In this document: positions 1 to 64,000 of the stretch, piece by piece
Numbering within the stretch: the stretch's first letter is position 1
Layout of the letters: every line of letters begins with the position of its first letter
Source of the DNA: Ignavibacteriaceae bacterium
Lineage (GTDB): Bacteria > Bacteroidota > Ignavibacteria > Ignavibacteriales > Ignavibacteriaceae
NCBI GenBank assembly: GCA_030584105.1
Contig: CP129491.1
Coordinates: 2,186,503-2,250,502 of the forward strand
Direction: 5' to 3'
Length of the DNA stretch: 64,000 bases
Position numbers and translations under genes: made by a program
The notes under the pieces: generated by a model
Seen by the model: only the letters and a program-made list of their open reading frames with translations
The model's database searches: none
Told to the model about the DNA's origin: nothing

Positions 1-1
1 G

Positions 2-2539
2 GAAGACGGAGGCGAAACCTGGTTTAAAATCATGAAAGGGTTGCCCTCGGTTGATCTCGGGGGTATGGGTATCGCCGTTTCGCCCGCTAACACGGATGTG
101 GTTTACCTTATCGTTGAAGCCGCAAAAGATGAGAGTGGATTCTTCAGAAGCACAAACCGCGGAGCAACATGGGAAAAAATGAGCGATTATGCCTCTTCAG
201 GGCAATATTTTAACGAAATTTTTTGTGACCCAAAAGATGTGAATAAAATCTATTCTATGGAGGTTGTCTCAAAAGTTACTACTGATGGCGGCAAAAATTG
301 GGTGAACCTCGGGCTTGGCAACCGACATGTGGACGACCACGCCCTTTGGATTGACCCCGCTAACACACTACACCTGTTAATCGGTGGCGACGGCGGGATT
401 TATGAGTCGTTCGACGGTGGAAAATTGTGGGATTTCAAAGAAAACCTCCCTGTTACGCAGTTCTACCGTGTGTTTGCCGACAATTCAAAACCATTTTACT
501 ACATCTACGGCGGAACGCAGGATAACAACAGCATGGGAGGACCTTCCCGCACTACAAGTTCAGAGGGAATTGTGAACTCTGACTGGTTCATCACGAGCGG
601 GGGCGACGGTTTTTGGTCGGCGGTTGACCCAACTGACCCCAACATAATCTACGCTGAATCGCAATACGCAGGAATGAGCCGTTACGACAGAAAAAGCGGC
701 GAATCGATCGACATCAGACCTGAACCCGGCGCCGGCGAAAACACCTACAGATGGAACTGGGATACGCCTCTGTTCATAAGCCCGCACAAACACACGAGGC
801 TTTACACTGCCGCCAATTTCGTCTTCAAAAGTGAAGACCGAGGCGAAAGCTGGGTGAAAATAAGCCCCGATTTAACCACCGGGATTGACCGAAATTCAAT
901 CAAAATTATGGATAAATACTGGGGGGTTGACGCTGTCGCTAAAAACAAATCAACTTCGCAATACGGAACTATTGTTTCACTTGCGGAGTCACCCGTTAAA
1001 GAGAACCTCCTTTACGCCGGCACGGACGACGGGCTTATTCAAATAACGGAAGACGGGCAAAACTGGCACAAAGCAGGCGCTTTCCCCGGCGTGCCTGATA
1101 ATACTTATGTAAGCGATGTGCTTCCTTCAAAATTCAACGAAAATGTGGTTTACGCTTCGTTTAATAACCACCAAAGTGACGATTTCAAACCCTATATCCT
1201 GAAAAGTGAAAACAAGGGGAAATCGTGGAAAAACATCTCATCAAACCTGCCGGAGAACGGCGCTGTATGGTCGCTTGAAGAAGATCCCGTAAACCCGAAC
1301 CTTCTTTTTTGCGGCACCGAGTTCGGCTTTTTCTTCTCCGTTGACGGCGGCGGGCACTGGAACAGGCTGTCAAACGGCCTGCCCGATATCCCCGTGCGCG
1401 ATATTGCAATTCAACCCGAAGCGGGCGACATCGTAATCGCAACTTTCGGGCGCGGCTTCTATGTGCTTGATGATTACACCCCGCTGCGCAGCGTTACGAA
1501 CGAAATGTTGGAAAAAGACGCCCTCATTTTCGGGATTCGGGATGGGCTGGCGTACATTCAAACCTCCGACGGGCTTAGCTCCGGCGACACTTACTACCGC
1601 GCACCCAACCCCGAGTTTGGCGCGGTTATAACCTATTTCATCAAAGATGTGCCGAAGACACTGAAGGCTATCCGTCAGGAATCCGAGGCGCAGCTTTTCA
1701 AAGAAGGGAAACCTATTCCCATCCCAAGCGATTCCGCCCTGAATGTAGAAAACAGGGAAGTGGCGCCTTATCTTATCTTTTCAATCACCGACGAAACCGG
1801 TAACGAGGTGCGAAAACTTACCAAGCCCGCTTCAAAAGGGGTGCAGAGGATCGTCTGGGATTTAAAATATCCCGAAATATCTACACTGAAAAGCACAAAA
1901 TTCAACGCTTCGGCTAAGCAGCAGAGCGCAAGTTTGGTTATGCCCGGTAAGTACAAAGTTTCTCTTTCTATGGTTACCCGCGAGGGCATCAAACCTCTTG
2001 GTGAACCCGTTGAGTTTAACGCGGTTGCACTTCGGAACACAACCCTTCCGGCTGCAGATCGGGGTGAATTGGTGGAATTTCAACGGAAAGCCGGCGAGCT
2101 GACCCGCACTATCCGAGGTACTTTCCAATTTCTTAACGATCTGATTGCGCGCGTTAACACCCTGAAACAATCGGCGCTTATAACTCCCGGTGCCGGTGCA
2201 GAGTTACTGCTACGGGCGGATAAAATTCTGAACGATCTTGACGCAATCTCACTGAAATTTGAGAGAAGATCGAACTTCCCAAGTGCGGAAGAAAACCCGC
2301 CTTCACCGGTTACAATTAACGAACGGTTGAGCACGCTGCTCTGGACACACTGGGCATCAACGGCGGGGCTGACCCAAAAAGAAAAAACTGCTTTTGAGGT
2401 TCTGATGGCTGAGTTCCCCCCACTTCATGCGGAAATTAAAAGAATTTCTGAAAACGAGGTGAAGCAACTTGAAGCCGACCTCGAAAAGTTGGGCGGGCAT
2501 GTTACCCCCGGCAGGCTCCCTGAACTTAAAGTGAAATAA
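2..2539 (+). CDS. BNR/Asp-box repeat beta-propeller protein (sortilin/VPS10- or GH74-like); N-terminus outside window
   Basis: Frame is open from base 2 (EDGGETWFKI precedes the first Met), so the gene is 5'-truncated by the window edge. It has six or more Asp-box motifs (STNRGATW, TTDGGKNW, SFDGGKLW, SEDRGESW, SENKGKSW, SVDGGGHW). Confidence 0.7.
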   Translation, partial: EDGGETWFKIMKGLPSVDLGGMGIAVSPANTDVVYLIVEAAKDESGFFRSTNRGATWEKMSDYASSGQYFNEIFCDPKDVNKIYSMEVVSKVTTDGGKNWVNLGLGNRHVDDHALWIDPANTLHLLIGGDGGIYESFDGGKLWDFKENLPVTQFYRVFADNSKPFYYIYGGTQDNNSMGGPSRTTSSEGIVNSDWFITSGGDGFWSAVDPTDPNIIYAESQYAGMSRYDRKSGESIDIRPEPGAGENTYRWNWDTPLFISPHKHTRLYTAANFVFKSEDRGESWVKISPDLTTGIDRNSIKIMDKYWGVDAVAKNKSTSQYGTIVSLAESPVKENLLYAGTDDGLIQITEDGQNWHKAGAFPGVPDNTYVSDVLPSKFNENVVYASFNNHQSDDFKPYILKSENKGKSWKNISSNLPENGAVWSLEEDPVNPNLLFCGTEFGFFFSVDGGGHWNRLSNGLPDIPVRDIAIQPEAGDIVIATFGRGFYVLDDYTPLRSVTNEMLEKDALIFGIRDGLAYIQTSDGLSSGDTYYRAPNPEFGAVITYFIKDVPKTLKAIRQESEAQLFKEGKPIPIPSDSALNVENREVAPYLIFSITDETGNEVRKLTKPASKGVQRIVWDLKYPEISTLKSTKFNASAKQQSASLVMPGKYKVSLSMVTREGIKPLGEPVEFNAVALRNTTLPAADRGELVEFQRKAGELTRTIRGTFQFLNDLIARVNTLKQSALITPGAGAELLLRADKILNDLDAISLKFERRSNFPSAEENPPSPVTINERLSTLLWTHWASTAGLTQKEKTAFEVLMAEFPPLHAEIKRISENEVKQLEADLEKLGGHVTPGRLPELKVK

Positions 2540-2591
2540 AAATGTTTACGGTTTACCTGTTGTAATCCTGTAACCCAAGAAGGAGATTTTT

Positions 2592-3188
2592 TTGAAAGAG
2601 CACTGGAACTCACGCTACAATTCTGATGAATATGTTTACGGAAAAGAGCCGAATGAATTTTTTAAGGAAGAACTTGCCAAACTGAAACCCGGTAAACTGC
2701 TTCTGCCCGCTGATGGCGAGGGGAGAAACGGGGTGTTTGCCGCCGGGCTTGGATGGGAAGTTACATCGTTCGACTGGAGCGACGAGGGAAAAAAGAAAGC
2801 GGAAAAACTTGCCGGCAGCAACGGTGTGAACATTAACTACATCGTTACTGAAGCCTCGCAATTTAATTTTCCTGAAAATGAGTTCGACGCCGTAGGTTTG
2901 GTTTTCGTTCATCTGCCGGAAGAAGAAAGAGAAGAACTGCACAGAAACTGCATAAAAAGCCTTAAACCGGGCGGTCAGCTTATTTTTACAGCTTATGATA
3001 AAACACAGCTCGGCAAAAACTCCGGCGGACCAAAAAACATCGATCTCCTCTATTCACTTCAGCAAATTGTTGAAGATTTTATCGATTTGGAGTTTTCCGT
3101 ATTTGCAAAAGAAACGGTTAAACTTTCCGAAGGGCAGCTTCACAACGGCTATGCTGATGTTATTAAATTTTCAGGTTCCAAGAGTTGA
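2592..3188 (+). CDS. class I SAM-dependent methyltransferase (small, TehB/Methyltransf_11-like)
   Basis: TTG start 7 nt after AAGGAG. Motif I-like LLLPADGEGRNGVFAA, an acidic strand VTSFDWS, and KPGGQLIF. The 198-aa size fits small-molecule MTases. Confidence 0.7.
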   Translation: MKEHWNSRYNSDEYVYGKEPNEFFKEELAKLKPGKLLLPADGEGRNGVFAAGLGWEVTSFDWSDEGKKKAEKLAGSNGVNINYIVTEASQFNFPENEFDAVGLVFVHLPEEEREELHRNCIKSLKPGGQLIFTAYDKTQLGKNSGGPKNIDLLYSLQQIVEDFIDLEFSVFAKETVKLSEGQLHNGYADVIKFSGSKS

Positions 3189-4534
3189 AAAAAGTTCTTT
3201 TTTTAACCTACTACTGGCCCCCATCGGGCAAGGCATCACTTCATCTGCCCTTGGCGATGATTAAGTATCTCCCCACATTCGGCTGGCAGCCCGCAGTGCT
3301 GACTGTTGAAGATGAATCGTTCGCCCAAAAAGATGAATCGCTGATCAAGGAAATTGACCCCGCTCTTAAAGTAATTAAAACAAAAACGATTGAACCTTTC
3401 GAATTTTACAAAATCTTCACCGGAAAAGGGAAAGACGCACAACTTGTTGCTTCGGAAACTATCTCCAAAGAAAACAAAAGCCTTACGCACCGGATTTCCC
3501 TCTGGATCAGGATGAACCTTTTCATCCCCGATGCACGAATTGGGTGGTACCCTTTCGCTGTAAAAGCGGGAAACAGGCTGCTGCGTGAAGAGAAATTCGA
3601 CGCTGTGGTCTCAGTGGGTCCCCCGCATTCGGTTCACCTTGTTGCGGCACGAATCGCACGGAACGCACACATCCCTTTTTATCCCATTTTTATTGACCCC
3701 TGGCTGAACATTGCCTATTATAAAGGGCAGCACCGCAGCCGCCTCACTAAAATGATTGACGGCAGGTTGGAGAGGAAAATCCTTCAAAAAAGCAAAAACG
3801 CCATTTTTGTTACCGAAACTTCGCTTGCTGACTACATTTCAACCTACCCGTTTCTTCAGGGGAAGGCGCATTGCCTGCATTGGGGATACGACGAGGAGAA
3901 ATTTGCCAATTTCAAAAGGGTTGAAAAGACCGGTGATGAAGGAGAAACAGGCGAAATTGGTGAAGTGCAGTTAAAGAATGAAAAAGGAGAGGGGTCAATT
4001 AAAAATGAAGTAGGGAAAGAAACACCCGGCAAGATTTTGCTTCACTCCGGAAACATTTTTGATTTTCAAAACCCTGTGAACCTTTGGGGCTATCTTAAGC
4101 GCCGGATCGATTCGGGCGAAAATTTGCAGCTTTGGTTCACGGGTACCGTAAGCCCCGGCGTGCGAAAATCGATTGAATCGGCCGGCTTGCTTCCTTTCAC
4201 CCGTTTTCTTGGCTTTCTTTCCTACGGTGAAATGTTGCGCACATTGGCGATGGCTGACTTTCTTTTGGTGTGCGCTATGGAACCAAGGCACTTCCCCGGA
4301 AAACTTTTCGAATATCTCAGAACCGGCATCCCCATTCTCGCATACGGAGATGATAATACGGAAGTGGCGCAGGTGATTGCGGATGCAAACGCAGGAATGA
4401 TGCTCCCTTTTTCTGCAGACGGCTCTCAATTTTTCGAAATAGCCGACGGGTTTTCTACGGACTTAAACAAAGTTACCCGTTTCGACAGAAAAGTTATCGC
4501 CGGCAAACTTGCAGATATTTTGAACAAAGGCTGA
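3185..4534 (+). CDS. GT-B fold glycosyltransferase (GT4-like)
   Basis: TTG start overlaps the upstream stop (TTGA). N-terminal FLTYYWPPSG and C-terminal GKLFEYLRTGIPILAY regions are typical of GT4-type enzymes. It carries a G/E/K-rich insertion at c. 3919-4032. Confidence 0.6.
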   Translation: MKKVLFLTYYWPPSGKASLHLPLAMIKYLPTFGWQPAVLTVEDESFAQKDESLIKEIDPALKVIKTKTIEPFEFYKIFTGKGKDAQLVASETISKENKSLTHRISLWIRMNLFIPDARIGWYPFAVKAGNRLLREEKFDAVVSVGPPHSVHLVAARIARNAHIPFYPIFIDPWLNIAYYKGQHRSRLTKMIDGRLERKILQKSKNAIFVTETSLADYISTYPFLQGKAHCLHWGYDEEKFANFKRVEKTGDEGETGEIGEVQLKNEKGEGSIKNEVGKETPGKILLHSGNIFDFQNPVNLWGYLKRRIDSGENLQLWFTGTVSPGVRKSIESAGLLPFTRFLGFLSYGEMLRTLAMADFLLVCAMEPRHFPGKLFEYLRTGIPILAYGDDNTEVAQVIADANAGMMLPFSADGSQFFEIADGFSTDLNKVTRFDRKVIAGKLADILNKG

Positions 4535-4774
4535 CTCTTCCCCCGCTATTCAAACAAACTTGCCGGAATTTTGAGCAACGGCCGGTTTATGGCACACTTC
4601 AAATTTCTTTAAATTCTGACAAAAAACCGGAATCTAAAGTAACTGACTAAAACTGCGTCAATAATTTCGTATTTGTTTCTTTTTAACTTATCCGTAACTT
4701 TCGGGTTGCAAAAGGAATTATTTCGTCAACGCAGAAAAAATCGAATTTAACAATTTAATTAAGGAGTTAATTGG

Positions 4775-5200
4775 ATGAAGAAAATTATTTTTCTCATGAT
4801 ACCCCTCGCTTTCATTTTCTTAGCGGCTAACGCTCAGGCTCAAAGCGAGAAAAAGGCACAAAAAGAACACGAACACAGCGAAGCGGTTGACACTTCAAAA
4901 GCGGCATGCTGCTCAGGCGAAGAAGCTGAAGGCGAATGCTGCTCTAACGAAGCTGCCGACGGTAAGGCAGACGCCGGGCACAAAAAACCCGATAAAGTTG
5001 ACCAGGAAGCTAAACAGGCGTGGAACACCGTTTGCCCCGTTACCGGTGAAGATATTGAAGAGGGCGCACCTACTTTAGAGTATAACGGCAAAATCGTCGC
5101 TTTCTGCTGCAAGGGTTGTGTTTCTAAATTTCAGAAAGACCCTGAAAAATATTTGAAAGACATCAGCCCCGACGGTAAAACTTACCTGAAAAAAGACTGA
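4775..5200 (+). CDS. secreted YHS/TRASH-domain metal-binding protein
   Basis: AAGGAG RBS, signal peptide MKKIIFLMIPLAFIFLAANAQA and a Cys-rich acidic linker (CCSGEEAEGECCS). The C-terminal CPVTG-x22-CCKGC..FQKDPEKY matches the YHS/TRASH pattern. Confidence 0.7.
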   Translation: MKKIIFLMIPLAFIFLAANAQAQSEKKAQKEHEHSEAVDTSKAACCSGEEAEGECCSNEAADGKADAGHKKPDKVDQEAKQAWNTVCPVTGEDIEEGAPTLEYNGKIVAFCCKGCVSKFQKDPEKYLKDISPDGKTYLKKD

Positions 5201-5217
5201 TTAAAAGGGGCACGCAA

Positions 5218-5314
5218 GGCCTACCCCGTGCAGGCGGACGCAACTGAGTTGTTTTGCCGGCTATCTTAGTGATGAAGAAAACCGGGCCTACCCCGTGCAG
5301 GCAAAAGCAACTGA
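5218..5314. repeat. imperfect 30-bp direct repeat pair, period 67 bp
   Basis: GGCCTACCCCGTGCAGGC(GGAC/AAAA)GCAACTGA occurs at 5218-5247 and 5285-5314, in the 3' intergenic region. Confidence 0.8.
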
Positions 5315-5364
5315 ACCTGCAACCCAAACGCCCCTGAAAAATTAACAGGCTTTAAAATAAAAAA

Positions 5365-5398
5365 GGCTACCCGACGAAAAACCGGGCAGCCTTTTTTT
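5365..5398. terminator. bidirectional intrinsic terminator between convergent genes
   Basis: GGCTACCCG (5365-5373) pairs with CGGGCAGCC (5383-5391). An A-run lies on one side and a T-run (5392-5398) on the other. Confidence 0.7.
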
Positions 5399-5444
5399 AT
5401 TTTCTTTCAAAAAGTTCAGTTAAATCAACGCTGCACTTCAACCG

Positions 5445-6614
5445 TTAAAACACATTATACTGCAGAGTAACCGAGGTTTTGAAATCGGTGGTTTTTCTTA
5501 AACCGCTCCTGATCAAACCTGATTGTATGCCAAGGTTGATGTTGTTTTCCAAGTAAAATATGAAACCGGCTGAAAGCACATGATCCATGTAGCTGTCTTC
5601 GTTTATTGTCCAGATTGGAGCGTTTTCTTTGATGTAATTCAACTGATAACCGGCAACGAAGTTAATTTTATTGCCAAGCTCGTAGAAGTAATCAACACCC
5701 GCTGTAGCAATAAAAGTTTTGAAGAAACTTGAATCAAACGGCGTGTTAACATTAAAGAATGCGTTAACCTGCGACGACCAACCGATCGGGTTAGAGAACC
5801 TGCCGCCAACCGAAAGAGCCGGTGAACGGGTCGGTGATTTGTCGCGGGTCGAAAGGTTGAACAGCACACCTGCGGTGAGATCCCATCCGAAGTATCTGTC
5901 GTTAACTTTTTCGTTAATTCCTTTAAGAACCTGCTGAGTTCTCAGGATACCGATAGCGCCCAGTGCACCGCCGGTAAGCAGCCCGGTTGCACGCATCTCT
6001 TTTTCGATATCTTCATACCAGTTTTTCTCGTATGTATCGCCGAAAACGCCTCGATATTCGTTCTCTCTTTCGATAATATTGGCAATTTTAATCATCGTTT
6101 CTTTCGGCAGATTAGCAGATATAACGCCTTCTTTCAAAAGGTGCTGCTCGATCCTTACGGCTTTTGCCAGTGCGGTAGCGTTGATGTATCTTCCGTAACC
6201 ACCACCAACGGTAACATTCGACTCAATTTGTTTGAATGTGTTTGCGTGGCGAAGATCAAGGGCGCCAAATCCGAACCAGTCTAAGTTATCAACGATATAT
6301 TTTCTTACGCTTGGGCGAATTGAGATATCGTGGTTGTATTCACCATAATCTTTCCCGGCTGCAGCGTCAACATCGATAAAATACGCGAAAGGCAACGATG
6401 AATAGAAATAGCGAAACAAACCTGTTGCAGTTGCGTTGTTAGCTGTAACATTAGTCTGCACAGAGTCCGATGTTTGTGCAAAGTTATAACTGCCCGATAA
6501 CCTGAGAATTTTAGCAGTACTGACGGGCACTTTATAATCCTGAACTGATACATTTTGCGCGGAAAGGACTCCGGTAAATGCAATGAGAGCAAAAAGTGTA
6601 ATGATGTGTCTCAT
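5445..6614 (-). CDS. outer-membrane beta-barrel protein, family not recognised
   Basis: Signal peptide MRHIITLFALIAFTGVLSAQ. Alternating-strand pattern ending in ...LQYNVF with a terminal Phe. Confidence 0.6.
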   Translation of the reverse strand: MRHIITLFALIAFTGVLSAQNVSVQDYKVPVSTAKILRLSGSYNFAQTSDSVQTNVTANNATATGLFRYFYSSLPFAYFIDVDAAAGKDYGEYNHDISIRPSVRKYIVDNLDWFGFGALDLRHANTFKQIESNVTVGGGYGRYINATALAKAVRIEQHLLKEGVISANLPKETMIKIANIIERENEYRGVFGDTYEKNWYEDIEKEMRATGLLTGGALGAIGILRTQQVLKGINEKVNDRYFGWDLTAGVLFNLSTRDKSPTRSPALSVGGRFSNPIGWSSQVNAFFNVNTPFDSSFFKTFIATAGVDYFYELGNKINFVAGYQLNYIKENAPIWTINEDSYMDHVLSAGFIFYLENNINLGIQSGLIRSGLRKTTDFKTSVTLQYNVF

Positions 6615-6732
6615 AAAGGTTCCTTTGATTATTTAATAATAAAAAGATTAAAAATTAAAGTTACTAATAATTTCAATCAGAAACAAATATCCTGATTGAA
6701 CCGATAAAAACATCCGGGTGTTAAAAAAAGTT

Positions 6733-7218
6733 TCAAATTTTAACAGAATCTTCCTGTGCGGGTGTAAGCCCGTGCAAAGAACTGAGGCTTAATTTAATTT
6801 TCTGCTTCCAGTCGGGCCCATATTTATCAAGAATCGATTTGAAAGCAATAAAATCGGGCTTGCGCAGTTTGAAATCCCAGTCCCCCTTTTTTTCATTCAT
6901 AACCGGCAGGATATGCAGCAATTGATGATGGATGAAGATGTAGCGGTCAGCATCGTCTAACGCAGCCCAGAGGTCGGCTGAAATTTCGATTACATAATCA
7001 TATCCTGAAAAGAATTTAAACTCGGGCGAGGTTTTCAAAGTTTTTCCGGGCACCGTTTTCGAAATGTTGGGGCTTACAATTAAATAAGCCACTTTTGCGG
7101 GGCGGATATCAATTTTTTCCTGCGTAATAATTTTTTCGGCAAGCAGTTTTAACTCTTCCGACTCTTCATATTCCCTTTTTTTGGGTTCTTTTTGTGATTG
7201 TTCATTGAACTCAAACAT
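6733..7218 (-). CDS. hypothetical protein, resembles small phage-type putative metallopeptidases with the HExxH glutamate replaced
   Basis: The 161-aa ORF contains YVIEISADLW..LDDADRYIFIHHQLLHI and KPDFIAFKSILDKYGPDW. The zinc-motif position reads HQLLH. Family assignment is from memory. Confidence 0.45.
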   Translation of the reverse strand: MFEFNEQSQKEPKKREYEESEELKLLAEKIITQEKIDIRPAKVAYLIVSPNISKTVPGKTLKTSPEFKFFSGYDYVIEISADLWAALDDADRYIFIHHQLLHILPVMNEKKGDWDFKLRKPDFIAFKSILDKYGPDWKQKIKLSLSSLHGLTPAQEDSVKI

Positions 7219-7458
7219 TAATATGGTTCTCCGTTTATTCTAAAATTGTTCAAAAAAAATAATGTTCTTCCAATTATTCAAAAAAAAATAATTCGTTTCC
7301 AAAGATAAGAAGAAGATGAACTAAGTTTTTGTGTGAAAAATATTGAATTTTTTGGGAAATTTTAAGCCTTAAATCAAAAAGCATTTTTGTATTAATTGAA
7401 ATCTTTTTTATTTTAAGTGGTGCGTTTTATTTAAAATAATAGATTTAAGGTTTAACCT

Positions 7459-8322
7459 GTGATTAAATTAGGACTCATTACTTGTCGGGAGTACCCGGAT
7501 TTAACGGAAGATGATCAGCTGTTAATCCCTGCTTTAAAAGAGAAAAAAATTATAGCCAAACCCGTTGTGTGGAATGACGGCCCCCTTGAGCCGAACGAAT
7601 TTGACCTTCTGATAGTTCGTTCACCGTGGGATTATTACCTCACTACTGCAGAGTTCATCTCCTGGATCAACAAAGCAACCTCTGCCGGCTATAAAATTTT
7701 GAATAAACCGGAGATTATTAAACGAAATCTTCACAAAAGCTATCTGAAAGAACTGCAGCGAAGGGGGGTTTTGACCGCTGATATTATGTTCATCCCAAAG
7801 AAAAGCGTTTTGAAGCTCGAGGATGTGTTTGAGAGAAAAAGGTTTAAGAAAGTGGTGATACGCCCCGCTATTTCTGCCGGTGGCTACGAAAACTACTTAG
7901 TGCCAAGGGAAGAAGCCGAAAGTTTCAACCCAATTGCTGAAAAAATTCTTGAAACCTCCGACCTTATGATTCAGGACTATATTGAAGAGATCGAAACCAG
8001 AGGCGAGTATTCGTTCATTTTTCTGAACGGCGAGTACAGCCACGCAGTAATCAGAAGTGTTGCCCCGGGCGAGTTCAGGGCGTTTGAAGAGTTCGGAGGA
8101 ACGGTGGAAGCCTTCAAGCCTACGGCTGATATGATAGATATGGCATACGACATCAACGACGCCCTTGGGTTTGATACTCTTTACTCAAGAGTTGACGGCA
8201 TTATGGCAAACGACGAGTTCAAACTGATCGAATTGCAAATGTTTGAACCGAAACTTTTCTTCGGCAAAAATGAAAAATCGGTTAAAAGATTTGTTGAAGC
8301 CGTTATTGAAAGAGTTGGCTGA
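7459..8322 (+). CDS. ATP-grasp domain protein (RimK/glutathione-synthetase-like)
   Basis: GTG start. Motifs KSYLKEL, VVIRPAISAGG, IQDYIEEI, EYSFIFLNGEYSHAV and LIELQMFEP fit an ATP-grasp ligase layout. Confidence 0.6.
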   Translation: MIKLGLITCREYPDLTEDDQLLIPALKEKKIIAKPVVWNDGPLEPNEFDLLIVRSPWDYYLTTAEFISWINKATSAGYKILNKPEIIKRNLHKSYLKELQRRGVLTADIMFIPKKSVLKLEDVFERKRFKKVVIRPAISAGGYENYLVPREEAESFNPIAEKILETSDLMIQDYIEEIETRGEYSFIFLNGEYSHAVIRSVAPGEFRAFEEFGGTVEAFKPTADMIDMAYDINDALGFDTLYSRVDGIMANDEFKLIELQMFEPKLFFGKNEKSVKRFVEAVIERVG

Positions 8323-8646
8323 GAACAAAAACAAAATCTGCCCGGTTGTCAAATAATTGATTAATACCAACAATTAGTTGTGCAAAAAATTTGACTTAAA
8401 AATGCCCTGAAACCGGCTTCAAAACAAAATTTTTGAAAAATTTTCGACGAAATACCATCCGTTCGTCGAAATTTTTCATTTTTTATTTGTTTGTTTAAAA
8501 AATTCTTTTAATATTACCATGTGTGATTTACGGAATTTGTCAGCAGGCTCCGTAAGTTATGCTCAAAAAAAATGACTATTACTCCGGTGCACCCTCTCTA
8601 AGTGCATTGGAACAGGGAGTTTGGTTCCCTCACCTAACCTAAACCT

Positions 8647-8686
8647 TGCCCGTTGACTCTTCGGAGTGACGGGCATTTTTATTTTT
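8647..8686 (+). terminator. intrinsic terminator, orphan (325 nt downstream of the nearest + strand stop)
   Basis: TGCCCGT..ACTC-TTCG-GAGT..ACGGGCA stem with a TTCG tetraloop, followed by TTTTTATTTTT. Confidence 0.6.
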
Positions 8687-8983
8687 GCGCGTTTTGGTTA
8701 CCGCAACACCTTTCCCCGTGCCGGTAACAGAATGGAAAACCCCGGCAGGTGCCGTAAAACCCCTCTGCAAAAAACACAAAACCCCCCGGCAAAAAATACG
8801 GTACTCTCAGCAAAAGCCGGTGAGAAGGCAGAATTTCACAATTTCGTATAATTGCCACTTCTTTTCGTTTGTCTTAATTTTACCTGTCTCTTGTATCTTA
8901 AGTAATGTAATTTTTATTTTTTCATGCTCAACTATCGTTATCATGTATCTGTCGTTTTCATGCACAGTTTTCACGGAGGCTAA

Positions 8984-11440
8984 GTGAAAATCCATAAATT
9001 TGCCGTAAACTCACTTATTATCGCGTTACTTGCACTCACAGCGGTGTTTGCACAAACGGGGGAAGATATTATTCAGCCCCTAAGAGTGGTCTCGGGGAAA
9101 ACATCCGGGTTCCGGGTTTCCGACATTTTCTACGCAAAAGACTATAACATTAAGTTTGGCGAAAACCCAAACCTTGGCGTCAGCTATAACCCAAAAGACA
9201 GCATCCTGAAAATCACCGCTAAGGAAGATTTTGAGGGGGTTACACTTCTTCCCTTTGAGCACGGGAAAGATAAACGCGTGATACCTGTTGTCGCAGGGAA
9301 ACAACGCTTTCATTCTTTCACATTCAAACCGAACAAGAAGTATAAACACCTTACCGTTATCGGGCAGTTTAACGGATGGAACCGGCAGTATGACCCTATG
9401 ACCGACCCCGATGGAGACGGCATCTATGAAATCTCCGTTCCCATCGAACCCGGCAGGTATGAATATAAATTCTACGGCGACGGCGAAGAAATTGTTGACC
9501 CGCTGAATAAGGACTCCGTTCCCAACGGTTTTGGCGCATACAACTCCGTGATTATTATCAGCAAACCATTCAACAGCCGTTTGTTTTTGCACAAATTGGG
9601 CTTGGAGGAAACAAAATCTTTCAGATTTTTCCGGTTCATCCTCGAAAAAGACGGCGAACCGGTGCCCGTGCAAATGAATGAACTTACCGTGCTGTTGGAT
9701 AACGAATCGATTGTTGACTCAAAAGTGGCATTGGAAAAAGGAATTATTAAGGTAACACTGCCAAGAATGGATATGAAAGGCACAAAACTCCTTAGGGTGG
9801 CCGTTACAAAAGAGGGGCAAAAAAGTAACTGGCAGTATATCGTGCTGAACAACGGAGCTCCCGCAGGCAGCAACGCAGACAACGCAAAAGGAAACGCTAA
9901 AGACAACAAAAAAGGGAGTGCAACGAACGGCAAAAACTTCTCCTGGCTGGATGGAGTCATCTACTCAATCGTTACCGACAGGTTTTCCGACGGCGACAAA
10001 TTCAACAACAAACCGATAAAGGGAGATTCTGTTTTCTTCCCCGCTAACTATCAGGGCGGCGATTTTCAGGGAATTATAAACAAAATTAAAGAGGGCTACT
10101 TCACTAACCTTGGCGTTAATGTCCTCTGGATTTCTCCCGTGAACGATAACCCCAACAACGCTTGGCGCGAGTTTCCGCCGCCGCACAGATGGTACACCGG
10201 CTACCACGGGTATTGGCCCATCAGCGATAAAAAAGTTGAGGAACATTTCGGTACGATGGCGAAATTGAAAGAATTGGTGAGCACCGCACACAAAAAAGGG
10301 ATTAAAGTGCTGCTTGATTTCGTAAGCCATCATGTGCACGAAGACCACCCATGGTTCAAGGAGCACCCCGACTGGTTCGGGACACTCGATCTGCCCGATG
10401 GCAGAAAAAACCTCCGCCTTTTCGATGAATACCGCCTGACTACATGGTTCGAGCCTTACATTCCTTCTTTCGATTTCACCAAATCGAAGGCTGCCATCGA
10501 CGCTGTAAGCGATAATGCCATCTGGTGGTTGGAACAAACCGGCGCCGATGGTTACCGGCACGACGCCGTGAAGCATGTGCCCAACGAGTTCTGGAGAGAG
10601 CTTACCGCAAAAATTAAGCGACACTTCAACGGAAAAAGAGATATTGAGGTGTATCAAATCGGCGAAACCTTCGGCGACTACGCAATGATCTCATCCTATG
10701 TCAACAACGGGCAACTGAGCGCACAGTTCAATTTTAACCTCTTTGATGTGGCTATTGTTGCCTTTTTGGATAATAATGCCTCTTTGGAACTGATTGAAAC
10801 CGAAATGGATAAAACTGCCGAAGTTTATGGCCCGCTGCACCTGATGGGGAACATCATGGACAGCCACGATAAAATCAGATATATGGCTTATGCCGATGGT
10901 GACTTAGCGATTAACGACGGTCGTGCCGCCGAAATGGGGTGGTCTGACCCTCCGAAGGTGGATGATCCCGCAAGTTACGATAAACTGAAACTTTACTACG
11001 CCTGGATGATGACTATCCCCGGGCTTCCTGTTGTTTATTACGGCTCTGAGTTCGGCATGACCGGCGCTGCCGACCCCGATAACAGGCGAATGATGTACTT
11101 CGGCGACAAACTGAACAAATATGAAAAGCAAACAAAGGTAGATGTTACCAAACTTATTCAACTGCGCAACAAATATTCCGCTTTGCGATATGGCGACCTC
11201 TACCCCGTTTTAGCTTCAAAGAACCTGCTGGCTTACATTCGTTCAGATGCAAACGGCAGAATTTTGGTCGTGCTTAACAAATCGGCGGAACCCGAAACGA
11301 TTGAGCTGACCATTCCTAAGTTTTATGACATCGGCAGCGCTGAAAACCTGATTACAGGGGAAAAACTGCCCGTTTCGGCTGACAAAATTACCGTTAAACT
11401 GCCTTCATCCGGCTACGGAATATTTTTGCTGAGCAAGTAG
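8984..11440 (+). CDS. secreted GH13 alpha-amylase-family enzyme with N-terminal CBM48/E-set domain
   Basis: GGAGG lies 8 nt before the GTG start, followed by a signal peptide. VIGQFNGWN..YEYKFYGDGE is CBM48-like. GH13 regions DFVSHHV, GADGYRHDAVKHV, YQIGETFG and NIMDSHD are present. Confidence 0.85.
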   Translation: MKIHKFAVNSLIIALLALTAVFAQTGEDIIQPLRVVSGKTSGFRVSDIFYAKDYNIKFGENPNLGVSYNPKDSILKITAKEDFEGVTLLPFEHGKDKRVIPVVAGKQRFHSFTFKPNKKYKHLTVIGQFNGWNRQYDPMTDPDGDGIYEISVPIEPGRYEYKFYGDGEEIVDPLNKDSVPNGFGAYNSVIIISKPFNSRLFLHKLGLEETKSFRFFRFILEKDGEPVPVQMNELTVLLDNESIVDSKVALEKGIIKVTLPRMDMKGTKLLRVAVTKEGQKSNWQYIVLNNGAPAGSNADNAKGNAKDNKKGSATNGKNFSWLDGVIYSIVTDRFSDGDKFNNKPIKGDSVFFPANYQGGDFQGIINKIKEGYFTNLGVNVLWISPVNDNPNNAWREFPPPHRWYTGYHGYWPISDKKVEEHFGTMAKLKELVSTAHKKGIKVLLDFVSHHVHEDHPWFKEHPDWFGTLDLPDGRKNLRLFDEYRLTTWFEPYIPSFDFTKSKAAIDAVSDNAIWWLEQTGADGYRHDAVKHVPNEFWRELTAKIKRHFNGKRDIEVYQIGETFGDYAMISSYVNNGQLSAQFNFNLFDVAIVAFLDNNASLELIETEMDKTAEVYGPLHLMGNIMDSHDKIRYMAYADGDLAINDGRAAEMGWSDPPKVDDPASYDKLKLYYAWMMTIPGLPVVYYGSEFGMTGAADPDNRRMMYFGDKLNKYEKQTKVDVTKLIQLRNKYSALRYGDLYPVLASKNLLAYIRSDANGRILVVLNKSAEPETIELTIPKFYDIGSAENLITGEKLPVSADKITVKLPSSGYGIFLLSK

Positions 11441-11551
11441 TATGCACCAACACATGCGGACTGTCAATCCCGATCTATCGGGACGAGGGCAAAAGCGCAT
11501 AATTTTTATCCCGATCTATCGGGATAGGAGCAAGTAGTATGCATCAACACA
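11431..11551. repeat. 24-bp duplication of the amylase-stop/glgX-start junction flanking a 73-bp insert with two copies of a small palindrome
   Basis: GAGCAAGTAGTATGCA(C/T)CAACACA occurs at 11431-11454 and 11528-11551. TCCCGATCTATCGGGA occurs at 11468-11483 and 11509-11524. Confidence 0.85.
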
Positions 11552-13608
11552 TTCTGCCCGGAAAGAGTTATCCATTAGGAGCAACCGTTGCCGCCGACGG
11601 CTCGGGGGTTAACTTCTCCGTTTACTCCCGTAACGCCACGATGGTTGAACTGTTGCTTTTCAGCTCACCGGAGGCGCCAACTCCCTCCGATATTATCCGG
11701 ATGAACATCCCCAACAACAGAAGCTACTACTACTGGCACTGCTTCGTTCCGGGGGTAAGGGCGGGGCAGGTGTATGCTTACCGCGTTCACGGTCCGTATA
11801 AACCGGAAGAAGGGCTGAAGTTCGACCCCGAAAAGGTGCTGATTGATCCATACTCACATCTTTTAACCGATAACCTTTATAACCGTGAGGCGGCTCGCAA
11901 ACCCGGAAGCAACCTCGGCTCTTCCCTCAGAAGCGTTGTCGTCGATTTTTCAGATTACGACTGGGAGGGGGATACCCCGCTTAACCGCAACGGCAACCGA
12001 ACCGTAATCTACGAGCTTCATGTTAAGGGCTTCACCGCCAACCCCAACTCCGGCGTTAAAGATGCGCACCGCGGCACCTACAGGGGGCTGATTGAAAAAA
12101 TACCCTACCTGAAAGAGCTGGGCGTAACCGCCGTTGAGCTGCTGCCCGTGCAACACTTCGACCCGAACGATGTGCCGCCGCCTTTGGTGAACTACTGGGG
12201 ATATAACCCCGTCGCTTTTTTCGCACCGCACAGAGCCTACAGCGCCGACAATTCACTCTTTGGGCCTATTAACGAGTTCCGCGACATGGTTAAAGCCTTC
12301 CACAAAGCCGGTATGGAGGTGATTCTTGATGTGGTGTTTAACCATACCGCCGAGGGGGATGAAACGGGACCTACGCTTTCGCTGCGGGGCTTCGAAAATA
12401 AAGATTACTACATCCTCAACGATAAAAATAAGTACCTTTACGCAAACTACACCGGCTGCGGTAACACCCTGAACGCAAACCACGCCGTGGTTAAAAGGAT
12501 GATTATCGATTCACTCCGCTTCTGGGTGGCTGAAATGCATGTGGATGGTTTCCGGTTCGATCTCGCCTCCGTACTTTCACGCGGGGTTGACGGCAAGCCG
12601 CTTCAGGACCCGCCAATTCTCTGGCAGATCGAGTCGAACCCCGTTCTTGCCGGCACAAAATTGATCGCCGAAGCGTGGGATGCCGGCGGGCTGTATCAGG
12701 TCGGCTCTTTCGCCGGATATAAATGGGCTGAGTGGAACGGCAGGTTCCGTGACGACATCAGACGCTTTGTTAAAGGTGAACCCGGGTTGGTGGAAACCGT
12801 CGCGCTTAGGATGGCGGCAAGTCCCGATATTTACACAGACCCACTGAGAGACCCCGCAAGAGGAGTGAATTTCGTAACCTGCCACGATGGCTTCACGATG
12901 AACGACCTCGTTTCGTACGATAAAAAACACAACGAGGATAACCGCGAAAACAACCGCGACGGCGCAAATGACAACTACTCATGGAACCACGGTACCGAGG
13001 GCGCAAGCAACAACCCTGCCGTTGAAACCCTGCGCAAAAAGCAGATTAAAAACTTTATGATTCTGATGTTTGCGGCTCAGGGAACGCCTTTGTTTTCGAT
13101 GGGCGACGAGGTGCGTAAAACACAGCTCGGGAACAATAACGCATACTGCCACGATAACGAAATGAATTGGTTCGACTGGGGGCTGCTCGAGAAAAACGAG
13201 GAAATTTTGCGCTTTACCAAAAAGATCATCCGTTTTACGAACGAAAACGAGATTTTTTCATGGTGTTCACCATGGATGAACGGCGGAAACTTTGGCGAAT
13301 CTATCATGGATCTTCACGGGGTGGAACCGTTTAAGCCCGACCTTAGCCCCCACTCATTAAGCCTTTGCTTCACGCTAAAAGATTTTTGGTATAATGCCTA
13401 TTACCACTTCATTTTCAACAGTTTTTGGGAGCCTTTGGTCTTCCGGCTGCCCCGCTATGCCAACGCCGAAGGGTGGAAAGTGGTGGCAGATACGGGGAAC
13501 GATGCCCCGTACGATTTCTTCAACCCGGGTGATGAGCCGACACTTCCCGACGATAAATATACAGCCCGTGAAAGGAGCAGTGTTATACTCCTTTCACGAA
13601 TGAAATAA
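11539..13608 (+). CDS. glgX: glycogen debranching enzyme (isoamylase-type, GH13_11)
   Basis: AGGAG RBS. HILPGKSYPLGATV..GVNFSVYS N-terminus, plus VILDVVFNHTAEG, VDGFRFDLASVL, LIAEAWD and VNFVTCHDGFTMNDLVSY. Confidence 0.9.
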   Translation: MHQHILPGKSYPLGATVAADGSGVNFSVYSRNATMVELLLFSSPEAPTPSDIIRMNIPNNRSYYYWHCFVPGVRAGQVYAYRVHGPYKPEEGLKFDPEKVLIDPYSHLLTDNLYNREAARKPGSNLGSSLRSVVVDFSDYDWEGDTPLNRNGNRTVIYELHVKGFTANPNSGVKDAHRGTYRGLIEKIPYLKELGVTAVELLPVQHFDPNDVPPPLVNYWGYNPVAFFAPHRAYSADNSLFGPINEFRDMVKAFHKAGMEVILDVVFNHTAEGDETGPTLSLRGFENKDYYILNDKNKYLYANYTGCGNTLNANHAVVKRMIIDSLRFWVAEMHVDGFRFDLASVLSRGVDGKPLQDPPILWQIESNPVLAGTKLIAEAWDAGGLYQVGSFAGYKWAEWNGRFRDDIRRFVKGEPGLVETVALRMAASPDIYTDPLRDPARGVNFVTCHDGFTMNDLVSYDKKHNEDNRENNRDGANDNYSWNHGTEGASNNPAVETLRKKQIKNFMILMFAAQGTPLFSMGDEVRKTQLGNNNAYCHDNEMNWFDWGLLEKNEEILRFTKKIIRFTNENEIFSWCSPWMNGGNFGESIMDLHGVEPFKPDLSPHSLSLCFTLKDFWYNAYYHFIFNSFWEPLVFRLPRYANAEGWKVVADTGNDAPYDFFNPGDEPTLPDDKYTARERSSVILLSRMK

Positions 13609-13657
13609 TTTTTTTTGGGGTTAGCCGTTTGCCGGAATAGTTTGCCTTGTTCCGAAG

Positions 13658-13762
13658 GGCTTGGTTTGCCAAAACGGCTCAGTTTATGCAGGAGTGGCTT
13701 AGTTTATGGCAAAACGGCTTGGTTTATGGCAAAACGGCTTGGTTTTCACCGGAATGGCTCAG
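13658..13762. repeat. c. 20-bp tandem repeat, about 5 copies
   Basis: Degenerate GGCTTGGTTTATGGCAAAAC units run from 13658 up to the stop codon of the minus-strand OMP gene. Confidence 0.75.
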
Positions 13763-14451
13763 AATGATATGTTTACGCCCAATTGTGCGTAGAGCATATC
13801 TGTTTTTGATTTACGCGGGTGGTAGATAACCTTTCCGTGTTGGGTATCAATTTCAACATCTTTTTCTGTCAGGTACTCGGCTTTTGTTCCGAAAAGGTAC
13901 CTTACTTTCAGATCAACCATCACATTTGTGGTTTCGTTGCTGTAAACATTGAACATGATGCCGGGTCCGCCGCCGTAGCTGAACGCCCAGTCATCAAGGT
14001 TGGTATCGCTTGCCACATCCTGATTTTGATTCGAGCCGCTTCTGCTTTGTACCGAAGTGGTGGTATAGAGGTATTGGCCGCCGGCCATCAGATCGACATA
14101 AGCCTTCAGCAGGGTGGTTGGAGTTCCGATTCTGATCAGCCCGTTAAGAGCGACAAGGTTGTTCTGCCTTGTAACATCCACTGTAAGGTCGGGGATGGTG
14201 TAGCTCCAGGGAGCTCTTCTGGTTTCGCTGCCGTAGTTAATGAAGATCAGGTTAGCACCCCACTCAACGGGTGAGCCTTTTACGGTCGGCAGGATAAGTT
14301 CGGCGCCAATTCCGTAGCCAAGTTTATCGACATTATCTTTGAACTCGCCCTGCGGAAAACCAAGAGCGAAGTTGACTCCGAGGCTCTGTGAGAAAGCAAC
14401 CGATGAAAACGAGATGAATAAAAGTGTGATAAATAATTTGGTTTTTGTCAT
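13759..14451 (-). CDS. small outer-membrane beta-barrel protein (OmpW/OmpA-barrel-like)
   Basis: Start moved to ATG 14451, which gives the signal peptide MTKTKLFITLLFISFSSVAFSQS. Gly/aromatic-rich strands end in ...GVNISF. Confidence 0.65.
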   Translation of the reverse strand: MTKTKLFITLLFISFSSVAFSQSLGVNFALGFPQGEFKDNVDKLGYGIGAELILPTVKGSPVEWGANLIFINYGSETRRAPWSYTIPDLTVDVTRQNNLVALNGLIRIGTPTTLLKAYVDLMAGGQYLYTTTSVQSRSGSNQNQDVASDTNLDDWAFSYGGGPGIMFNVYSNETTNVMVDLKVRYLFGTKAEYLTEKDVEIDTQHGKVIYHPRKSKTDMLYAQLGVNISF

Positions 14452-14839
14452 ATTCGTATCATAAATTTGAAAAAATGTATTGCGAATATAATGAAATGTT
14501 GCCATTTTGAAAGAATTGTCGGTGTTTCAGTGGGGTGAATTGTGATGTGTATCTTGTTTAGGGTAGGGGTTTTCTTTTTTCGTTTCTGTGAGTTTAGGTT
14601 TCCGTGAGTTTAGGTTGTGTTTGAATTGGGGAGTCCTGGTATTTTTTTATTTTAATACCGTTTCAGTTCAACATGATAAAGTAATGCGCAAGGATAGTTA
14701 AAGATGGTTAAGTTTTCAAAAACTGTATATTATGCCGGTTATGCCGGAGAAAATTTGAAAGATGAGAGATTCAAATATGTTTTTTTTGCGTTGTCGGAAT
14801 GGCTTTCTTTCAATAAAACCCAACAAACGGAAGAGCTCA

Positions 14840-15037
14840 ATGGGCAAAATAGTTGTTGAAGCCTTACTGCGGTTATTGATCATAATAGTGGTGGTGTTTT
14901 TCATCCGCACCGCCATGCCTGACGATAAATTCCGGCTGATTTTAACACTGTTCGCCGTAAGTGCGGGGGTTATATTTCCAAAAGCGCTTCCCGAGAACCG
15001 AAATGCTAAAAACCAAGGCTTCCGATGGGCAAAATAG
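14840..15037 (+). pseudogene. duplicated 5' copy of the downstream small membrane-protein gene, with an unrelated tail
   Basis: It encodes MGKIVVEALLRLLIIIVVVFFIRTAMPDDKFRLILTLFAVSAGVI, then diverges and stops at 15037. It lacks the Cys-rich C-terminus of the full copy. Confidence 0.45.
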
Positions 15038-15165
15038 TAGTTGAAGCCTTACTGCGATTATTGATAATAATAGTGGTGGTGTTTTTCATCCGCACCGCCA
15101 TGCCTGATGATAAATTTTGGCTGATTTTAACACTGTTCGCCGTAAGTGCGGGGGTAATCCTTCCC
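14840..15165. repeat. tandem segmental duplication, period 185 bp, c. 140 bp conserved per copy
   Basis: ATGGGCAAAATAGT(T/A)GTTGAAGCC...GTAAGTGCGGGGGT occurs at 14840-14980 and 15025-15165 with a few substitutions. Confidence 0.9.
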
Positions 15166-15336
15166 ATTTGGAACTCCTACAAAAAATTCATCGCCGAAAA
15201 CAAAGAAGTATTGGAAAACTCCCTCTGTTCCCGCTGCCGCCACTTCGATCGCTCCGCCGTTCTCTGCACCAAATACGAAGAGCACCCCCGCAAAGACTAC
15301 ATCCCCTGTGGCGGCAAAGATTTCGAACCAAGGTAA
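15025..15336 (+). CDS. small two-TM membrane protein with C-terminal CxxC...C...C (zinc-ribbon-like) tail
   Basis: A 103-aa ORF with two hydrophobic helices, then CSRCRHFDRSAVLCTKYEEHPRKDYIPCGG. Confidence 0.55.
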   Translation: MGKIVVEALLRLLIIIVVVFFIRTAMPDDKFWLILTLFAVSAGVILPIWNSYKKFIAENKEVLENSLCSRCRHFDRSAVLCTKYEEHPRKDYIPCGGKDFEPR

Positions 15337-15402
15337 ATTATTATGTGAATTTCCTATTTTTAATAAAATGGGAAAATATCTAAAATTTTATTAAACTTAG
15401 TT

Positions 15403-16647
15403 TTAATTAATATTTTGATTTTCTATTTTGTCGGTATATAATTTTTTGAACCTCGCTCTAATCTCTGGAGTTATCGAAGGAGTCCCTATTCGCGAACGGG
15501 AAGCATGATAACTATCCAACAAATTGTGTATGTATGGTGGTTGAAGTCTTGCGACTCTTGTTATTTTTGACCGATTATTTTTATAAAATAAGGCTTCTCT
15601 TTTGAAAAAGATAGTCCCTCTACGAAAGTCGCATGCTAAACAAGGCTTTGAATTATAGTTTGCCCATGGAAGGATAAATTCAAAATATAGATGGGCTTGA
15701 TTTTCTAGTTTTATTTCTTTTTCAATTATTAGGAGACACTCTATTTCTATTTGTTTTTCTTGTTCATTAGTATAAAAATGTCGAATATCGCATTCAGGTG
15801 TAATAACTATATGATAAGAACCGTTAAGTCTAAATATATCCCCAGTAAATAATTTATCATTTTTGGGGGGATTAGAATATAAAAGATTTTTAACTAACTG
15901 AGACAACCTTTCAACAGCCCTATCATCAAACTTTTTAATTTTTTCCTTTGTGAAATCCTTTTTGATTTGCTTTTTCATCGCCTTTAATAAGGGTCCATCA
16001 TTCTTAATTTTTTCCGCCACTAACCTGTTTAACACCGAAATTACACCCACTGCAGGTTCTAAAAGGTCCAATTTATTAACATATGCAAAATAATCTATCC
16101 AGTTTGTATCATTTCCATCAAGAAAATTTAATTCTTTGTTCATTGTTCTAATCAAAGCATTTAAATAATTTCTCGGAACTTTAAGAGCTTTGTTTTTATT
16201 CGCTAATTTCTTTATTCCTTTAAATATTTTTTTAGATTCTTCAATTTGATTCTTAGGTTTTCGTTCGAACCTTATTCTATCTCCAAATTTTGCGGTGAAT
16301 TCTTTTTTTATTTCATCTGAAATACCCTCTTGAGAATATATATAGATAAGAGAATATATATCCTTTCCCCGTAAAGTGTTTTCTACAGTTAATTCTCCCG
16401 GTTCGATAAGATTCCCTTCATTTTGTGAGAGTTCATTATCATCTTGTGCGAATTTACGATCGAATTGCCAGTCTAAAATAATTGCAACCGGCGAAGCCAA
16501 AGAATCCAATAAAACTTCAAAACGCTGAATCGAATCAACAGGTATTACGAAATACTCCGTTGATTTTTTCAATTCATTAAATAATTTGTGTTCTTCAGAT
16601 TTCTGATCAAATACCTTATCGTCCACAAAGAGTATTACACCCTCCAT
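15403..16647 (-). CDS. receiver (CheY-like) domain protein with uncharacterised C-terminal effector domain
   Basis: REC-like pattern: VILFVDDK (acidic pair), VAIILDWQF (candidate phospho-acceptor Asp), IYIYSQEG, ERKPK. The C-terminal c. 160 aa has HIVITPECD ... CLLIIEKEIK (a D...ExK-like pattern). Its ATG directly abuts the upstream TAA. Confidence 0.6.
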   Translation of the reverse strand: MEGVILFVDDKVFDQKSEEHKLFNELKKSTEYFVIPVDSIQRFEVLLDSLASPVAIILDWQFDRKFAQDDNELSQNEGNLIEPGELTVENTLRGKDIYSLIYIYSQEGISDEIKKEFTAKFGDRIRFERKPKNQIEESKKIFKGIKKLANKNKALKVPRNYLNALIRTMNKELNFLDGNDTNWIDYFAYVNKLDLLEPAVGVISVLNRLVAEKIKNDGPLLKAMKKQIKKDFTKEKIKKFDDRAVERLSQLVKNLLYSNPPKNDKLFTGDIFRLNGSYHIVITPECDIRHFYTNEQEKQIEIECLLIIEKEIKLENQAHLYFEFILPWANYNSKPCLACDFRRGTIFFKREALFYKNNRSKITRVARLQPPYIHNLLDSYHASRSRIGTPSITPEIRARFKKLYTDKIENQNIN

Positions 16648-18930
16648 TTATCCTCCGTTTAATATTTTGGTTTCTGGTTTTACATTAAAATTTCTTTTGG
16701 ATACATCGATTACTTGTTGAAATTCAATCACGAAATTCGCCCCGTCGGTCAGTCTTTCAGATTCTTTTGTGGCAACATAAATTGTTGCATTGATCCTGTC
16801 TAAAATTTCTTTGACGATGTATAAACCTAAACCTCTCCCTTGTGCTTTCATTGAAAAAAATTCCGAAAAAATAAACAGTTCTATACCTTTTTTAACACCT
16901 GGGCCTGTATCAGCAATTGTTAGTTTCTTTTCCAATGAATCAATTTTGAATATGATTCTTTTATTTTTACTCCCTTTCAAATTCACCCAATAAATGGCAT
17001 TGTCAACAATGTTGATTAAGAATTGTAAAACTAATCCTAAATTGGTCCTTAACATAATGTCATCATCAGCGGTAATTTCTATTTTAATTTTATTCTGAAT
17101 TTCACTATCAAAATATTTCAATATTTTTTTAATTGATTGTAATAAACTAACCTCCTTAATTTCTCTTCTTTGAAACTTGAAAAGAGGTTGAATTATCTGA
17201 AGTTGTTCATACACAATTTTGATAATCTCCTGGACTTCTTTTAACATAGTTTCAGTCTCTGAGAAATCCATCCTATCACTCTTGATCTTAAGCAAACTGT
17301 TATTGATAATATTATTTAGTCTTGAGAGTAACATGAAAGTATCATGGGAAGATTTTTCAACTGCCATCCCAAGCCCTGCCAAATCTTCAACGGTTCGAAG
17401 TTTTAAGATAGTATTCTTTTGAAATTCTTCAATGCTTTTCTTAAGTTTATTAGCAGATTCAATAATTTTAAGATCGGTTCTTTCTTCTAAAGATTCTGTG
17501 AATTCTGTAATTGCGTCAGAAATTGACTGGTATGGTGCATTCGTATTTTGGGTAGATTTTAACTCCTTATGTATTTTATCAATTTTAATTTCTGCGTGAA
17601 ATATTTGTACAATCGATAGAACCACTGCTGCAAATTCGTCAAATATCCCACCAGAATTCATCAAACCTTGCCTGCTTGATGTATCTTTTAAATCTTTATT
17701 ATGCTCCTGAGAGATATATACAAAACCGACTATGTCACTATAACTAGGGTAATCACCGGCTTTTTGAACTGATCGCAACTTATCAAGTTCCAACCAATCA
17801 TATCCTTTCTCGCCAAACGGATATACTCTTACTCCATCTCTTAAAACATAAATAAAATGCTTTTTAAAAGCCTGAAGTTGTTTTCTATTAAGCTTTGAAT
17901 AATCTGGCTTTTTAAGATCATTTGCGAATAACGAAAATTTAAATTCACCAACAGATAACTTACTCTTATTGGACAGATACCCTTTCTTTTTCTTATTTAG
18001 TGCTTGAAGATCATAATTCTCTTTAGCTAAAATTTTATTGTCAAAAATTCTAATTATCTTGGAAAAGGCTCTCATCGGGTTTTTGGAGTTGTAGATAAAC
18101 TGAAGCTTCCCTTCATTATCAATCGTCCCGTACATCTCATAATCTGAATCCATTAAAATTTCTTTTAATGAATATTGGGATTCTTTAGTGATTAACTCAC
18201 CCTCCCAAATCATCTTAACATTAAAATCAGAGATAATTTCCTGTTTCAATTCTTCAGCTTTTGGGTCTTCAGCAGGAATCAATTTCTCGATTGATTCAAA
18301 AACACTCCTAAAATCATCTTTAGCCCACTTTTCTCTCAAATCAGTAATTCTTATAACCGTCCCACTCGATTTGATTAGTTCCCCATTTTGAAACTCCGTA
18401 ATAGTTGGTTCTATTTCACTAAGGAGTTTATGCTTTTTTGAACCTTCATCAGTGAAAAGCGTCGGTTCATCATCATCTAAGCCTTCGAAACTTACTTCCA
18501 AACAAAATTCTGATCCTTCATCTTTTCTGGTATAAACACTTACCTTTCTTCCAATTTTGTGAATCGCGAATCGTCCAATTCCTTTCTCACCTTGAATTGT
18601 TCGGCCAAGCTTCGTTACATTGTCCCTATTTATTTTTTTATCAAGTTTGTTAGGTGTTGCTGGTCGAAGCCACACTTCTTTCAGATCATTCAAACCCATC
18701 CCCAAACCATTGTCGATTATTTCAATTGCTTCCTCTCCACTATTTTTCGTTGAATTGGATTGGGAACCAGAGTCGTATTTAATAGTAACTTCAGTAGCAT
18801 CAGCATCGTATGAATTTTTTATTAACTCTGTAAGAGCAATTTTCCTATCGGTAATCAATTGATCACCCAATATGCTCAACAGTCTTGCGTACGGCTCAAA
18901 TTTATATTTAATTTTTTTATTTTTTGGCAC
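16648..18930 (-). CDS. double GHKL protein: N-terminal MORC/Hsp90/MutL-type ATPase plus C-terminal histidine-kinase-type ATPase
   Basis: N-terminal motifs ELIKNSYDADATEV, IEIIDNGLGMG and GEKGIGRFA. C-terminal motifs NIVDNAIYW (N box), IADTGPGV (G1) and GRGLGLYIV (G2), preceded by a possible H-box, VEKSSHDTF. The GTG start overlaps the upstream TAG by 1 nt. Confidence 0.7.
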   Translation of the reverse strand: MPKNKKIKYKFEPYARLLSILGDQLITDRKIALTELIKNSYDADATEVTIKYDSGSQSNSTKNSGEEAIEIIDNGLGMGLNDLKEVWLRPATPNKLDKKINRDNVTKLGRTIQGEKGIGRFAIHKIGRKVSVYTRKDEGSEFCLEVSFEGLDDDEPTLFTDEGSKKHKLLSEIEPTITEFQNGELIKSSGTVIRITDLREKWAKDDFRSVFESIEKLIPAEDPKAEELKQEIISDFNVKMIWEGELITKESQYSLKEILMDSDYEMYGTIDNEGKLQFIYNSKNPMRAFSKIIRIFDNKILAKENYDLQALNKKKKGYLSNKSKLSVGEFKFSLFANDLKKPDYSKLNRKQLQAFKKHFIYVLRDGVRVYPFGEKGYDWLELDKLRSVQKAGDYPSYSDIVGFVYISQEHNKDLKDTSSRQGLMNSGGIFDEFAAVVLSIVQIFHAEIKIDKIHKELKSTQNTNAPYQSISDAITEFTESLEERTDLKIIESANKLKKSIEEFQKNTILKLRTVEDLAGLGMAVEKSSHDTFMLLSRLNNIINNSLLKIKSDRMDFSETETMLKEVQEIIKIVYEQLQIIQPLFKFQRREIKEVSLLQSIKKILKYFDSEIQNKIKIEITADDDIMLRTNLGLVLQFLINIVDNAIYWVNLKGSKNKRIIFKIDSLEKKLTIADTGPGVKKGIELFIFSEFFSMKAQGRGLGLYIVKEILDRINATIYVATKESERLTDGANFVIEFQQVIDVSKRNFNVKPETKILNGG

Positions 18931-20198
18931 TATCGTTTCTTAAAAATGAGTATATGTTCTTTAGGATACACTTTAACACTATTCAATTCGCTTGGAGAAG
19001 TAAATCTCCCAGATATCGGGTGACGAGTTGTTGGAATCTGCTTCAATGAAATATTTCTCGTAATTCTTTTTTCTAAATAAAAACTTTCTTCTCTCATCAA
19101 ACTGATCAAAATATCCGAGGTGGGTATCGTAACTTCCCTAAGCTTACTATCTCCAACAACCATACAACAGGTTGCTCCTGGTTTTAAAATTCGATGTATT
19201 TCCTGAATTACCTGTTGCATTGAAATAAAATAATTCTCAATTTCTTTCGCAATTTTCTTATTTTTCACTGCTAATTGTGAAACAGTATCTGAGGCTAACA
19301 GACAATTTATTTCAGCTTCAATTTTTTCAGAGTAAAATGTTCCAATAAATTTTTTTCTAAATTCTCTAAGATCACTAAAAAAGTTAAACACATAACCAGA
19401 TAATTGATGAATATCCGCATATTCGTAAGATGTCGCATAAGGAGGGGAGGTAATTACAAGATCAACAGAATCATTTTCAAGTCCAGTATCCCGCGCATCT
19501 CTGAGATGAATTTCACTTTGAATATCCAATCGGTTCTTTTTACTTAGATAGCTATGAAATTCCATGTTCTTTTTCCACATTTTTTTAATCTGATATTCAA
19601 AGAGATTGAAAGGGTCCTTAATCTGTTTCTTTGGATCAATTTGTGGTTTAGTGCTATCTTGAAGCCAACGGCTGGAAGTTTTGAGAATGTTCGATAATCC
19701 AACTTTTAGAAAAGTCTCAAGTTCTTTATTATCTACTTCTTCGATACATTTTTTCAAATAGCCGATTTTGTTTTTCTGCTCTGGGCAAAACCAATAGTTA
19801 AGCCTCGGGTGATCGGATATATAGTATTTTTCTTCCTCGTTGTAGTTGCTAAACCACTCTTGAATTATTTCTAATAAATTTTGATGCGAACCTGGAGCAA
19901 TAGTAGTTATTTTCGATTTTGTTATCATTTCAGCAACTGGATTAACATCAAACCCAATAGACCTGTAGCCATGACTTTTTGCCTCAACCAATGTTGTCCC
20001 ACAACCGGCAAATGGATCAACAATAAGACAATCCTCTGTAGCGTAGGTCTCTATCAATTTGGAAACAATCTGTGGAATAAATTTTGCAGGATACCTGTGG
20101 TAACCGTGGGTGTAGCTATCGATAGACCTGTGCCCGGCAAAAGACCACTCATCTGAACATTCGTTAACTTTACTGTTCTCAACTGCTACACTCAACAC
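18930..20198 (-). CDS. DNA methyltransferase (N4-cytosine or N6-adenine; motif I precedes SPPY)
   Basis: HRYPAKFIPQIV..IVDPFAGCGTTLVEAK (motif I region) and DLVITSPPYATSYEY (motif IV). AT-rich. Confidence 0.8.
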   Translation of the reverse strand: MLSVAVENSKVNECSDEWSFAGHRSIDSYTHGYHRYPAKFIPQIVSKLIETYATEDCLIVDPFAGCGTTLVEAKSHGYRSIGFDVNPVAEMITKSKITTIAPGSHQNLLEIIQEWFSNYNEEEKYYISDHPRLNYWFCPEQKNKIGYLKKCIEEVDNKELETFLKVGLSNILKTSSRWLQDSTKPQIDPKKQIKDPFNLFEYQIKKMWKKNMEFHSYLSKKNRLDIQSEIHLRDARDTGLENDSVDLVITSPPYATSYEYADIHQLSGYVFNFFSDLREFRKKFIGTFYSEKIEAEINCLLASDTVSQLAVKNKKIAKEIENYFISMQQVIQEIHRILKPGATCCMVVGDSKLREVTIPTSDILISLMREESFYLEKRITRNISLKQIPTTRHPISGRFTSPSELNSVKVYPKEHILIFKKR

Positions 20199-20390
20199 AG
20201 AACTCCTCGATTATTTTATGAAAGAAAATTTTCTTTTTTTTGATTTAGAATTCAAAATATTTAACCACTAAGTTAGAAATAATTTAATTACAAAAAAAGC
20301 AATGTTGAAATTACTTATATTGCCAATTCAAATTAACTACAAATATTTTACCACATTTTCTTATAAAAGCACCCAATCCCCCCCCCACTA

Positions 20391-22043
20391 TCACCCCTCG
20401 ATAAGTTTGATTTTAATTTTTTTGGTTACGGTATAGAGTTCGTTTTCTTCGGTGAGGATGCCGGGGGAGATCTCCTCAATATCCACATAGTTTTTTTTGG
20501 GCAGGGCGACGAACTCGCAGAAGTCAAAAAGGCGACTGCGGTCTTTCAGGACGGGTGCAAAGTCAGTCAGGTTATTTTTGTTTATGTGGAACTCGGCAGT
20601 AGCAATAGTGCTGTCGAAGACGATTTCGAAAAAGGAGTCGCTCGCCGGTTTGCTTTGAAAATCGTCAACACTGAAGGTTCCGGGCTTAAGTGAGATATCG
20701 CTGCTATAATCCGGCACATAATATGTTACCCGCATGCGCTCGAAGGTGCTTCTTAAATCGGGATTTGTTTTTCGAAGTGTCGCCTCAGAGCCTTTTCTGC
20801 TTCCGGTATCAGCCGGGTCTCCCTGCCTGAAGTCGGTTCTTGGGGCATTTTCGGAGGGGTCTCCCCCCTCTGAGGGGTATCTTTTATCGGGGGAGAGTTG
20901 CCCGCCGAGGCTGGCGGCACTTCCGGATTCAGAGGGGTTTTTTCCGGCGGAGGCGCCAGTTCCCTTTAGGTCAAACTCGCCAAAATTCCCCGTTTTCAGT
21001 ACCTTTTCCAACAATCGACGGGTTGTTTTAATCCCGTGGAAGTTGTAAAGGGAAACCAAAAGTGTAATTAGCAGAAGGCACAGCGCTGTGAAAATTAAGA
21101 TTTCGTTGGAAATGCCGCCTACGATCTCTTGCCCGCGATTGCTCGTACGGGATTGAGTGTCGGTGCCGACTGAATCATGCCCAAAGGAAGCAGTAAGTAT
21201 TTCGCTTTGGGTGCCGCTTCTGCTTTGTGTGCTACCTGCCGTGCTACGGGGATTAAAGTTCGCACCAGCAGAGGTTTCGCTTTGGGTGCCTGTGGAAACG
21301 GTGCCGCCTCTATTGCCTAAACTTCCGGCTTTTAACTCATCGGACAGAGTGCCGCCTCTATTGCCTAAACTTCCGGCTTTTAACTCATCGGACAGAGTGC
21401 CGCCTCTATTGCCAAAATCACCCGCTTTTGTACCACCGGACAGAGTGCCCGATACTTCCAAAACGGCAAGTGCACCCAGGAAAGCAAAAACTATTGCAAT
21501 CCTAAAGAGCAACGCCCGGTAACTTAAACACTTTCTGTTTTGAGGGTTGGGCTGTGTTTTACTTTTTGCCGCACCACCGGACAAAGTCGCAACGCTTAAA
21601 CACTTTCTGTTTTTGGGGTTAGGCTGTGTCTTAGTTTTTGCCGCACCACCGGACAAAGTCGCAACTTCTATATGCTTTTTGTTTTGGGGGTTTCCGCCGT
21701 CACCCGCCAATTCATAGTCTGTACAAAAAGGAATTTCATCCATATTATCCCGCTTGCCTAAGTTTTTATTGGGGTTACCCGCCACTTCACAGCCTGCACG
21801 AAAAGGAATTTCATCCATACTATCCCGCTTTTCCGGGTTTTGATCGGGATCGCCCGCCAATTCATAGCCTGTACAAAAAGGAATTTCATCCATACTATCC
21901 CGCTTGCCTAAGTTTTTATTGGGGTTACCCGCCAATTCACAGCCTGCACGAAAAGGAATTTCATCCATACTATCCCGCTTTTCCGGGTTTTGATCGGGAT
22001 CGCCCACCACTTCACAGCCTGTACGAAAAGGAATTTTATCCAT
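20391..22043 (-). CDS. repeat-rich membrane protein, unknown function
   Basis: The 550-aa ORF has 5 x 25-aa repeats (MDEIPF(R/C)(A/T)G(C/Y)E(L/V)AG(N/D)P...KRDS), 2 x 24-aa repeats (VATLSGGAAK(T/S)KTQPNP(K/Q)NRKCLS) and 3 x 16-aa repeats (GTLSDELKAGSLGNRG). It also has two hydrophobic helices and a non-repetitive c. 130-aa C-terminal domain. Confidence 0.5.
   Translation of the reverse strand: MDKIPFRTGCEVVGDPDQNPEKRDSMDEIPFRAGCELAGNPNKNLGKRDSMDEIPFCTGYELAGDPDQNPEKRDSMDEIPFRAGCEVAGNPNKNLGKRDNMDEIPFCTDYELAGDGGNPQNKKHIEVATLSGGAAKTKTQPNPKNRKCLSVATLSGGAAKSKTQPNPQNRKCLSYRALLFRIAIVFAFLGALAVLEVSGTLSGGTKAGDFGNRGGTLSDELKAGSLGNRGGTLSDELKAGSLGNRGGTVSTGTQSETSAGANFNPRSTAGSTQSRSGTQSEILTASFGHDSVGTDTQSRTSNRGQEIVGGISNEILIFTALCLLLITLLVSLYNFHGIKTTRRLLEKVLKTGNFGEFDLKGTGASAGKNPSESGSAASLGGQLSPDKRYPSEGGDPSENAPRTDFRQGDPADTGSRKGSEATLRKTNPDLRSTFERMRVTYYVPDYSSDISLKPGTFSVDDFQSKPASDSFFEIVFDSTIATAEFHINKNNLTDFAPVLKDRSRLFDFCEFVALPKKNYVDIEEISPGILTEENELYTVTKKIKIKLIEG
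21299..21450. repeat. 48-bp tandem repeat, about 3 copies
   Basis: GTGCCGCCTCTATTGCC(T/A)AA(C/A)... units lie within the 550-aa ORF. Confidence 0.85.
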
Positions 22044-22090
22044 ACTATCCCGCTTTTCCGAGTTTTGATTGATTTCTCCGCCCTGACCAC
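21669..22090. repeat. 75-bp tandem repeats in alternating A/B flavours (150-bp super-unit), 5.5 copies
   Basis: GGAATTTCATCCATACTATCCCGCTT... recurs. The array runs past the annotated ATG (22043) into the 5' flank. Confidence 0.85.
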
Positions 22091-22484
22091 ACCGAAATTT
22101 ATGCGCCGTTTGCTAAAACCTTAATGAAACCTTGCCGAAAACTTGCTAAAACCTTGACAATGATGCGCTGATTACCCGGTCAGGAGGTAGTGAATGTTTG
22201 CAACTGCAAATTAATTATAATCCAGCTAATGGCAAAAGAAAATGCACTAAATTGAGAAATTTTTTTGGTTTTCTGCAGGCTGTAAGGCAGTTATCAGATA
22301 CGGGGTTATAAGTAATCGTCAGATTTGACGCGCTGGTAACAAAAACACTCAACAAATAAATTGCTAAAGTGTTAAATCCAAAAAAACTCCCAGGCAAACC
22401 GTAATCGTTCAGATAAAACCCCACAAACCTTAACCTTTAAAACCCATTACATAAAACTTAAATCACGCAAAAAAACAATAATAA

Positions 22485-25007
22485 TCAATTAACCGGTTCA
22501 TTCTCAAAAGTTTGTCCGTATTCTTTTGCACTTATTACAGTATTATACAGCCCGACTGAGGTTTCATTGTGGCGGTTTACTCCTGTGTAAGCAAGGCTGG
22601 GGTCTTCATACCTTTTGAATTTATAGACGGCGTCGTTCATAAGCCCTTCATTGAAAAGCCCAAGACTCACTAAAAGCTCGAAATCGGGAATTGATAACCC
22701 GGTTACCCGCTTGAAAAGGTCAGGTTCAAGTTCCCTAATTATATCCTGCAGGCTAAACTCCCGGAAATCAGTCAGATATAAGAAAACCGGTATTCTGGTA
22801 GCAAACTTGATCAGTTTTTCCTGAATCATTTTCCTTTTCGATTTATACTCTTTTTCCTCAGCAGTTAACTCTCTTTTTTCTTTATCTGAAAGTTCACGGT
22901 CGTTCGCGCTGTTTTTCAGTTTTTTGATAGTTTCCGATTTATTAATAATAGTTTCAATATCCTGATTCAACGATCTGAACCCCTCAATACTCATCAGCGC
23001 AGCCATAGCTTTCTCATTTGCCAGCAGGCGCCTGAGCGTGTTATTGTCAACATTTACGAGCAGAGCGCTCTCCCATCTTCTTGCAAGAAGTGTCGCTGTG
23101 GTACCACTCATCGCCATATCCAAAACCCCTGCAGCGTCTATCTGTTTCATTGAACTGCCATCGTAGGCAAGAATAGGCAAAAATGAGATAAACTCAGCCA
23201 CTTTTTCTTCAGGATTTTTATTATTCACATCAAGCCGGCAACTGTAGTCAGCAATTTGCCTTAAAGCCCGGTCGGGTGCAAAATCGAAAACATAACACTC
23301 TCTTTTCAGAATCTCTTCTTGGTTCGGGTTTTCGCCGTCAGGGTTCTTGATCACCCACGGTGTCTGCACCCGGAATGCCGCCTGAAAATAGGTTTCGGGG
23401 CTTGAGGAATTTCTTAGCATAAAAATGCCCGACCATGGCTTAACCGAAACGCCGGTGGTAAGTTTTCCGCATGAAAGCGTTATAGTTCTGGTTTTAACGG
23501 GGTTATCCATCTCTTTAGAAACGGGCGGAAGTGCCTCTGCGCCAATACCAGCCCCTGAACCTGCAGCAACCACAATCCCGAACTGCCGGTAGAAATCATT
23601 TTGCTCCTGCCTGAAAAGATTAGCCATTGCGTGGCACGCAGAAACACTCGGAAGAAACCAAAAAGTATGAGAAAGAATCTGAAGAAATCGCCTGTCGGAG
23701 TAGGGAAACGGCGGCTTTTTATCACCAAGTTTCAGATTATCAACCGTAGCCGGTGAGTGTGCGCCTCTTATCAAATCGAGCCATTTTTGAACTTCATTTT
23801 CATGAATAAATTTCGCAGCACTGAATTCGCCTTCAGCCTTAAAGAACTCGTTAAGGTCAAACTCGTTAAACTCACCCTTCAGCGCAATATCTTTAATTGC
23901 CGGCGGCAGTTGATAAGTCAGCATCACCATTCTTGGTAATGATTCGTAGGGGTTAGGTTCGTTTGGGTTGCTCCACTCAGCTTTTGCGCGTTGTTCATCC
24001 GAGTAAGTCCAGTTAAAAATTTGTTCTTCGATAAACTCACCCGAAGCAATCGCTCTGAAAGGTGTTCCGGAAAGATAAAGATAGTGGTTTGTGGTTATCG
24101 GCATAAATTCTTCGTCAAAATAATCAATACCGACACCCTCACCGAACTGAATCTCTTTTTTATCTTCCTCCTCAAAAAGGTCTTTTGCGTTCTCCCTCCA
24201 TGCGCCGTAGTGATACTCATCCAAAATCACGCAGTCCCAGTTTGTTGTGTGCACCCACTCGTTTTTTGGCTTTATTCCCCCCGCTTCATTTTTTCCGAGA
24301 AAATCCTGAAACGAACCAAAACAGACCAAAGGTTTGGAATTGTCGCTAATTTCAAAAGTTAAACCTTTTTCGGAATAGAATTGCCATCCCGCAAAATCGA
24401 TATGGGAAAGAAGGTCTTCTTCCCACGCTGTTTTAACCGCCGGTTTGAAGGTAAGCACGAGGATTTTCTTCCACCCCATTCTTTTTGCCAAGTGATATGC
24501 TGCAAATGTTTTACCGAATCTCATTTTTGCATTCCAAAGGAAGTGAGGCGTTCTTTCTTTGTTTTCCGGCTCGGATTTAAAACTTTCAAAATAGGCGATG
24601 GTTTTTTCAATCGCAGCTTCCTGCTCGGGGCGCAATTTGAATGTTTGTGTTCGATTTGCCTCGTTAGTCACCCCCTTTTGAACGGCAAGTATAGCCGATT
24701 TAACCTCTTTAACAGTACATCTGAACCATTCACCGGCGGGATTACTAATCCCCATTTTTCTCAAATATTTGTGAACATCTTTATCCATGAAAGATGAGCC
24801 GTCGTCTCTCATCGCTTTTTCTTCAAGAACGATTCTGTAGGGGAGTTCACCCGGACGGCGGGTTGGGTATTGCCCGGCAACACGGGTTTTTGCGTCCCTT
24901 GTTGTATATCCGACTTTTAACAGCCCGTTGTACTTTGGGTTCGTATCTTCATAAGCGTAAATTGTCGGGTTAACTTCAGGCCTTAATGGGAAAAATTTCT
25001 CAGACAA
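22485..25007 (-). CDS. T5orf172/GIY-YIG-like domain fused to SF2 DEAH helicase (candidate restriction/translocase subunit)
   Basis: N-terminal IYAYEDTNP..GLLKVGYTTRDAKTRV...GEWFRC. Walker A RFGKTFAAY, DEAH box VILDEYHYGA, and LYLSGTP. Confidence 0.7.
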   Translation of the reverse strand: MSEKFFPLRPEVNPTIYAYEDTNPKYNGLLKVGYTTRDAKTRVAGQYPTRRPGELPYRIVLEEKAMRDDGSSFMDKDVHKYLRKMGISNPAGEWFRCTVKEVKSAILAVQKGVTNEANRTQTFKLRPEQEAAIEKTIAYFESFKSEPENKERTPHFLWNAKMRFGKTFAAYHLAKRMGWKKILVLTFKPAVKTAWEEDLLSHIDFAGWQFYSEKGLTFEISDNSKPLVCFGSFQDFLGKNEAGGIKPKNEWVHTTNWDCVILDEYHYGAWRENAKDLFEEEDKKEIQFGEGVGIDYFDEEFMPITTNHYLYLSGTPFRAIASGEFIEEQIFNWTYSDEQRAKAEWSNPNEPNPYESLPRMVMLTYQLPPAIKDIALKGEFNEFDLNEFFKAEGEFSAAKFIHENEVQKWLDLIRGAHSPATVDNLKLGDKKPPFPYSDRRFLQILSHTFWFLPSVSACHAMANLFRQEQNDFYRQFGIVVAAGSGAGIGAEALPPVSKEMDNPVKTRTITLSCGKLTTGVSVKPWSGIFMLRNSSSPETYFQAAFRVQTPWVIKNPDGENPNQEEILKRECYVFDFAPDRALRQIADYSCRLDVNNKNPEEKVAEFISFLPILAYDGSSMKQIDAAGVLDMAMSGTTATLLARRWESALLVNVDNNTLRRLLANEKAMAALMSIEGFRSLNQDIETIINKSETIKKLKNSANDRELSDKEKRELTAEEKEYKSKRKMIQEKLIKFATRIPVFLYLTDFREFSLQDIIRELEPDLFKRVTGLSIPDFELLVSLGLFNEGLMNDAVYKFKRYEDPSLAYTGVNRHNETSVGLYNTVISAKEYGQTFENEPVN

Positions 25008-25063
25008 CGATTTTCTCCTCTCTAATCGCGGAGTTATGAATGTTGCCGGTTTTCAATAAAATT

Positions 25064-26602
25064 TTATTCTTTATTTCCATTATTCAATTCCATCGGGCGG
25101 ATCATTGAGTCAATAAATGCAATTTCCTCTTCAGTTAAACCGTATTTTGCATAAAGCTTTTCGTCGGTCCAGCTCTCATTAAAATCCTGCATTGGCACGA
25201 ACTGATAGACTTTTGATGACGCATGCTGTGTACTTTTACGCAATAAAACCAAAAATCTGAATAATTTTGTTTTTATATAACTTATTGCGTTTTCAGCAAG
25301 AATTTTAGTTTTAAATGGCCCTATCATAACATAAGTTTCGGAGCATATAGTAGAAGGTGCACCATAAAATGGTTTATTAATAATCTGATGTGGATAGGAT
25401 TCGCCAGCACCGTAAGCCATTGTAATAAAAACTTTATGAGCATCAATCCAATCTTTATTAACCTGGATTATCTCCCTACTACAATATGAAATTGATTTGT
25501 TCCCATAAATTAACAAATCTCTTTCGGTATCTCTTTGCTTATTTCCTTTATAAAATGTCCTAAGTCCAAATGGTTTTTGATTACTTACAAGCTCGGCAAA
25601 AGATTTCTCTTTTAAAAAAACAACTTTCCGATAAATTGAAACAGCTTCATTGAACCTAATAAAAATGTCAGAATCTTTTTCAAGAAGATATCTTTTATCT
25701 GTCGATTGCAAGTCACCTTGCTTTGTAGTTATTTCACACATACCAGAATAATCTCTATCCCATAAAAAATAGCAAACCCCACCCTTTATTTCTACGCCAG
25801 GAAAGCATTCAGTGGAAATTGGATAATCAACTAATTTACTTATCCGTCTATCATTCAACATCGTAATTCGGAAGTTATCTAATCCTCTTCCCCCTGAAAA
25901 CCATCTTGAAGGAATAACCATGGTAATAAATCTTGGTTCTAAGGATTTCGCTTGTAAGACAAATTTATCATAAAGTGGGATTGCACCCCCTCGAATTCTA
26001 ACCTCTGTTTGAGAATCACCTCCATCACTCAACTGATAAGGGGGGTTACCAACAATAACATCAAACTTCATGTTAAATAATTCTTCCGGATTTTCTGTGT
26101 GAATAAATTGATAAGCGTGTGTTTCAAGTTCTTCGCCCCTGTCATATACGGATTGGCTCGCACCGCAGAAAGAGCACCGTCCGTTCACCCAGGTATGTTC
26201 AATCCTGTTGTATAAAATATTTCCTTCTTCGGAGGTAAACCCCGTGCTGACGGAATACTTTCCGTTAGCCAGTCTTGAACAATAAAGAGTCCTCCTGGAT
26301 ATAAGGGATGTAATATCTGTGATAGCAATTCCAAATATCTGATTGGTATAAATATGGTTGATTCTTTCCTGAAGATCGGGGAATTTACTTTTAAGCCCTC
26401 TGTTAAGCCGTTTCGCAATTTCACGGAGAAAAACCCCCGATTTGCAAACGGGGTCCAAAAATTTTACATCGGGGTTGCTCCATAATTCAGGGGGCAACAT
26501 ATCCAACAAACTGTTTGCTAACTCCGGCGGTGTGAAAACCTCGTCACTGCTCAGGCTTGCCAAACAAGAAAGAACATCGGGATTGTAAACCGACTCATTC
26601 AT
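25064..26602 (-). CDS. Eco57I/TaqI-like N6-adenine DNA methyltransferase with C-terminal presumptive target-recognition domain
   Basis: SDEVFTPPELANSLLDML, motif I-like FLDPVCKSGVFL (first Gly position is Lys) and motif IV VIVGNPPYQ. The C-terminal c. 300 aa are visibly more AT-rich. Confidence 0.75.
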   Translation of the reverse strand: MNESVYNPDVLSCLASLSSDEVFTPPELANSLLDMLPPELWSNPDVKFLDPVCKSGVFLREIAKRLNRGLKSKFPDLQERINHIYTNQIFGIAITDITSLISRRTLYCSRLANGKYSVSTGFTSEEGNILYNRIEHTWVNGRCSFCGASQSVYDRGEELETHAYQFIHTENPEELFNMKFDVIVGNPPYQLSDGGDSQTEVRIRGGAIPLYDKFVLQAKSLEPRFITMVIPSRWFSGGRGLDNFRITMLNDRRISKLVDYPISTECFPGVEIKGGVCYFLWDRDYSGMCEITTKQGDLQSTDKRYLLEKDSDIFIRFNEAVSIYRKVVFLKEKSFAELVSNQKPFGLRTFYKGNKQRDTERDLLIYGNKSISYCSREIIQVNKDWIDAHKVFITMAYGAGESYPHQIINKPFYGAPSTICSETYVMIGPFKTKILAENAISYIKTKLFRFLVLLRKSTQHASSKVYQFVPMQDFNESWTDEKLYAKYGLTEEEIAFIDSMIRPMELNNGNKE

Positions 26603-27248
26603 TTTCCGTAAGCCTCAAAAAATGAGTAATTGGGTACTCAGCCACGGGAGTGGGTATGAACGCCTTTTCGCCAAGGTCAGAAAACAAGTTTTCTCCTTCA
26701 AGAGGTTGACTTTCAAGAAGGTTAGCCATTGTGTAGTCGCGTCTTTTTATCATATTATCGTTTACGAAGCTCCACTCACTGAAAACTATAGGTTCTGCCT
26801 TTTTATCGGGCGTTTTAAGAGTTAGGGCGTCACCCCAAAGAATATTACGATTTAAGATAAAACGGACTGAATTAAAACACTCGTGCCGGCACTTTTCTTT
26901 ATAAAGCCTTGAATATCGATCGGTGAAAATTGCAAATAACCGCTCGCGACACTCAATTACATTGTCAGGAAGGATATCGATACCATAAATTGAGGAAACA
27001 GCGAGCACACCATAGCGCTCCCATTCGAATTGACTGCTTTTGTAACGGGAATCGACAACCGTTAGTTTACGGCGAAGTATTTCGACGAGGAAATTCCCCG
27101 TTCCGCAAGCCGGCTCTAAAAACCGTGAATCGATCCGCTCGGTTTCCTGTTTTACGAGATCGAGCATGGCGTTAACCTCGCGTTCGGAGGTGAAAACCTC
27201 GCCGTGATCGGCGACCCGCTGCTTCGATTTAACCTGCATAGCGGTCAC
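26595..27248 (-). CDS. DNA methyltransferase N-terminal half (motifs X-I-II-III, no catalytic NPPY)
   Basis: HGEVFTSEREVNAMLDL, canonical motif I FLEPACGTGNFL, IYGIDIL and WGDAL. It ends at 217 aa without an NPPY motif and overlaps the downstream MTase gene by 8 nt. Confidence 0.6.
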   Translation of the reverse strand: MTAMQVKSKQRVADHGEVFTSEREVNAMLDLVKQETERIDSRFLEPACGTGNFLVEILRRKLTVVDSRYKSSQFEWERYGVLAVSSIYGIDILPDNVIECRERLFAIFTDRYSRLYKEKCRHECFNSVRFILNRNILWGDALTLKTPDKKAEPIVFSEWSFVNDNMIKRRDYTMANLLESQPLEGENLFSDLGEKAFIPTPVAEYPITHFLRLTENE

Positions 27249-27339
27249 AACTGATGATGATTGTTATGTGTGGCACTATAAACCCTGTTTTTGTTTCGCA
27301 AATTAGCAATAAATTTTTTATCCGCAAAGCGAAGAGGCT
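27118..27339. repeat. direct repeat, left copy (222 bp): first 44 codons plus 91 bp upstream of the 217-aa MTase-fragment gene
   Basis: Near-identical to 32420-32641 at an offset of 5302 bp. A few mismatches occur only in the distal c. 40 bp. Confidence 0.95.
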
Positions 27340-27545
27340 GCAAGCAGCGGTTACTGATCAACCATAAGTTGCCATTCTACAACAGGGCGATTACCAAACT
27401 ACAAACACGGTTGGCAAACTGCATAATCAGCACAGTTGTTACTCAGGTATAATTAAACCGGTGAAACATTAGTACAGTATGGCTGGTGACCGTGCAGACT
27501 TGAATCAGTTCAGCAATAAACACCCTTCAGAAAACGATCTCAAAA

Positions 27546-28571
27546 TCAGAAGGGAAGATCATACCCTCCCGAGGCACCATATTCATTATTAATCTCTTCG
27601 CTTTCAACAATTTTATTGATGATATTTCCCGCAGCTTCCTGCAAAAGATAACATTCATATACTCCTAACTTTTTGGATTCTGTTGTCAGAAAGTCGTAAA
27701 CCTCCCACAAAGTTTTGCATTTTCCAAGTTGAAACATGTATTCTTTCAAATCGTAAACAGATACTGCCGGGGAAAGGATACTCTTAACCTTAGGGGATAA
27801 TTTAGCACCATAGACTATTGAATTAGCTTTAACCAGCTTTTTATTAAACTCGGGTGCAATTCGGTTAAATTCCTCTTCAAAATCTTTTAACGAAGATTTA
27901 AAGTTCTCAAACCCACCACGATTGTGGTAGAAAAGGGTAGTGTCTCCTTTTTCCATAGTTACCGCTCCGTTGGAACAAATATACCTCAATACATGGACTG
28001 ACCGGGAAAGTGCTCCAAACCCTGTCTGAGAATTGGTGAAGTGCAGGCTGTAACCCACCAAATCGCCGACTTTAACCTCTGTTTCTAACTTTACATTGGT
28101 TCGAAATCTTGTGATGTAAGGATCATAATCGACTGTAGTGATGCCGAAATGTTTTATTGCTTCATAGAACTTCAAATCTTCAACGGTTTCATAATTGTGG
28201 GCTAAGATGCTATAGACATAGTCATTCTCAATCCGTAAGTTTACTCTGCTATTGTTATAGTTCTGTCCTCTTCTGTCAATTTCAGTGAGCAGATCATTAA
28301 TTATCTTTTCTTTTGCCTCCGTTGAAAGATAATTAACCATTTCAGTGCCGGTGTAAAACCAGCGAAAAATTTTCCTGACAAAAATGGTAGGAATAAGAAA
28401 CAAGTCGCTTTTTTGACCCTCAACCTGAAGGAACAGTTTGTTATCTTTTATCAGCGCTTTTAAATGATATGGCGCTACCTCAAGGTTCTGTACCTTTATT
28501 TTAGAACGGAAATCAAAAAACTGCTCCGGGCTTAAATTTACTTTTGAGTTTTGTTTGTTGTAATAGTACAT
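27546..28571 (-). CDS. DUF932-like (phage/plasmid TIGR03299-like) protein
   Basis: The 341-aa ORF contains FTNSQTGFGALSRSVHVLRYICSNGAV. This resembles the conserved NS.DGS.A...R.VC.NG core of DUF932 as recalled from memory. Confidence 0.5.
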   Translation of the reverse strand: MYYYNKQNSKVNLSPEQFFDFRSKIKVQNLEVAPYHLKALIKDNKLFLQVEGQKSDLFLIPTIFVRKIFRWFYTGTEMVNYLSTEAKEKIINDLLTEIDRRGQNYNNSRVNLRIENDYVYSILAHNYETVEDLKFYEAIKHFGITTVDYDPYITRFRTNVKLETEVKVGDLVGYSLHFTNSQTGFGALSRSVHVLRYICSNGAVTMEKGDTTLFYHNRGGFENFKSSLKDFEEEFNRIAPEFNKKLVKANSIVYGAKLSPKVKSILSPAVSVYDLKEYMFQLGKCKTLWEVYDFLTTESKKLGVYECYLLQEAAGNIINKIVESEEINNEYGASGGYDLPF

Positions 28572-28693
28572 TTTATTACTCCGTCTTTTTATTTGTTGTT
28601 TATCGTTTATTAATTTCTAAATGTGCCCCCTTATCCCTTAAGAGAGCCGGGTTTTTGTTTTTTCCGGTTTCGTAAAAAAAATCCAACACTTAT

Positions 28694-31495
28694 TTATGCC
28701 GCTATTTCCTCTTTTACCCTTGAAATACATTTTTCAAGGCTATGCCACACTTCATAATTCCAGAATCTCAGAACTTTCCAGCCTTCTCTTTGCATTGTAT
28801 AATCTCTCACATTATCATAACTGCTCCGCGTTCCCGGAACGGCACCTTCATGCCCGCTGCCGTCAACTTCAATGCAGATTTTTTTATCGTCAACAAAAAG
28901 CGCGATATCCATTCTGTACGCAAAAAAATTATACTGGCATTCCGGTTCAAATCCTTCTTCACGGAGTCTTGTTGCCATAATTTTTTCTTCGGGTGTCACG
29001 GGTTCGTGATTGTTTGAAGGGTTAAGGTTTTTTTCCGCATATTTTGCCAAACGACTTAATAATTTGCATTTTGATTTTTTACAAAACTGTTTGTTTCCAA
29101 CGACGATTAAATTAGATTTTGCCCGGGTCAATCCCACATTTATAAGATTGTCGTTCCCTGAATAAAAGAACTCGTTATTATTTTTTAATTTACCCTCAAT
29201 CTCGATTGAGTAACTGACTCCAAGAGAGAAAATCATTACATCTTTTTCATCTCCCTGAAACCGGTGAATTGTATCAATCACAATTTCTTTATTTCCTTTA
29301 TTCTTAGAAAGCAGCGGGGTACATGCCTCCAGTATCTTTTGGACTTGTAATCGAAACGGTGAAGTAATTCCTATACTTGTTATTTCTTCAGAATCAATTA
29401 ATACACTCAAAATTTCTTTGCATTTTTCAATTTCTTTCGAAAGAATAAATTTATTATAAAGCGGTATATATTCATCTTTCACATCAATCCACTCAAAAGT
29501 TGGTTTTTCCCCCCAATTATTTAATTCCAGATAATTAGTACGAATTTTTAATTTATTTCCGTAAAACTCATTGTTTGAAAATGAAATAATCTCTTTTTTT
29601 GATCGAAAATGTTCATCGAGCATTATTTCAGAAGAACCGTCAATATTTTTTGAACGGTGCGCTATTAGTGACAAGATTGAACTTACCCCAAACTCCCACT
29701 CATTGAACTTCATCAAATTAAAATACTGTTTGAATAGTGTTTTACGCCTTTGGGATGAAAGATTTGTAATATGATTAAGCTGTTTTTCATCACCAACTAC
29801 AATTAAACTTTTCGCCCTCAACATTAAACAGAGAGTGGAAGGTATATCGCATTGGCTCGCTTCATCTATTATAACATAGTCAAATATTCCCGGCGAAAGT
29901 GGGAGTTGCCCCGAAACAGACAGGTTTGAAACCGTCCATATTAAAAGAAATTTTCTTATTGGTAAAAATTTTTCCTTAAATTCAACTCGTTCCTGCTTAC
30001 TGTTGAATTGATTATCTATCCAGAAACTAAGTAATCGCTGATATTCATTCAGTAATTTTTTTTCGTTTTCATCGCGGAAAGAATAGTTTTTCCTGATCGT
30101 TAATATTAATATCGCTTTATTAATATTTAATAATTCTTCCCTTTTTCGAAAAATGAGGTCTGTAAGTTCTTCAACGCGCTTCAATTTTTCCGCCCTTAAA
30201 ATCGCTTTGTGATACCTGACCATTTTCTTTATTCTCGGAGAAATTAGGGCAGCTTTCGGAATTGAGTTTAATTTTTGAAGGTTGTAATAAATTTTTTCGT
30301 AATTAACGCTTCTTCCTTTAATATATTTTCTATATTCTTCAGAAATACTTAATCGGGTGTTATTTATTTCTTCCTGTTCAATTAACAGTTGATCAATCTC
30401 TCGTTCAATTTGTTTTGATTTAGCGGAAAGATCACGCAATTTCTGATCTTCCGCCGGCATAAAATTGTTATAATCCTGAATTTCCTGAATATTCGCTTTT
30501 AAAATAGATACTAAGTCCTTTTGACCTTCTGATCTTCCCAGTTTTAGCATAAAAGGCAGTTGGTCAAGGTATTTGTCAATTCGTGACATTACCGTTTCTA
30601 TCGCCTTATGGTTATGGCTGCTGAAAAGAATCGATTTGTTTTTCAAAAAAGCATTAAATATTATGTTTATTACAACATCTGACTTGCCGGTGCCGGGAGG
30701 TCCCTGAATATTGGTTATGCCTGAGGATAAAGCCATTTTAACCGCTTCTTTTTGTGAAGCATTAAGAGGTGTAAACATAGAAACATCTTCGTTCCCGGAT
30801 ATTTTACGGTTTGGCTCAAACAGATATTTTAGTGCACTTTCTGAAAAAAAATCATCCAAAGACTTTGAATTTAATTTGGCAATTTCTTTTAACTCGAACT
30901 CGAGTCCTTTTGTGAAATTAGATTTTTCACAGATAAAAAACGACGCTGCATTGGTATAAATATTTTTTTCCTTCTGTTCTTCCGGGTCCGTACTGATAAA
31001 TTGTTCCAAAGTTTTCATCAATTCTTCAACAATATTTCTCTTTTTCCCGTTGATTGGCTCAGTTAAATTAAGAGCTTCAACCTGCCTCCGAAAACCGTTC
31101 AGGTCAATTCCCATTTCTTCAAAAAAAGTCGAATTAAACCTGAACTCTTCATAATCCACTAAAACAAGTTCTTTCATTTCAGTGAGTATAAAAACAAAAG
31201 CAGGAATTATTTTTTTGTATTCTTTCTGATGAAAGATTGGGAAACCAATTACAAAATCTGTTACTTTTGCTTTTTCATCATTTATACCGAGTCTTTCTTT
31301 TATCCGTTGTATAGAATCAGCAGGAAAGTTCTCATTTTTTTGAAATAACTCAAACTCTTCTTCCTCCAAATTGAGGTAAGTTCTTTTCTTTTTCTTTTCA
31401 TCTTTGGCAACTTCTGTGGCAATTTTAAATTCTCTGTCTTCAATAACATACTGATGATAGTAGTCAATCAGCTTTCTAAAATCTTCTTTTTTCAT
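28694..31495 (-). CDS. SF1B (Upf1/Dna2-like, AAA_11/AAA_12) helicase fused to C-terminal DUF559/Vsr-like PD-(D/E)xK endonuclease
   Basis: Walker A IQGPPGTGKS, Walker B VIIDEASQC, plus VVGDEKQL, LDEHFRS, IHRFQGDEKDVMIFS and NVGLTRAKSNLIVVG. The C-terminus reads YRMDIALFVDDKKICIEVDGSGHE...REGWKVLRFWNYEV. Confidence 0.85.
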   Translation of the reverse strand: MKKEDFRKLIDYYHQYVIEDREFKIATEVAKDEKKKKRTYLNLEEEEFELFQKNENFPADSIQRIKERLGINDEKAKVTDFVIGFPIFHQKEYKKIIPAFVFILTEMKELVLVDYEEFRFNSTFFEEMGIDLNGFRRQVEALNLTEPINGKKRNIVEELMKTLEQFISTDPEEQKEKNIYTNAASFFICEKSNFTKGLEFELKEIAKLNSKSLDDFFSESALKYLFEPNRKISGNEDVSMFTPLNASQKEAVKMALSSGITNIQGPPGTGKSDVVINIIFNAFLKNKSILFSSHNHKAIETVMSRIDKYLDQLPFMLKLGRSEGQKDLVSILKANIQEIQDYNNFMPAEDQKLRDLSAKSKQIEREIDQLLIEQEEINNTRLSISEEYRKYIKGRSVNYEKIYYNLQKLNSIPKAALISPRIKKMVRYHKAILRAEKLKRVEELTDLIFRKREELLNINKAILILTIRKNYSFRDENEKKLLNEYQRLLSFWIDNQFNSKQERVEFKEKFLPIRKFLLIWTVSNLSVSGQLPLSPGIFDYVIIDEASQCDIPSTLCLMLRAKSLIVVGDEKQLNHITNLSSQRRKTLFKQYFNLMKFNEWEFGVSSILSLIAHRSKNIDGSSEIMLDEHFRSKKEIISFSNNEFYGNKLKIRTNYLELNNWGEKPTFEWIDVKDEYIPLYNKFILSKEIEKCKEILSVLIDSEEITSIGITSPFRLQVQKILEACTPLLSKNKGNKEIVIDTIHRFQGDEKDVMIFSLGVSYSIEIEGKLKNNNEFFYSGNDNLINVGLTRAKSNLIVVGNKQFCKKSKCKLLSRLAKYAEKNLNPSNNHEPVTPEEKIMATRLREEGFEPECQYNFFAYRMDIALFVDDKKICIEVDGSGHEGAVPGTRSSYDNVRDYTMQREGWKVLRFWNYEVWHSLEKCISRVKEEIAA

Positions 31496-31497
31496 TT

Positions 31498-32238
31498 TTA
31501 CTTGTCTGTTAGTTCATTTTCAAGGTCGATAACTTCGAGCAAAGTTTTATGCATGGCTTTATTGTTCTCAATGAGTTCATTCAGGCTGTTAATGATTGCT
31601 TCATTAAGTTCCGCGACTTTCTCATGCTCTTTCGACCTTGTTTCGCTGATTTGTGAGCTTGTTTTTAAAAGTGAATCAATTTCCTCCGATCGTGTTTCAC
31701 TGATCTGCTTGTTTGCTGTGAGAAGTGTGTTCATTTCCTTTGATCTGGTTTCGCTGGTTTGCATAATGGCTTTATAAAGTGAATCAATTTCCCCCGATCG
31801 TGTTTCACTGATCTGCTTGTTTGCTGTGAGAAGTGTGTTCATCTCTCTTGACCTTGTTTCACTGATCTGCATGTTTGCTGTGAGAAGTGTGTTCATCTCC
31901 CTTGACCTTGTTTCACTGATCTGCATGTTTGCTGTGAGAAGTGAATCCATCTCTTTCGATCTGGTTTCGCTGATTTGCATGTTTGCATTAAGAAGTGTGT
32001 TCATCTCCCTTGACCTTGTTTCACTGATCTGCATAATGGCTTTATGAAGTGTGAATATTTCCTCTGACCTTGTTTTGGCACTTGCGTTATTATTTTCAAT
32101 CAACTTCTCGAACAACTTTTGAATTTTTTCATCGTTTTGCAGAAGTTCCTTTGTGTTTTTGAAATAAAAAACCAAAAATAGCGGTAATGAAACCAAAAGG
32201 ATCACTATGATTAGCAGGAATATTTGTGTTGTATCCAT
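31498..32238 (-). CDS. N-terminally membrane-anchored coiled-coil protein made of 18-aa tandem repeats
   Basis: TM helix IFLLIIVILLVSLPLFLVFYF, then about 8 repeats of ANMQISETRS(R/K)EM(N/D)(T/S)LLT. The stop lies 2 nt before the helicase start. Confidence 0.65.
   Translation of the reverse strand: MDTTQIFLLIIVILLVSLPLFLVFYFKNTKELLQNDEKIQKLFEKLIENNNASAKTRSEEIFTLHKAIMQISETRSREMNTLLNANMQISETRSKEMDSLLTANMQISETRSREMNTLLTANMQISETRSREMNTLLTANKQISETRSGEIDSLYKAIMQTSETRSKEMNTLLTANKQISETRSEEIDSLLKTSSQISETRSKEHEKVAELNEAIINSLNELIENNKAMHKTLLEVIDLENELTDK
31630..32075. repeat. 54-bp tandem repeat array, about 8 copies, in frame
   Basis: TTTCACTGATCTGCATGTTTGCTGTGAGAAGTGTGTTCATCTC(C/T)CTTGACCTTG units. Confidence 0.9.
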
Positions 32239-32419
32239 CTTTTGTATCTCCGATTTGTAATTATTAAATTAGTTTAATATTAAATTTTTACATTAACAGT
32301 TTTTAACACATCTTATTTTTTTCAATTGCTGCGGAAAAGTTAAACCTTCATAGAAATAAACCGGTTTTAGGTATTCCTTATTTTTGTTGGAATACATACG
32401 CGGGGAACGGCAAATAAAC

Positions 32420-32550
32420 AAAAACCGTGAATCGATCCGCTCGGTTTCCTGTTTTACGAGATCGAGCATGGCGTTAACCTCGCGTTCGGAGGTGAAAACC
32501 TCGCCGTGATCGGCGACCCGCTGCTTCGATTTAACCTGCATAGCGGTCAC
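32420..32550 (-). pseudogene. 5' fragment (44 codons) of the MTase-fragment gene, broken just before motif I
   Basis: MTAMQVKSKQRVADHGEVFTSEREVNAMLDLVKQETERIDSRFL is identical to the N-terminus of 26595..27248. The reading frame then runs into unrelated sequence, giving ORF 32293..32550. Confidence 0.85.
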
Positions 32551-32641
32551 AACTGATGATGATTGTTATGTGTGGCACTATAAACCCTGTTTTTGTTTCG
32601 CAAATTAGTAATAATTTTTTTATCCGCAAAGCGATGAGGCT
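32420..32641. repeat. direct repeat, right copy (222 bp)
   Basis: Matches 27118-27339. It contains the same ATG (32550) and the same 91-bp upstream region. Confidence 0.95.
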
Positions 32642-33142
32642 ACCGGCGGCGGAAATGTTGCCCCATCCGTCAACGGAGATGAAAATTAAACTGCCGGGCA
32701 GCAGCTACCTGCCTGAGCGATCCGCTTCTCACCACCACCCTTGTCCCGTTATCCTTTCAGAAGAAACTCATTTTCAGTAAAATATTCCACTTCATCAAAA
32801 ATACCCTCGTCCTGTTATCCTTTCAGAGTAAGACCCTTTTGAACAAAAACGGGGGAACCTCTGTTTATTTAGTATCAGGATAATGAAGAGCAAGAGTTCT
32901 TTCCGCAAGGGATGGGTGTTTGCTGCTCAGCCAAAAGTTGCTATTCCACCAAAAGCGCAGTTACTTAACAACAATAAAGGTGACATTTCAATAACCGGGA
33001 TGGTTATTGCTCCGACGGGGGCGGTTTGAAAATAGTTCTGCACACCCAAAAGTTGATAATTTCCCGCAAATGTTTACGGGTTAAAAAAATATCATTATTT
33101 TTATAGCCTTGTATTATTATTTTAATCAATTATTAAAACAAA

Positions 33143-34633
33143 ATGAGTCTGCCGATGAAAATTTCCGTTTTTTTGGTTATAGTGGTTGCTTTTTCAACCG
33201 CCGTAATGATTTCAACCAAGCCGGCACTTCCGCAAGCGATGAAGCTGCAGAATGCTTTTCCTAATATCAGCATACCAAATGCGGTTGATTTTCAGTCGCC
33301 TTACGATAAAACAGACCGCATTTTCGTGGTTGCTCAAACGGGCAAGATTTTCGTTTTTCCGAATACTCCCACAGCCTCGAACCCGAAGGTTTTTCTTGAT
33401 CTCACGGACCGCGTCCTCTACGGCGGCGAGCAGGGGTTGCTCGGGCTTGCTTTCCACCCCGACTATGCAAACAACGGGTATTTTTATGTAAACTACACCA
33501 CTTCCAACCCCAGAAGAACTCACATTTCAAGGTTTCAGGTTTCACCAACTAACCCCGATTCTGCGATGAAATCAACGGAATTGGTGTTGCTGACCTACAA
33601 CCAGCCCTACACGAACCATAACGGCGGGCAGGTGGCTTTCGGACCCGACGGATACCTCTATATCGGCGCAGGCGACGGCGGTTCGGGCGGAGACCCACAA
33701 GGCAACGGGCAAAATAAGGCGGTGTTTCTTGCTAAAATTCTGAGAATTGATGTTAACAACACTTCCTCCGGAAAAAACTACGCCATCCCCCCGGATAACC
33801 CGTTTGCCGGGAACACACAAGGGTGGAAGGAAGAAATTTACGCTTACGGCATGAGGAACCCCTGGCGCTTCAGCTTTGACCCCAAAACTAACCTGCTCTG
33901 GGTGGCTGATGTGGGGCAGAACGAGTGGGAGGAAATTAACATTGTTGAAAAAGGGGGCAACTACGGCTGGCGCATAATGGAGGGCTTCCACTGTTATAAC
34001 CCCTCTTCAAATTGCGACACAACGGGGCTGAAACTGCCAATTTGGGAGTACCGGCACAACTCGGCGGGGGGCTACTCGATCACGGGCGGCTTCGTTTACC
34101 GCGGCAACAAAAACCCGCGCCTCTACGGCAAATATATCTACGGCGATTATGTTTCCAAGCGGATTTGGGCGCTTTCTTACACCCCCGGGCAGCCCGTTCA
34201 GAATGAAGTGCTGGTTAACAATGCCGGGTTCTCTATCACTTCGTTCGGCGAAGATACCTACAGAAACCTTTATATTATCGACTACTCCGGCAAAATCTGG
34301 AAGTTTGTTGAGGATGTCGATGCAATTAACCGGATACCCAACTTCACCGGTGGCAAATTCGCCGCTCTGAAGCAGAACTACCCGAACCCTTTTAACCCAT
34401 CAACTTCCGTTTCCTTTTTACTGGGGAAAGAAAGCGATGTGAAGGTTGATGTTTACGATATCTACGGCGGATTAGTAAGTGAAATCACAAGAGGGTTCTA
34501 CCAAGCTGGCGAGTTTATTTTCGGGTGGGAGCCGGGCAAGCTTGCCTCGGGTACATACCTCATCAGAATGACCGCAACCGCAACAGACGGGGCTGTGCAG
34601 TCGGAAACCGTTAAAGCTGTTTATCTGAAGTGA
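33143..34633 (+). CDS. PQQ-dependent sugar (glucose/sorbosone) dehydrogenase with T9SS C-terminal sorting domain
   Basis: Signal peptide. GGEQGLLGLAFHPDY, HNGGQVAFGPDGYLYIGAGDGG, YAYGMRNPWRFSFD and GGNYGWR. The C-terminus reads KQNYPNPFNPSTSVSF...TYLIRM. Confidence 0.85.
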   Translation: MSLPMKISVFLVIVVAFSTAVMISTKPALPQAMKLQNAFPNISIPNAVDFQSPYDKTDRIFVVAQTGKIFVFPNTPTASNPKVFLDLTDRVLYGGEQGLLGLAFHPDYANNGYFYVNYTTSNPRRTHISRFQVSPTNPDSAMKSTELVLLTYNQPYTNHNGGQVAFGPDGYLYIGAGDGGSGGDPQGNGQNKAVFLAKILRIDVNNTSSGKNYAIPPDNPFAGNTQGWKEEIYAYGMRNPWRFSFDPKTNLLWVADVGQNEWEEINIVEKGGNYGWRIMEGFHCYNPSSNCDTTGLKLPIWEYRHNSAGGYSITGGFVYRGNKNPRLYGKYIYGDYVSKRIWALSYTPGQPVQNEVLVNNAGFSITSFGEDTYRNLYIIDYSGKIWKFVEDVDAINRIPNFTGGKFAALKQNYPNPFNPSTSVSFLLGKESDVKVDVYDIYGGLVSEITRGFYQAGEFIFGWEPGKLASGTYLIRMTATATDGAVQSETVKAVYLK

Positions 34634-34642
34634 GGTAAAATA

Positions 34643-34802
34643 CCCCCGGCGCCCCCTCAACGCTTCTTAAGCAAATCCGCCAAGGCAACATCAGGAAAAA
34701 TTTCCGAAAATGAGGAGCGGAACCCCCGGCGCCCCCTTAACGCTTCTTAAGCAAATCCGCCAAGGCTGCATCTATTTCCGGAAAGGAGAAGCGGAACCCC
34801 GC
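34643..34802. repeat. 80-bp tandem duplication of the 3' end of the YfcH-like gene
   Basis: CCCCCGGCGCCCCCT(C/T)AACGCTTCTTAAGCAAATCCGCCAAGGC... occurs at 34643 and 34723. The second halves have diverged. Confidence 0.85.
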
Positions 34803-35651
34803 CTTTTCAGCAGCCACCGGAACTATCCTTTGGCTATCGAGGATTGTGCCCGCCATTTCACCAAATCTTAATTTAATTAAAAACGAGGGCACCTTCATCA
34901 TCGAGGGGCGCCCGAGCGCTTTGCCCAGCTGAAACGAAAAAACATCCATTGTAACCGGCGTGGGCGATACTCCGTTGAAAATGCCATCCTGTGGGTTATC
35001 GATAAGGAAAATGTAGAGGTTAACTATATCCTCGATGTGTATCCAAGGCATCCACTGAGTGCCCGAGCCAACAGAGCCGCCCATGAAATATTTGAAAGGC
35101 GCCATCATTTTGGGAAGCGCACCCCCATCGGGCGAAAGTACCACACCGGTGCGCACAACTGAGACCTTAACAGCGTGATTGCGTGCCAGGATTGCCTGTT
35201 GCTCCCACGCGCGGCAGACATCGGAAAGAAAACTCTCACCGGGTGAGGCGGTTTCATCCCGCTCTTCATCGCCGGTGTTGCCGTAGTAACCGGTAGCAGA
35301 GGAAGAAACGAGGGTTTTCGGTTTTTCTTCCAGAAGTGAAATTGCGTGCACAAGGGCGTCGGTGGTCTGAACCCGGCTATTAAGAATCACCATTTTATAA
35401 GGGTCGTTCCATCTGCCCACCACCGAAGCGCCGGCGAGATTGACGAAAGCCTCGGCGCCCTCAAGTTTTTTTGCTATTGATTGGGGGTCTTTATAGTCCC
35501 ACCGGACAAACTCATTGATGAAAGCCATTCCTCGGGCTTGCACGGGGTCGCGTGTTATGATAACGGGGTTATCGCCTCGTTGGTGTAATTTTTTGGCAAG
35601 GCTCTTTCCGATTAAGCCGGTTCCGCCGGTGATTACAATTTTTTTTGACAT
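34737..35651 (-). CDS. TIGR01777/YfcH-like NAD-dependent epimerase family protein (SDR with DUF1731-type C-terminus)
   Basis: IVITGGTGLIGKSL Rossmann motif. The 304-aa size and C-terminal QRIVPVAAEKAGFRFSFPEIDAAL also fit. Confidence 0.75.
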   Translation of the reverse strand: MSKKIVITGGTGLIGKSLAKKLHQRGDNPVIITRDPVQARGMAFINEFVRWDYKDPQSIAKKLEGAEAFVNLAGASVVGRWNDPYKMVILNSRVQTTDALVHAISLLEEKPKTLVSSSATGYYGNTGDEERDETASPGESFLSDVCRAWEQQAILARNHAVKVSVVRTGVVLSPDGGALPKMMAPFKYFMGGSVGSGTQWMPWIHIEDIVNLYIFLIDNPQDGIFNGVSPTPVTMDVFSFQLGKALGRPSMMKVPSFLIKLRFGEMAGTILDSQRIVPVAAEKAGFRFSFPEIDAALADLLKKR

Positions 35652-35911
35652 CGCTGCACTTTCACAATTCCGAAAATCTGTAATGCAATAGTAACAAAAT
35701 CTTGTATCATTTAATTTCAGTATCTTTGTAAATGCAATTTTTTGCAGCCTTTTCTGCGGGGAGGGGGCTTTTCGTTTGGGTATTATTTAACCGGAGGGGG
35801 GAAGTGGCGGGAAGTGTTGCCTTTGGTGCCGGAGGGGGCATGGGGGGAAGTGGTGCCGGGTTTTTCGGAGGGTTTTGCGAACTCACAATTTTAAAACTAA
35901 AACACGAGATT

Positions 35912-36562
35912 ATGAAAAAATATAAACTTGCCGTTTTTGATATGGACGGCACACTTTTCGACTCGATCGACACGATTTACAACGCTGCTATTGACACTTT
36001 CGAGAAATTAGGGATGAAAAATGTTGAGTTCCCAAGGGATAAATTCTCTGCAAAAATTGGGGGGCACTTTGCTGATATTTTCGAGGAGTTTGGGATAGAA
36101 GTACCTGATGTTGAGCACTACATCGATGTTTACAAAGATATCTATTTCAACCACATCGACGATACCAAGTTCTACCCGGGAATACCTGAGTTGCTGACTG
36201 ACCTTAAAAATTCGGGGGCGCAACTTGCGCTGCTTACAACAAAAAACCAGTTCCAAACCGAAAGAATTGCCGATAAGTTCGGGCTGCACGAGTGGTTTGG
36301 CTATTTGATGGGGCGGAAACAGGGCGTGAAAATTAAACCCGACCCCGAGCCGCTTGAGATAATAATTGACCACTTTGCCACTGCCAAAGCTGACACGGTA
36401 ATGATTGGTGATTCAGAGTTCGATATCGGTTGCGGGCACAACGCCGGCGTTGATACCATAGCCGCCGGATACGGCTACAGAAACCGCGAGTTTCTGCTTC
36501 GGCTTAAGCCAACCTTCTTCGCAGCTGATGTGAGTGAACTTCGCCGCCTGTTGTTGGGGTAG
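35912..36562 (+). CDS. HAD-IA family phosphatase (phosphoglycolate phosphatase-like)
   Basis: Start moved to ATG 35912, because the upstream part of the ORF is G-rich read-through. FDMDGTL motif I, LLTTKN motif II, and K..P.....GDSEFD motifs III/IV. Confidence 0.75.
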   Translation: MKKYKLAVFDMDGTLFDSIDTIYNAAIDTFEKLGMKNVEFPRDKFSAKIGGHFADIFEEFGIEVPDVEHYIDVYKDIYFNHIDDTKFYPGIPELLTDLKNSGAQLALLTTKNQFQTERIADKFGLHEWFGYLMGRKQGVKIKPDPEPLEIIIDHFATAKADTVMIGDSEFDIGCGHNAGVDTIAAGYGYRNREFLLRLKPTFFAADVSELRRLLLG

Positions 36563-37237
36563 CCCCCAAAACTTTTGGTAATTAAAAAACAATTCATTAT
36601 TTTGGCATAAACAACGGAAAAATTTAATGTGCCGCGCTCTTAGATCGTTCGTATTGCTCGTTTATTTCGCTGCCGGGTTGGTTGTTGCTACCGGCGAGGG
36701 ATTCCCCCGCTTTGACGACAATGTGATACTGAAATCGGAACAAGGCACACCCCGGACACAATACATCACCACCGCCCGGATTCCGCAACACATCACACCT
36801 GCTCCTGCTCCTCTGTTTGATGTGCATTCAGTTTCGGAGATAATCGTGCCACCGGCTACGATGGTGTTCACCGTTGCGCTTGATGAATCCGTTTCTATTT
36901 ATGAGGAACCGGCGGTTCTTCACCCGACAAATAAGGCGCCCCCTTCAGTCTGACCCTTTCGCTTAAATTTTAATTAATTTCAACTGCTGCCATCCGACGG
37001 AGTACACAACCATCTGTTTGAGTGTTCTGCCATCAGACGGGGTACTTAAGCAACCGACGGGATACACAATCACATCCGTGGAGTTTAGCGACCCCCTCAC
37101 CTGCGGAATATTTGCCCAAAGTTGAGGCTGCCGGTGAGCCACTTAAGGTTGTTCACCCAACGCTAAGGTTGTCGGTTCTTTCGGATTGCCGTTTTGCAGT
37201 TGATTGTTCCTAAAAATTTTAAACAAGGATCAGAACA

Positions 37238-37348
37238 ATGTCACAAGAAGAAAAAAAGGATAATTCATCCATTTTTGCGTTAGTTATGTTTAGTGTTCTT
37301 GGGCTTGGAGTTTTAGCACTCTTGCTGAAAGTTATTATCGGATTCTAA
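37238..37348 (+). CDS. 36-aa single-TM micro-protein (below the ORF-track size cutoff)
   Basis: MSQEEKKDNSSIFALVMFSVLGLGVLALLLKVIIGF, stop TAA at 37346. Confidence 0.4.
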   Translation: MSQEEKKDNSSIFALVMFSVLGLGVLALLLKVIIGF

Positions 37349-37361
37349 ACAGAGGTATTGC

Positions 37362-37487
37362 ATGAGTACCATTGCGCTCATTACAATGATCACTGCCTGG
37401 ACTGTGATAATCTCCCTGCTTTCATACTTCCTTTCGAAAGCAATGAGAACACAAAAAAAACCTCAACCGGAAGAGGAGGAAAGTTAA
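37362..37487 (+). CDS. 41-aa single-TM micro-protein (MetS-like small-subunit appearance)
   Basis: MSTIALITMITAWTVIISLLSYFLSKAMRTQKKPQPEEEES. It starts 13 nt after the previous stop and is followed directly by a strong terminator. Confidence 0.45.
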   Translation: MSTIALITMITAWTVIISLLSYFLSKAMRTQKKPQPEEEES

Positions 37488-37495
37488 TATGTGTT

Positions 37496-37527
37496 AAGCC
37501 CGGGTTTTTTATCAGCCCGGGCTTTTT
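37496..37527 (+). terminator. intrinsic terminator
   Basis: AAGCCCGGG (37496-37504) pairs with CCCGGGCTT (37515-37523), followed by TTTTT. Confidence 0.75.
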
Positions 37528-37669
37528 AATTTTTATCTTTTCCAACCGAAAATTTTCAGGAAGTGTCGGTGATTAAGGTTTTATAAGTAATTATTAGGGT
37601 ACCGATTGAAAATAACCCCCATTTTCCGCATATTGCAAACCGATTTTTTAAAATTTGCACACCGGAAAA

Positions 37670-38581
37670 ATGACGAATCTACACACCGAAAAACAAACAG
37701 GGGAAAAAACCACCAAAACCCCCGAAAAGCAAACAGGAAGAACAGCAACCATAATCGGAATCGGTCTGATTGGCGGATCACTTGCGCTTGACCTTAAAGA
37801 TTCCGGCTTCTGCAGCCATATTACAGGAGTGGAGGCAAACCCAGAACACGCCGCCGAAGCGAAAAAGCTCGGTTTGGTGGATGAAATTCTGCCCCTTAAA
37901 GATGCAGTTAAAAAATCGGAGCTGGTTATAATCGCTGTGCCGGTGGACGCTACCATCCCGGTGCTCAAAGCTGTGCTCGATGAAACTGAAAACCAAATAA
38001 TCACCGATGTAGGCTCAACCAAAGAGAAAATTGCAAAATCGGTGAAAGGGCACCCGAGGCGGGGCAGATTTGTTCCCTCGCACCCGATTTGGGGGACGGA
38101 GTTCAGCGGTCCCTCGGCGGCGGTGCGCGGCGGATTCAGTGGAAATGTTACCGTAATCTGCGATAAAAACGAGTGCGACCCCGACTCCCTCGCCGGAATT
38201 GAAGCTATGTACGACGCTATCGGCATGAAGAAAATCTATATGGATTCCGTCAGTCACGATGTGCACGCAGCCTATGTAAGTCACATTTCCCACGCCACTT
38301 CATTTTCGCTGGCGCTTTCAGTGCTCGAAAAGGAAAAGGAAGTGGATACGATCTTTCAGCTTGCGGGCGCGGGTTTCGAAAGCACAGTGAGACTGGCAAA
38401 AAGTAACCCGGAAACCTGGGTGCCGATCTTCATGGAGAACCGGGAAAACCTGCTGGATGTGCTGGAAGAACAAATTGAACGGCTGCTGGAAATGAAAGAA
38501 TGCCTGAGGCATAACGATACCAAACGGCTGAAATCACTTATGAAAAAAGCGAACGAAATTAAAAAAGTGCTGAAAAAGTGA
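37670..38581 (+). CDS. tyrA: prephenate dehydrogenase
   Basis: IIGIGLIGGSLALDL NAD motif, SHPIWGTE and SHISHATSF. ATG 37670 is preferred over TTG 37655. The N-terminal 25 aa are a low-complexity T/K/E/Q extension. Confidence 0.8.
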   Translation: MTNLHTEKQTGEKTTKTPEKQTGRTATIIGIGLIGGSLALDLKDSGFCSHITGVEANPEHAAEAKKLGLVDEILPLKDAVKKSELVIIAVPVDATIPVLKAVLDETENQIITDVGSTKEKIAKSVKGHPRRGRFVPSHPIWGTEFSGPSAAVRGGFSGNVTVICDKNECDPDSLAGIEAMYDAIGMKKIYMDSVSHDVHAAYVSHISHATSFSLALSVLEKEKEVDTIFQLAGAGFESTVRLAKSNPETWVPIFMENRENLLDVLEEQIERLLEMKECLRHNDTKRLKSLMKKANEIKKVLKK

Positions 38582-38654
38582 TTTTTTTAACCAAAAAATT
38601 AAAAAAAGGCGACAATTCCGCAAAAAATATCTTGTTTTGAATTAATCTATCACC

Positions 38655-38662
38655 TATATTTG
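38655..38662 (+). promoter_or_regulatory. candidate Bacteroidetes-type -7 box (TAnnTTTG)
   Basis: TATATTTG lies 7 nt before the leader-peptide ATG, and a TTTG element lies about 19 nt upstream. This would imply a leaderless or very short 5' UTR. Confidence 0.3.
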
Positions 38663-38668
38663 TACCCT

Positions 38669-38743
38669 ATGAACACGAAAAAAGCCACAAACTGCTACTT
38701 TTACTTTTACTGGTACTTTACCGGTCACGGGTGGCTGTTGTAG
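38669..38743 (+). promoter_or_regulatory. aromatic-amino-acid leader peptide ORF (24 codons) of a transcription attenuator
   Basis: ATG...TAG encodes MNTKKATNCYFYFYWYFTGHGWLL, with 8 consecutive Tyr/Phe/Trp codons. CGGGTGG (38728-38734) is complementary to CCACCCG (38778-38784), which overlaps the terminator 5' arm. Confidence 0.75.
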
Positions 38744-38779
38744 AATCGTGTCGTTTAAGATTAGAGATTTTAAGATACC

Positions 38780-38806
38780 ACCCGGCAAATTGAGCCGGGT
38801 TTTTTG
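38780..38806 (+). terminator. attenuator terminator upstream of DAHP synthase/chorismate mutase
   Basis: ACCCGGC-AAATTGA-GCCGGGT hairpin followed by TTTTTGTTTT. Confidence 0.75.
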
Positions 38807-38863
38807 TTTTAAACTAACTTTTTGACTAACATTAACAAACAGAAACACAAACAGACAAGCACA

Positions 38864-39916
38864 ATGGTACAGTTATTACAGAAAAAGCCCCTGATTATTT
38901 CGGGCCCTTGCAGTGCAGAAACTGAAGAACAAGTTATTGAAACAGCCACTCAACTGGCAAACACCGGCTTCGTGGATATTATGAGAGCCGGTATCTGGAA
39001 GCCCAGAACCCGTCCCGGCACATTCGAGGGCGTGGGAACCAAAGGGCTGCCGTGGTTGCAGCAGGCAAGAAAGATAACCGGCATTCCGCTTGCTGTCGAA
39101 GTGGCTACGAGCAAACAGGTGGAGGATGCACTTCACTTTGATGTTGATTTCCTCTGGATCGGTGCCCGCTCTGTTGTTAACCCGATGAGCGTCCAGGAGA
39201 TTGCAAACGCCCTGAAGGGAACAAAAGTGCCCGTTTTCATCAAAAACCCAATGAATCCCGATATCGAACTTTGGAGCGGCGCTGTCGAAAGAATTGCCAA
39301 CGCAGGCGTTGAAAATATCGGGCTGATTCACAGAGGCTTCAGCACATACGGGCATTTTGAGTACAGAAATGCTCCCATCTGGCACCTCGCTATCGAAATG
39401 AAAAGGCGCTATGCCGAGCTTAAAATGATCTGCGACCCTTCACACATCGCCGGCAGACGCGACCTCCTGAAAGCCGTGGCGCAGAAAGCGATCGACCTCG
39501 ATTTTGACGGGCTGATGATCGAAGTGCATAACGACCCTGACCATGCGTGGAGCGATGCAAAACAGCAAATTACCTCCTCGGCGCTTGTCGAAATGTTCGG
39601 GCAGTTAGTCTGGAGAAAAAGCGAAGTAAATCCCGAAGACGGGACGCAAATTGAGCAGTTCAGAAGCGAAATTGACCAAATTGACGACGAGTTGATGCAG
39701 CTTCTTTCGCAGCGGATGGAACTTTCGGCTAAAATTGGCGCCATTAAAAAAGAGCACAACATGACCATCCTGAGACCCGGCAGATGGAACGAAGTTTTCG
39801 AAAAAGGGATGAGGCTCGGCAAAAGACTGGGCTTAAGCCACGAGTTCCTCACCGGTTTCCTTGAAGCCGTTCACATGGAAAGCATCAACCACCAAAACCG
39901 CGTGATGAATGCGTGA
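38864..39916 (+). CDS. bifunctional DAHP synthase (type I-beta) / AroQ chorismate mutase
   Basis: LIISGPCSAE, GIWKPRTRPGTFEG and CDPSHIAGRRDL mark the DAHPS part. The C-terminal IDQIDDELMQLLSQRMELSAKIGAIK marks chorismate mutase. ATG 38864 is preferred over TTG 38822. Confidence 0.85.
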   Translation: MVQLLQKKPLIISGPCSAETEEQVIETATQLANTGFVDIMRAGIWKPRTRPGTFEGVGTKGLPWLQQARKITGIPLAVEVATSKQVEDALHFDVDFLWIGARSVVNPMSVQEIANALKGTKVPVFIKNPMNPDIELWSGAVERIANAGVENIGLIHRGFSTYGHFEYRNAPIWHLAIEMKRRYAELKMICDPSHIAGRRDLLKAVAQKAIDLDFDGLMIEVHNDPDHAWSDAKQQITSSALVEMFGQLVWRKSEVNPEDGTQIEQFRSEIDQIDDELMQLLSQRMELSAKIGAIKKEHNMTILRPGRWNEVFEKGMRLGKRLGLSHEFLTGFLEAVHMESINHQNRVMNA

Positions 39917-40035
39917 GGTGGGGGCTGCCGGTGACGAATGCGTGAAATGAGGGGCTGCCGGTGATGAATGCGTGAGGGGGGGCTGCCGGTGATAAATGCG
40001 TGAGGTGAGGGGCTGCCGGTGATGAATTGGTGCCG
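39902..40035. repeat. 28-30-bp tandem repeat, 4.5 copies, first copy contains the last codons and stop of the DAHPS/CM gene
   Basis: GTGATGAATGCGTGAGGTG(A)GGGGCTGCCG units lie between two convergent genes. Confidence 0.9.
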
Positions 40036-40052
40036 ATTGCCGCCTCAAGTTT

Positions 40053-41051
40053 TTACCGGCTTAACAATTCAATTAAGCTGCCCGTCCCAATCAGGTGGGC
40101 GGTGCCGACAACGATAAGATATTTTTTTGGAGCGGAAGCCGCAAGTTCTTCAATTTTCTGAGCCCATTTTTTGTTTCTGTCCAAAAGGAAGATGCGATTA
40201 AACTGATTATTTTGCGTCATCGGGTCATCGTCCAGAACCTTGCCAAACTCCGAGATGTTCCCGCTTTGGAATGCGGATAAAATATCGTCCAAATCCGAGG
40301 CTAACGAGTCGATTCTGTCAAAAATTGAAAGCGCCATTTCAAACTGCGTGTCATAATCCAGACTGTCGAACAGGCTGATTTGGAACTCGACCGTCTCGAA
40401 ACCGCCGGTAGGTTTATTGAATTTCTGCGCATAATCATAAACCTTGTACTCAGTGCCGGGTTCCGCCGCCACTTCCTGTTTCATAGCAGCCACCGACGCA
40501 GCAGAAAACGCACCGAAAATCGGTTTATAATGCTTCATCACGCTCCAAGCCAACCCTGCCTTTTTGAACCTTTCTTTCAGAATTTTAACCTTATCCGGCT
40601 CATAAATATCCTTTAGGGATTTGCCGTCCGGAAGCCTCATCAGCGGCAAAATCCTGAAAGTAAGTTGTGGGTCGGTCATATCCTTCATATCCACTTCAAA
40701 AAAAATTTCATCCGCCCACTCAATCAAACTTTTCACAGTATCGGAAAGCTCCATCCCCTTTGCAACATGAATGCTCCCCATAATCTGAAATGTCGCCGCC
40801 CCCTTTTTCACCGTAAACAAATAATCGGAAACTTTTGCGCTATCCCCCGGCTGTTGCGCCGCAATTTCCTCTTTTGATGCGTGTGTGCTGCCACCCGGCA
40901 GTTGTGCGATATTTTGCAGGGTGTCCAGATAATACGAGCCTTGCGCTTTTTCCCCATGCAGTTGCGCAGTAATTTGACCGGCTTGTCCCTGCGCGCTACA
41001 CGGAAGGCACAACAACAACAACAAAAGCGTAAATAATCTAAAAGTTTTCAT
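40053..41051 (-). CDS. TraB/GumN family protein, secreted
   Basis: Signal peptide MKTFRLFTLLLLLLCLPCSAQ, plus FQIMGSIHV, FLLDRNKKWAQKIEEL and LIVVGTAHLIG. Confidence 0.75.
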   Translation of the reverse strand: MKTFRLFTLLLLLLCLPCSAQGQAGQITAQLHGEKAQGSYYLDTLQNIAQLPGGSTHASKEEIAAQQPGDSAKVSDYLFTVKKGAATFQIMGSIHVAKGMELSDTVKSLIEWADEIFFEVDMKDMTDPQLTFRILPLMRLPDGKSLKDIYEPDKVKILKERFKKAGLAWSVMKHYKPIFGAFSAASVAAMKQEVAAEPGTEYKVYDYAQKFNKPTGGFETVEFQISLFDSLDYDTQFEMALSIFDRIDSLASDLDDILSAFQSGNISEFGKVLDDDPMTQNNQFNRIFLLDRNKKWAQKIEELAASAPKKYLIVVGTAHLIGTGSLIELLSR

Positions 41052-41438
41052 AACAATTTATCAATGGAAAATCAATTCTGTAAAAAAAATCTGCATTTAT
41101 GTTGGACACTGTATCCGTAAAAATTTATTCCGTTTTTGGAATTTTTTCGGTTAGATGCGACCTGTAAAAATTCCACAAACAAAGATAACTTTGCAGAATT
41201 AAAATAGAGCAAAAATAAAAGTTGCAAAAAAATCACCGGTAAATATACGCCAAAACAGCAATTCCACTTTTAAACAGAATATTGTTAGAATTTTTGCAAA
41301 ATAATCTTCAACCTCTTTTCGCATCCCTCGCTTGAGCCAAGATTTTTTCAGCTTTCAAAATGAAAATCTGTAAACGATTAATAACTTAACACAAAATTTC
41401 TAAAATTTGTTTATTGGATTTAAATTCAAATTTGTAAA

Positions 41439-41467
41439 TTGACAACCGTAATAATTTATTTTAAACT
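41439..41467 (+). promoter_or_regulatory. candidate sigma70-like promoter (TTGACA-N17-TAAACT)
   Basis: -35 at 41439-41444 and -10 at 41462-41467, about 19 nt before the TTG start of the HD gene. Confidence 0.3.
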
Positions 41468-41485
41468 TCGCAGGTTCTAACAGAG

Positions 41486-42778
41486 TTGACTTTAAAATTC
41501 CAATATGAAGTTCGTGATCCAATTTATGGATTTATACCTTTTACTGAATTAGAAAAGTTGGTTATAGAACAACCGGCTTTTCAAAGACTTAGAAGGATTT
41601 CCCAACTTGCGTTAACCCACTATGTTTACCCCGGTGCAACTCACACCAGGTTGTCACATTCTTTGGGGGTGATGCACACTGCATCTCTGATGTATCAATC
41701 GGTCGTTGAGTCAAGTGGTGAAGATTTAAAACGAGAGTTTTATTTTGATGACTCATCTCTAAGCAGAATGCATCAAATAGTTCGATTAGCCGCTTTGTTA
41801 CACGATATCGGGCATAGCCCTTTCTCTCATGCTTTAGAATCGGTTATGCCAAAAAACAAGAAGACGGGTGAACAGTATAAACATGAGGACTATACCATAG
41901 CAATTATTAATAAAATTATTGGAGATATTCCAAAAAATAGTCCTCATCAAATAAGCAAAGAATCGATTACCGATCTGATTGATCGAAAAGGGTTAGAACT
42001 AAAAAGTTTCGCTCTCTTCTTTAAATCGTTAATCTCGAGTCAGTTAGACGCTGATAGGGCTGATTATTTATTAAGAGATTCTTATCATTGTGGTGTGAAA
42101 TATGGCGTTTATGACCACCCAAGATTGGTTAATTCTATTACTTTAGGGTTTGATCAATATAATAACCCATTCATCGGAATAAAAGAGGAAAGTTGGCAAT
42201 TAGCTGAAAGTTTGGTCTTAGCCAGATATTGGATGCATTTTTATGTCTATCTTCATAAAACACGCAGAATTTTTGACTATCATTTAGAAGAAGCAGTCAA
42301 ATATATTTTTCAGGATAAAAATCTTCCTGCTCCTAGTTCTTTAAATAAATATATTGAATTAGATGATGGTAGTATCTGGGAAAAGTTAAAAAAGAATAAA
42401 AATAATGTTCATTGTAACGCGATTTTAAATAGAGATCATTTTAGGTTACTTTACTCTAACAGTAAGGTAGATTCTGATTATGAGAATACTAAATTCTCTA
42501 AAATTATTGATAAATTAGAAGAACAAAATATCGAGTATTTTATTGATTCTTTTTCATCAAATTTCTATAAAACTGAAACAGACAAAAAACCTGATAATGC
42601 GGATTCTTATTTCGACCCTAAAGAAATTTACATTGTTGATGCTGAAAGAAATATTACCCCTTTAGCTGAAAAATCAACTTTTTTATCAAAATTAACAAAG
42701 GAAATAAGTTTTAAAAACATTTATGTTGCCCCAAAGAACAAAAAAGAGGCAAAAAAAATAATTGGTGAACTAAAATGA
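41486..42778 (+). CDS. HD-domain (d)NTP triphosphohydrolase-like protein (COG1078 / SAMHD1-like)
   Basis: RDPIYGFI, FQRLRRISQL, THTRLSHSLGV, LAALLHDIGHSPFSH and QLDADRADYLLRDSYHCGV. TTG is the only in-frame start near the conserved N-terminus. Confidence 0.8.
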   Translation: MTLKFQYEVRDPIYGFIPFTELEKLVIEQPAFQRLRRISQLALTHYVYPGATHTRLSHSLGVMHTASLMYQSVVESSGEDLKREFYFDDSSLSRMHQIVRLAALLHDIGHSPFSHALESVMPKNKKTGEQYKHEDYTIAIINKIIGDIPKNSPHQISKESITDLIDRKGLELKSFALFFKSLISSQLDADRADYLLRDSYHCGVKYGVYDHPRLVNSITLGFDQYNNPFIGIKEESWQLAESLVLARYWMHFYVYLHKTRRIFDYHLEEAVKYIFQDKNLPAPSSLNKYIELDDGSIWEKLKKNKNNVHCNAILNRDHFRLLYSNSKVDSDYENTKFSKIIDKLEEQNIEYFIDSFSSNFYKTETDKKPDNADSYFDPKEIYIVDAERNITPLAEKSTFLSKLTKEISFKNIYVAPKNKKEAKKIIGELK

Positions 42779-43269
42779 AATACAACTATAAAGTGCAATA
42801 TCTTAAAGAGTTAATTAATTTTTTACAGGCTAATGACCCTTCTGGTGAAATTGGCAGAACGAAAGTTCAAAAATTATTATTTATTCTTGATCAAAAATAT
42901 AACTTAGGATTTAACTTCACCCTTTATCATTACGGGCCTTACAGTTGGGATGTATCACACCTTCTTCAGTTTGCTGTTAATCAAGAGCTAATTACTGAAG
43001 TATGGAACCAAGCAACAGGTTATAAAATATCGCCGACTAATAATTTGGATAATGTTGAAACGGAAGAAGGGATCAAAGAAAATATCGAAAACACTATCTC
43101 CGGTTTTTTAAAGTACAATGTTAAAGATTTAGCAATTATAGCTACCGGACTGTTAATTCGTGAGGGGACAAAAAAGAATTTGGACGAAATCGCTCAGATG
43201 GTTCATAATATAAAACCGGGTTCTGATCTCAATAAAATTAAATCTCTTCTTAACGAACAGATTACATGA
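42775..43269 (+). CDS. Panacea/SocA-like (DUF4065, YwgA-like) small protein
   Basis: ATGA overlap with the HD gene. GRTKVQKLLFILDQKY...LYHYGPYSWDV fits the T.KLQKLLY...GP pattern of the Panacea domain, as recalled from memory. Confidence 0.5.
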   Translation: MKYNYKVQYLKELINFLQANDPSGEIGRTKVQKLLFILDQKYNLGFNFTLYHYGPYSWDVSHLLQFAVNQELITEVWNQATGYKISPTNNLDNVETEEGIKENIENTISGFLKYNVKDLAIIATGLLIREGTKKNLDEIAQMVHNIKPGSDLNKIKSLLNEQIT

Positions 43270-43822
43270 TCCGGAAAGAATGAAGATTGCGGAGAGTTTT
43301 GTGTTATTTAAATGGGAGTACGAAGTGGTCCTTCGGATGCGAGTTTTTCATAACCGAGATTTTCTGCGATTTCTGATTCTCTCATTGCCTCGAGAGAATT
43401 TTTTATCAGGTTGTTAATCACATTATCATTATCCCTTAGGCGGGCTTCTGCTTTAATTCGTCTCGGTGGCGATGTTTGTTAATTACACCATTATTCTCTC
43501 TCAGTTTTTCATGGGTTTTTGCCCGTATAAATTCTTTTTGAAATTGGTCAATAACAACATGTGTAAGTTTAATGGTAGTTTTTCTTAAAAATTGATACTG
43601 TGTGCAATAACAAGAAAATAAGGGTAGATACTCCCCACCTACAATCCGAATTTTAAACCAATTACATAATATCCTGAACAGTCTCAAATTTCCTGCATTC
43701 CCTCCTACAATCCAAAAAAAATTCACACTTGAGAAATTATCACACAACTTTCCTTCATTTTTTTATTCCTAATAAAACACTAAATTAAACTTAATTAATT
43801 GCATTTTAAAAGGTTACATAAC

Positions 43823-46534
43823 ATGAGTACTATTCTTTCTACTGAGTTATTATCACTTCTTCACCATGTGGAACTAAATAAGAGCGGTTGGTGGGAAGAA
43901 TCTGTCCAAAGTTTCATTTCAGTTGCTTTTATTCAAAATGGAAATGCCTGGATGGTAGATTCTGAAATTATACAATTTTTGACCGAAAAACTTGAACTAC
44001 AGATTGATCAAGATCGTATCAAAAAACAAATTGAAGTTATGTTGTCTAAGAAAATGCTGAAATATTCAGATGGAAAATTTAATTTATCAATAACTTTTTA
44101 TTCAGAATACTCAGAAAATTATCAACAACAATTAGATGTAGAAAATAAAGCAAAGAAATGTTTTTTTGAAATTAGTCGGCTCATCGATCAACAAACAGAC
44201 CCCGAACAACTATGGAGTGAGTTTAATAATCAACTTTTAAATCCTTTGATAAAAGAGAGTGGCGTAAAAACTATTGAGATAATTACAGGGGCAAATTCAC
44301 ACTCTTTCGAAGAATTTAGTCGATTCACGAATTATCTTTCCAAATATGCTGAGAAAAAAACTAAGATTCAAGAAATTTTGGTTAAATTCTTAAATTCTAA
44401 AGATGAAAATGTCCATAAATACTTGCTTACAAGGTTAAGTGCTTACTTTTTCCTTGCGGCTACAAATTTAGATACCGGAACAATAGACCATATTTATTCT
44501 CTTTCAAAAATGCAAACAAATCTTAAAGTATTCGTTGATACGAATTTCTTGCTTAGTTTACTCGATTTGCATGATAATCCGTTAAATGATGCTTCAAACT
44601 CTCTAAAAACGTTGGTAAATGAGATTAATAAAAAAGTGAATGTAAAATTCTTTATTCTTCCAATTACAATCAGTGAATTTCAAAATTTAATAAAAAAAAT
44701 CAGTGAACGATTACGAGAGCTAAACCCGCAACTCAACCAGGCAATTGCTTTAGAAGAAAATCCAAATATTAGTGGTTTAATAAAACGCTATTACCAAAAA
44801 TGCCGTGAGAAAAATTCGATAATAAAAATTGATGATTATTTTGGACCATATTTAAACAATTTTAGTTCTGTTATAAGAAACAAAGGATTGGAAATTTATC
44901 AGGTTGATTTATCAGAATATGAAACTGACAGAAAAGTTATTGATGATATTGACTTTCAGATAAATTACCGTTTCAGTAAATCTGAAAAAGAGGGTAAATT
45001 TTATGGTTGGTCTGAAGAACAAAAAGAAAATGAAAAATCTATTATGCATGGTAAATTTAACCATGATTGTCAAATTTGGCATTATGTTAATGATCTAAGA
45101 CCGGAATATATAGATTCAATAAAAGAGGTCGAACATTGGATATTAACTTTAGATTTTAATTTCTTAGAATTTGATCGAATTAAGCTTATTCAGATGAATA
45201 AGAAGATTGCCACATGTCTTCACCCTAAAGACTTTATAGCATTACTACAATTTTGGGTCCCTCGGACACAAAAACTTGAAGATGCAATTTTAGGTAACAT
45301 TCAATTACCGTTATTATTTAAAGAGATTGATATTAATAAAGAAAAAGCAATAATACAAATTCTAGAAGCTATTTCACATTTTGAAAACAGCGAAGATTTC
45401 AGTCCCGAATTAGTAGCTGAAATTTTAACCGAAATCGCTCTTAAAGGTAAAATTATCCAAAGTAATTCAGTTGAAGTAAATGTTCAATTAATTCAGTCGG
45501 AAATACTACAAAAGTACGATTCATTAAAGGAATCGCATCAAAAAGTCAACAAAGAAAATGAAACATTTAGAAAAGAATTAAAAGAATTAGAACAATCGAT
45601 TAATGAGAATATCTCTCGTTCTTTAGGACGTCGGAGAAATTATCATATTGATGGGATGATTGAACGGAAAAAGATACAAATTCAAGAAATCACCATTAGG
45701 ATTTCTGACAAAGAAGAATTAATCAATCGAGCAAACAAAGAATATATTCAAACCCGAAAACAAATAAAACATAGGATATTATCTATCTTTAAGGGAGCAA
45801 CATATTTAGAATTATTAAGAGATAAAATTCAGAAGAAATATTACAATAAAAATGAAATTGACCTTTTAAAATTAGAAGAAGCTTCGCTTAAAAAAGAATA
45901 TGATGAGCTTCAAGAATTGAATAAAAATGAAAATATTATCATTTTTTGCGAAAATACAGATTCTGAATTATTGAATGATTTAGGCTATCAGGGTATTTAT
46001 TTCTCACCAGTAAAGAATAGTAACGAAGTTTTTATCAAGACAAGAGCAAATAACACATTTTTTGGGTTGCGTGATCGTGATTTTTTGATCGACGAGGAAA
46101 TTAATAAGATTAGAGAACTCCACCCAAATTTGCAGATTTTAGAATATTACTGTTTAGAAAATTATCTATATCACCCTGAAAATCTTAACAGCCTTGGTTT
46201 AGAAAACTTTACAATAAACGAATATCTTAACGAATTAATCAATCAAAAGAAAAATAAAATAAAGAAGATCATACTGAACATAAAGAATTCTCGCAGCTCG
46301 TATGAAGAGTTTAAATTACCCCAAGAAAAAATTAAACAGAATGAAGAAATATTGTTCGAATATTTGGAATCAGATGATATTGAAAAATTTCTCAAAGCCT
46401 TTAGTCTAAAATCTGAATTTGATAAATCTTGTTTGTCTAAGTACAATCTTAATAAAAAAAAATTGGCTTCAACACGATGGTTTAAAAGTAGGATCGATAA
46501 ACTTCTTGAGTCATTGGAACTCTCAGATAGTTAA
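43823..46534 (+). CDS. large multidomain protein: N-terminal unknown, PIN-like domain, coiled coil, C-terminal DUF4435/Toprim-like domain
   Basis: ATG 43823 is preferred over TTG 43799. KVFVDTNFLLSLLD ... ILPITISEF ... WILTLDFNF is PIN-like. Residues c. 560-720 form a K/E-rich coiled coil. IIIFCENTDSELL ... FFGLRDRDFL ... YYCLENYLYHPE is DUF4435/OLD-Toprim-like. Confidence 0.6.
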   Translation: MSTILSTELLSLLHHVELNKSGWWEESVQSFISVAFIQNGNAWMVDSEIIQFLTEKLELQIDQDRIKKQIEVMLSKKMLKYSDGKFNLSITFYSEYSENYQQQLDVENKAKKCFFEISRLIDQQTDPEQLWSEFNNQLLNPLIKESGVKTIEIITGANSHSFEEFSRFTNYLSKYAEKKTKIQEILVKFLNSKDENVHKYLLTRLSAYFFLAATNLDTGTIDHIYSLSKMQTNLKVFVDTNFLLSLLDLHDNPLNDASNSLKTLVNEINKKVNVKFFILPITISEFQNLIKKISERLRELNPQLNQAIALEENPNISGLIKRYYQKCREKNSIIKIDDYFGPYLNNFSSVIRNKGLEIYQVDLSEYETDRKVIDDIDFQINYRFSKSEKEGKFYGWSEEQKENEKSIMHGKFNHDCQIWHYVNDLRPEYIDSIKEVEHWILTLDFNFLEFDRIKLIQMNKKIATCLHPKDFIALLQFWVPRTQKLEDAILGNIQLPLLFKEIDINKEKAIIQILEAISHFENSEDFSPELVAEILTEIALKGKIIQSNSVEVNVQLIQSEILQKYDSLKESHQKVNKENETFRKELKELEQSINENISRSLGRRRNYHIDGMIERKKIQIQEITIRISDKEELINRANKEYIQTRKQIKHRILSIFKGATYLELLRDKIQKKYYNKNEIDLLKLEEASLKKEYDELQELNKNENIIIFCENTDSELLNDLGYQGIYFSPVKNSNEVFIKTRANNTFFGLRDRDFLIDEEINKIRELHPNLQILEYYCLENYLYHPENLNSLGLENFTINEYLNELINQKKNKIKKIILNIKNSRSSYEEFKLPQEKIKQNEEILFEYLESDDIEKFLKAFSLKSEFDKSCLSKYNLNKKKLASTRWFKSRIDKLLESLELSDS

Positions 46535-46926
46535 ATTTAATTCGAATTAGTGTCCCATTTAATATTCCGAACACTGAACCAAAACAGATTTAATTCTATA
46601 TCAATTAACTTAGTTAATCAACAATTAAGATTGAACAGCTACAGTTTATAATTCTTCGGAAATCTCCGGCAGTGTTTTTTCAAATTCTATTTGAAGGAAT
46701 TTCAGATATGTCCGGTTCGTTTTAGTCAGAGATATTGCTTATTGACACCAATTTTTAGCGGCGTTATCTTTAAGTTTTACTTCAATATCTTCTCGCTCCT
46801 TTTTTTCAATTATCCGGTTAGTTCATCACTTGTAATAGCAATAAAATCAGTGAGGCAATTTCTAATATTCGCATTGTTTTACCAAATATTTATCGTAAGA
46901 TTCAAATCTATTTTCGTGGCTTCCCA

Positions 46927-47442
46927 TTATTTTAATTTAATTTGAAAGGCACTGATCAAACCATCTTCTGCTCTTTTTCGTACATCGATTAAATCGGCAT
47001 CAGTTGCCATTGTTTTAGGAATCTGCAAAGAAAACTCTAATTCTTTACCTGATTCGATATCTACACGGTAGTAACCGGGCAAAGGTTTACCTAAAATTTC
47101 GCCATTTTTTAGAATAAAAATATCTTCACCACTCAAAATAAAAGGTTCAAAACTTGTGTTTTTTATTTTAAGTTTCAAACTTGAGTGATATAAGTTAGTG
47201 GTATCATACGATATTACTGTCAGTTTGATTGTTAACTTTCGTAAAATTTTTGTTGATGTAAGACCCTGCGCACCCAAATACTGATATGAAATATTAAATT
47301 CTTTATTTGGCATTGTTACACTTGGTGTAAGTTTTGAAGAATCAATTTTCACCTCAGGTTTTACCGTAACTTTGACTTCTTCTTTGCAACCAAATATGAA
47401 AATGCCAACTACAACTACAGAAAGGTAAATCAAGATTTTCAT
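46927..47442 (-). CDS. lipoprotein, unknown function
   Basis: Lipobox MKILIYLSVVVVGIFIFGC. The 171-aa protein looks beta-rich. Confidence 0.6.
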   Translation of the reverse strand: MKILIYLSVVVVGIFIFGCKEEVKVTVKPEVKIDSSKLTPSVTMPNKEFNISYQYLGAQGLTSTKILRKLTIKLTVISYDTTNLYHSSLKLKIKNTSFEPFILSGEDIFILKNGEILGKPLPGYYRVDIESGKELEFSLQIPKTMATDADLIDVRKRAEDGLISAFQIKLK

Positions 47443-47667
47443 TACTTCATTCCTTTTATATTTTATTGATGATTATGTTGTGTATGATGATTTTGAAAGC
47501 AGCCTTTCATTCTTAAGTTAAGTAAAAATTGCCGACGATTGAATTATGACTAAGACCAAAAACAAAATTACCAAAATTATTTTCGATTAAAAAATTCTCC
47601 AGAACTCTGTTTCATTTTTTCATTACATAGTTTGTACATTTCTAGATTTTTGGGGGGAATAAGCCCG

Positions 47668-48737
47668 TTACCATTCAACGCCCTCCATCATTTCTTCAAG
47701 TGCGGCTTGTACCCGTTCATCGGGATCGTGTTGCAGGGTTGCATACAAGGAAAATATATCAACTGTGCCGCCATCTGATAAGGGGCGGGGGTTATATTTC
47801 CAGATTTCAAGTTGAAAATCCGCATCTTCTTGGAAATCAGCTATTTCAAATTTGCCCGGAACCCGAGCCGGAGACTTATGGGTATCTTCTTTGAAATCAA
47901 CCGTCTCAAAATTGTCTTGAATCTGAACCCGAGCCGGAACCTTAGGGGTGCCTTCTTTGAAATCAACCATTTCAAAATTGCCGTTTTTAATCATTTTTTC
48001 AAATTCACGGTTTCTGCACGCATAGGTTTTCACGGCGTCATCGGCAAGCATGCTGTATTGGAAAGTGCCGTTACGCCCGCTTCGGGTAGTTGAAGCACGG
48101 TTTTTTTCGTTTCTCCGACCATAAATTTAACGGATGCCACCGGGTTAAACAGATACTGTCTTCCTTTTTCCCAAATCGTTTTGCGATCGGCTGCAAGTTG
48201 CGGAATTTTTTTGCGCCCGTCGGAAATTCTTCGCACCAATTCCTTATTTTCAAGTTCCTGCAAAGCCCGCGAAACGCTCATGTTCGAGTACCCAAGTTTT
48301 TTCGGCAATTTGCCCGGGGGTGGTTGTTCCGGAATGATTTTGCAGAAGAAAGATGAAAACCTGCTGCGCCACAGGGGTGAAGTGGTGCTTCGGTTCACTG
48401 ATCTGCTGACCTCTGTTGCGAATGCTTATCATAAAATCGGGGGAGATACGCCTGCCTGCCGGGGATGATAAAACTGAACCCTGTATTTTATCAGACGAAA
48501 CGCTTCAACAGTAGTGAGCGCCTCGGTGCAATATATTACTGGTTTGTGCAGGAACCGAAGAATTGCCTCAACCGATTTTTTGATTTCATAAGGGGTGAGG
48601 CGCGTTTTTCTTTTATCGAATGCAAACAGCACCTTCGTGTTGAATAATTCACCTTCAACAATTTGAAACCCTCTGAAGCAAATAGAGTGGCAGCTTTTTC
48701 GCACCGGCTTTGTACCCAAAGTTCGGCTGAACTCCAA
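47668..48737 (-). pseudogene. multiply frameshifted wHTH (MarR-like) regulator-family gene
   Basis: A continuous homolog-like reading needs four frames: ORFs 48429..48737, 48250..48432, 48030..48398 and 47668..48051. The HTH QIAEKLGYSNMSVSRALQELENKELV is split at c. 48300. The C-terminal part holds about 3 x 25-aa repeats (NFE(M/T)VDFKE(G/D)T..(V/S)PARV). Confidence 0.55.
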
Positions 48738-48817
48738 AAGTTATTTTCAGATAATTGTTACGGTTGCAGAAAGTTGCATTTTGGTTCTTAAATTTTGTAA
48801 CATTTTATTTGCATATA

Positions 48818-48835
48818 TAACATTTTAAAATGTTA
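48818..48835. promoter_or_regulatory. perfect 18-bp palindrome plus a third half-site upstream of the decayed regulator gene (candidate operator)
   Basis: TAACATTTTAAAATGTTA at 48818-48835, with GTAACATTTTA again at 48797-48807. Confidence 0.4.
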
Positions 48836-49165
48836 CTATACAAATTTTATGTTAAAATATTGATATATATGGCGATTATAGATTCATTTAATAGTTTAGA
48901 ACTAACGAATCGGACTGCTTTTCGATTTCTCAAAAGCGTTCAAAATTAACTAATCGGTGAGCAGGCGGCGGACTACTGTTCCCGGGTGGAATCTACACAG
49001 GTTTTTATGCCGGCACCTGTTATGAAAATATAAACTGCTAATGGCAAAGTCAACGGGCGGAATCTACACACGCTGCTATGCCCGCGGCGTAGGGGGTAGG
49101 TGAAAAGTTAAACGCTTTCATAAATTTACTGCTGTTGAAGATATAGTCGTATTTTGTTTGGTAGG

Positions 49166-49982
49166 TCATTTCAACCATTTCCATAACAGTGGGTTGAAAG
49201 ATGCCGCGAGGCGCAGCATTGCGTTACCGAGCACCTGAATTTTGGGTTCGACCCCAAGCAGCCCGGCTGTTAATCGCACCATTTCCTCTGCTGTTATTTT
49301 GTGGGTGTCGGTGGGTGCGTGCCAGACTTGGTTGTAGGCATCGGGCGTGTTTCCCACCATTGCGGTTGCTTTGGCTGCATCGGGGGTGTATGTGAAAGAG
49401 TGAATTGCGCCGGATTGTTCATCCACATCGCCTTTTTACCTTTTACCATGTTGTTCAGAACAAGCAGGTTATAGAGCGAGCTTCCCACCCGAGGCCCATA
49501 GAAATCAAGCCGCTTTTAACCACGGCAGCCTGCAAATTCCCTTTCGTATATTCATCGTTGAGCCGGATGTTAAGCTTCGCCCGCACTTCTCCTTTTTTAC
49601 TGCACGGATTTAAGGGGGTTTCTTCGGTCATTTCGCCCTCAACTTTTCCGTAGGAATAAACATTATCGAAAAAAACGAGCTTTGCTCCCTCTTCTTTGCA
49701 CGCAGAAAGCACATTTTCAAGCACGATGCCCCACTGCTGTTGCCAGACTTTGGCTGAATATTTAAGTCCGGCTACCAGATATACAATTTCTGAGCCTTTA
49801 ACGGCAGCGCGGGTTGACTCTTTATTCAAGAGATCGAACTTGAGAACCCGGTCAGTTTCGTTAATTTTTTTGGGATTTCTGGCAGCAATTCTGATTTTAT
49901 CGGTATAGGCGGTAAGTTCCCTCGCCAAAGGTTCGCCGATAGCGCCCCCGCCACCGAGAATTGTCTGATATTTTTCCGACAT
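49166..49982 (-). pseudogene. NAD-dependent epimerase/SDR family gene with at least two frameshifts
   Basis: The N-terminal part is 49455..49982 (ILGGGGAIGEPLAREL). The middle segment appears only in another frame (GSSLYNLLVLNNMVKGKKA, ORF 49294..49488). The C-terminal part is 49166..49426 (FTYTPDAAKA...WHAPTD). Confidence 0.7.
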
Positions 49983-50462
49983 TTGCGATTCCTGTTTGTA
50001 TTGTTGTTAGTTTGGTATAATTAAACCCTGAACACCGTCTGTTCGATTGGATAACTCACCCGAATTCTTGACTTTTTTGTTTGCACAATACACAAAAATG
50101 ACAAATAAAGGAAGTGTCGCCCGGGTTTAATTTCTGCCGTTTTTCTGAAATTGGTTAAGCGAAAATAAGCCCCTCCACCGATAGAAAGCCCTGCACTTTT
50201 GAAGACCGGTAAAAAAATGATATAAACGGTGAGTTTTTAATCAAAATTGATTCTTCCTGAAGCCGGCACTTCCGCCGGTTATCAAACAAATACACTTACA
50301 CAAAAAAACAACCGGCCACAAAAAACACCGCCGAGGCAAACCCCTACCCCACTCCACTACCCCAGCCCCAAACCCTGCCGGCACTTCCCTGTGTACGGCA
50401 AACTTAATCCCATTGCGAGAGTTGTTCAGAATTGCTAATTTACCACAGGATTACACAAAATT

Positions 50463-52007
50463 TTGCACTATTTTCTTCAACTTATCAAATTTTCCGGAGA
50501 TACTCCACTGAAAAAGTTACTCTTCTTTGTGCTGTTCACTCTTTTCGGCACATTTCAAGCCCTTCCGCAGTTCAATGCCAAAATAATGACTTACAATGTT
50601 CTTAATTACCCCGGAACCTCGGGGCCTGAACGAAACCCATACTTCAGAACTGTTATTTCAGCGACCGACCCCGACATCCTTGTTGTGGGAGAACTAATCG
50701 GAATGAACGGGTTTGTAACTTTCAGAGACTCAGTGATGAAAAAAATCTCCGACGACTACACCGGCGGCGATTTTATCGACGGACCTGATACCGACCATGG
50801 GATTTACTTCAAATCATCGATGTTTGAGTTTATTTCCAATGTGCCGATTGTAACTGAACTGCGGGATATCAGCCGGTTCACTATAAAATCGAAAACAACG
50901 GCTGATACGCTGATTATTTTCGGCGTGCACCTGAAATCGAGCACGGGTTCCCAGAACGCCGCGCAGCGCGCACGCGAGGTTGACAGCCTACGAAAGGTTA
51001 CCAAAACGCTTCACCCCGGCGCAAATTTCATCGTTCTGGGCGATTTTAACCTTTACTCAGCCAACGAAGCGGCTTATCAGAAACTGACCGACCAAACACA
51101 ACCCGGCTACTTCAACGACCCTTTAGACATGCCCGGTGACTGGCAGGATGTGCCCGCTTATGCACCTTACCACACGCAATCGCCGCGAAAAAGATCGTTC
51201 GGAGGTGGCGCTACAGGCGGTCTGGACGACAGGTTCGACCTTATCTTAATGAGCAGCGCTGTGATGGAGCCGGGCGGAATAACTTACATTCAAAACTCGT
51301 ACACCTCTTACGGAAACGACGGCAACCACCTTAACGACTCGATCAACCGCCCGCCGAACACCGCCGTTGGTCAGGTAATTGCCGATGCGCTTCACTATGC
51401 GGCGGATCATCTGCCGGTTTTCGCCACTTTTTCGTTCAATTCCGTGGTGCCGGTTGAGCTTACCTCTTTCTACGGCGTGCGTGCAGAGGGGGGCGTTAGC
51501 CTGCACTGGGCAACCGCTACCGAGACGAACAACTACGGTTTCGGGGTTGAAAGATCGAAAGACGGCGTGAAGTGGTCAGAAAAGGGCTTCGTACCCGGAG
51601 GCAATAATTCTCTTTCCCCCAGAGAGTATAAATTCTTCGATAAATCCGCAGAATCAGGAAAAATTTCCTACCGCTTAAAACAAACGGATAACGACGGCAC
51701 CGTTAACTACTCAAAAACGATTGAAATTGAAGGAAGCCTCCCTTCAGGAATGAACCTGCAACAGAACTTCCCGAACCCGTTTAACCCCTCAACCAAAATT
51801 TCGTTCGAGCTGCCCGAGGCGGGCAGGGTGCAGCTGAAAGTGTTTGATATTGCAGGCAACGAGGTTGCTTCGCTGATTGACGGCACAATGGAGGGTGGCA
51901 CGCACGAGGCGGAGTTTGTTCCTACAGCGCTTTCTGCCGGTGTGTATGTTTATCGGCTTTCGTGGAACGGCTTCAGCCTCAGCAGGAAAATGTTGTTTCT
52001 GCCCTGA
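50463..52007 (+). CDS. secreted endonuclease/exonuclease/phosphatase (EEP) family protein with T9SS sorting domain
   Basis: MTYNVLNY, LGDFNLYS and ADHLPVFATF. The C-terminus reads QQNFPNPFNPSTKISF...VYVYRL. The start codon is uncertain (TTG 50463). Confidence 0.8.
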   Translation: MHYFLQLIKFSGDTPLKKLLFFVLFTLFGTFQALPQFNAKIMTYNVLNYPGTSGPERNPYFRTVISATDPDILVVGELIGMNGFVTFRDSVMKKISDDYTGGDFIDGPDTDHGIYFKSSMFEFISNVPIVTELRDISRFTIKSKTTADTLIIFGVHLKSSTGSQNAAQRAREVDSLRKVTKTLHPGANFIVLGDFNLYSANEAAYQKLTDQTQPGYFNDPLDMPGDWQDVPAYAPYHTQSPRKRSFGGGATGGLDDRFDLILMSSAVMEPGGITYIQNSYTSYGNDGNHLNDSINRPPNTAVGQVIADALHYAADHLPVFATFSFNSVVPVELTSFYGVRAEGGVSLHWATATETNNYGFGVERSKDGVKWSEKGFVPGGNNSLSPREYKFFDKSAESGKISYRLKQTDNDGTVNYSKTIEIEGSLPSGMNLQQNFPNPFNPSTKISFELPEAGRVQLKVFDIAGNEVASLIDGTMEGGTHEAEFVPTALSAGVYVYRLSWNGFSLSRKMLFLP

Positions 52008-52159
52008 TTTTTTGAATACGGGCAAGGTTTGGGTTGGGTAACTTCAATAATTAAGTGGGGGTGAGCGGGCTGCCCCCAACACCGGCTATAACCAACCGTT
52101 CCGTTATAACTATTTCTGAGTATTAATTCCGTATATTTGCATAAAAATTTAGGCAAATA

Positions 52160-53369
52160 ATGGAATCGATAAGAGAGATATACCGAATCGGGTTTGGGCC
52201 CTCAAGCAGCCACACGATGGGTCCCCGCAAGGCAGCTGAAATTTTTAAGCAACGCTTCCCCGATGCCCCACGCTACCGGGCGACACTTCACGGCAGTTTA
52301 GCAGCTACCGGCAAAGGGCACCTTACCGACAGAGCGATTTTCGATGTTTTTTCGACCGAAAAGACTGAACTGCTCTGGAAACCCGAAGAGATTCTGCCGA
52401 AACACCCCAACGCTTTAACCTTGGAAGCACTCGACGAAACCGGCGAAGTTGTCGGGAATTGGCGCGTTTACTCCGTTGGCGGCGGCAAAATTATCGACGA
52501 TGACCACGACCCCGAGGAAGATTCCGTTTACCCACTATCCACCATGGAAGATATTCTGGACTGGACGCAGAAAAACGGGCGCTCGTTCTGGGAGTATGTT
52601 GAAGAAATTGAGGGCGCTTCGATTTACGACCACCTGGCAGAAGTGTGGGAAGTGATGAAACAGGCAATTGCAAACGGTCTGGAAGCCGAAGGCGTGTTGC
52701 CGGGGCCTCTGAATCTGCGGCGGAAAGCTTCTTCTTACTTTGTGAAAGCGAAAAACTATACTGGCACACTTAAAGAAAAAACCCTGATTTTTGCATACGC
52801 ACTTGCGGTCGGTGAGGAAAATGCTGCGGGGGGAAGAATTGTAACCGCACCAACCTGCGGCTCTTGCGGAACAATGCCCGCTGTGCTTAAAAGAATGTAC
52901 GACAGCTTCGATTTCTCCGACCAAAAAATCCACCGGGCGCTTGCCACTGCCGGCTTAATCGGTAATTTGGTGAAAACGAACGCCTCGATTTCGGGCGCTA
53001 AGGTGGGGTGCCAGGGTGAAATTGGCACCGCATGCGCGATGGCAACAGCGGCAGCAACACAACTGCTCGGGGGAAACACCTCAACAGATTGAATACGCAG
53101 CGGAAATGGGAATTGAACACCACTTAGGGTTAACCTGCGACCCCATTATGGGCTTGGTGCAGGTGCCATGCATTGAAAGGAACGCTTTTGCCGCTGAAAG
53201 AGCACTTAACACGGCTACTTTTGCGCTGCTTTCAGACGGGCAACACTTGGTTTCGTTCGATAAAATTGTAAAAACTATGAAGCAAACAGGGCACGACCTT
53301 CCCTCGATCTACAAAGAGACCTCAGAAGGCGGGCTTGCGTATTTCTATAAGAAAAAATACGGCGGCTGA
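52160..53369 (+). pseudogene. sdaA: L-serine ammonia-lyase (Fe-S type, single chain) interrupted by a +1 nt frameshift
   Basis: IGFGPSSSHTMGP, CGSCGTMPAV and [13 protein letters not shown] are in frame 1. [36 protein letters not shown] continues in the next frame. The break is at GGGGGAAACA, 53069-53078. Confidence 0.8.
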
Positions 53370-53543
53370 CAACTACGCCTTCCGTTCGAATGGATGATTG
53401 CGGGAAACTGTTCTGTTATTCCGTTGAAATTACCGGCTTTTCTGTCAGTTATTTTTTCAACTATGGCTGTATTTAACAATTTGCTGTTGGTTTCTCTAAT
53501 TATTCCGTAAAAAGAGTCCGGATAACACTCCGTTATAAAAACT

Positions 53544-54002
53544 TCAGTAAACCAGCTTCAGTTTTTCATCGATGTTTTTCAGATATTTTTGATATATCTT
53601 TTTCATCCCAAAAAACACTTCCAGATTTTCATTATACACCTGCCGCAGAGTGCTGAGCGTGAATTTCAGGTCTTGCGGGCACTCTTCACTGCAACGGTCG
53701 ATTTTCTCTCCGGATTCTATCAGGCTTGAAGTATGTTTTCGAATGGCAGAATCTATCCCGAGAATAACCTCTTCGATTTTTTGTTTAAATTCATCGCAGC
53801 CGGCAATAAGATTTTGGTAAATAAGTGTTTTTTCAGAGTCAGGAATGTTACTGTATTTATTGATTTCTACTTCCAAAGAGTAGAGTCTTCTGATAAAATC
53901 AGAGTCGTATTCAGAGAGTCTGTTTCTGAAACTTAGAAGTTCATCCACAGTTCCTCTGAGTTGTAGTTTCAGTTCTCGCAATTCATCTATAATATTCTGC
54001 AT
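53544..54002 (-). CDS. hypothetical helical/coiled-coil protein
   Basis: A 152-aa ORF with no recognisable motifs. Confidence 0.45.
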   Translation of the reverse strand: MQNIIDELRELKLQLRGTVDELLSFRNRLSEYDSDFIRRLYSLEVEINKYSNIPDSEKTLIYQNLIAGCDEFKQKIEEVILGIDSAIRKHTSSLIESGEKIDRCSEECPQDLKFTLSTLRQVYNENLEVFFGMKKIYQKYLKNIDEKLKLVY

Positions 54003-54101
54003 ATTTCAACTCCAATGCAATTTATTTATAAATGATTACGCTATAATATAAGAAATCTTCTGATAAAAAACAAATTTTTTTTGAAATTTCAAGCCTTACT
54101 G

Positions 54102-54168
54102 CTGAAAACGACCGCCGGTGCCGGTTAAAACGACCACCGCTTCCGCTGAAAACAACCGCCGGTGCCCG
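54102..54168. repeat. 21-23-bp tandem repeat x3 upstream of the lyase gene
   Basis: CTGAAAACGACCGCCGGTGCCGG / TTAAAACGACCACCGCTTCCG / CTGAAAACAACCGCCGGTGCCCG. Confidence 0.8.
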
Positions 54169-54303
54169 CCCAATTTCCTGCCGATTCAGATGAAAATTAA
54201 AGAAACCGGAAAGAAACCAATCTTTTGTATTGATTTCTCGCAAAAATTTAACAAATTTGGTTATTCACTTTTAATTCTTATGAAAAAAGGAAACAGACGA
54301 GAG

Positions 54304-55677
54304 ATGAGAACAATAATTGAGCCGTTCAAAATAAAATCCGTGGAGCCGATTCGCTTCACTACACGGGAGGAACGGGAAGAGATTCTGAAAAATGCGGGCT
54401 ACAACCCCTTTAGTATCCACGCTGATGATGTGCTGGTTGACCTGCTTACCGACAGCGGCACTTCGGCAATGAGTTCCGACCAATGGGCGGGTATTATGCT
54501 GGGTGACGAGTCTTACGCAGGCTCCAAAAGCTTTTTCAAATTTGATAACGCAGTGAAAAAAATTACCGGGTTTAAGCATGTTATACCGACACATCAGGGG
54601 CGCGCCTCCGAGAAGATTCTTTTCACAATAGTTGGTGGCGAGGGGAAGTATATCTGCAACAACACGCACTTCGATACCACGCGCGCAAATGTTGAGTACT
54701 CGCACGCAACCGCCGCTGATTTTATGACAGAAGTGGGGAAACACCCTGAAACACGGGCGGATTTTAAAGGGAATATGGATATTGCCGCACTGGAAAAATT
54801 TATTGAAGCAACCGGAGTTGAAAACATCCCGATGGTGATGATAACCGTTACAAATAACTCGGGCGGCGGGCAACCCGTTTCGATGCAAAACATCAGGGAA
54901 ACGAAAGAAGTTTGTAAAAAATATGGTATCCCTCTTTTCTTGGATGCCTGCCGGTTTGCAGAAAATGCCTATTTCATCAAGAAAAGAGAGCCCGGCTATG
55001 CGGACAAAACACCGTTGGAGATAGCCCAAGAGATGTTTTCTTATGCCGACGGCTGCACAATGAGCGCAAAAAAAGATGCCTTTGCGAACATCGGCGGATT
55101 TTTGGCTATGAACGACGACAACCTTGCGATGAACTGCCGGAACCTTCTGATTGTAACCGAAGGGTTCACCACATACGGCGGCTTGGCGGGAAGGGACCTG
55201 GAAGCAGTTGCACAGGGGTTGGAGGAAATTCTGGACGAAAATTATCTGCAGTATCGAATCCGTTGTGTTGAGTATCTTGGCGAGAAGTTGGTTAGCAACG
55301 GCGTGCCGATTCTTGAGCCGCCGGGCGGGCACGCAATCTATCTTGATGCAAGGCGGTTTGCACCTCATATACCACCACATCAATTCCCGGGGCAGTCGAT
55401 TGTTTGCGAGCTTTATTTGGATGGCGGCATCCGCTCGTGTGAAATTGGCAGCGTGATGTTCGGGCATGAAGCGCCGGATGGCTCGTTTGTTCCGGCAACG
55501 ATGGAATTGGTGCGGCTGGCAATTCCGCGCAGAGTTTACACACAAAGCCATTTTGACTATATGATTGAATCGATTATTGATGTGTATAACCGGCGCCACA
55601 CCCTGAAAGGGATGAAAATTACGGAACAGGCACCAATGTTAAGGCATTTTACGGCTAAATTTGATTATGTGGATTAA
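54304..55677 (+). CDS. tnaA: beta-eliminating lyase: tryptophanase / tyrosine phenol-lyase family
   Basis: Start moved to ATG 54304 (MRTIIEPFKIKSVEP). DLLTDSGTSAMS, PTHQGRASE, SAKKD (PLP lysine), RLAIPRRVYT and FTAKFDYV. Trp versus Tyr specificity cannot be decided by eye. Confidence 0.8.
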   Translation: MRTIIEPFKIKSVEPIRFTTREEREEILKNAGYNPFSIHADDVLVDLLTDSGTSAMSSDQWAGIMLGDESYAGSKSFFKFDNAVKKITGFKHVIPTHQGRASEKILFTIVGGEGKYICNNTHFDTTRANVEYSHATAADFMTEVGKHPETRADFKGNMDIAALEKFIEATGVENIPMVMITVTNNSGGGQPVSMQNIRETKEVCKKYGIPLFLDACRFAENAYFIKKREPGYADKTPLEIAQEMFSYADGCTMSAKKDAFANIGGFLAMNDDNLAMNCRNLLIVTEGFTTYGGLAGRDLEAVAQGLEEILDENYLQYRIRCVEYLGEKLVSNGVPILEPPGGHAIYLDARRFAPHIPPHQFPGQSIVCELYLDGGIRSCEIGSVMFGHEAPDGSFVPATMELVRLAIPRRVYTQSHFDYMIESIIDVYNRRHTLKGMKITEQAPMLRHFTAKFDYVD

Positions 55678-56659
55678 TAAAAACTTCAAAATTAAGTACC
55701 GGCAGCAGTTTAGCTCGTTAGTGTGGCGCCTGCTGATTTCAAAGGAAGGGCTGCTGCTGATTGAAGAGCGCGACCCCGGGAGGCGAACTGCACAATATCA
55801 CGCGATTGACTTGGGAAGTGGCGGGGAGGGGGCTTTTCGCGGCGATTTGGGGAGTAGTTTGCAGAGTGAGCGAGCGGGTGCTTTTGCGGGCAGTTCGCCG
55901 GGTCAGCATGCCGGTCTGCCGGCGGATTACCGTATCGTTAAGCCTGCTGCTGCTGCGACGAGTGCCCGGAAATATGGCGAGGACATGTTGACCGAGGGCT
56001 TCACCGCACCCGACGAATTTTGGTCGGGGGTGGAAGCCGTTATCGGGCGGAGGATTTACTTCCACGGCTACAGATCCGCCGGGATGCCTTTTCACAAAGG
56101 GATTTTCGTTTGGGATATTGACCGCCGGGAATATGCCTGGAAAAACGAAGAACTTGCTTGGATGTTTCTGAATGATGACGGGATTTACGCCTTTAAAAAG
56201 AAGTTTGAAACCAACGACTATTTTTTGCTTGATTATTCAACGGGCGAAATAATAAAGGAGCTTGGAAGCGAGCCGGAGGAAATTAACAAAATTGCGGAAA
56301 ATGAGGCGGAAAAGGATGATTTTTCCGATTACACCTATCCCGAGGTTTTTGTTTCTTCTTCCTACGGTGCAAACGGTTACCTTGAGAAGTTGTTTCCGCC
56401 GAATGCTGTTAAAGAAGCAGCGGAAGTATTCCAAAAAAACAGCGTTCTGTTTTTGAACATTCACTTCGGGAGTGAGAGAACCGGGTTTCAGAACGAACTG
56501 CTTGCCGTTGATTTGAAAAAAGAGAAGGTGCTAAAAAGATTTATACTGAACACGGGCACAAAAAACCTGATAGCTGAAAGCTGCTTCGCATGGAAAAACC
56601 TGCTGTTTTTGGTGATCGATAAAAAATTGATTGAGATAAGGGAAATTAAACAAATTTAA
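55661..56659 (+). CDS. hypothetical protein (possibly DUF4905-like) with low-complexity insertion
   Basis: The 332-aa ORF overlaps the lyase stop. A G/S/A-rich insert lies at c. 55815-55975. Confidence 0.5.
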   Translation: MIMWINKNFKIKYRQQFSSLVWRLLISKEGLLLIEERDPGRRTAQYHAIDLGSGGEGAFRGDLGSSLQSERAGAFAGSSPGQHAGLPADYRIVKPAAAATSARKYGEDMLTEGFTAPDEFWSGVEAVIGRRIYFHGYRSAGMPFHKGIFVWDIDRREYAWKNEELAWMFLNDDGIYAFKKKFETNDYFLLDYSTGEIIKELGSEPEEINKIAENEAEKDDFSDYTYPEVFVSSSYGANGYLEKLFPPNAVKEAAEVFQKNSVLFLNIHFGSERTGFQNELLAVDLKKEKVLKRFILNTGTKNLIAESCFAWKNLLFLVIDKKLIEIREIKQI

Positions 56660-56695
56660 CCGGGGGCAGCCTATATCAACCGGGAGAGAAAAAAA

Positions 56696-57247
56696 ATGAC
56701 TAATGAAGAGAAAAAGCTGCTTCTTGAAGCGGCTCGTAACAAAATAGAAAGGCACCTTGGTGTTACCGAAGACGCGGTTAAGTTGCCTGTTGATGGTGTT
56801 TTTGGTTCGTTCAGCGGATGTTTTGTAACGCTTACTGAGTTCGGTGAACTGCGCGGGTGTATCGGTTTCATCCAAGGGATTGAACCCTTGTGGAAAACGG
56901 TTCAGGAGGCGGCAATTCTTGCTGCAACCGAAGACCCCCGTTTTGCACCGGTTACAAAACGGGAGTGGCGCAACATTTCCGTTGAAATTTCTGTTCTTTC
57001 GCCTCCGTTTGATATGGAGAGTTACGACGATATCGTCGTCGGCAAGCACGGGTTGATAGTCCGTGAGGGTATGAGGAGCGGGCTGCTGCTGCCGCAAGTG
57101 CCCGTTGACCATAATATGAACAAAGAAGAGTTTCTGGACGCACTTTGCAGAAAAGCGGGCTTACCGCCAAAGTTGTGGACTCAGAAACAGCTTACACTTC
57201 AGGCCTTTACCGCTGAAGTTTTTTCTGAGGATGATTTTTCCGGCTGA
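56696..57247 (+). CDS. AMMECR1-domain protein (AmmeMemoRadiSam system protein A type)
   Basis: GCFVTLTEFGELRGCIG, EDPRFAPV and GLLLPQVP. Confidence 0.85.
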   Translation: MTNEEKKLLLEAARNKIERHLGVTEDAVKLPVDGVFGSFSGCFVTLTEFGELRGCIGFIQGIEPLWKTVQEAAILAATEDPRFAPVTKREWRNISVEISVLSPPFDMESYDDIVVGKHGLIVREGMRSGLLLPQVPVDHNMNKEEFLDALCRKAGLPPKLWTQKQLTLQAFTAEVFSEDDFSG

Positions 57248-57265
57248 AACGCACTGTTTTTGGGA

Positions 57266-57398
57266 CGGATTAATCACTCAAAAGGAGGATTTTCTGACAG
57301 GATAGGTCGTTTTTAGTCGGATTATCTGCTCAAAAGGAGGATTTTCCGACAGGATAGGTCGTTTTTTGTCGGATTATCTGCTCAAAAGGAGGTTTTTC
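57266..57398. repeat. 52-bp tandem repeat, 2.5 copies, each carrying the AAAGGAGG ribosome-binding sequence
   Basis: CGGATTA(A)TC(A/T)(C/G)CTCAAAAGGAGGATTTTC(T/C)GACAGGATAGGTCGTTTTT(A/T)GT starts at 57266, 57318 and 57370. The last copy ends at the MEMO ATG. Confidence 0.9.
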
Positions 57399-58409
57399 AT
57401 GTCTGAGATAAGAAAGCCGGCAGTTGCCGGAATGTTCTACCCCGGTAACCCCGAAAAATTGCAGGAGCAAATTTCGGCGCTTTTCCGGAAAGTTGGTGCG
57501 CCCGACGGAAAAGGTATCGGTGATGCCCCGGGAGGTGCTGGTGATATGCAGAGAAGTGCAGGTGCGCCGTTTCAGGGGGGTGCTGCGACACCGGCTCAGG
57601 GAAACGCGGGTGTTGTGCAGGAAAATGTTGGTGATATGCAGAGAAGTGCGGATGCGCCGTTTCAGAGAAATGTTGCTGAACCGGCTCAAGACAGCGGTAA
57701 TACTCTGCAGGGAATTATAGCCCCCCATGCCGGGTATATGTATTCGGGGCTTACGGCATCTTATGCCTATAAACCCCTTGCAGAAAAGAAATTCACAAAA
57801 GTGATCATCCTTTCGCCGAGCCACAGAGAATATTTCGGCGGCATTTCAATATACGACGGCGACGCCTGGGAAACACCCCTCGGGAAGGTGAATCTGGCGA
57901 AGGCAGTTGCCGATAAAATGATTAAAGGCGGCGCTCCGGCATTGATGAAAAGCAAAGCCGGGCACAGGGATGAACATGGGGTTGAGGTTCACCTTCCCTT
58001 TTTGCAACACATCTACGGAAACGATTTTGAGTTTGTGCCCGTGGTGATGGGAGACCAAACGGTTATAAACGCCGAAGCGCTTACCCGTGCACTTCTGGAG
58101 GTGATGGATGATGATACGCTCGTGGTGGCTTCGAGCGATCTTTCTCATTTTTATACCAAAGACGCTGCGAACGAGCTTGACTCGGTTTTTGCCCGGAGGG
58201 TTGTGCAGTACGACGCCGAAGGGCTGCAAAATGACCTTGCTGTGGGTAAAACGGAAGCGTGCGGCGCCGGGCTTGTTATCGCCATGATGAAAGCGATGAA
58301 AAGAGCCGGGGTGCGTAATTCAAAGTTGCTTCACCGCTCCGATTCCGGAGATGTAAGCGGGGATTATTCCTCGGTGGTGGGCTATCTTTCCGCTTCTTTT
58401 TATAATTAG
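57399..58409 (+). CDS. MEMO1-family protein (AmmeMemoRadiSam system protein B type) with in-frame repeat insertion
   Basis: AAGGAGG RBS before ATG 57399. RKPAVAGMFYPG, IIAPHAGYMYSG, ILSPSH, HGVEVHLPFLQ, ASSDLSH and ACGAG. Confidence 0.85.
   Translation: MSEIRKPAVAGMFYPGNPEKLQEQISALFRKVGAPDGKGIGDAPGGAGDMQRSAGAPFQGGAATPAQGNAGVVQENVGDMQRSADAPFQRNVAEPAQDSGNTLQGIIAPHAGYMYSGLTASYAYKPLAEKKFTKVIILSPSHREYFGGISIYDGDAWETPLGKVNLAKAVADKMIKGGAPALMKSKAGHRDEHGVEVHLPFLQHIYGNDFEFVPVVMGDQTVINAEALTRALLEVMDDDTLVVASSDLSHFYTKDAANELDSVFARRVVQYDAEGLQNDLAVGKTEACGAGLVIAMMKAMKRAGVRNSKLLHRSDSGDVSGDYSSVVGYLSASFYN
57540..57719. repeat. 90-bp in-frame tandem duplication inside the MEMO gene
   Basis: GGTGATATGCAGAGAAGTGC(A/G)G(G/A)TGCGCCGTTTCAG starts at 57540 and 57630. 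It encodes GDMQRSA(G/D)APFQ... twice. Confidence 0.9.
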
Positions 58410-58449
58410 CGGATTGGGGGTTGTTTGTTTTTAGGAAAAAGAGTAGTGT

Positions 58450-59466
58450 TTGATTAAAAGAGTTGCATTTATCGGAACGGGGCGGATTGCCTGGTCGCTT
58501 GCCGAAGCCTTTAAGGAAGCCGGCTACGAAGTGGTGTGCGCTATCAGCAGAACGGGCTATAACTTGATCAATTTTGCCGCCCGGTTCAGGATTGACTGCA
58601 CAATTCGGTCGTTCGATGAGATGAAAAGTGCCCTTGCAGAGCCTGCACTTGTGCTGATAGCAGTTCCCGATTCTGAAATCAGAAGTGTAGCGGAACAACT
58701 TACTGCGCTTGACCTGCCGGTTGAAGGCTCGATGTTCGTGCATCTTTCCGGCTCGAAAAACTCCGACGAGCTTTCTGCGCTTTCATCGAAGGGTGCGCTA
58801 ACGGGAACGCTGCACATCCCGCAATCCTTCCCTACAACAGACCCGATTCCGATCCGGGGGCTGCCGGCGGCGATTGAGTCGGTTTCCTCAGTGGGTGAGC
58901 GGCTGCTTTTTGAAGTGGCGCACATTTTAGGGCTTATTCCGATTAGTGTGAAGCAAGAGGGGAAAATTTTCTATCATCTGGCAGCAGTGTTTGCTTCCAA
59001 TTTTTTCCCGGTTCTGGTTGCCGATTCAATGAAAATGTTTGAAGCCGCCGGAGGTAAACGGGATGATTATTTTAAGATTTTTTCTTCCATTATCACCACA
59101 ACTTTTAACAATATCCTTCAAAATGGACCCGAAAATGCGGTTTCAGGCGTTGTCTCCCGGCGGGATGAAGAGACTATCCGGCGGCATATCTCTGCGCTTC
59201 TGGAGTTTGAGAGTCAAAAAAGAGATGTGGATTTACACGCCGGGTTGGACGAAAAGGACTTTCACCCCGGGTCGGGCAAAAAGGGTTTTAACACTGAAAA
59301 AGGCTTCAATGCTGAAACCGGCGGAAGTGGGCTTTTGGAGACCTACAAACTTCTTTCCAAACGCACCGCTGAGTTACTCGGGGTACAGTTTAACGATGAA
59401 TCGTTGTGGGAGGGCACCTTTGCAGATGGAAATGATGACGATCCACCACTAAAACCGGGCAAATAA
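58450..59466 (+). CDS. Rossmann-like / DUF2520 domain protein (putative oxidoreductase)
   Basis: TTG start. VAFIGTGRIAWSLAEAF, LIAVPDSEI and FYHLAAVFASNF. A low-complexity insert lies at c. 59215-59340. Confidence 0.6.
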   Translation: MIKRVAFIGTGRIAWSLAEAFKEAGYEVVCAISRTGYNLINFAARFRIDCTIRSFDEMKSALAEPALVLIAVPDSEIRSVAEQLTALDLPVEGSMFVHLSGSKNSDELSALSSKGALTGTLHIPQSFPTTDPIPIRGLPAAIESVSSVGERLLFEVAHILGLIPISVKQEGKIFYHLAAVFASNFFPVLVADSMKMFEAAGGKRDDYFKIFSSIITTTFNNILQNGPENAVSGVVSRRDEETIRRHISALLEFESQKRDVDLHAGLDEKDFHPGSGKKGFNTEKGFNAETGGSGLLETYKLLSKRTAELLGVQFNDESLWEGTFADGNDDDPPLKPGK

Positions 59467-59502
59467 AACAGCAAATTAAGTGAATGACTGCCTGATCCTT
59501 CT

Positions 59503-61116
59503 GTGCCAAAAACGGATACTCATGTGAATAAACGCCCGGTTGCAAAAATTTTATACGGCAACGGCTTCCCTTCCGGAGGGGCTGCAACGAAAAGGTGCCT
59601 GCACATCGCCAAAGGCTTCGCTGAAAACGGCTTCGATGTGGAAGTGTTGATTTTCCGACCTACCGAGCGCCCAAATCGAATCGAGAACCGCCTGCCCGAA
59701 GGCACTTTTGAGGGGGTGCGCTTCAAATATGTTACAAAATCGATGATTTGGCCCCCCGGGCTGCTTGGCAGAATTGTTAAATATTATTCGGGGCTGCTTC
59801 GGCTGAGGTCATACCTTAAGAAAATTCATAAAACTAAGCCCCTCGATTTGTTGGTTTCTGCAAATTATTACGGATATTTATCAGCCCGGAGTGCCACCGG
59901 TTTTTGCAGGAAACGGGGTATTCCCTCCGTGATTTTTCAGGATGAATACCCGGGTTTTATCCTTAATTCTTCCGTGAAGTTCCGGGCACTGAACAGGCGG
60001 ATTATACTCGGTTTAATGCGAAAATTCACCATTATTGCCGTTATTTCCGACGAGCTTTTTAACTTTTGGAATAATGCGTTACACGGCAGGCACCTGAAGG
60101 AGGAAGTGGCGACGCTTCGTGCCGAGCTCCCGGAAATTTCGGATGAAGAATTACTCAGCGGGTGCCCCCACGGAGAAGAAAAAAACGCCCCGGCACTTTT
60201 CAATTCGGCGCCATCACCGCAGGGGTTAAATCCTCAGGGATTTTCCGGCGAAACCCATCCCTTTTACGAGTCGGCAAAAAACATAGTTAAAGTTGGGCTG
60301 ACGGCTGCACTTCCGGATGGAATCCTGCTCAGCAAAAAATATGATTTTGGCTATTTTTTCTTCACCGGCTTCACTAAAATGCGATTTTTCTCCGAAGATA
60401 TTCGAAAAGATGAACCGGAGGTGTTGATTCAAGCCTTTACTTTAGTTCTTAAAAGACATCCGGAAATAAAACTTGTCATCGGTGGCGATCGCGATGAAGA
60501 ATTGGTCGAATATTGCGCTCAGATGGGTATTTCCGATTCGGTTTTGTTTGCCGGAAAACTGCCCGAAAACGAGTATTTTTCAGCAATCAGATATTCGCTT
60601 GCGGCAGTTTTGCCCCGCCCCGATACACTTCAGACAAAAGCAAGCGTACCCTACAGGCTTGGGGATTACCTCATCGCCGGCGCCAAAGTCATCTCCTCCG
60701 ATGTTGGCGAAATTAAAAAAATTGCCGGAAGTTTGGAGAGCCGGGCGACCCAACTACCTGAAACCGATAAAAAGGCGGCGGTGAAGCGGGGTGAGAATAC
60801 TTATAGCGAGACATCCGAACTGCCTGGAAATGTAGAAATGATTTCGTTCTATCAGCCCGGAAATGCTGAAGACCTTTCTGAAAAAATGTGCCGGGTTATT
60901 GAAGAAAGGGAACAGCCCGGCGATGCGGTTTCATGGGAAAATCTGTCTTCTATTGATGGGGAACCCACACCGGGTAACCGTTCTTTTTCGGAGGGTGGGC
61001 TTTCCGATGCAAAAGCCTCTGCAACAAATTATTTACAATGGGCTTTTGAGCCAAAAAGCGCACTTATTCCTTTGGTATCGAGGCTGGCTGAGTATCTTTC
61101 CCTGAAGAAAAATTAA
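59503..61116 (+). CDS. GT-B glycosyltransferase (GT4/GT1-like) with long insertions
   Basis: GTG start, with an alternative GTG at 59524. NGFPSGGAATKR N-terminus and a C-terminal KLVIGGDRDEEL...GKLPENEY...PYRLGDYLIAGAKVISSDVGE region. Confidence 0.55.
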   Translation: MPKTDTHVNKRPVAKILYGNGFPSGGAATKRCLHIAKGFAENGFDVEVLIFRPTERPNRIENRLPEGTFEGVRFKYVTKSMIWPPGLLGRIVKYYSGLLRLRSYLKKIHKTKPLDLLVSANYYGYLSARSATGFCRKRGIPSVIFQDEYPGFILNSSVKFRALNRRIILGLMRKFTIIAVISDELFNFWNNALHGRHLKEEVATLRAELPEISDEELLSGCPHGEEKNAPALFNSAPSPQGLNPQGFSGETHPFYESAKNIVKVGLTAALPDGILLSKKYDFGYFFFTGFTKMRFFSEDIRKDEPEVLIQAFTLVLKRHPEIKLVIGGDRDEELVEYCAQMGISDSVLFAGKLPENEYFSAIRYSLAAVLPRPDTLQTKASVPYRLGDYLIAGAKVISSDVGEIKKIAGSLESRATQLPETDKKAAVKRGENTYSETSELPGNVEMISFYQPGNAEDLSEKMCRVIEEREQPGDAVSWENLSSIDGEPTPGNRSFSEGGLSDAKASATNYLQWAFEPKSALIPLVSRLAEYLSLKKN

Positions 61117-62611
61117 CCCCCGAAACCTCACTGTAAATTTGCAGTAACCGGTTTACTATTTCTGTGTTATTGTGTCTTTTTAGAGCGGTTTTTCTGCCAT
61201 TTTCAGCAATTTGGCGCCGCAAATCTCCATTTTCGATTAGTTTGATAATCAGCCCGGCAAGCTCTTTGTGATCCCCTTTTTTGTACAGTAATCCCGTTTT
61301 TCCATCCTCAATTATCGAAGAAGTGCCCCCGGCATTTGCACCGATTACGGGCAGCCCCAAACATTGAGCCTCACAAATTGCGTTCGAGGGATTTTCGATG
61401 TAGGAAGTGTGGACATAAATATCCGCGTCTTTCATTGCGTTGCAAAGCTCTCCGCTTCCGATTCTTCCGAGGAAAATAATTCTGTCCCAAAACGGCAGAT
61501 TGCCTGCTTTTTCTTCCGAAATTTTTGTTTCTGTTTTTCCGATAAAGCCTGTTTTTTCCTGAAATTCGCCCGAAACCTTAAAACTGACCATATCTTCCGA
61601 ATGCTTTTTGCCAACATCCTCATTTAAACTCATATTAACCAAATCAATCTCACGGAATAATTCAGAATAGATTTTCACCATTTTTGAGGTTTCATTAAGC
61701 CCTGCAATCTGCCATTTGAAATTCACCCCTGTCTGTTCCAATAAAAACGCAGTTCTGAACAGAAGGTCTAAACCTTTGTAGTATTCCTCGTGAATGGTAG
61801 TGTGCAAAACCACACGGGTGGTTAGATTTTCACCGGCACCGCCGCTTCCTGCTTTTCCGGCACCAACAACAACTCCCGCCCCTGCACCACCCCCATCCAA
61901 AAATTCCTCCCGGATTGGGTCATCAAGGTGAAAAAACCGCCGGTTGGGGTTCATTTCACCCGAAAACTGAAAGTCGAAATCGGTGCTTCCGAGAACGGTT
62001 GAAGCCTTTTCAAGAAGCGCCACTTCCCTTTTCGCAGCCTTTTTCGCCAACAGATACCGGAACAAAACGCCGCCGGAAAGCAGATCAAAAATGCCGGCTT
62101 TTGCAACCACCCGTCCAAGCGTGTGCCCGCCAAAATAAACCGGAAGAAGCGTGGTAAGCAGCCCCTGAATCTGAATAATTGCAGGCTTTTTCTGCTGAAG
62201 TGCGGCAAGCCCAAAAACCGACTCGGTGCCGAACACATGTATCAGGTCGGGGTTAACCTCTTCGATAACCCTCAGAACCGCCCTAATCTCGCGCCGGGTG
62301 TGCACAATCAGAAGCACCCTCCGGAGAAACCGGCGCCACTTCCCGCTTCTTGGCAGTTGCAGATAGGTGGTTGCGCCTCTGACGGTTCGCCGGATTTCTC
62401 CCCCCTCACTGAAAAATGTGATGTGAAGCCGGGTTTCAGGCGAGTGAGTGTTCACTAATTTTTGAAGTGCCGCCAACCAGCTTTCGTTCGTAACCTCCGA
62501 GCCGGTAAGCTCTTCGGTAAGTAGTGCCGGCGTGTTCGTAAGCCACAACACACGGCGCACCTGGGAATTATCGATCATCAAATGGCAAAAATCTTTATTG
62601 TTCAGGAACAA
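61064..62611 (-). CDS. GT-B glycosyltransferase (GT4 family)
   Basis: NAICEAQCLGLPVIGANAGGTSSIIEDGKTGLLY is a classic GT4 EX7E region. It carries Gly-rich and K/E-rich insertions, and its 3' end overlaps the convergent GT gene by 53 bp. Confidence 0.7.
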   Translation of the reverse strand: MFLNNKDFCHLMIDNSQVRRVLWLTNTPALLTEELTGSEVTNESWLAALQKLVNTHSPETRLHITFFSEGGEIRRTVRGATTYLQLPRSGKWRRFLRRVLLIVHTRREIRAVLRVIEEVNPDLIHVFGTESVFGLAALQQKKPAIIQIQGLLTTLLPVYFGGHTLGRVVAKAGIFDLLSGGVLFRYLLAKKAAKREVALLEKASTVLGSTDFDFQFSGEMNPNRRFFHLDDPIREEFLDGGGAGAGVVVGAGKAGSGGAGENLTTRVVLHTTIHEEYYKGLDLLFRTAFLLEQTGVNFKWQIAGLNETSKMVKIYSELFREIDLVNMSLNEDVGKKHSEDMVSFKVSGEFQEKTGFIGKTETKISEEKAGNLPFWDRIIFLGRIGSGELCNAMKDADIYVHTSYIENPSNAICEAQCLGLPVIGANAGGTSSIIEDGKTGLLYKKGDHKELAGLIIKLIENGDLRRQIAENGRKTALKRHNNTEIVNRLLQIYSEVSGVNFSSGKDTQPASIPKE

Positions 62612-62669
62612 TATATTAATTTTGTACGATGATTAAAGAAAAAAATAAGCCCTCGACGGCTCTTTCCTG

Positions 62670-63815
62670 ATGAAAATTCTGCTGATAATCAATTTTCCGG
62701 CACCGTATAGGGTCGAATTTCTGAATGAGGTCTCTTCCCGATTGGGTGAAAAGTTTGAAATCCTCTATACCGACGACGCAATACCGGGACATGACTGGGC
62801 GCCCGGGAACCTGAATCAAAGGTTTACATTTCTTGGAAATACGGGTGCAGGACTTGTTAATTTTGAGAGGGGAAATCTCAGGAGAGCGATTCGTTTGTTT
62901 AGATTTTTGGTGAAAAACAGCCCCGAAACTTTGGTGATTTACGGCGCAACCGTTCCAATGCTGGCGGCGTTTTTATACGGAATATTGTGGCGCAAAAAAC
63001 GGGTTTACATGACTGATTCGTGGGCTTTTTCTTATTCGAAACTCTCGTTAAGCCGGAAATTTATCCGCCGTTTTGTTTTCCGGTACAATCATCGCTACAT
63101 TGTAATTGGTGAAAACGGAAAGCAACATCTGATCGAACAAAAAATCGCGCCCGAAAAAATTGAAATTGTAAGGATTCCGCCGGTTGTGGGGCTTGAAAAA
63201 GAAATGCAACTGCCTGAGCAAAAAACCGCCTTTGAAAAAGCGGAAACGGGGCAGGTTCCGACGATAGAAAAATTGGAAAGCCCTCAGCCGGGGAAAAAAT
63301 ACGACCTCATTTTTGCCGGGAGATTCGTTCCGAGAAAGATGCCCCTTTTTTTCCTTGAAGTAGTTGAAAAACTGGCTGCACTTCGGAATATTCGTGCCGT
63401 AATGGTCGGCTCGGGCGCAATGAATGAGGAAATTGTGCGGGTGATTGCGGGTAAAAAATTGCCGGTTGATCTGCCCGGCTATGCAAAATATGAGGAGATG
63501 AGTGATTTTTATCGGGCTTCCAAAATTTTACTTTTCCCGACCGAGGACGATGTGTGGGGCATGGCTGCTCAGGAGGCGCTAAGTTGTGGGATTCCGGTTG
63601 TTGCAACACCGTTCTGCGGAATTGCAGGCGATCTGTTGCGAGATGGCGTGAATGGGTTTGTGCTTCCGCCCGATTCGGATGTTTGGGCTGAGAAAATTAA
63701 TCTGCTTCTTAACGAGCCGTATCTCTCGGAGTTCTCAGCAAATGCAAAAGCAGTGTTTGAGGGAATTTCACTCCGGTCAGAATGCGATAAATTTCTTAAA
63801 TTTGTTGATTTTTAA
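62670..63815 (+). CDS. GT-B glycosyltransferase (GT4 family)
   Basis: QEALSCGIPVVATPFCGIAGDLLRDGVNGFVL and ILLFPTEDDVWG. Confidence 0.7.
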   Translation: MKILLIINFPAPYRVEFLNEVSSRLGEKFEILYTDDAIPGHDWAPGNLNQRFTFLGNTGAGLVNFERGNLRRAIRLFRFLVKNSPETLVIYGATVPMLAAFLYGILWRKKRVYMTDSWAFSYSKLSLSRKFIRRFVFRYNHRYIVIGENGKQHLIEQKIAPEKIEIVRIPPVVGLEKEMQLPEQKTAFEKAETGQVPTIEKLESPQPGKKYDLIFAGRFVPRKMPLFFLEVVEKLAALRNIRAVMVGSGAMNEEIVRVIAGKKLPVDLPGYAKYEEMSDFYRASKILLFPTEDDVWGMAAQEALSCGIPVVATPFCGIAGDLLRDGVNGFVLPPDSDVWAEKINLLLNEPYLSEFSANAKAVFEGISLRSECDKFLKFVDF

Positions 63816-63892
63816 CGGTGTGGGGTGGAGTCAGTGTGGTTTTTGGTTTTTGGCATTTCCATAATAATGGGTTACTAAGTTTAATATTTAAC

Positions 63893-64000
63893 AACAGGCT
63901 TTCTCTTTGCTGAAAAAACATAACTCTTACGAATTCACACTTTCGGAGTTCGCTAAAAAAATGAAAATTTGGAAAAACAGGCTTTCTCTTTGCTGAAAAA
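63893..64000. repeat. 25-bp direct repeat pair at the window edge, period 83 bp
   Basis: AACAGGCTTTCTCTTTGCTGAAAAA occurs at 63893-63917 and 63976-64000, and the window ends inside or after copy 2. Confidence 0.8.

Follow-up and report, generated by a model that had tools for sequence, protein, structure and literature searches.

The closest described counterpart by function is found in Corynebacterium glutamicum, where aroR attenuates the DAHP synthase gene aroF (Neshat et al. 2014; PMC11802643; PMC4046766). As outlined in these accounts, aroR is a leader-peptide attenuator with mixed aromatic codons (F-Y-F, Phe-Tyr-Phe), and expression of aroF goes up when ribosomes stall at the regulatory codons. 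The leader analysed here precedes a gene for a bifunctional DAHP synthase/chorismate mutase (DAHPS/CM) in Ignavibacteriales and would work along the same lines, but aroR belongs to another phylum (Actinomycetota) and is described in the same accounts with three regulatory codons, no Trp codon and a target enzyme that is not a DAHPS-CM fusion. The two leaders likely arose independently, and aroR is compared here by function alone.

In the classical enterobacterial attenuators pheL-pheA and trpL-trpE (Rfam Phe_leader and Trp_leader), the charging state of tRNA is read by successive cognate codons of a short ORF while three helices compete: the antiterminator 2:3, the 1:2 pairing that blocks it, and the terminator 3:4 with its U-tract. 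A preliminary description of this locus had assigned it to the pheL/trpL type, and every element of that logic proved to be present and conserved in relatives. The Ignavibacteriales leader differs from pheL and trpL in that region 2 falls within the ORF shortly before its stop codon, that three amino acids would be read by a single leader, that a Shine-Dalgarno sequence and probably also a 5' UTR are missing, and that the target is a common-pathway enzyme, for which E. coli relies on the TyrR and TrpR repressors and not on attenuation (PMC11802643).

A leaderless mRNA had been regarded in the preliminary description as unusual for ribosome-mediated attenuation, but there is a precedent in the ilvB leader peptide of Corynebacterium, whose start codon is the 5' end of the transcript (PMC5784534; PMC11857589). 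Like the Ignavibacteriales leader, the ilvBNC leader of C. diphtheriae and C. glutamicum is a hairpin-based transcription attenuator placed after a leader peptide; it differs in the amino acids sensed and in phylum, and its start was mapped experimentally, whereas ours is deduced from promoter geometry. In Bacteroidota, leader-peptide attenuation upstream of amino-acid operons has been suggested both from the Flavobacterium psychrophilum transcriptome (PMC9723704) and from sORFs that Bacteroides thetaiotaomicron carries in long 5' UTRs (PMC7366714). Superphylum, promoter type and lack of a Shine-Dalgarno sequence are common to these suggested attenuators and the present one, but neither report describes an aromatic or DAHPS leader in detail.

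Here, we propose that the DAHPS/CM gene in the window (the whole stretch of 64,000 nucleotides that was analysed) is preceded by a classical ribosome-mediated, leader-peptide transcription attenuator, a reading to which we give a probability of roughly 0.85, because its elements are conserved and the position of a ribosome on the leader switches the predicted fold between antiterminator and terminator. The analysis directly establishes which sequence elements are present, that they exclude one another, how they are conserved and how substitutions are distributed in them.

Leader, putative promoter and downstream gene

The features of the locus are collected in Table 1. Translation confirmed the 24-codon ORF with eight consecutive aromatic codons that the preliminary description had reported; the run holds 4 Tyr, 3 Phe and 1 Trp codons in the order Y F Y F Y W Y F. 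It is the longest aromatic run in all six frames of the window, where the runner-up has 5 codons, and a run of 8 was reached in 0 of 200 shuffles, whose maximum of 7 was seen in 2 shuffles. Usage of TTT and TAC codons in the leader is not unusual compared with the genome. The ATG at 38864 had been taken as the start of an aro gene, and it does open a 350-aa protein with the Pfam domains DAHP_synth_1 (E 3.7e-37) and CM_2 (E 4.4e-23); a DAHPS joined to a chorismate mutase fits a run dominated by Phe and Tyr with a single Trp codon. The gene is monocistronic, since the next one (40053-41051) lies on the opposite strand. No terminator was found between tyrA and the leader promoter, and the gene order tyrA-leader-DAHPS/CM is kept in relatives. 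Recognition of the leader element also corrects annotation in a sister clade, whose 378-aa database proteins have their start within the terminator stem.

Table 1. Features of the leader and its neighbouring genes (window positions)
Feature	Position	Strand	Remarks
Prephenate dehydrogenase (tyrA)	37670..38581	+	Directly upstream; Pfam PDH_N, PDH_C
-33-like TTG of leader promoter	38632..38634	+	Spacing to the -7 box exactly 20 nt
Bacteroidota-type sigma-A -7 box (TAnnTTTG), TATATTTG	38655..38662	+	Alternative reading: -10 TATATT
Leader-peptide ORF	38669..38743	+	24 codons + stop; translation MNTKKATNCYFYFYWYFTGHGWLL*
Region 1, 5' strand of anti-antiterminator, AAAAGCCAC	38680..38688	+	Pairs with GUGGCU of region 2
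Alternative region 1, specific to the window, GCUACUU	38694..38700	+	Codons C9-Y10-F11; pairs with GGGUGGC
Regulatory codons (codons 10-17)	38696..38719	+	TAC TTT TAC TTT TAC TGG TAC TTT
Small hairpin within leader, ACUGGUA-CUU-UACCGGU	38709..38725	+	Enclosed by 1:2 helix
Region 2, CCGG (38721-38724) + CGGGUGGC (38728-38735)	38721..38735	+	Strand common to 1:2 and 2:3
Region 3, CCACCCG	38778..38784	+	Pairs with CGGGUGG (antiterminator); overlaps terminator 5' arm
Intrinsic terminator hairpin (regions 3:4), ACCCGGC-AAATTGA-GCCGGGT	38780..38800	+	-13.2 kcal/mol
Terminator U-tract, TTTTTGTTTT	38801..38810	+	T-run invariant in all orthologues
Bifunctional DAHP synthase (type I-beta) + C-terminal chorismate mutase	38864..39916	+	Predicted regulated gene

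The promoter element TTG-N20-TATATTTG is invariant, amid variable neighbouring bases, in 11 of 11 distinct orthologous sequences, and in all orthologous sequences 50 nt separate the box from the aromatic run. The box had already been pointed out in the preliminary description, correctly but for its distance to the leader AUG, which is 6 nt and not 7 (3 nt in the L082/L202 clade). In Flavobacterium, the TAnnTTTG box spans positions -12 to -5 as counted from the transcription start (PMC9723704), and for this reason we place the start near 38667, 2 nt 5' of the AUG; by the same promoter geometry, the leader mRNA is probably leaderless or nearly so. In the L202 and L208 orthologues, the first AUG must serve as start codon, since the second in-frame AUG is replaced there by CUG. 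It is tempting to go further and see here a truly leaderless leader, with the AUG as the 5' end of the RNA and recognised with neither a Shine-Dalgarno sequence nor a 5' UTR, which would be the first case combined with attenuation in the FCB group and would integrate Tyr, Phe and Trp charging for DAHPS-CM, but we hold this fuller claim tentatively, at clearly less than even odds.

Across the window, TAnnTTTG is not over-represented (57 matches against 64 expected), therefore the promoter type was assumed from the relationship to the FCB group and from conservation. A search of the window for mini-ORFs with a box and an ATG returned no second attenuator; the box before 55667 is not clearly a promoter, as it overlaps the apparent stop codon of the upstream gene.

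Competing helices and predicted effect of the ribosome

The hairpin with a U-tract of the preliminary description is a strong intrinsic terminator, which begins 36 nt downstream of the leader ORF and not 37 nt; its stem has 7 bp, 6 of them G-C, and its loop 7 nt. The complementarity between CGGGTGG (38728-38734) and CCACCCG (38778-38784), reported in the preliminary description as overlapping the 5' arm of the terminator, is exact. The antiterminator built on it also stands, although it had been drawn too short, for it also includes pairing of CCGG at 38721-38724 with a second CCGG (38795-38798) on the terminator 3' arm. This antiterminator is the minimum-energy fold of the full window leader and is mutually exclusive with the terminator. 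The duplex between the leader and the terminator 5' arm reaches -16.4 kcal/mol, compared with -10.9 +/- 2.3 kcal/mol for dinucleotide shuffles, of which 25 in 1000 were as good.

What the earlier description had missed is the anti-antiterminator formed by region 1, which is conserved in orthologues. The RNAalifold consensus consists of the 1:2 helix, joining columns 26-34 with 80-88, together with the terminator, and its pair 30-84 appears as G-C, G-U and A-U. In the minimum-energy fold of a shortened window transcript, region 2 is already paired with GCUACUU before region 3 has been transcribed. The small hairpin enclosed by the 1:2 helix is possibly a pause hairpin. Its stem (columns 56-60 with 69-73) is paired and invariant in every sequence, hence carries no covariation signal.

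Substitutions among orthologues respect the alternative pairings. The CGGGUGG/CCACCCG helix keeps 7 of 7 pairs in 9 of 9 sequences, with three one-sided changes, all of them pair-preserving, and the whole antiterminator forms 11 of 11 pairs in the same number of sequences, with 4 one-sided changes and pairing always kept (100%). No double compensatory change was present in the antiterminator among these 9 sequences, and the shuffle control is uninformative for its substitution pattern. In the terminator alignment, 98.4% of cells are paired, two pairs show compensatory double changes, and the changes of regions 3 and 4 that fall inside the stem (A to G in column 129, C to U in column 144) also keep or restore the terminator pair. 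Covariation support is limited, with four independent clades and a largely invariant element. Duplex energies in the orthologues range from -12 to -17 kcal/mol for 1:2, from -13 to -20 for 2:3 and from about -11 to -13 for 3:4, so that the three helices are energetically balanced.

When folding was repeated in six orthologues with a ribosome mask placed codon by codon, the predicted fold switched at the aromatic run. With the A site on early aromatic codons, the modelled probability of the antiterminator was 0.83-1.0, in line with the earlier proposal that a stalled ribosome would leave CGGGTGG free; with the A site at least 3 codons past the run, up to the last sense codon, that of the terminator was ~1.0 in all 6. 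The companion proposal, in which region 2 is masked once a ribosome reaches the stop codon, holds in the model for the window but not for the L001-L003 clade, where a 1-nt indel shifts the leader stop 12 nt further downstream: a ribosome exactly at the stop codon of L002 does not prevent the antiterminator. In the folding model, region 2 of this clade is covered by translation through codons 18-28 and not by a stop-parked ribosome. Ribosome-free equilibrium favours the antiterminator in two orthologues, L002 and L003, so default termination there would depend on folding kinetics.

Taken as an attenuator, the leader would be transcribed from its AUG or from within about 2 nt of it, judging by promoter geometry, and a ribosome would translate the 24 codons as RNA polymerase makes the next roughly 100 nt. 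With plentiful charged tRNA-Tyr and tRNA-Phe, and less so tRNA-Trp, the ribosome would pass all eight aromatic codons and cover region 2 as it nears the stop, leaving region 3 free for region 4; the terminator would form and the transcript would end near 38806-38810. When aromatic aminoacyl-tRNA is scarce, it would stall on the early aromatic codons and cover region 1 (here 38680-38700), and the freed region 2 would pair with region 3 and part of region 4 into the antiterminator, allowing polymerase to read into the gene. In untranslated RNA, the 1:2 pairing and the terminator would make a default-off state. Translation of the leader and its response to amino-acid supply are deduced from the sequence, and a rise of DAHPS expression under aromatic amino acid shortage is its most likely outcome.

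Conservation and distribution in Ignavibacteriales

The genome had been placed in the FCB group, in agreement with its nearest genomes, which are MAGs of Ignavibacteriaceae and Ignavibacteriales. Eight species-level Ignavibacteriales genomes carry this leader with its promoter box, terminator and alternative pairings at identical spacing, and together with metagenome contigs they gave 11 distinct sequences in 4 clades. Wastewater and anammox reactors are habitats of these Ignavibacteriales. This architecture stands upstream of orthologous DAHPS/CM genes in all Ignavibacteriales relatives retrieved. The ORF stays in frame in all orthologues, and codon insertions or deletions fall in-frame within the aromatic run. 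An aromatic leader lies directly upstream of none of 77 DAHPS/CM loci from Chitinophagaceae, which hold the nearest Bacteroidota orthologues, and other Bacteroidota. The recurrent 'MMRIAG'-like mini-ORFs at these loci arise where the end of the upstream gene is read out of frame.

In a genome scan for FYFYW[YF][FY]F codons, the matches listed, which are the ones we assessed, were mostly chance occurrences in AT-rich genomes or inside long ORFs; among them, leader-like cases came from Ignavibacteriaceae, Saprospiraceae and Leptospirales alone. The structure-only pattern GGGTGG...CACCCGG N9 CCGGGTTTTT retrieved the same four Ignavibacteria genomes and three others, the matches in Mycobacterium, Robiginitomaculum and an actinomycete, which were taken as chance. 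A metagenome scan contributed just two further loci. On an unclassified metagenome contig, the gene for a protein 70% identical is part of a PDT-aminotransferase-PDH-DAHPS/CM-DHQS-EPSPS-CS operon.

The leader RNA forms a family of its own that is absent from Rfam; across the 64-kb window, no Rfam family attained its gathering score. In a permissive scan of 38550-38900, Trp_leader (RF00513) scored 23.5 bits (gathering score 41), mainly over the terminator, and the other matches were sub-threshold and terminator-driven. A G-rich stretch upstream of a HAD gene has no Rfam match, and its folding energy is not unusual.

Alternative explanations and significance

An ORF with a promoter box and a terminator would make up a complete small transcription unit, and it could be a free-standing gene for an aromatic-rich hydrophobic peptide, with DAHPS/CM on a separate, unregulated promoter; conservation of the aromatic core and of a KKAT motif would suit such a peptide. 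However, the N-terminus is variable (MNTKKATNC, MMTKKATLSP, MKMKNPTIATVN), and a 1-nt indel rewrites the C-terminal third entirely (TGHGWLL or TGPGGFCRVV) while the nucleotides ACCGG..CGGGTGG are invariant, which indicates constraint on the RNA rather than on the peptide. The conserved nucleotides are exactly those that build the three competing helices, no promoter-like box was found from the terminator to 38864, and the ORF is always linked to DAHPS/CM, all of which makes an independent gene extremely improbable. The peptide could instead act during its synthesis by a TnaC- or SecM-like arrest of the ribosome, possibly through sensing of free amino acid and not of tRNA charging; whatever made the ribosome stall, the RNA switch would respond equally well, and the aromatic residues keep a strongly conserved order (FYFYW is common to three clades). 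Run length and order nevertheless vary, from YFYFYWYF in the window to FYFYWFYF or FYWFYF in orthologues, the residues preceding the run are not conserved, and the leader has no arrest-peptide-specific feature that we could find. Runs of cognate codons upstream of a cognate pathway gene are the signature of tRNA-charging sensing, as in trpL, pheL and hisL, and they point the same way here, so we regard arrest by the nascent peptide as very unlikely.

The leader terminator is also the first one after tyrA and might do no more than end or insulate tyrA transcription, or the short RNA might be a trans-acting sRNA, with ORF and pairings incidental; attenuator-derived RNAs can work in trans, as rnTrpL is reported to do (PMC6614838). 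Against this stand a conserved promoter between tyrA and the ORF, an aromatic run beyond chance expectation, and alternative pairings that are conserved with compatible substitutions, and a function in trans would supplement attenuation, not substitute for it. We therefore give hardly any credence to insulation or sRNA activity as the whole explanation. Alongside attenuation by the leader peptide, the terminated RNA of roughly 140 nt might additionally act as an sRNA.

A full-text literature search for an attenuator in Ignavibacteria found no paper, and to our knowledge regulation in Ignavibacteriota is almost unstudied. What is new here is the lineage and the sequence family; the mechanism itself is textbook and a mixed Phe/Tyr leader of a DAHPS gene was already known, hence the conceptual gain is modest. 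The leader nevertheless adds a well-defined, conserved cis-regulatory RNA family to those catalogued, and offers a compact natural test case for attenuation that lacks a Shine-Dalgarno sequence and probably a 5' UTR. In FCB hosts, it might also be used as a part that senses aromatic amino-acid supply, and for the Ignavibacteriales lineage itself it would place classical attenuation at the entry to the shikimate pathway.

Leader sequence and gene context

The element upstream of the DAHP synthase/chorismate mutase (DAHPS/CM) gene in Ignavibacteriales appears, with a probability of about 0.85, to be a ribosome-mediated transcription attenuator, as the preliminary description had proposed, and sequence, conservation, pairing pattern and folding under a ribosome mask support this interpretation. 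The leader ORF has the coordinates and sequence given in that description, including eight consecutive aromatic codons. This run is the longest in the six frames of the window (the runner-up has 5) and was reached in none of 200 shuffles; aromatic codons account for 10.5% of codons in the long ORFs of the window. The predicted hairpin with its U-tract was detected by a terminator scan, and the next gene downstream carries both domains expected of a DAHPS/CM. The complementarity described between CGGGTGG (38728-38734) and CCACCCG is exact, and the latter shares five bases with the terminator 5' arm.

Positions of the features of the proposed attenuator, with leader peptides of its relatives and analogues (window coordinates unless a locus is named; L handles are retrieved loci; regions pair as 1:2, anti-antiterminator, 2:3, antiterminator, and 3:4, terminator)
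Feature	Position	Description
Prephenate dehydrogenase gene (tyrA), upstream of leader	37670-38581	Pfam assignment
Leader-peptide ORF	38669-38743	MNTKKATNCYFYFYWYFTGHGWLL, then stop
Region 1	38680-38688	AAAAGCCAC, codons K-K-A-T
Region 1, second version (window)	38694-38700	GCUACUU, codons C9-Y10-F11
Aromatic codons 10-17	38696-38719	TAC TTT TAC TTT TAC TGG TAC TTT
Region 2	38721-38724 and 38728-38735	CCGG and CGGGUGGC; within ORF, 5 nt short of stop codon
Region 3	38778-38784	CCACCCG
Terminator hairpin	38780-38800	ACCCGGC/GCCGGGT; 7 pairs (6 G-C), 7-nt loop, then TTTTTGTTTT
Region 4	38794-38800	GCCGGGU, then U-tract
DAHPS/CM gene, next downstream	38864-39916	Pfam DAHP_synth_1 and CM_2
Leader, window clade (with L216)		MNTKKATNCYFYFYWYFTGHGWLL
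Leader, clade L001, L002, L003, L201		MMTKKATL(S/I)PFYFYWFYFTGPGG(F/Y)CR(V/I/L)V
Leader, clade L082, L202, L208		MIN(M/L)KKATNTSFYFYWFYFTGRGWLL
Leader, clade L209, L210, L212, L213, L214		MKMKNPTIATVNFYWFYFTGRGWLL; DAHPS/CM 73% identical
Saprospiraceae leader	L101:821-1040; also L108, L112, L134	intrinsic terminator GCTCCGCC AAAA CGGGGCTTTTTT
Leptospirales MAG leader	L148:1468-1660	MKIANAIKRNFYFYWFYFYKSRS, stop, then terminator, upstream of type I-beta DAHP synthase

Elsewhere in the window, a TATCTTTG box lies 3 nt 5' of an ATG at 35732 (stretch 35721-35912), which opens 60 G-rich codons with repeated GGAGGGGG and GGGAAGTGG motifs; these codons lie upstream of a HAD-family hydrolase, whose conserved start (~35913, MKKYKLAVFDMDG) is in the same frame. 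This stretch had no Rfam match and an ordinary folding energy (z = -0.63), and may be an extended N-terminus of the protein, a 5' leader or a repeat. At 37238-37530, two adjoining tiny ORFs encode hydrophobic peptides of 36 aa (MSQEEKKDNSSIFALVMFSVLGLGVLALLLKVIIGF) and 41 aa (MSTIALITMITAWTVIISLLSYFLSKAMRTQKKPQPEEEES). After them comes a palindrome resembling a terminator, AAGCCCGGGTTTTTTATCAGCCCGGGCTTTTT, that could act in both directions.

Alternative RNA structures and ribosome position

Pairing of the leader with the terminator 5' arm was computed at -16.4 kcal/mol, a value that dinucleotide shuffles (-10.9 +/- 2.3) matched in 25 of 1000 cases. Folding recovered both of the mutually exclusive states that the attenuator model predicts. 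The minimum-energy fold of the full window leader is an extended antiterminator, with CGGGUGG:CCACCCG and, in addition, CCGG paired to CCGG of the terminator 3' arm, and RNAalifold on nine sequences gives the alternative state, a 1:2 helix with a small enclosed hairpin (CUGGU/ACCGG) plus the terminator. The energies of the 1:2, 2:3 and 3:4 pairings are alike across orthologues (-12 to -17, -13 to -20 and -11 to -13 kcal/mol, respectively). In folds of a transcript truncated just ahead of region 3, region 2 is already paired with region 1; an untranslated leader should therefore terminate.

The ribosome was modelled as a mask in which -18 to +11 nt around the first base of the A-site codon were forced unpaired, and each leader was folded codon by codon. 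When the A site was at any of codons 10-15 of the window leader, the antiterminator formed with a probability of 0.88-0.98, consistent with the proposal that a ribosome stalled on the aromatic codons would leave region 2 free. The same switching was predicted in the five other orthologues; in most it came when the A site reached the last one to three aromatic codons, and in the L082/L202 clade at about mid-run. The further proposal, that a ribosome reaching the stop codon would mask region 2, agrees with the model in the window, where the terminator probability was 1.0 from codon 18 through the stop codon, but not in L002. There, as throughout the L001-L003 clade, the stop codon is displaced downstream by 12 nt, so that a ribosome exactly on it fails to keep the antiterminator from forming; in this clade region 2 would be covered during translation of codons 18-28. 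When no ribosome was placed, equilibrium folding favoured the terminator in four of the six leaders; the antiterminator prevailed in L002 and L003, where default termination would require the 1:2 helix to form co-transcriptionally.

Conservation in Ignavibacteriales and the nature of the constraint

The nearest DAHPS/CM genes (84-85% amino-acid identity) come from MAGs labelled Chlorobiota or Ignavibacteriaceae and from one older record labelled 'Bacteroidetes', and a second tier, at ~69% identity, consists of Chitinophagaceae. Comparative alignment showed the aromatic run and the alternative pairings to be kept in Ignavibacteriales, the element lying directly upstream of DAHPS/CM in all retrieved relatives, which form four clades. 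A pattern scan with one genome per species found it in eight genomes, all Ignavibacteriales or Ignavibacteriaceae, and every sequence has exactly 50 nt between promoter box and aromatic run. No comparable leader was found directly upstream of DAHPS/CM in the Chitinophagaceae orthologues. On L215, an unclassified metagenome contig (protein 70% identical), the gene lies inside an operon of PDT, aminotransferase, PDH, DAHPS/CM, DHQS, EPSPS and CS.

Some gene calls of the sister clade (L209:2501-2581; database proteins P0005-P0019, 378 aa) are 27 codons too long at the N-terminus, opening at an ATG within the 3' arm of the attenuator terminator (MFGFFVLN...); the start matching that of the window is MKQLLKK at ~2582 in L209, and the 351-aa versions appear correct. 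Between tyrA and the leader promoter, L209 (2120-2330) and L210 (2110-2250) have short repeats (CACGGAT; TAATACCTAATAC; CTTTGCG repeated) that are absent from the window.

Substitutions among the four independent clades, which with many invariant columns give consistent rather than statistically deep evidence, leave 98.4% of terminator cells paired, with compensatory double changes at two pairs (G-C to A-U; A-U to C-G). Each of the nine sequences forms the full set of 11 antiterminator pairs; the four variable positions of this helix, for which the shuffle control is uninformative, changed on one side only and always kept a standard pair (U-A to U-G, G-C to G-U twice, C-G to U-G). Changes in regions 3 and 4 that also fall in the terminator stem each keep or restore the terminator pair too: at column 129, A to G yields a terminator G-U and an antiterminator U-G, and at column 144, C to U yields an antiterminator G-U and is accompanied by a compensating G to A in the terminator. 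In the 1:2 helix, pair 30-84 is seen as G-C, G-U and A-U (RNAalifold).

The variation of the peptide does not fit a functional small protein. The window and the L001 clade differ by a 1-nt indel immediately 5' of CGGGTGG that shifts the reading frame, so that the peptides end in TGHGWLL and TGPGGFCRVV, respectively, whereas the ACCGG..CGGGTGG nucleotides are invariant. The N-terminus is variable except for residues encoded by region 1, and the aromatic run differs between clades in order and length (8, 8, 8 and 6 codons) by in-frame changes. Because the indel alters the peptide and leaves the nucleotides, and because run and N-terminus vary, the pattern fits a constraint on the RNA, and not on the peptide, as expected of regulatory codons and RNA pairings in an attenuator.

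Predicted promoter and relation to known attenuators

All sequences contain an unchanged TTG-N20-TATATTTG next to variable bases. Since the Flavobacterium sigma-A box TAnnTTTG spans -12 to -5 (PMC9723704), transcription is predicted to start at ~38667, with a 2-nt 5' UTR; this estimate is unchanged if the box is taken for a -10 element, TATATT, separated by 17 nt from TTGTTT. TAnnTTTG is not enriched across the whole window, so the window alone does not establish the promoter type. Only 3 nt separate box and AUG in the L082/L202 clade, and in L202 and L208 a CUG replaces the second in-frame AUG, which leaves only the first AUG as a start. The leader is thus probably leaderless or nearly so, as the preliminary description had suggested. 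Only a minor share of Bacteroidota transcripts is of this kind (5' UTRs <10 nt, 3.7% in B. thetaiotaomicron, PMC7366714; leaderless mRNAs, 5.5% in F. psychrophilum, PMC9723704), but the view that this would be unusual for attenuation is tempered by the leaderless Corynebacterium ilvB leader peptide gene (PMC5784534; PMC11857589).

The element is of the same functional type as the trpL, pheL and hisL attenuators. No Rfam family reached its gathering score in the window, and Trp_leader scored 23.5 bits on the leader (gathering score 41), chiefly on the terminator. Within the Bacteroidetes/Chlorobi group, attenuators were reportedly predicted in comparative-genomic surveys by Vitreschak et al. 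in 2004 and Lopatovskaya et al. in 2010. Amino-acid operons of Flavobacterium psychrophilum have been proposed to use leader-peptide attenuation (PMC9723704), which is also hinted at in Bacteroides thetaiotaomicron (PMC7366714), and a full-text search of a literature library found no paper joining 'Ignavibacteria' with 'attenuator'. In function, C. glutamicum aroR is the nearest precedent; it too is a leader upstream of a DAHP synthase gene (aroF), contains Phe-Tyr-Phe and responds to Phe limitation (PMC11802643; PMC4046766).

Mixed Phe/Tyr/Trp leaders on aromatic-pathway genes recur across phyla, as read from sequence, the FYFYW core common to the matched leaders being built into the search pattern. 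At least four Saprospiraceae genomes among the matches listed have a conserved leader, M(I/M/L)PNR..(Y)FYFYWFYFYA.HKGA and stop, whose aromatic run reaches 10 codons and which has a terminator after it, upstream of prephenate dehydratase and aminotransferase genes, which looks like an analogous attenuator in Bacteroidota. The Leptospirales leader has a sigma-70-like promoter (TTGACA), a normal 5' UTR and a folding z of -3.1. Because their RNA parts differ from those of the Ignavibacteriales element, both look analogous rather than homologous to it. A stretch near-identical in three Spiroplasma genomes (L085, L120, L186), RNSYCQK(T/S)FFYFYWFYFTSNVFSNII, has no Met start and is probably conserved non-coding or other-frame sequence instead of a leader.

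The Ignavibacteriales element is a new, clade-restricted family of a classical mechanism, modestly unusual in its probable leaderless start, a region 2 within the ORF, a single leader expected to read three amino acids and a DAHPS-CM fusion as its target.

Follow-up and report, generated by a model that had tools for sequence, protein, structure and literature searches.

The locus described here raises the question of why a gene for a SAMHD1-like HD hydrolase should overlap a gene for a small YwgA-like protein, and whether the small protein restrains the enzyme. Depletion of dNTPs is an established antiviral strategy, used by SAMHD1 in animals and by Dgt-type dGTPase, dCTP deaminase and Clover in bacteria. 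To our knowledge, none of the bacterial dNTPases shown to defend so far is of the SAMHD1 type, and silencing of a dNTPase in cells is known only for Clover. The original prediction regarded the pairing as functionally unexplained, which needs qualification: an HD/YdhJ protein beside Panacea had already been listed as the putative Panacea-associated toxin cluster T34 (pT33), with rows from Ammonifex, Desulfofundulus and Caldicellulosiruptor (Kurata et al. 2022, PMC8832971), but its function there is only putative and the cluster is marked 'notest'. The literature searched yielded no study of what YwgA, or an HD-Panacea pair, does. The window referred to below is the whole 64-kb stretch of DNA that was analysed.

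Gene organization and coupling

Both genes were recovered at the predicted positions (Table 1), with the motifs SHSLGV, LLHDIGHSPFSH and LDADRADYLLRD in the 430-aa translation and TKVQKLLFILDQ and YHYGPYSWDV in the 164-aa translation. The HD ORF starts with TTG, and the JGI call uses the same start. They are real genes and not chance ORFs, since the HD protein was matched in the PDB by 2hek (E 4e-42), 2q14 (8e-29), EF1143 (5e-27) and SAMHD1 (about 1e-20), and the small protein has homologues at 48-49% identity, named YwgA by JGI, and an AF2 model with a pLDDT of 91.

Table 1 Features of the HD-YwgA locus in the window
Feature	Position	Strand	Description	Basis
HD gene	41486..42778	+	430-aa SAMHD1-like (COG1078/YdhJ) HD-domain phosphohydrolase; presumed dNTP triphosphohydrolase effector	ORF, Pfam, PDB
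ATGA stop/start overlap	42775..42778	+	TGA of the HD gene shares ATGA with the ATG of the small gene (...CTAAAATGAAATAC...)	
Small gene	42775..43269	+	164-aa YwgA/DarG-C-terminal-domain/Panacea-like protein; presumed binding partner and regulator of HD	ORF, profiles, fold
Terminator-like hairpin and T-run	43375..43400	+	About 106 nt 3' of the small gene	Consensus scan
AT-rich island	41052..47650	.	GC ~0.28-0.35; borders approximate; holds the pair, the 911-aa ORF and the 171-aa ORF	Composition profile
Orphan 911-aa ORF	43799-46534	+	Inside the AT-rich island	
171-aa ORF	46927-47442	-	Inside the AT-rich island	

The ATGA overlap of the HD stop with the small-gene start was confirmed in the sequence, implying that the two genes are probably translationally coupled. 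At 35 of 65 non-redundant homologous HD/small-gene junctions the genes overlapped; in 17 of these the overlap has the 4-nt length seen here, and of the remaining junctions most were within 30 nt. The hairpin downstream of the small gene would close a bicistronic unit before the 911-aa gene; the consensus scan gave 5 terminator-like sites against 3.0 expected, and the support for this one is positional. No exact match to the Bacteroidetes-type promoter TTTG-N17-21-TAnnTTTG was found near the pair, and sigma-70-like matches were at chance level.

The HD protein

As had been predicted from its motifs, the first protein belongs to the SAMHD1-like/COG1078 family and carries the full catalytic set. 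It scored 35.9 bits against the Pfam model HD (cut-off 22) and 41.7 bits against HD_assoc_2 (cut-off 23.1), and 2hek, 2q14, EF1143 and SAMHD1 are structures of the SAMHD1-like family (Yu et al. 2021). The motifs RxxH, HD..H....H, HE and D.DR.DY..RD are all present, and R55, H58, H106-D107, H110, H115, H133-E134, D190, D193-Y194 and R197-D198 align with EF1143 and SAMHD1. Among 22 paired and 61 unpaired relatives, R55, H58, H106, D107, H110, H115, H133, D190, D193, R197 and D198 are invariant, and E134 is E except in one paired and one unpaired relative. The protein is presumed to be a dNTP triphosphohydrolase.

Q33, R36 and H257 are also conserved, and the position of SAMHD1 D137 is E28. Q33 and R36 may be read as equivalents of Q142 and R145 of the SAMHD1 A1 site, and H257 as that of H376, the last from the YLHK/YQHK motif rather than from a printed alignment. 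Conservation of the catalytic and presumed allosteric residues does not differ between paired and unpaired relatives, so there is no mark of a deregulated or toxic enzyme in the paired ones, and the idea that paired HDs were deregulated through loss of such residues was rejected because no such loss was seen. A YwgA-specific C-terminal domain was likewise ruled out, since unpaired HDs match the C-terminal region too and several paired ones do not. Nor is the protein an anti-phage dGTPase of the Dgt type: the NCBIfam anti-phage dGTPase model NF041026 gave 26.5 bits where 400 is the cut-off, TIGR01353 gave 44.8 where it is 152, and the PADLOC dGTPase model covers only residues 26-144.

The small protein

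The second protein had been predicted to be YwgA/Panacea-like. Direct Pfam assignment to Panacea was ruled out, since no Pfam family, PF13274 (SocA_Panacea) included, matched it at E<=1. The link is instead transitive and structural: PF13274 matched 68 of its 137 relatives at E<=0.01 (best 3.7e-8), and the partner of one 48%-identical HD has a weak PF13274 flag. T29 lies within a helix (28-42) and G54-P55-Y56 within a strand (54-56), and both motifs are almost invariant across the family. Except that Y replaces V, this layout agrees with the central-helix T and GPV strand of Panacea (Kurata et al. 2022, PMC8832971). The predicted likeness thus holds by transitive homology and by fold, but not by a direct PF13274 match.

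Of the structures in the PDB, only the C-terminal domain with which DarG binds its toxin (7yk3) resembles the protein significantly. Foldseek against chains B and D of 7yk3 gave an E-value of 4e-6, a probability of 1.00 and TM-scores of 0.70-0.72 (0.72/0.65 for chain D), and the PDB sequence search returned 7yk3_B with an E-value of 0.0025. Among defence profiles, the PADLOC DarG model was matched at positions 171-308 of 329 (E 2.6e-8), and the NCBIfam DarG model at positions 183-264 of 338, scoring 24.5 bits where the cut-off is 250. A full DarG antitoxin was ruled out by this partial coverage and by the partner, which is an HD hydrolase and not DarT. The N-terminal half has weak structural matches to winged-helix proteins (MarR-like, ORC). 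The protein has no nucleotidyltransferase motifs, and its fold is DarG-C-terminal-domain/Panacea-like. Clustering at 50% identity divides its family into at least 1,789 groups.

The family is mildly acidic, with a median pI of 5.7. Charge mimicry by the small protein was considered and dropped, as this pI is uninformative.

The AT-rich setting

The AT-rich setting proposed for the pair was evident in the composition profile, with a GC content of 0.28-0.35 at about 41-48 kb against about 0.43-0.53 on both sides. There is no tRNA within the 64-kb window, and no convincing direct or inverted repeats flank the island. A relative with an empty site was not found; 23 of 23 contigs with an identical TraB-like neighbour carry the island too, so the empty-site comparison is uninformative.

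The 911-aa neighbour had been described as PIN/Toprim-like, and this label found no support with any tool. Searches of Pfam, PADLOC, NCBIfam and the PDB gave no match, and the single-sequence AF2 model was unusable (pLDDT 33). No homologue was present in about 180 related loci, and the 911-aa protein was therefore ruled out as a third component of the system.

Pairing, co-inheritance and mobility

The two genes are co-inherited. An HD gene lay directly upstream on the same strand in 64 of 78 informative metagenomic loci with a YwgA-like gene, and in 3 further loci it was nearby or frameshifted; about 85% of the sampled YwgA-like genes have an HD gene immediately upstream, usually overlapping. 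Seen from the HD side, 19 of 80 genome loci are paired, among them the 7 closest (7/7). The divergence of the two proteins is strongly correlated (Mantel r 0.93, with a permutation maximum of 0.42). The paired state clusters on the HD tree, where it needs 7 Fitch changes while random assignments needed 19.6 on average and never fewer than 13, and paired HDs stand apart from the unpaired Bacteroidota-type HDs.

The pair also moves horizontally. The HD of the window groups with HDs from other phyla and not with the Bacteroidota-type clade, and the distribution of the pair over phyla is patchy. Pairs are on average about 8 GC points lower than their flanks (mean difference -0.078; 43 of 56 below -0.03 and 0 above +0.03), whereas unpaired HD genes show a mean difference of +0.006. 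At the sensitivity used, no pair was found in phage and plasmid collections by tblastn with the small protein as query, or in IMG/VR by a pattern scan; the HD matches in the phage and plasmid collections were distant (27-37% identity) and had no paired small gene. Among the HD loci examined, those of Listeria and Enterococcus (EF1143-type) lack a YwgA-like gene. The arrangement is that of a type II toxin-antitoxin system, namely a bicistronic, tightly coupled, co-inherited and mobile pair. In this clade it is accessory, horizontally moving and often beside defence genes, and is not a housekeeping operon outside accessory regions.

Defence and mobile-element neighbourhoods

Restriction-modification, defence and mobile-element genes recur around the pairs. 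In a small sample, with unpaired loci rather than the genome-wide background as the reference, the neighbours of paired loci matched 290 PADLOC families, including Type I, IIG and III restriction-modification and Hma, with E-values down to 1e-250, whereas control unpaired loci matched 35 mostly generic families and no restriction-modification family. Type ISP restriction-modification adjoins the closest homologues, and the trio of HD, YwgA and Type ISP stays together in loci L004-L007 and L181-L183 while the flanks differ. In L018 the pair lies between HmaA and HmaB on the same strand. The commonest neighbour matches are Type III methyltransferase models; the pair directly follows a Type III Mod gene in L164 and L151 and adjoins one in L153. 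Type IIG and Type I restriction-modification neighbour other pairs, and some pairs have an integrase, ArdC or Mu Gam, or the toxin-antitoxin genes HipBA and HicA, nearby. SIR2, PLD nuclease and DUF4357 occur as alternative upstream partners. A substantial share of paired loci lies among ordinary metabolic genes, and most paired loci, the window included, have no recognisable restriction-modification gene adjacent.

Proposed function and alternative explanations

Since the pair is mobile and often stands beside restriction-modification genes, it is a credible candidate for a system, of the anti-phage or toxin-antitoxin kind, that depletes nucleotides. We give a probability of about 0.5 to the reading that it is a mobile, coupled bicistronic module whose small protein binds a dNTPase effector and holds it back, with an anti-phage or toxin-antitoxin role. 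The first gene would encode a catalytically intact SAMHD1-like dNTP triphosphohydrolase, and the second a protein with a winged-helix-like N-terminal half and a helical region, probably of the superfamily that includes PanA and the DarT-binding C-terminal domain of DarG. The small protein would bind the HD enzyme stoichiometrically and keep it inactive, as a type II antitoxin does. If the small protein were lost or displaced, for example by phage-induced shut-off or by direct sensing, the freed enzyme would hydrolyse dNTPs and starve phage DNA replication, and growth arrest or abortive infection might follow. We infer that the two proteins bind physically, that the small one inhibits and does not activate the enzyme, that the substrates are dNTPs, and that the pair is toxic and acts against phage. 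A wider proposal, that SAMHD1 homologues across prokaryotic phyla are immune or toxin effectors, each restrained by a Panacea/DarG-C-terminal-type protein and often within restriction-modification operons, is possible but is put forward tentatively; as the pair is frequent inside such operons, restriction and dNTP starvation may be coupled. The toxin-first gene order, the PF13274 miss, the metabolic neighbourhoods, the like conservation of key residues in paired and unpaired HDs, the lack of phage or plasmid finds, the lack of an empty-site relative and the persistence of YwfO count against the mechanism.

The HD protein and YwgA might instead form a heteromeric dNTPase or a sanitising triphosphohydrolase, the small protein being an ordinary regulatory or oligomerisation subunit of a housekeeping enzyme that was transferred horizontally by chance; the pair would then be neither toxin-antitoxin nor immune in nature. 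B. subtilis YwfO, a COG1078 HD protein, is treated in the literature as a persistent Firmicute housekeeping gene, which keeps this explanation alive for some lineages; it co-evolves with PolC and is kept in the minimal genome Syn3.0. SAMHD1-like dNTPases have been described as auxiliary genes with specialised paralogues (Yu et al. 2021), and the metabolic surroundings of several pairs and the conservation of active-site and presumed allosteric residues as in unpaired HDs point the same way, while strict co-divergence would suit any obligate heteromer. However, only the pairs are AT-shifted against their flanks, they are patchy across phyla with the HD of the window outside the Bacteroidota-type clade, they recur next to or within mobile elements and the operons of restriction-modification and defence systems, the Listeria and Enterococcus loci do without YwgA, and the only structure related to the small protein is an antitoxin domain that binds a toxin. 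We consider a housekeeping role unlikely for the pair.

Somewhat less likely again is the opposite wiring, with the small protein serving as a sensor, an activator or a DNA-binding transcriptional autoregulator and not as an inhibitor of HD. The weak winged-helix matches of its N-terminal half would suit this, and SAMHD1-type enzymes need allosteric activation and tetramerisation; because the presumed allosteric-site residues are retained here, the partner could plausibly either promote or block assembly. Those relatives that have been characterised (the DarG C-terminal domain and PanA) nevertheless inhibit by direct binding, and the small gene lies downstream of the HD gene and overlaps it, which suggests that the two proteins are made together in stoichiometric amounts. 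Least probable among the alternatives is that the pair is a non-autonomous accessory of an adjacent restriction-modification, Hma or BREX-like system, acting for example through dNTP depletion that slows replication or through recognition of modified DNA, for which the winged-helix-like half could target DNA. The same-strand position between HmaA and HmaB, the adjoining Type III Mod genes and the conserved Type ISP trio argue for it, and SAMHD1-like enzymes have been proposed to recognise phosphorothioated nucleic acid (Yu et al. 2021). Against it, most pairs have no such gene beside them and the partner types vary (I, IIG, III, Hma), so that co-residence in defence islands fits better than specific coupling.

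The pair therefore offers a directly testable case, with a true SAMHD1-family enzyme next to a protein of a proven antitoxin superfamily. The wider proposal, if true, would tie the SAMHD1 branch, and not only the Dgt branch, to prokaryotic antiviral defence, and a protein inhibitor would be a new mode of dNTPase control. If the module is confirmed, the shared immune ancestry of SAMHD1 would reach prokaryotes. Toxin cluster T34 would gain an enzymatic function and the widespread YwgA family a role. If it is refuted, the small protein would be a regulatory subunit of housekeeping dNTPases.

Comparison with known systems

Work by Tal and co-workers in 2022 reportedly described Dgt-type dGTPase and dCTP deaminase as anti-phage systems that deplete dNTPs. 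In Clover (CloA/CloB), a defence dNTPase is restrained by a dedicated partner gene (PMC12265719). The pair resembles the Dgt and Clover systems in its proposed dNTPase effector, which would need restraint in uninfected cells. In Clover, however, restraint comes from a nucleotide signal made by the nucleotidyltransferase CloB, and the partner of HD is not a nucleotidyltransferase. The prokaryotic SAMHD1-like dNTPases E. faecalis EF1143 (3irh/2o6i), B. thetaiotaomicron 2q14 and A. aeolicus 2hek are of the same family as HD and have matching catalytic residues, whereas human SAMHD1 differs in having a SAM domain and regulation by nucleotides and phosphorylation. We know of no dedicated protein partner for the EF1143, 2q14, 2hek or SAMHD1 enzymes. 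In B. subtilis, ywfO/ywgA is similar in that YwfO is a COG1078 HD protein and the homologues of the small protein are those named YwgA by JGI, but YwfO is discussed as a persistent housekeeping gene and the HD clade described here behaves as accessory.

The C-terminal domain of DarG binds and inhibits the toxin DarT, and Deep and co-workers are said to have established in 2023 that this inhibition works by direct binding. The small protein matches this domain, with sequence agreement at the GK/T..QK helix and the YGPYS strand. It differs in that identity is about 18%, it has no macrodomain, and its partner is an HD hydrolase and not the ADP-ribosyltransferase DarT.

A close parallel in architecture is PanAT, in which PanA neutralises toxins through direct binding and the toxin-first gene order is the minority arrangement (PMC8832971). 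In both systems a small Panacea-superfamily protein adjoins, and often overlaps, a variable partner gene, and the T34 cluster shares with the window the toxin-first order, the -4 overlap and a COG1078 HD protein as partner. The small protein of the window has the conserved central-helix T and the GP-x strand motif; it misses PF13274, unlike PanA, and falls in a YwgA/DarG-C-terminal-domain-like subfamily. PanA is promiscuous in its partners, whereas the YwgA-like subfamily keeps to one partner in about 85% of cases and diverges in step with it.

The gene pair at its locus

Both ORFs of the pair were found where the original prediction had placed them, and every motif that it cited was located in their translations. 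The TTG of the HD gene is the only start that fits the conserved N-terminus, and the JGI call is identical. Since the gene junction reads CTAAAATGAAATAC, the TGA of the HD gene and the ATG of the small gene have ATGA in common, as had been claimed. This overlap is not fixed even within this population, because the same island in one metagenome (locus L174) carries a 427-aa HD variant whose stop no longer overlaps the start of the small gene. The predicted AT-rich island was likewise recovered, with GC falling to 0.28-0.35 across about 41-48 kb of the window vs about 0.45-0.53 outside in the composition profile. A terminator-like hairpin follows the small gene; it counts as positional evidence only, because such hairpins are no commoner here than in shuffled sequence.

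The adjoining 911-aa orphan ORF had been labelled PIN/Toprim. No match to it was found in Pfam, PADLOC, NCBIfam or PDB and no homologue in any of the related loci, and its single-sequence AF2 model reached a pLDDT of 33. The label thus found no support in these searches; short motifs visible in the translation (VDTNFLL; IIFCENTDSE...RDRDF) are all that it is based on. Bordering the island, the coding region of a 377-aa MarR/TrmB-like gene contains a direct repeat with a 66-nt period (two 56-nt copies, 88% identical). Elsewhere in the window, an AT-rich cluster (GC 0.31-0.34) looks like a second restriction-modification-like or defence island. Its three products are an N4/N6 DNA-methyltransferase-like protein (422 aa), a protein of 760 aa that has two GHKL-type ATPase regions, one Hsp90-N-like and the other histidine-kinase-like, and a protein of 414 aa without a PDB relative. 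A 933-aa protein, to which JGI assigns AAA_11/AAA_12 (Upf1-like) helicase, DUF559 and MTES_1575 endonuclease-type Pfam domains, is a possible defence helicase-nuclease.

Features of the window and of related loci (coordinates of L-numbered loci are internal to each locus)
Feature	Position	Strand	Remark
Three-gene cluster	15403-20198	-	AT-rich
933-aa protein	28694-31495	-	AT-rich stretch
HD gene	41486-42778	+	430 aa, TTG start
Small gene	42775-43269	+	164 aa
Terminator-like hairpin	43375-43400	+	3' of small gene, 5' of 911-aa ORF
911-aa orphan ORF	43799-46534	+	adjoins pair
Direct repeat	47859-47980		in 377-aa gene
L174	6276-6283		427-aa HD variant, stop not overlapping small gene
L018	2483-10843		pair between HmaA and HmaB, same strand, inside restriction-modification-like operon
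L164	1644-8049		pair after Type III Mod gene, same strand, restriction-modification-like operon
L151	2915-8013		pair after Type III Mod gene, same strand, restriction-modification-like operon
L049	7308-8435		tandem YwgA-like genes
L090	5377-6615		HD C-terminal region only
L125	2547-5471		SIR2_2 arrangement

Identity of the HD protein

The description of the HD protein as a SAMHD1/COG1078-like hydrolase with a full core was well founded. It scored above the Pfam gathering thresholds for both HD and HD_assoc_2, and its top PDB relative was 2hek of A. aeolicus (4e-42), followed by 9mr6 (4e-30), 2q14 of B. thetaiotaomicron (8e-29), EF1143 of E. faecalis (5e-27) and many SAMHD1 entries (about 1e-20); Dgt-type dGTPases were much weaker matches (2e-5 or worse). 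It has been reported that 3IRH (EF1143), 2Q14, 2HEK and SAMHD1 form a 'SAMHD1-like' family (COG1078 YdhJ), which is set apart from the Dgt-like family (Yu et al. 2021, PMC7854603). When aligned residue by residue with EF1143 and SAMHD1, the protein showed the full catalytic set (HTRLSHSLGV, LLHDIGHSPFSH, KHED and QLDADRADYLLRD), and these positions vary little or not at all among 83 aligned relatives. Q33 and R36, which are kept, may correspond to Q142 and R145 of the SAMHD1 A1 site, and the motifs similarly suggest that the conserved H257 is the counterpart of the highly conserved SAMHD1 H376. Judging from its sequence, the protein is probably an active enzyme. The identity of a Dgt-type anti-phage dGTPase was considered and rejected (26.5 bits against a cut-off of 400 in the curated model); because the curated anti-phage dGTPase models do not recognise it, the protein is regarded as SAMHD1-type rather than Dgt-type.

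Identity of the small protein

The small protein had no match in Pfam, even at E<=1. It matched the C-terminal part of the PADLOC DarG model (positions 171-308 of 329, E 2.6e-8), as it did in the NCBIfam DarG model, and by sequence the DarG C-terminal domain in the M. tuberculosis DarTG crystal structure 7yk3 (E 0.0025). Its AF2 model, built from a five-sequence alignment, was confident (pLDDT 91, pTM 0.87), and Foldseek gave significant PDB matches to chains D and B of 7yk3 only (E 4e-6, TM 0.72 and 0.70); its other matches were weak winged-helix resemblances. The toxin-binding domain of DarG is thus its nearest characterised relative. An exhaustive profile search gave 1,789 representative clusters at E<=1e-3, nearly all of stand-alone proteins of 160-195 aa. 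PF13274 (SocA_Panacea) was matched by 68 of 137 aligned family members (best 3.7e-8), JGI names several homologues 'uncharacterized protein YwgA', and the near-invariant positions (G27, T29, K33; Y53-G54-P55; G82, L119, T124, K147) reproduce the Panacea layout, in which a GPV strand comes after a conserved central helix (Kurata et al. 2022, PMC8832971). The proposed Panacea/YwgA-like label is therefore valid at the superfamily level, although the protein itself has no direct Pfam match.

Fidelity and mobility of the pair

When one genome per species was scanned, 80 HD loci were obtained, 19 of which had an adjoining YwgA-like ORF (18 immediately downstream, 1 upstream), including all seven loci with the HD most similar to the query. 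The EF1143-type HD loci of Listeria and Enterococcus were without a YwgA-like neighbour. A survey starting from the small protein gave 80 metagenomic loci, 78 with room upstream; an HD gene lay directly upstream on the same strand in 64 of these 78, and in 3 further loci it was about 240 nt off or frameshifted. Among 65 non-redundant junctions, 35 showed an overlap of the two genes, which took the ATGA form 17 times. Distance matrices of 39 non-redundant pairs correlated with r 0.93 (permutation maximum 0.42), the small protein evolving faster. The paired state could be explained by 7 changes on a neighbour-joining tree of 83 HDs vs a random mean of 19.6 (minimum 13); unpaired Bacteroidota HDs (Ferruginibacter, Chitinophaga, Mucilaginibacter, Saprospiraceae) formed their own clade, and the window HD grouped with paired HDs of Gemmatimonadota, Chloroflexota, Planctomycetota, Bacillota and Coatesbacteria. 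The junction overlaps, co-divergence and clustering on the HD tree are evidence for an obligate pair. Variants were also seen: locus L049 has a single HD gene followed by two tandem YwgA-like genes, and in L090, amid housekeeping genes and with the HD domain absent nearby, a stand-alone ORF upstream of the YwgA-like gene matches the HD C-terminal region only (profile positions 326-423).

The GC of the pair minus that of its flanks averaged -0.078, being below -0.03 in 43 of 56 paired loci and never above +0.03; for unpaired HD genes (n=52) the mean was +0.006. The genes flanking the pair in the window bear Por_Secre_tail domains, a sign of a probable Bacteroidota host. The closest homologues of the pair (HD 61-62% identical, small protein 48-49%) adjoin a Type ISP restriction-modification enzyme in other Por_Secre_tail-bearing genomes, where the trio stays intact while the flanks vary, with an IS3-type transposase upstream in one version. 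At the sensitivity used, searches of phages, plasmids and IMG/VR contigs did not turn up the pair, and a search for an empty-site relative of the island found none.

Defence-gene neighbourhoods

The 126 neighbours of 22 paired genome loci matched 290 PADLOC families (E down to 1e-250), among them those of Type I and Type IIG restriction-modification, of HmaA/B and of DrmD-like proteins. As a control, 142 neighbours of 20 unpaired loci matched 35 families, mainly generic (DinG, PglZ-like, IscS-like, MotB), with no restriction-modification family among them. Type III methyltransferases were the commonest matches among 104 neighbours of 24 paired metagenomic loci (best 4.6e-234), and in one of the related loci, L153, Type III Mod lies directly downstream of the pair. 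The 842- and 866-aa ORFs after the pair in L164 and L151 are homologous (67% identical). Further paired contexts include PglX-like, HEC-05 and AAA_15/21 proteins, an integrase/HTH_17/ArdC/Mu Gam element, HipBA and HicA. Where the HD gene is missing, the YwgA-like gene has upstream of it a gene for a PLD nuclease, DUF4357 protein or DNA methylase, a SIR2 gene with HD remnants after it or, once, a gene for PCNA. For example, in L125 (also L127) a 594-aa SIR2_2 protein is succeeded by a remnant of HD_assoc_2, a C-terminal fragment of HD and then a YwgA-like gene that is intact; this arrangement looks like partner replacement or an HD in decay.

Proposed function and relation to known systems

Overall, the coupling of the two genes was confirmed and its interpretation supported in part. 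A toxin-antitoxin-like or defence module would fit the parts and behaviour of the pair. In the superfamily of the small protein, the C-terminal domain of DarG binds and neutralises its partner toxin. PanA antitoxins also bind and neutralise their partners (Kurata et al. 2022, PMC8832971). By analogy, the small protein would restrain the SAMHD1-type dNTPase, and the freed enzyme would deplete dNTPs; binding, inhibition rather than activation, the substrate, toxicity and a phage trigger are all steps that we infer.

Ordinary metabolic genes surround some paired loci, and the literature describes YwfO as persistent, which favours a housekeeping heteromeric dNTPase; we regard this reading as unlikely. 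The opposite wiring, in which the small protein acts as sensor, activator or autoregulator, appears quite unlikely given how we read its superfamily, and a role as an accessory within restriction-modification systems, beside or inside which the pair recurs, is improbable enough to be given still less weight.

HD-Panacea pairing has already been catalogued: Dataset S1 of Kurata et al. (2022, PMC8832971) lists 'HD domain-containing protein / YdhJ' as putative toxin cluster pT33/T34, adjoining Panacea proteins in Ammonifex, Desulfofundulus and Caldicellulosiruptor in toxin-antitoxin order, with one entry overlapping by 4 nt. Since the entries are marked 'notest', the listing came without analysis or test, and our literature search found no paper on YwgA function or an HD-Panacea system. 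New here are the link by fold with the C-terminal domain of DarG, the fidelity and co-divergence of the pair, its foreign composition and its recurrence beside or inside restriction-modification and defence operons. The proposed module would belong with two known kinds of system, dNTP-depletion defence and Panacea-type toxin-antitoxin pairs. Defence dNTPases need dedicated restraint, as in Clover, where it comes from a nucleotide signal (PMC12265719), whereas here it would come from the small protein.

Follow-up and report, generated by a model that had tools for sequence, protein, structure and literature searches.

A candidate single-gene, ATPase-less phage-defence protein that joins a PIN-like N-terminal module to an AriB-like Toprim domain

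The gene at 43823..46534 (+) of the window, i.e., the whole 64-kb stretch of DNA that was analysed, most likely encodes a new single-gene phage-defence protein. Our preferred reading, to which we give a probability of roughly 0.6, is a self-contained abortive-infection protein that works without an ATPase, in which an N-terminal module is joined by a probable coiled-coil helix to a swappable Toprim effector. The evidence comes from the gene itself, from predicted structures of its two ends, from conservation among homologues, and from the genes beside which those homologues are found.

Results

The gene and its locus

An open reading frame runs from 43799 to 46534 (+) and would encode 911 aa if started at the TTG at 43799, or 903 aa from the ATG at 43823. 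The shorter form is supported because homologues start at the equivalent methionine (MSKILSSEI...), and the ORF list together with the homologue alignment gives a whole gene of 903 codons with a TAA stop at 46532-46534. The six motifs quoted in a preliminary description of this DNA are real and lie where it placed them, at residues 235 (KVFVDTNFLLSLLD), 278 (ILPITISEF), 439 (WILTLDFNF), 705 (IIIFCENTDSELL), 746 (FFGLRDRDFL) and 775 (YYCLENYL); they are not chance occurrences, as no variation is seen at their key residues among 31 full-length homologues.

The gene is AT-rich, as had been claimed, with a GC content of 28.7%, and it lies in an island (about 41100-47500) of 30.3% GC between flanks of 47-48% GC; a search around the island gave no convincing flanking repeats or tRNAs. 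Beside it lie genes for an HD dNTPase and a YwgA-like protein, as well as a lipoprotein-like ORF, and a terminator-like hairpin, a consensus match only, is found 122 nt past its stop (46656..46669, +). More than 23 metagenome contigs in public collections carry the identical protein in the same context.

Scans of the whole protein against Pfam, PADLOC and NCBIfam returned noise only and matched no named architecture, in agreement with the preliminary description. When PDB chains were searched by sequence and by profile with the whole protein, A2, A4 and A7, only coiled-coil or chance matches came up, and literature searches found no description of a PIN-like plus Toprim architecture. A motif scan of all 903 residues detected neither Walker A nor GK[ST], which bears out the claim that the protein has no ATPase.

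The C-terminal domain

The proposal that the C-terminal domain is a relative of DUF4435/OLD-type Toprim domains is supported by sequence comparison and by the predicted model. The link to AriB is visible only when this domain is scanned alone and across its relatives. The isolated domain of the target (~200 aa) matches the PADLOC AriB model at E 4.2e-4, while nine of its 34 relatives match AriB (best 1e-6) and seven match the AriAB models, with one other PADLOC family matched once. Pfam DUF4435 is matched, in register, by one of the 34 relatives at 19.9 bits, below the gathering score of 27 bits.

Two parts make up the domain. The AriB/DUF4435-like Toprim core (residues 705-~795; 45935..46207, +), delimited from AF2, PADLOC and conservation, consists of four strands alternating with helices. 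The AF2 model of the C-terminus (pLDDT 92.7) has a beta-alpha x4 topology in which strand 705-710 ends at E710 (codon 45950-45952), strand 747-750 precedes D751-R-D753 (D751, 46073-46075; D753, 46079-46081) and strand 770-772 precedes YYCLENYL with E779 (E779-N780, 46157-46162), all of these codons having been checked. A Toprim domain has four beta strands in a beta-alpha fold, the first followed by a conserved Glu and the third by DxD (Aravind et al. 1998, cited in PMC11464382), and the model places both features accordingly. E710, D751, D753, Y776, E779, N780, H784, P785, N787 and W886 are invariant among 34 copies of the domain, which include four other architectures; the conserved set of the core also includes D713 and H784-P785.

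The helical subdomain that follows (residues ~796-903; 46208..46531, +), recognised from AF2, co-occurrence and the AriB profile, is modelled at high confidence with helices from 798-826 onward and carries conserved R824, Y827, E829, K863, T884, W886 and F887. It accompanies the Toprim core in every architecture, and the AriB profile match reaches into it, to segment residue 186. Furthermore, the C-terminal domain is fused elsewhere to ABC ATPases (OLD-like), to Roc-COR and to receiver domains, as would be the behaviour of a portable effector. The ABC ATPase fusions, together with the AriB and AriAB matches, the DUF4435 match in register and the topology, bear out the Toprim assignment as first made.

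The structural search proposed as a check gave no specific support for a Toprim fold. Foldseek of the C-terminal model against PDB and BFVD placed no OLD, GajA, AriB or RNase M5 structure in its top 50, and returned generic flavodoxin/CheY-like alpha/beta matches at E>=0.03, which neither support nor exclude a Toprim. Profile searches with the domain in a set of 5.8 billion proteins stayed within the family and reached no DUF4435-annotated protein.

The N-terminal module and the linker

The N-terminal module starts with a winged-helix-like domain (residues ~1-90; 43823..44092, +), seen in the AF2 model, in weak Foldseek matches to the PadR and IdeR wHTH regulators and in conservation, with L12, L18, G22 and W23 invariant among homologues. 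Its four helices (7-20, 23-38, 46-56 and 63-75) are followed by a beta hairpin (79-82 and 85-88). An all-helical region comes next (residues ~91-228; 44093..44506, +), defined by AF2 secondary structure; it is conserved in the family, e.g., at F114, W131, P141, G147 and L216, and its fold is not assignable.

Residues ~229-480 (44507..45262, +), delimited from AF2, Foldseek and conservation, plausibly form a PIN-like domain with a ~130-residue helical insertion (about 300-430), an assignment from alignment and modelling that is less secure than that of the Toprim domain. In the PIN-like superfamily, an alpha/beta/alpha fold is built on a parallel sheet, and three or four conserved acidic residues sit where a strand reaches its C-terminal end or where the helix after it begins. 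The AF2 model has such a three-layer fold with acidic residues at strand ends: D239 (codon 44537-44539) follows strand 232-238, T282 and E285 (44675-44677) open the helix after strand 272-278, D444 (45152-45154) follows strand 438-441 and D451 (45173-45175) lies within the next helix. With H414-D415 (45062-45067), these codons were all checked. D239/T240/N241, T282/E285, H414/D415 and T442/D444/D451 are invariant across an alignment of 55 sequences that covers both subfamilies, distant phyla and a distant short form, and the set D239, T282, E285, H414-D415, D444 and D451 is invariant also in A7.

The only compact Foldseek match of the N-terminal model was HARP (8ssf; probability 0.99, TM 0.56 on target, E-value 0.2). 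Methyltransferase matches dominated the list and were discarded for their rmsd of about 20 Å. Pfam PIN or PIN_3 was matched at the equivalent region in three of ten relatives, at E 0.02-0.08 and thus below the cut-off; the target itself had no PIN-clan match at E<=1, and a profile search of PDB sequences returned no PIN protein. The PIN-like claim of the preliminary description is plausible from the HARP fold match, the invariant acidic residues and the sub-threshold PIN matches, but it is weaker than the Toprim claim, and the target itself gave no significant profile match.

The core is followed by a conserved helical segment (FWVPR... to ...ALRxKI; residues ~481-555; 45263..45487, +), recognised from AF2 helices (483-491, 504-522 and 528-544) and conservation, around which W478, P480, R481 and E486 are invariant in the 31 full-length homologues. 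A charged, proline-free helical linker, probably a coiled coil, then extends over residues ~556-704 (45488..45934, +), as judged from composition, a profile search and the AF2 ends. Between residues 556 and 705, K, E, R, Q and D make up 46% and proline is absent; a profile search with this region matched coiled-coil proteins only, and the linker is helical at both modelled ends, the models leaving out residues 569-689. It is poorly conserved and varies in length, with indels (alignment A1). The coiled coil described previously agrees with the K/E-rich, proline-free helix and the profile matches, but a crude test of heptad periodicity was not decisive, so that the region is best described, with due caution, as a long charged helical linker that probably forms a coiled coil.

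The family and its genomic neighbourhoods

The N-terminal module of ~560 aa belongs to an undescribed, large and widely transferred family, with about 1080 representative clusters at E<=1e-3 (488 at <=1e-30), which spans many phyla in a patchy distribution of sporadic copies and is not represented in Pfam, NCBIfam or PADLOC 2.0. The target had no match in plasmid, phage and viral collections, where the module was found on two viral contigs only. Integrase and transposase genes occur near some homologues.

The C-terminus of the family varies. Most full-length genomic copies (57 of 65) carry TM helices, in the form of a membrane segment of 2-3 helices in the place of the Toprim domain, which the other eight possess. 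A third variant, a PD-(D/E)xK reading of P0161 and P0184, was set aside, as it consisted of a motif only, with no PDB match.

The nearest neighbours are mostly HsdS, HsdR and HsdM, along with DUF499, GmrSD, Mrr, Eco57I and MmeI. In 13 of 42 well-flanked loci the gene lies inside a type I R-M operon (hsdM-hsdS-gene-hsdR), with 4-nt gene overlaps at L027 and L041, and a Toprim-type homologue 46% identical to the target (P0016) heads an HsdM/HsdS/HsdR operon. Only two of about 11 Toprim-type loci are embedded in this way, and no Hsd homologue is present in the window around the target copy. The association with defence genes anticipated for orthologues was thus found, in hsd operons and beside other restriction genes.

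The preliminary description had also raised the possibility that the gene is a third component of the HD module upstream, i.e., that it forms one three-gene system with a SAMHD1-like HD dNTPase and a YwgA/DarG-C-like protein. The genes are co-oriented and share one AT-rich island, the stop of the pair (43269) and the start of the gene (43823) are 553 nt apart, matching the stated ~0.55 kb, and every public contig with the exact protein shows the three genes arranged in the same way, although these contigs represent the same organism. Conservation of the neighbourhood nevertheless refutes the claim and makes such a system very improbable, since none of 78 related loci has an HD/YwgA homologue within 10 kb on either side (BLASTP E<=1e-3), such genes are absent at five homologue loci with precomputed Pfam annotation, and the closest homologues have genes of quite another kind beside them. 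Moreover, a terminator-like hairpin (43375..43400, +) with a 9-bp stem and a T run, a consensus match only, separates the pair from the gene and likely marks an operon boundary, five such sites having been found against 1.5 expected in shuffles, and the gap holds opposite-strand ORF remnants. The preferred reading is that of a stand-alone, ATPase-less defence or abortive-infection nuclease.

Discussion

Proposed mechanism and alternatives

In our preferred reading of a self-contained defence protein, the long charged helix, probably a coiled coil, would likely dimerise the protein, and the N-terminal module (winged helix, helical region and PIN-like domain with an intact acidic centre) would keep it inactive and sense infection. 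Activation would free or re-arrange the two Toprim domains of the dimer, which would then cut nucleic acid by two-metal catalysis at E710, D713, D751, D753 and E779. The target would likely be tRNA or another RNA, by analogy with P2 Old and with AriB, which cuts tRNA-Lys as a released dimer (PMC11464382, PMC12409363); its cleavage would stop translation and with it phage growth. In TM-type relatives, the 2-3-helix segment would act by damaging the membrane. Since about a third of the well-sampled family loci lie inside type I R-M operons, the trigger may plausibly be that of PrrC and PARIS, in which restriction is lost or inhibited; the copy in the window, with no R-M genes nearby, would act alone. 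The two-nuclease effector of the preliminary description stands in part: both nuclease-like domains are supported, the PIN-like one more weakly, but the scheme may be too simple, as the Toprim domain is probably the effector, given that the C-terminus is the swappable part.

Since its active-site residues are invariant, the PIN-like domain may itself be the effector, or share that role, instead of serving as a sensor; the C-terminal part would then be a device for localisation or sensing (a membrane anchor in most relatives) or a second, auxiliary nuclease, and the protein would be a genuine effector with two nucleases, in line with the preliminary description. The invariance of D239, E285, D444 and D451, and of T240, N241, T282, H414, D415 and T442, in 55 sequences from distant phyla argues that the PIN is catalytically active throughout the family, TM-type members included, the fold matches HARP, itself a PIN-like RNase, and single proteins with an RNase domain and TM helices are listed among defence candidates. 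We consider this unlikely all the same, because TM segments, Toprim domains and restriction-like nucleases are what defence systems usually exchange as effectors, the variable position normally being that of the effector, because sequence searches gave PIN matches below threshold only, and because the catalytic set of the Toprim domain is complete in all its architectures, so that it is no degenerate binding module. A selfish or housekeeping nuclease, serving addiction or stabilisation of a mobile island or RNA processing like the Toprim RNase M5, would suit the AT-rich island, the mobile-element genes near some homologues and the resemblance of the AriB active site to that of RNase M5 (PMC12409363). 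Such a role is quite improbable: the patchy, sporadic distribution across phyla makes a housekeeping enzyme unlikely, plasmid, phage and viral collections contain next to no members of the family, which speaks against plasmid or phage maintenance, and its genes are tightly embedded in R-M operons or adjoin other restriction genes.

Like PrrC and PARIS, the protein may serve as a guardian of R-M. We only tentatively extend this to the family as a widespread guardian class, which would be made together with the type I enzyme, and perhaps docked to it, and would fire its swappable effector when a phage disables restriction; that effector would consist of membrane helices in most lineages, and in the Bacteroidota branch to which the target belongs it would be an AriB-like Toprim RNase independent of any ATPase. 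The guardian idea may not apply to the copy in the window, because so few Toprim-type loci are R-M-embedded.

Implications

If the preferred reading of a stand-alone defence protein is true, about a thousand 50%-identity clusters from many phyla would join the candidate single-gene defence proteins, and an AriB-type Toprim would function apart from the ATPase partner that is the hallmark of OLD, Gabija and PARIS, so that one would have to ask what holds such a Toprim in check and what sets it off. On the same condition, a second, unrelated family would occupy a prrC-like position inside type I R-M operons, and the idea that back-up suicide modules are commonly built into restriction systems could be put to a direct test, with both effector types and across several phyla. 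Should the guardian reading be true, a PARIS-type Toprim effector would be controllable without any ABC ATPase. The C-terminal domain family, which occurs in fusions with receiver, Roc-COR, ABC ATPase or PIN modules, merits a profile of its own.

Comparison with known systems

With the PIN nucleases, i.e., VapC-type toxins and the minimal RNase P HARP, the PIN-like core shares a three-layer alpha/beta fold, as predicted, whose acidic residues lie where strands end, but it differs in its ~130-residue helical insertion and in the extra invariant H414-D415. Whereas a VapC-type toxin has ~130 residues and an antitoxin, the core here lies within a 560-residue module.

PrrC consists of an ABC-ATPase-like domain and a HEPN RNase and has no sequence or fold relation to the target. 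What the family has in common with the anticodon nucleases PrrC and RloC is its placement in type I R-M loci (13 of the 42 well-flanked ones). In EcoprrI, prrC is a latent nuclease gene within hsdM-hsdS-(gene)-hsdR, and PrrC and PARIS are both R-M guardians (PMC12707154); the copy in the window, in contrast, lies outside any R-M locus, and a guardian role here is putative.

Known AriB and OLD nucleases are controlled through an ABC ATPase. The OLD family (P2 Old, class 1 and 2 OLD, and GajA of Gabija) has the Glu / DxD / Glu Toprim centre in common with the target, and its order, ATPase then Toprim, is found in close relatives of the target domain that are fused to AAA_15, AAA_21 or SMC_N (ABC ATPase fusions P0277-P0282, P0321 and P0358). 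OLD proteins, however, have an N-terminal ABC ATPase in the same polypeptide, which the target lacks, and the target matched no OLD or GajA model in PADLOC or structure in Foldseek.

The closest relation is to AriB, the Toprim/DUF4435 effector of PARIS, to which the C-terminal ~200 aa are detectably homologous through the PADLOC AriB and AriAB models, although the similarity is below the Pfam DUF4435 threshold and Foldseek retrieved no PARIS structure. PARIS has the ABC ATPase AriA, adjoining or fused, whereas the target has no AriA in either form and so falls outside PARIS. The acidic residues of AriB (E26, D30, D88, E90 and E122; PMC11464382) come in the same order as in the target (E, D/N, DxD, E), a helical subdomain follows the Toprim core in both, and both AriB and the family of the target occur in defence contexts tied to restriction. 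What sets the target domain apart from AriB is the long helix that joins it to a wHTH/PIN-like module.

Results

The target gene and its setting

The target gene lies within an open reading frame at 43799..46534 (+), in which the ATG at 43823 yields a 903-aa product, and this start is supported because the relatives begin at an equivalent methionine in the homologue alignment. Its many homologues show that this is no chance ORF. The gene is AT-rich, as the preliminary description had it (28.7% GC), and sits in an island of 30.3% GC (~41100-47500), the flanks of which have 47-48%. All six motifs quoted in that description were found at their residues, with key codons confirmed on the DNA, and the reported lack of an ATPase motif held, as neither Walker A nor GK[ST] was found in the protein.

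The same description had also raised the possibility that the protein is a third component of the module formed by the upstream HD and YwgA-like genes. Its distance from this pair was correctly described, the gene beginning 553 nt past the pair's end at 43269. However, a terminator-like hairpin (43375-43400) lies 3' of the pair within this gap, and homologues of the HD or YwgA-like protein were found within 10 kb in 0 of 78 family loci (scan of one genome per species), and the precomputed Pfam annotation of five homologue loci showed none either. The third-component idea is therefore rejected.

The gap at 43270-43800, for which public records annotate an 83-aa gene, also holds opposite-strand ORF fragments at 43308-43421 (37 aa) and 43436-43747 (103 aa), and a gene may have decayed here. 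In the pair (41486-43269, +), the HD protein is a SAMHD1-like dNTP triphosphohydrolase, matching PDB 2hek (E 4e-42), EF1143 (5e-27), SAMHD1 (about 1e-20) and Pfam HD and HD_assoc_2. There is a 4-nt overlap with the gene of a 164-aa protein that is similar to the C-terminal portion of DarG and to the PADLOC candidate PDC-M19A, and the two may form a defence module of their own (dNTP depletion) that does not depend on the 903-aa gene.

Domain architecture

Whole-protein scans of the target against Pfam, NCBIfam and PADLOC 2.0 (2023) gave no match and literature searches found no description of its architecture, which agrees with its having been called unnamed, although the family may have received a name after that PADLOC release. 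Scanned alone, the C-terminal domain (residues ~705-903) matched PADLOC AriB (E 4.2e-4; segment 42-186 against profile positions 41-192 of 236). AriB was matched by 9 of 34 non-redundant domain copies (best 1e-6) and fused AriAB models by 7, with just one other model matching, in a single copy; the homologue P0117 matched Pfam DUF4435 in register (6.7e-4, profile positions 18-159), under the gathering score. The AlphaFold2 model of the domain (pLDDT 92.7, pTM 0.88) has four strands alternating with helices; E710 closes strand 705-710, D751-R-D753 comes right after strand 747-750, and Y775-Y-C-L-E779-N comes after strand 770-772. Across all architectures bearing the domain, E710, D751, D753, Y776, E779, N780, H784, P785, N787 and W886 are invariant, and the putative catalytic residue set is shown by alignment to be intact. 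Foldseek searches of the model against PDB and BFVD returned only generic CheY-like folds (E>=0.03) and no Toprim nuclease, which we read as carrying little information and not as contrary evidence. Profile matches and predicted topology, not structural search, support the proposed DUF4435/Toprim-like C-terminus and its homology to AriB-type Toprim.

The N-terminal module (residues 1-~560; model pLDDT 84.4) opens with a winged-helix-like unit of four helices and a hairpin (7-88), followed by a helical region and an alpha/beta unit (strands 232-238, 272-278 and 438-441) interrupted by a helical insertion of ~130 residues. In 55 sequences from both subfamilies, D239-T240-N241, T282, E285, H414-D415, T442, D444 and D451 are invariant. 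Their positions, directly behind strand 1, opening the helix that follows strand 2 and behind strand 3, are those of the PIN pattern. The sole compact structural match in Foldseek was the PIN-like minimal RNase P HARP (8ssf; prob 0.99, TM 0.56 normalised to target, E 0.2). Pfam PIN or PIN_3 was matched (E 0.02-0.08) by 3 of 10 short-form relatives, which share this module and have a different C-terminus, over profile positions 1-56 and at exactly the position of the alpha/beta unit. The target itself had no PIN match in the Pfam scan, and a profile search of PDB sequences found no PIN protein. The earlier PIN-like proposal thus stands on the HARP fold match and the invariant acidic residues, but profile matches are sub-threshold and confined to relatives; we consider it fairly likely that the unit is PIN-like and probably active. 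The linker (556-705) is 46% K/E/R/Q/D, free of proline, little conserved among homologues, with indels, and matched coiled-coil proteins only in profile searches.

Family spread and effector swapping

A search of 5.8 billion proteins yielded 115 relatives. Around 70 are of full length, at 900-935 aa and with 37-48% identity, mainly from Bacteroidota (Flavobacterium, Arenibacter, Paludibacter, Lentimicrobiaceae), and the remainder (720-775 aa) resemble only the target's first 545-680 residues. When 1.84 billion cluster representatives were searched exhaustively with HMMER, 1080 clusters matched at E<=1e-3, and 488 did so at <=1e-30; nearly all of the 150 matches listed belong to the short form. 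The 78 loci represent Bacteroidota, Acidobacteriota, Chloroflexota, Nitrospirota, Proteobacteria, Actinomycetota and further phyla, with one Methanosarcinaceae MAG in addition, a patchy spread which fits horizontal transfer. The family was not found in the plasmid and phage collections searched and is nearly absent from viral contigs.

The C-terminus varies between the 65 full-length genomic copies: predicted TM helices, from one to four and mostly three, are found there in 57, and the Toprim-like domain in 8. The homologues P0161 and P0184 end in a segment that carries a D...EAKGY motif and may be a PD-(D/E)xK nuclease. We take the C-terminus as the effector because defence systems usually draw their interchangeable effectors from TM segments and nucleases.

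Profile searches found the Toprim-like domain in other settings too. It occurs on its own (~200 aa), behind a receiver domain in ~350-aa proteins that bear the name "response regulator", in Roc-COR proteins following COR-B, and behind the C-terminal half of an ABC ATPase. This ATPase half has an LSxGEK signature, a FIDEMDxHLN Walker B and a WTASHxLGF H-loop, and matches AAA_21, AAA_15 and SMC_N. At locus L006 the adjacent upstream gene encodes the N-terminal half, and the gene pair has the class 1 OLD layout of ATPase, then Toprim. Going by these motifs and profiles, the domain here stands in for the Toprim of an OLD-like protein, which lends the Toprim assignment independent support. Given its several settings, the domain is therefore predicted to act as a portable nuclease effector.

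The receiver fusions are a sizeable separate group with CEG, not CEN, after strand 1. In Sphingobacterium faecium (CP123861; L007, 2100-7023) one lies directly behind genes for a 1151-aa Y4jQ (PF27260) protein and a 130-aa ORF, an arrangement which may be a further uncharacterised system. Roc-COR (COR-A/COR-B) proteins ending in the AriB-like domain (L008 4725-6515; P0263-P0273), some named 'internalin A' (LRR), suggest GTPase-controlled forms of the same effector.

Association with restriction genes

The check for defence association was positive, as restriction genes recur beside family members. Clustering of flanking ORFs gave three recurring co-oriented neighbours, identified by Pfam and PADLOC as HsdS, HsdR and HsdM. 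Neighbours were called crudely as longest ORFs, with Hsd identities confirmed by two libraries and, for L090, precomputed Pfam. HsdS (Methylase_S) accounts for 9-10 of 119 nearest neighbours; HsdR neighbours matched HSDR_N, ResIII, T1R_D3 and SWI2_SNF2, and HsdM matched N6_Mtase and HsdM_N. A full-length gene with 5 kb or more on each side is present at 42 loci, and 13 of these have the order hsdM-hsdS-gene-hsdR; in L027 and L041, one or both of the junctions with hsd genes show overlaps of 4 nt. P0016, a Toprim-type homologue 46% identical to the target, is first in the operon gene-HsdM-ORF6N-GIY-YIG-HsdS-UDG-HsdR-YgjP (L090), 17 nt before hsdM, and a Flavobacterium locus (L012) is similar. 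Further nearest neighbours include DUF499, GmrSD_N, Mrr_cat, Eco57I, MmeI_Mtase and Type ISP, and L001 carries SMEK_N, AAA_23, transposases and integrase fragments. The family is thus strongly associated with restriction genes, operonic embedding included. Hsd homologues were not found in the 64-kb window.

The hsd operon of L090 (11780-19395) is unusually crowded, with ORF6N, GIY-YIG, UDG and YgjP-like genes between or after the hsd genes. Four loci from Chloroflexota and Actinomycetota (L045, L046, L051, L084) have a conserved pair of ~950-970-aa proteins near the family gene. DUF499 was matched by three nearest neighbours in the whole set, and the other protein presumably resembles a DUF1156-type methylase.

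Other window features

A second AT-rich island (15403-20198, -; 31-34% GC) encodes products of 414, 760 and 422 aa in three co-oriented ORFs, and could be another acquired system. ATPase regions are present at both ends of the 760-aa product, a GHKL/HSP90-like one at the N-terminus (14-151) and a histidine-kinase-type one at the C-terminus (517-726). A third AT-rich stretch (28694-31495, -; 33-35% GC) encodes a 933-aa Upf1/Sen1/Dna2-like SF1 helicase (PDB Sen1 E 5e-16). At 47668-48737 (-) the window has three consecutive ORFs (127, 122 and 102 aa), where other public contigs of this organism have a single 377-aa MarR/TrmB-like gene (L087 11846-12979); this could be a window frameshift or an assembly or gene-caller difference.

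Discussion

We class the target as a predicted defence or abortive-infection protein that is encoded by a single gene and has a swappable effector. The linker, as a putative helix, would mediate dimerisation, the N-terminal module would silence the protein and sense infection, and the Toprim pair would then cut RNA (with tRNA the probable target) or possibly DNA. Loss of restriction may be the trigger. The PIN active site may serve as a co-effector, carry out an activating processing step or itself be the true effector.

AriB is a two-metal Toprim RNase whose dimer cuts tRNA-Lys and related tRNAs after release by Ocr-sensing AriA (PMC11464382, PMC12409363), and its acidic residues are E26, D30, D88, E90 and E122 (PMC11464382). 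The target's residues E, D/N, DxD, E parallel those of AriB in their order. P2 Old is likewise reported to cut tRNA (PMC12445682). The PrrC gene is situated within a type I R-M locus, PrrC fires upon restriction inhibition, and R-M guardian is the term used for both PrrC and PARIS (PMC12707154). The target would work most like an AriB-type effector, in a family that is placed like PrrC. It belongs to neither system, because it lacks the ABC ATPase that defines them.
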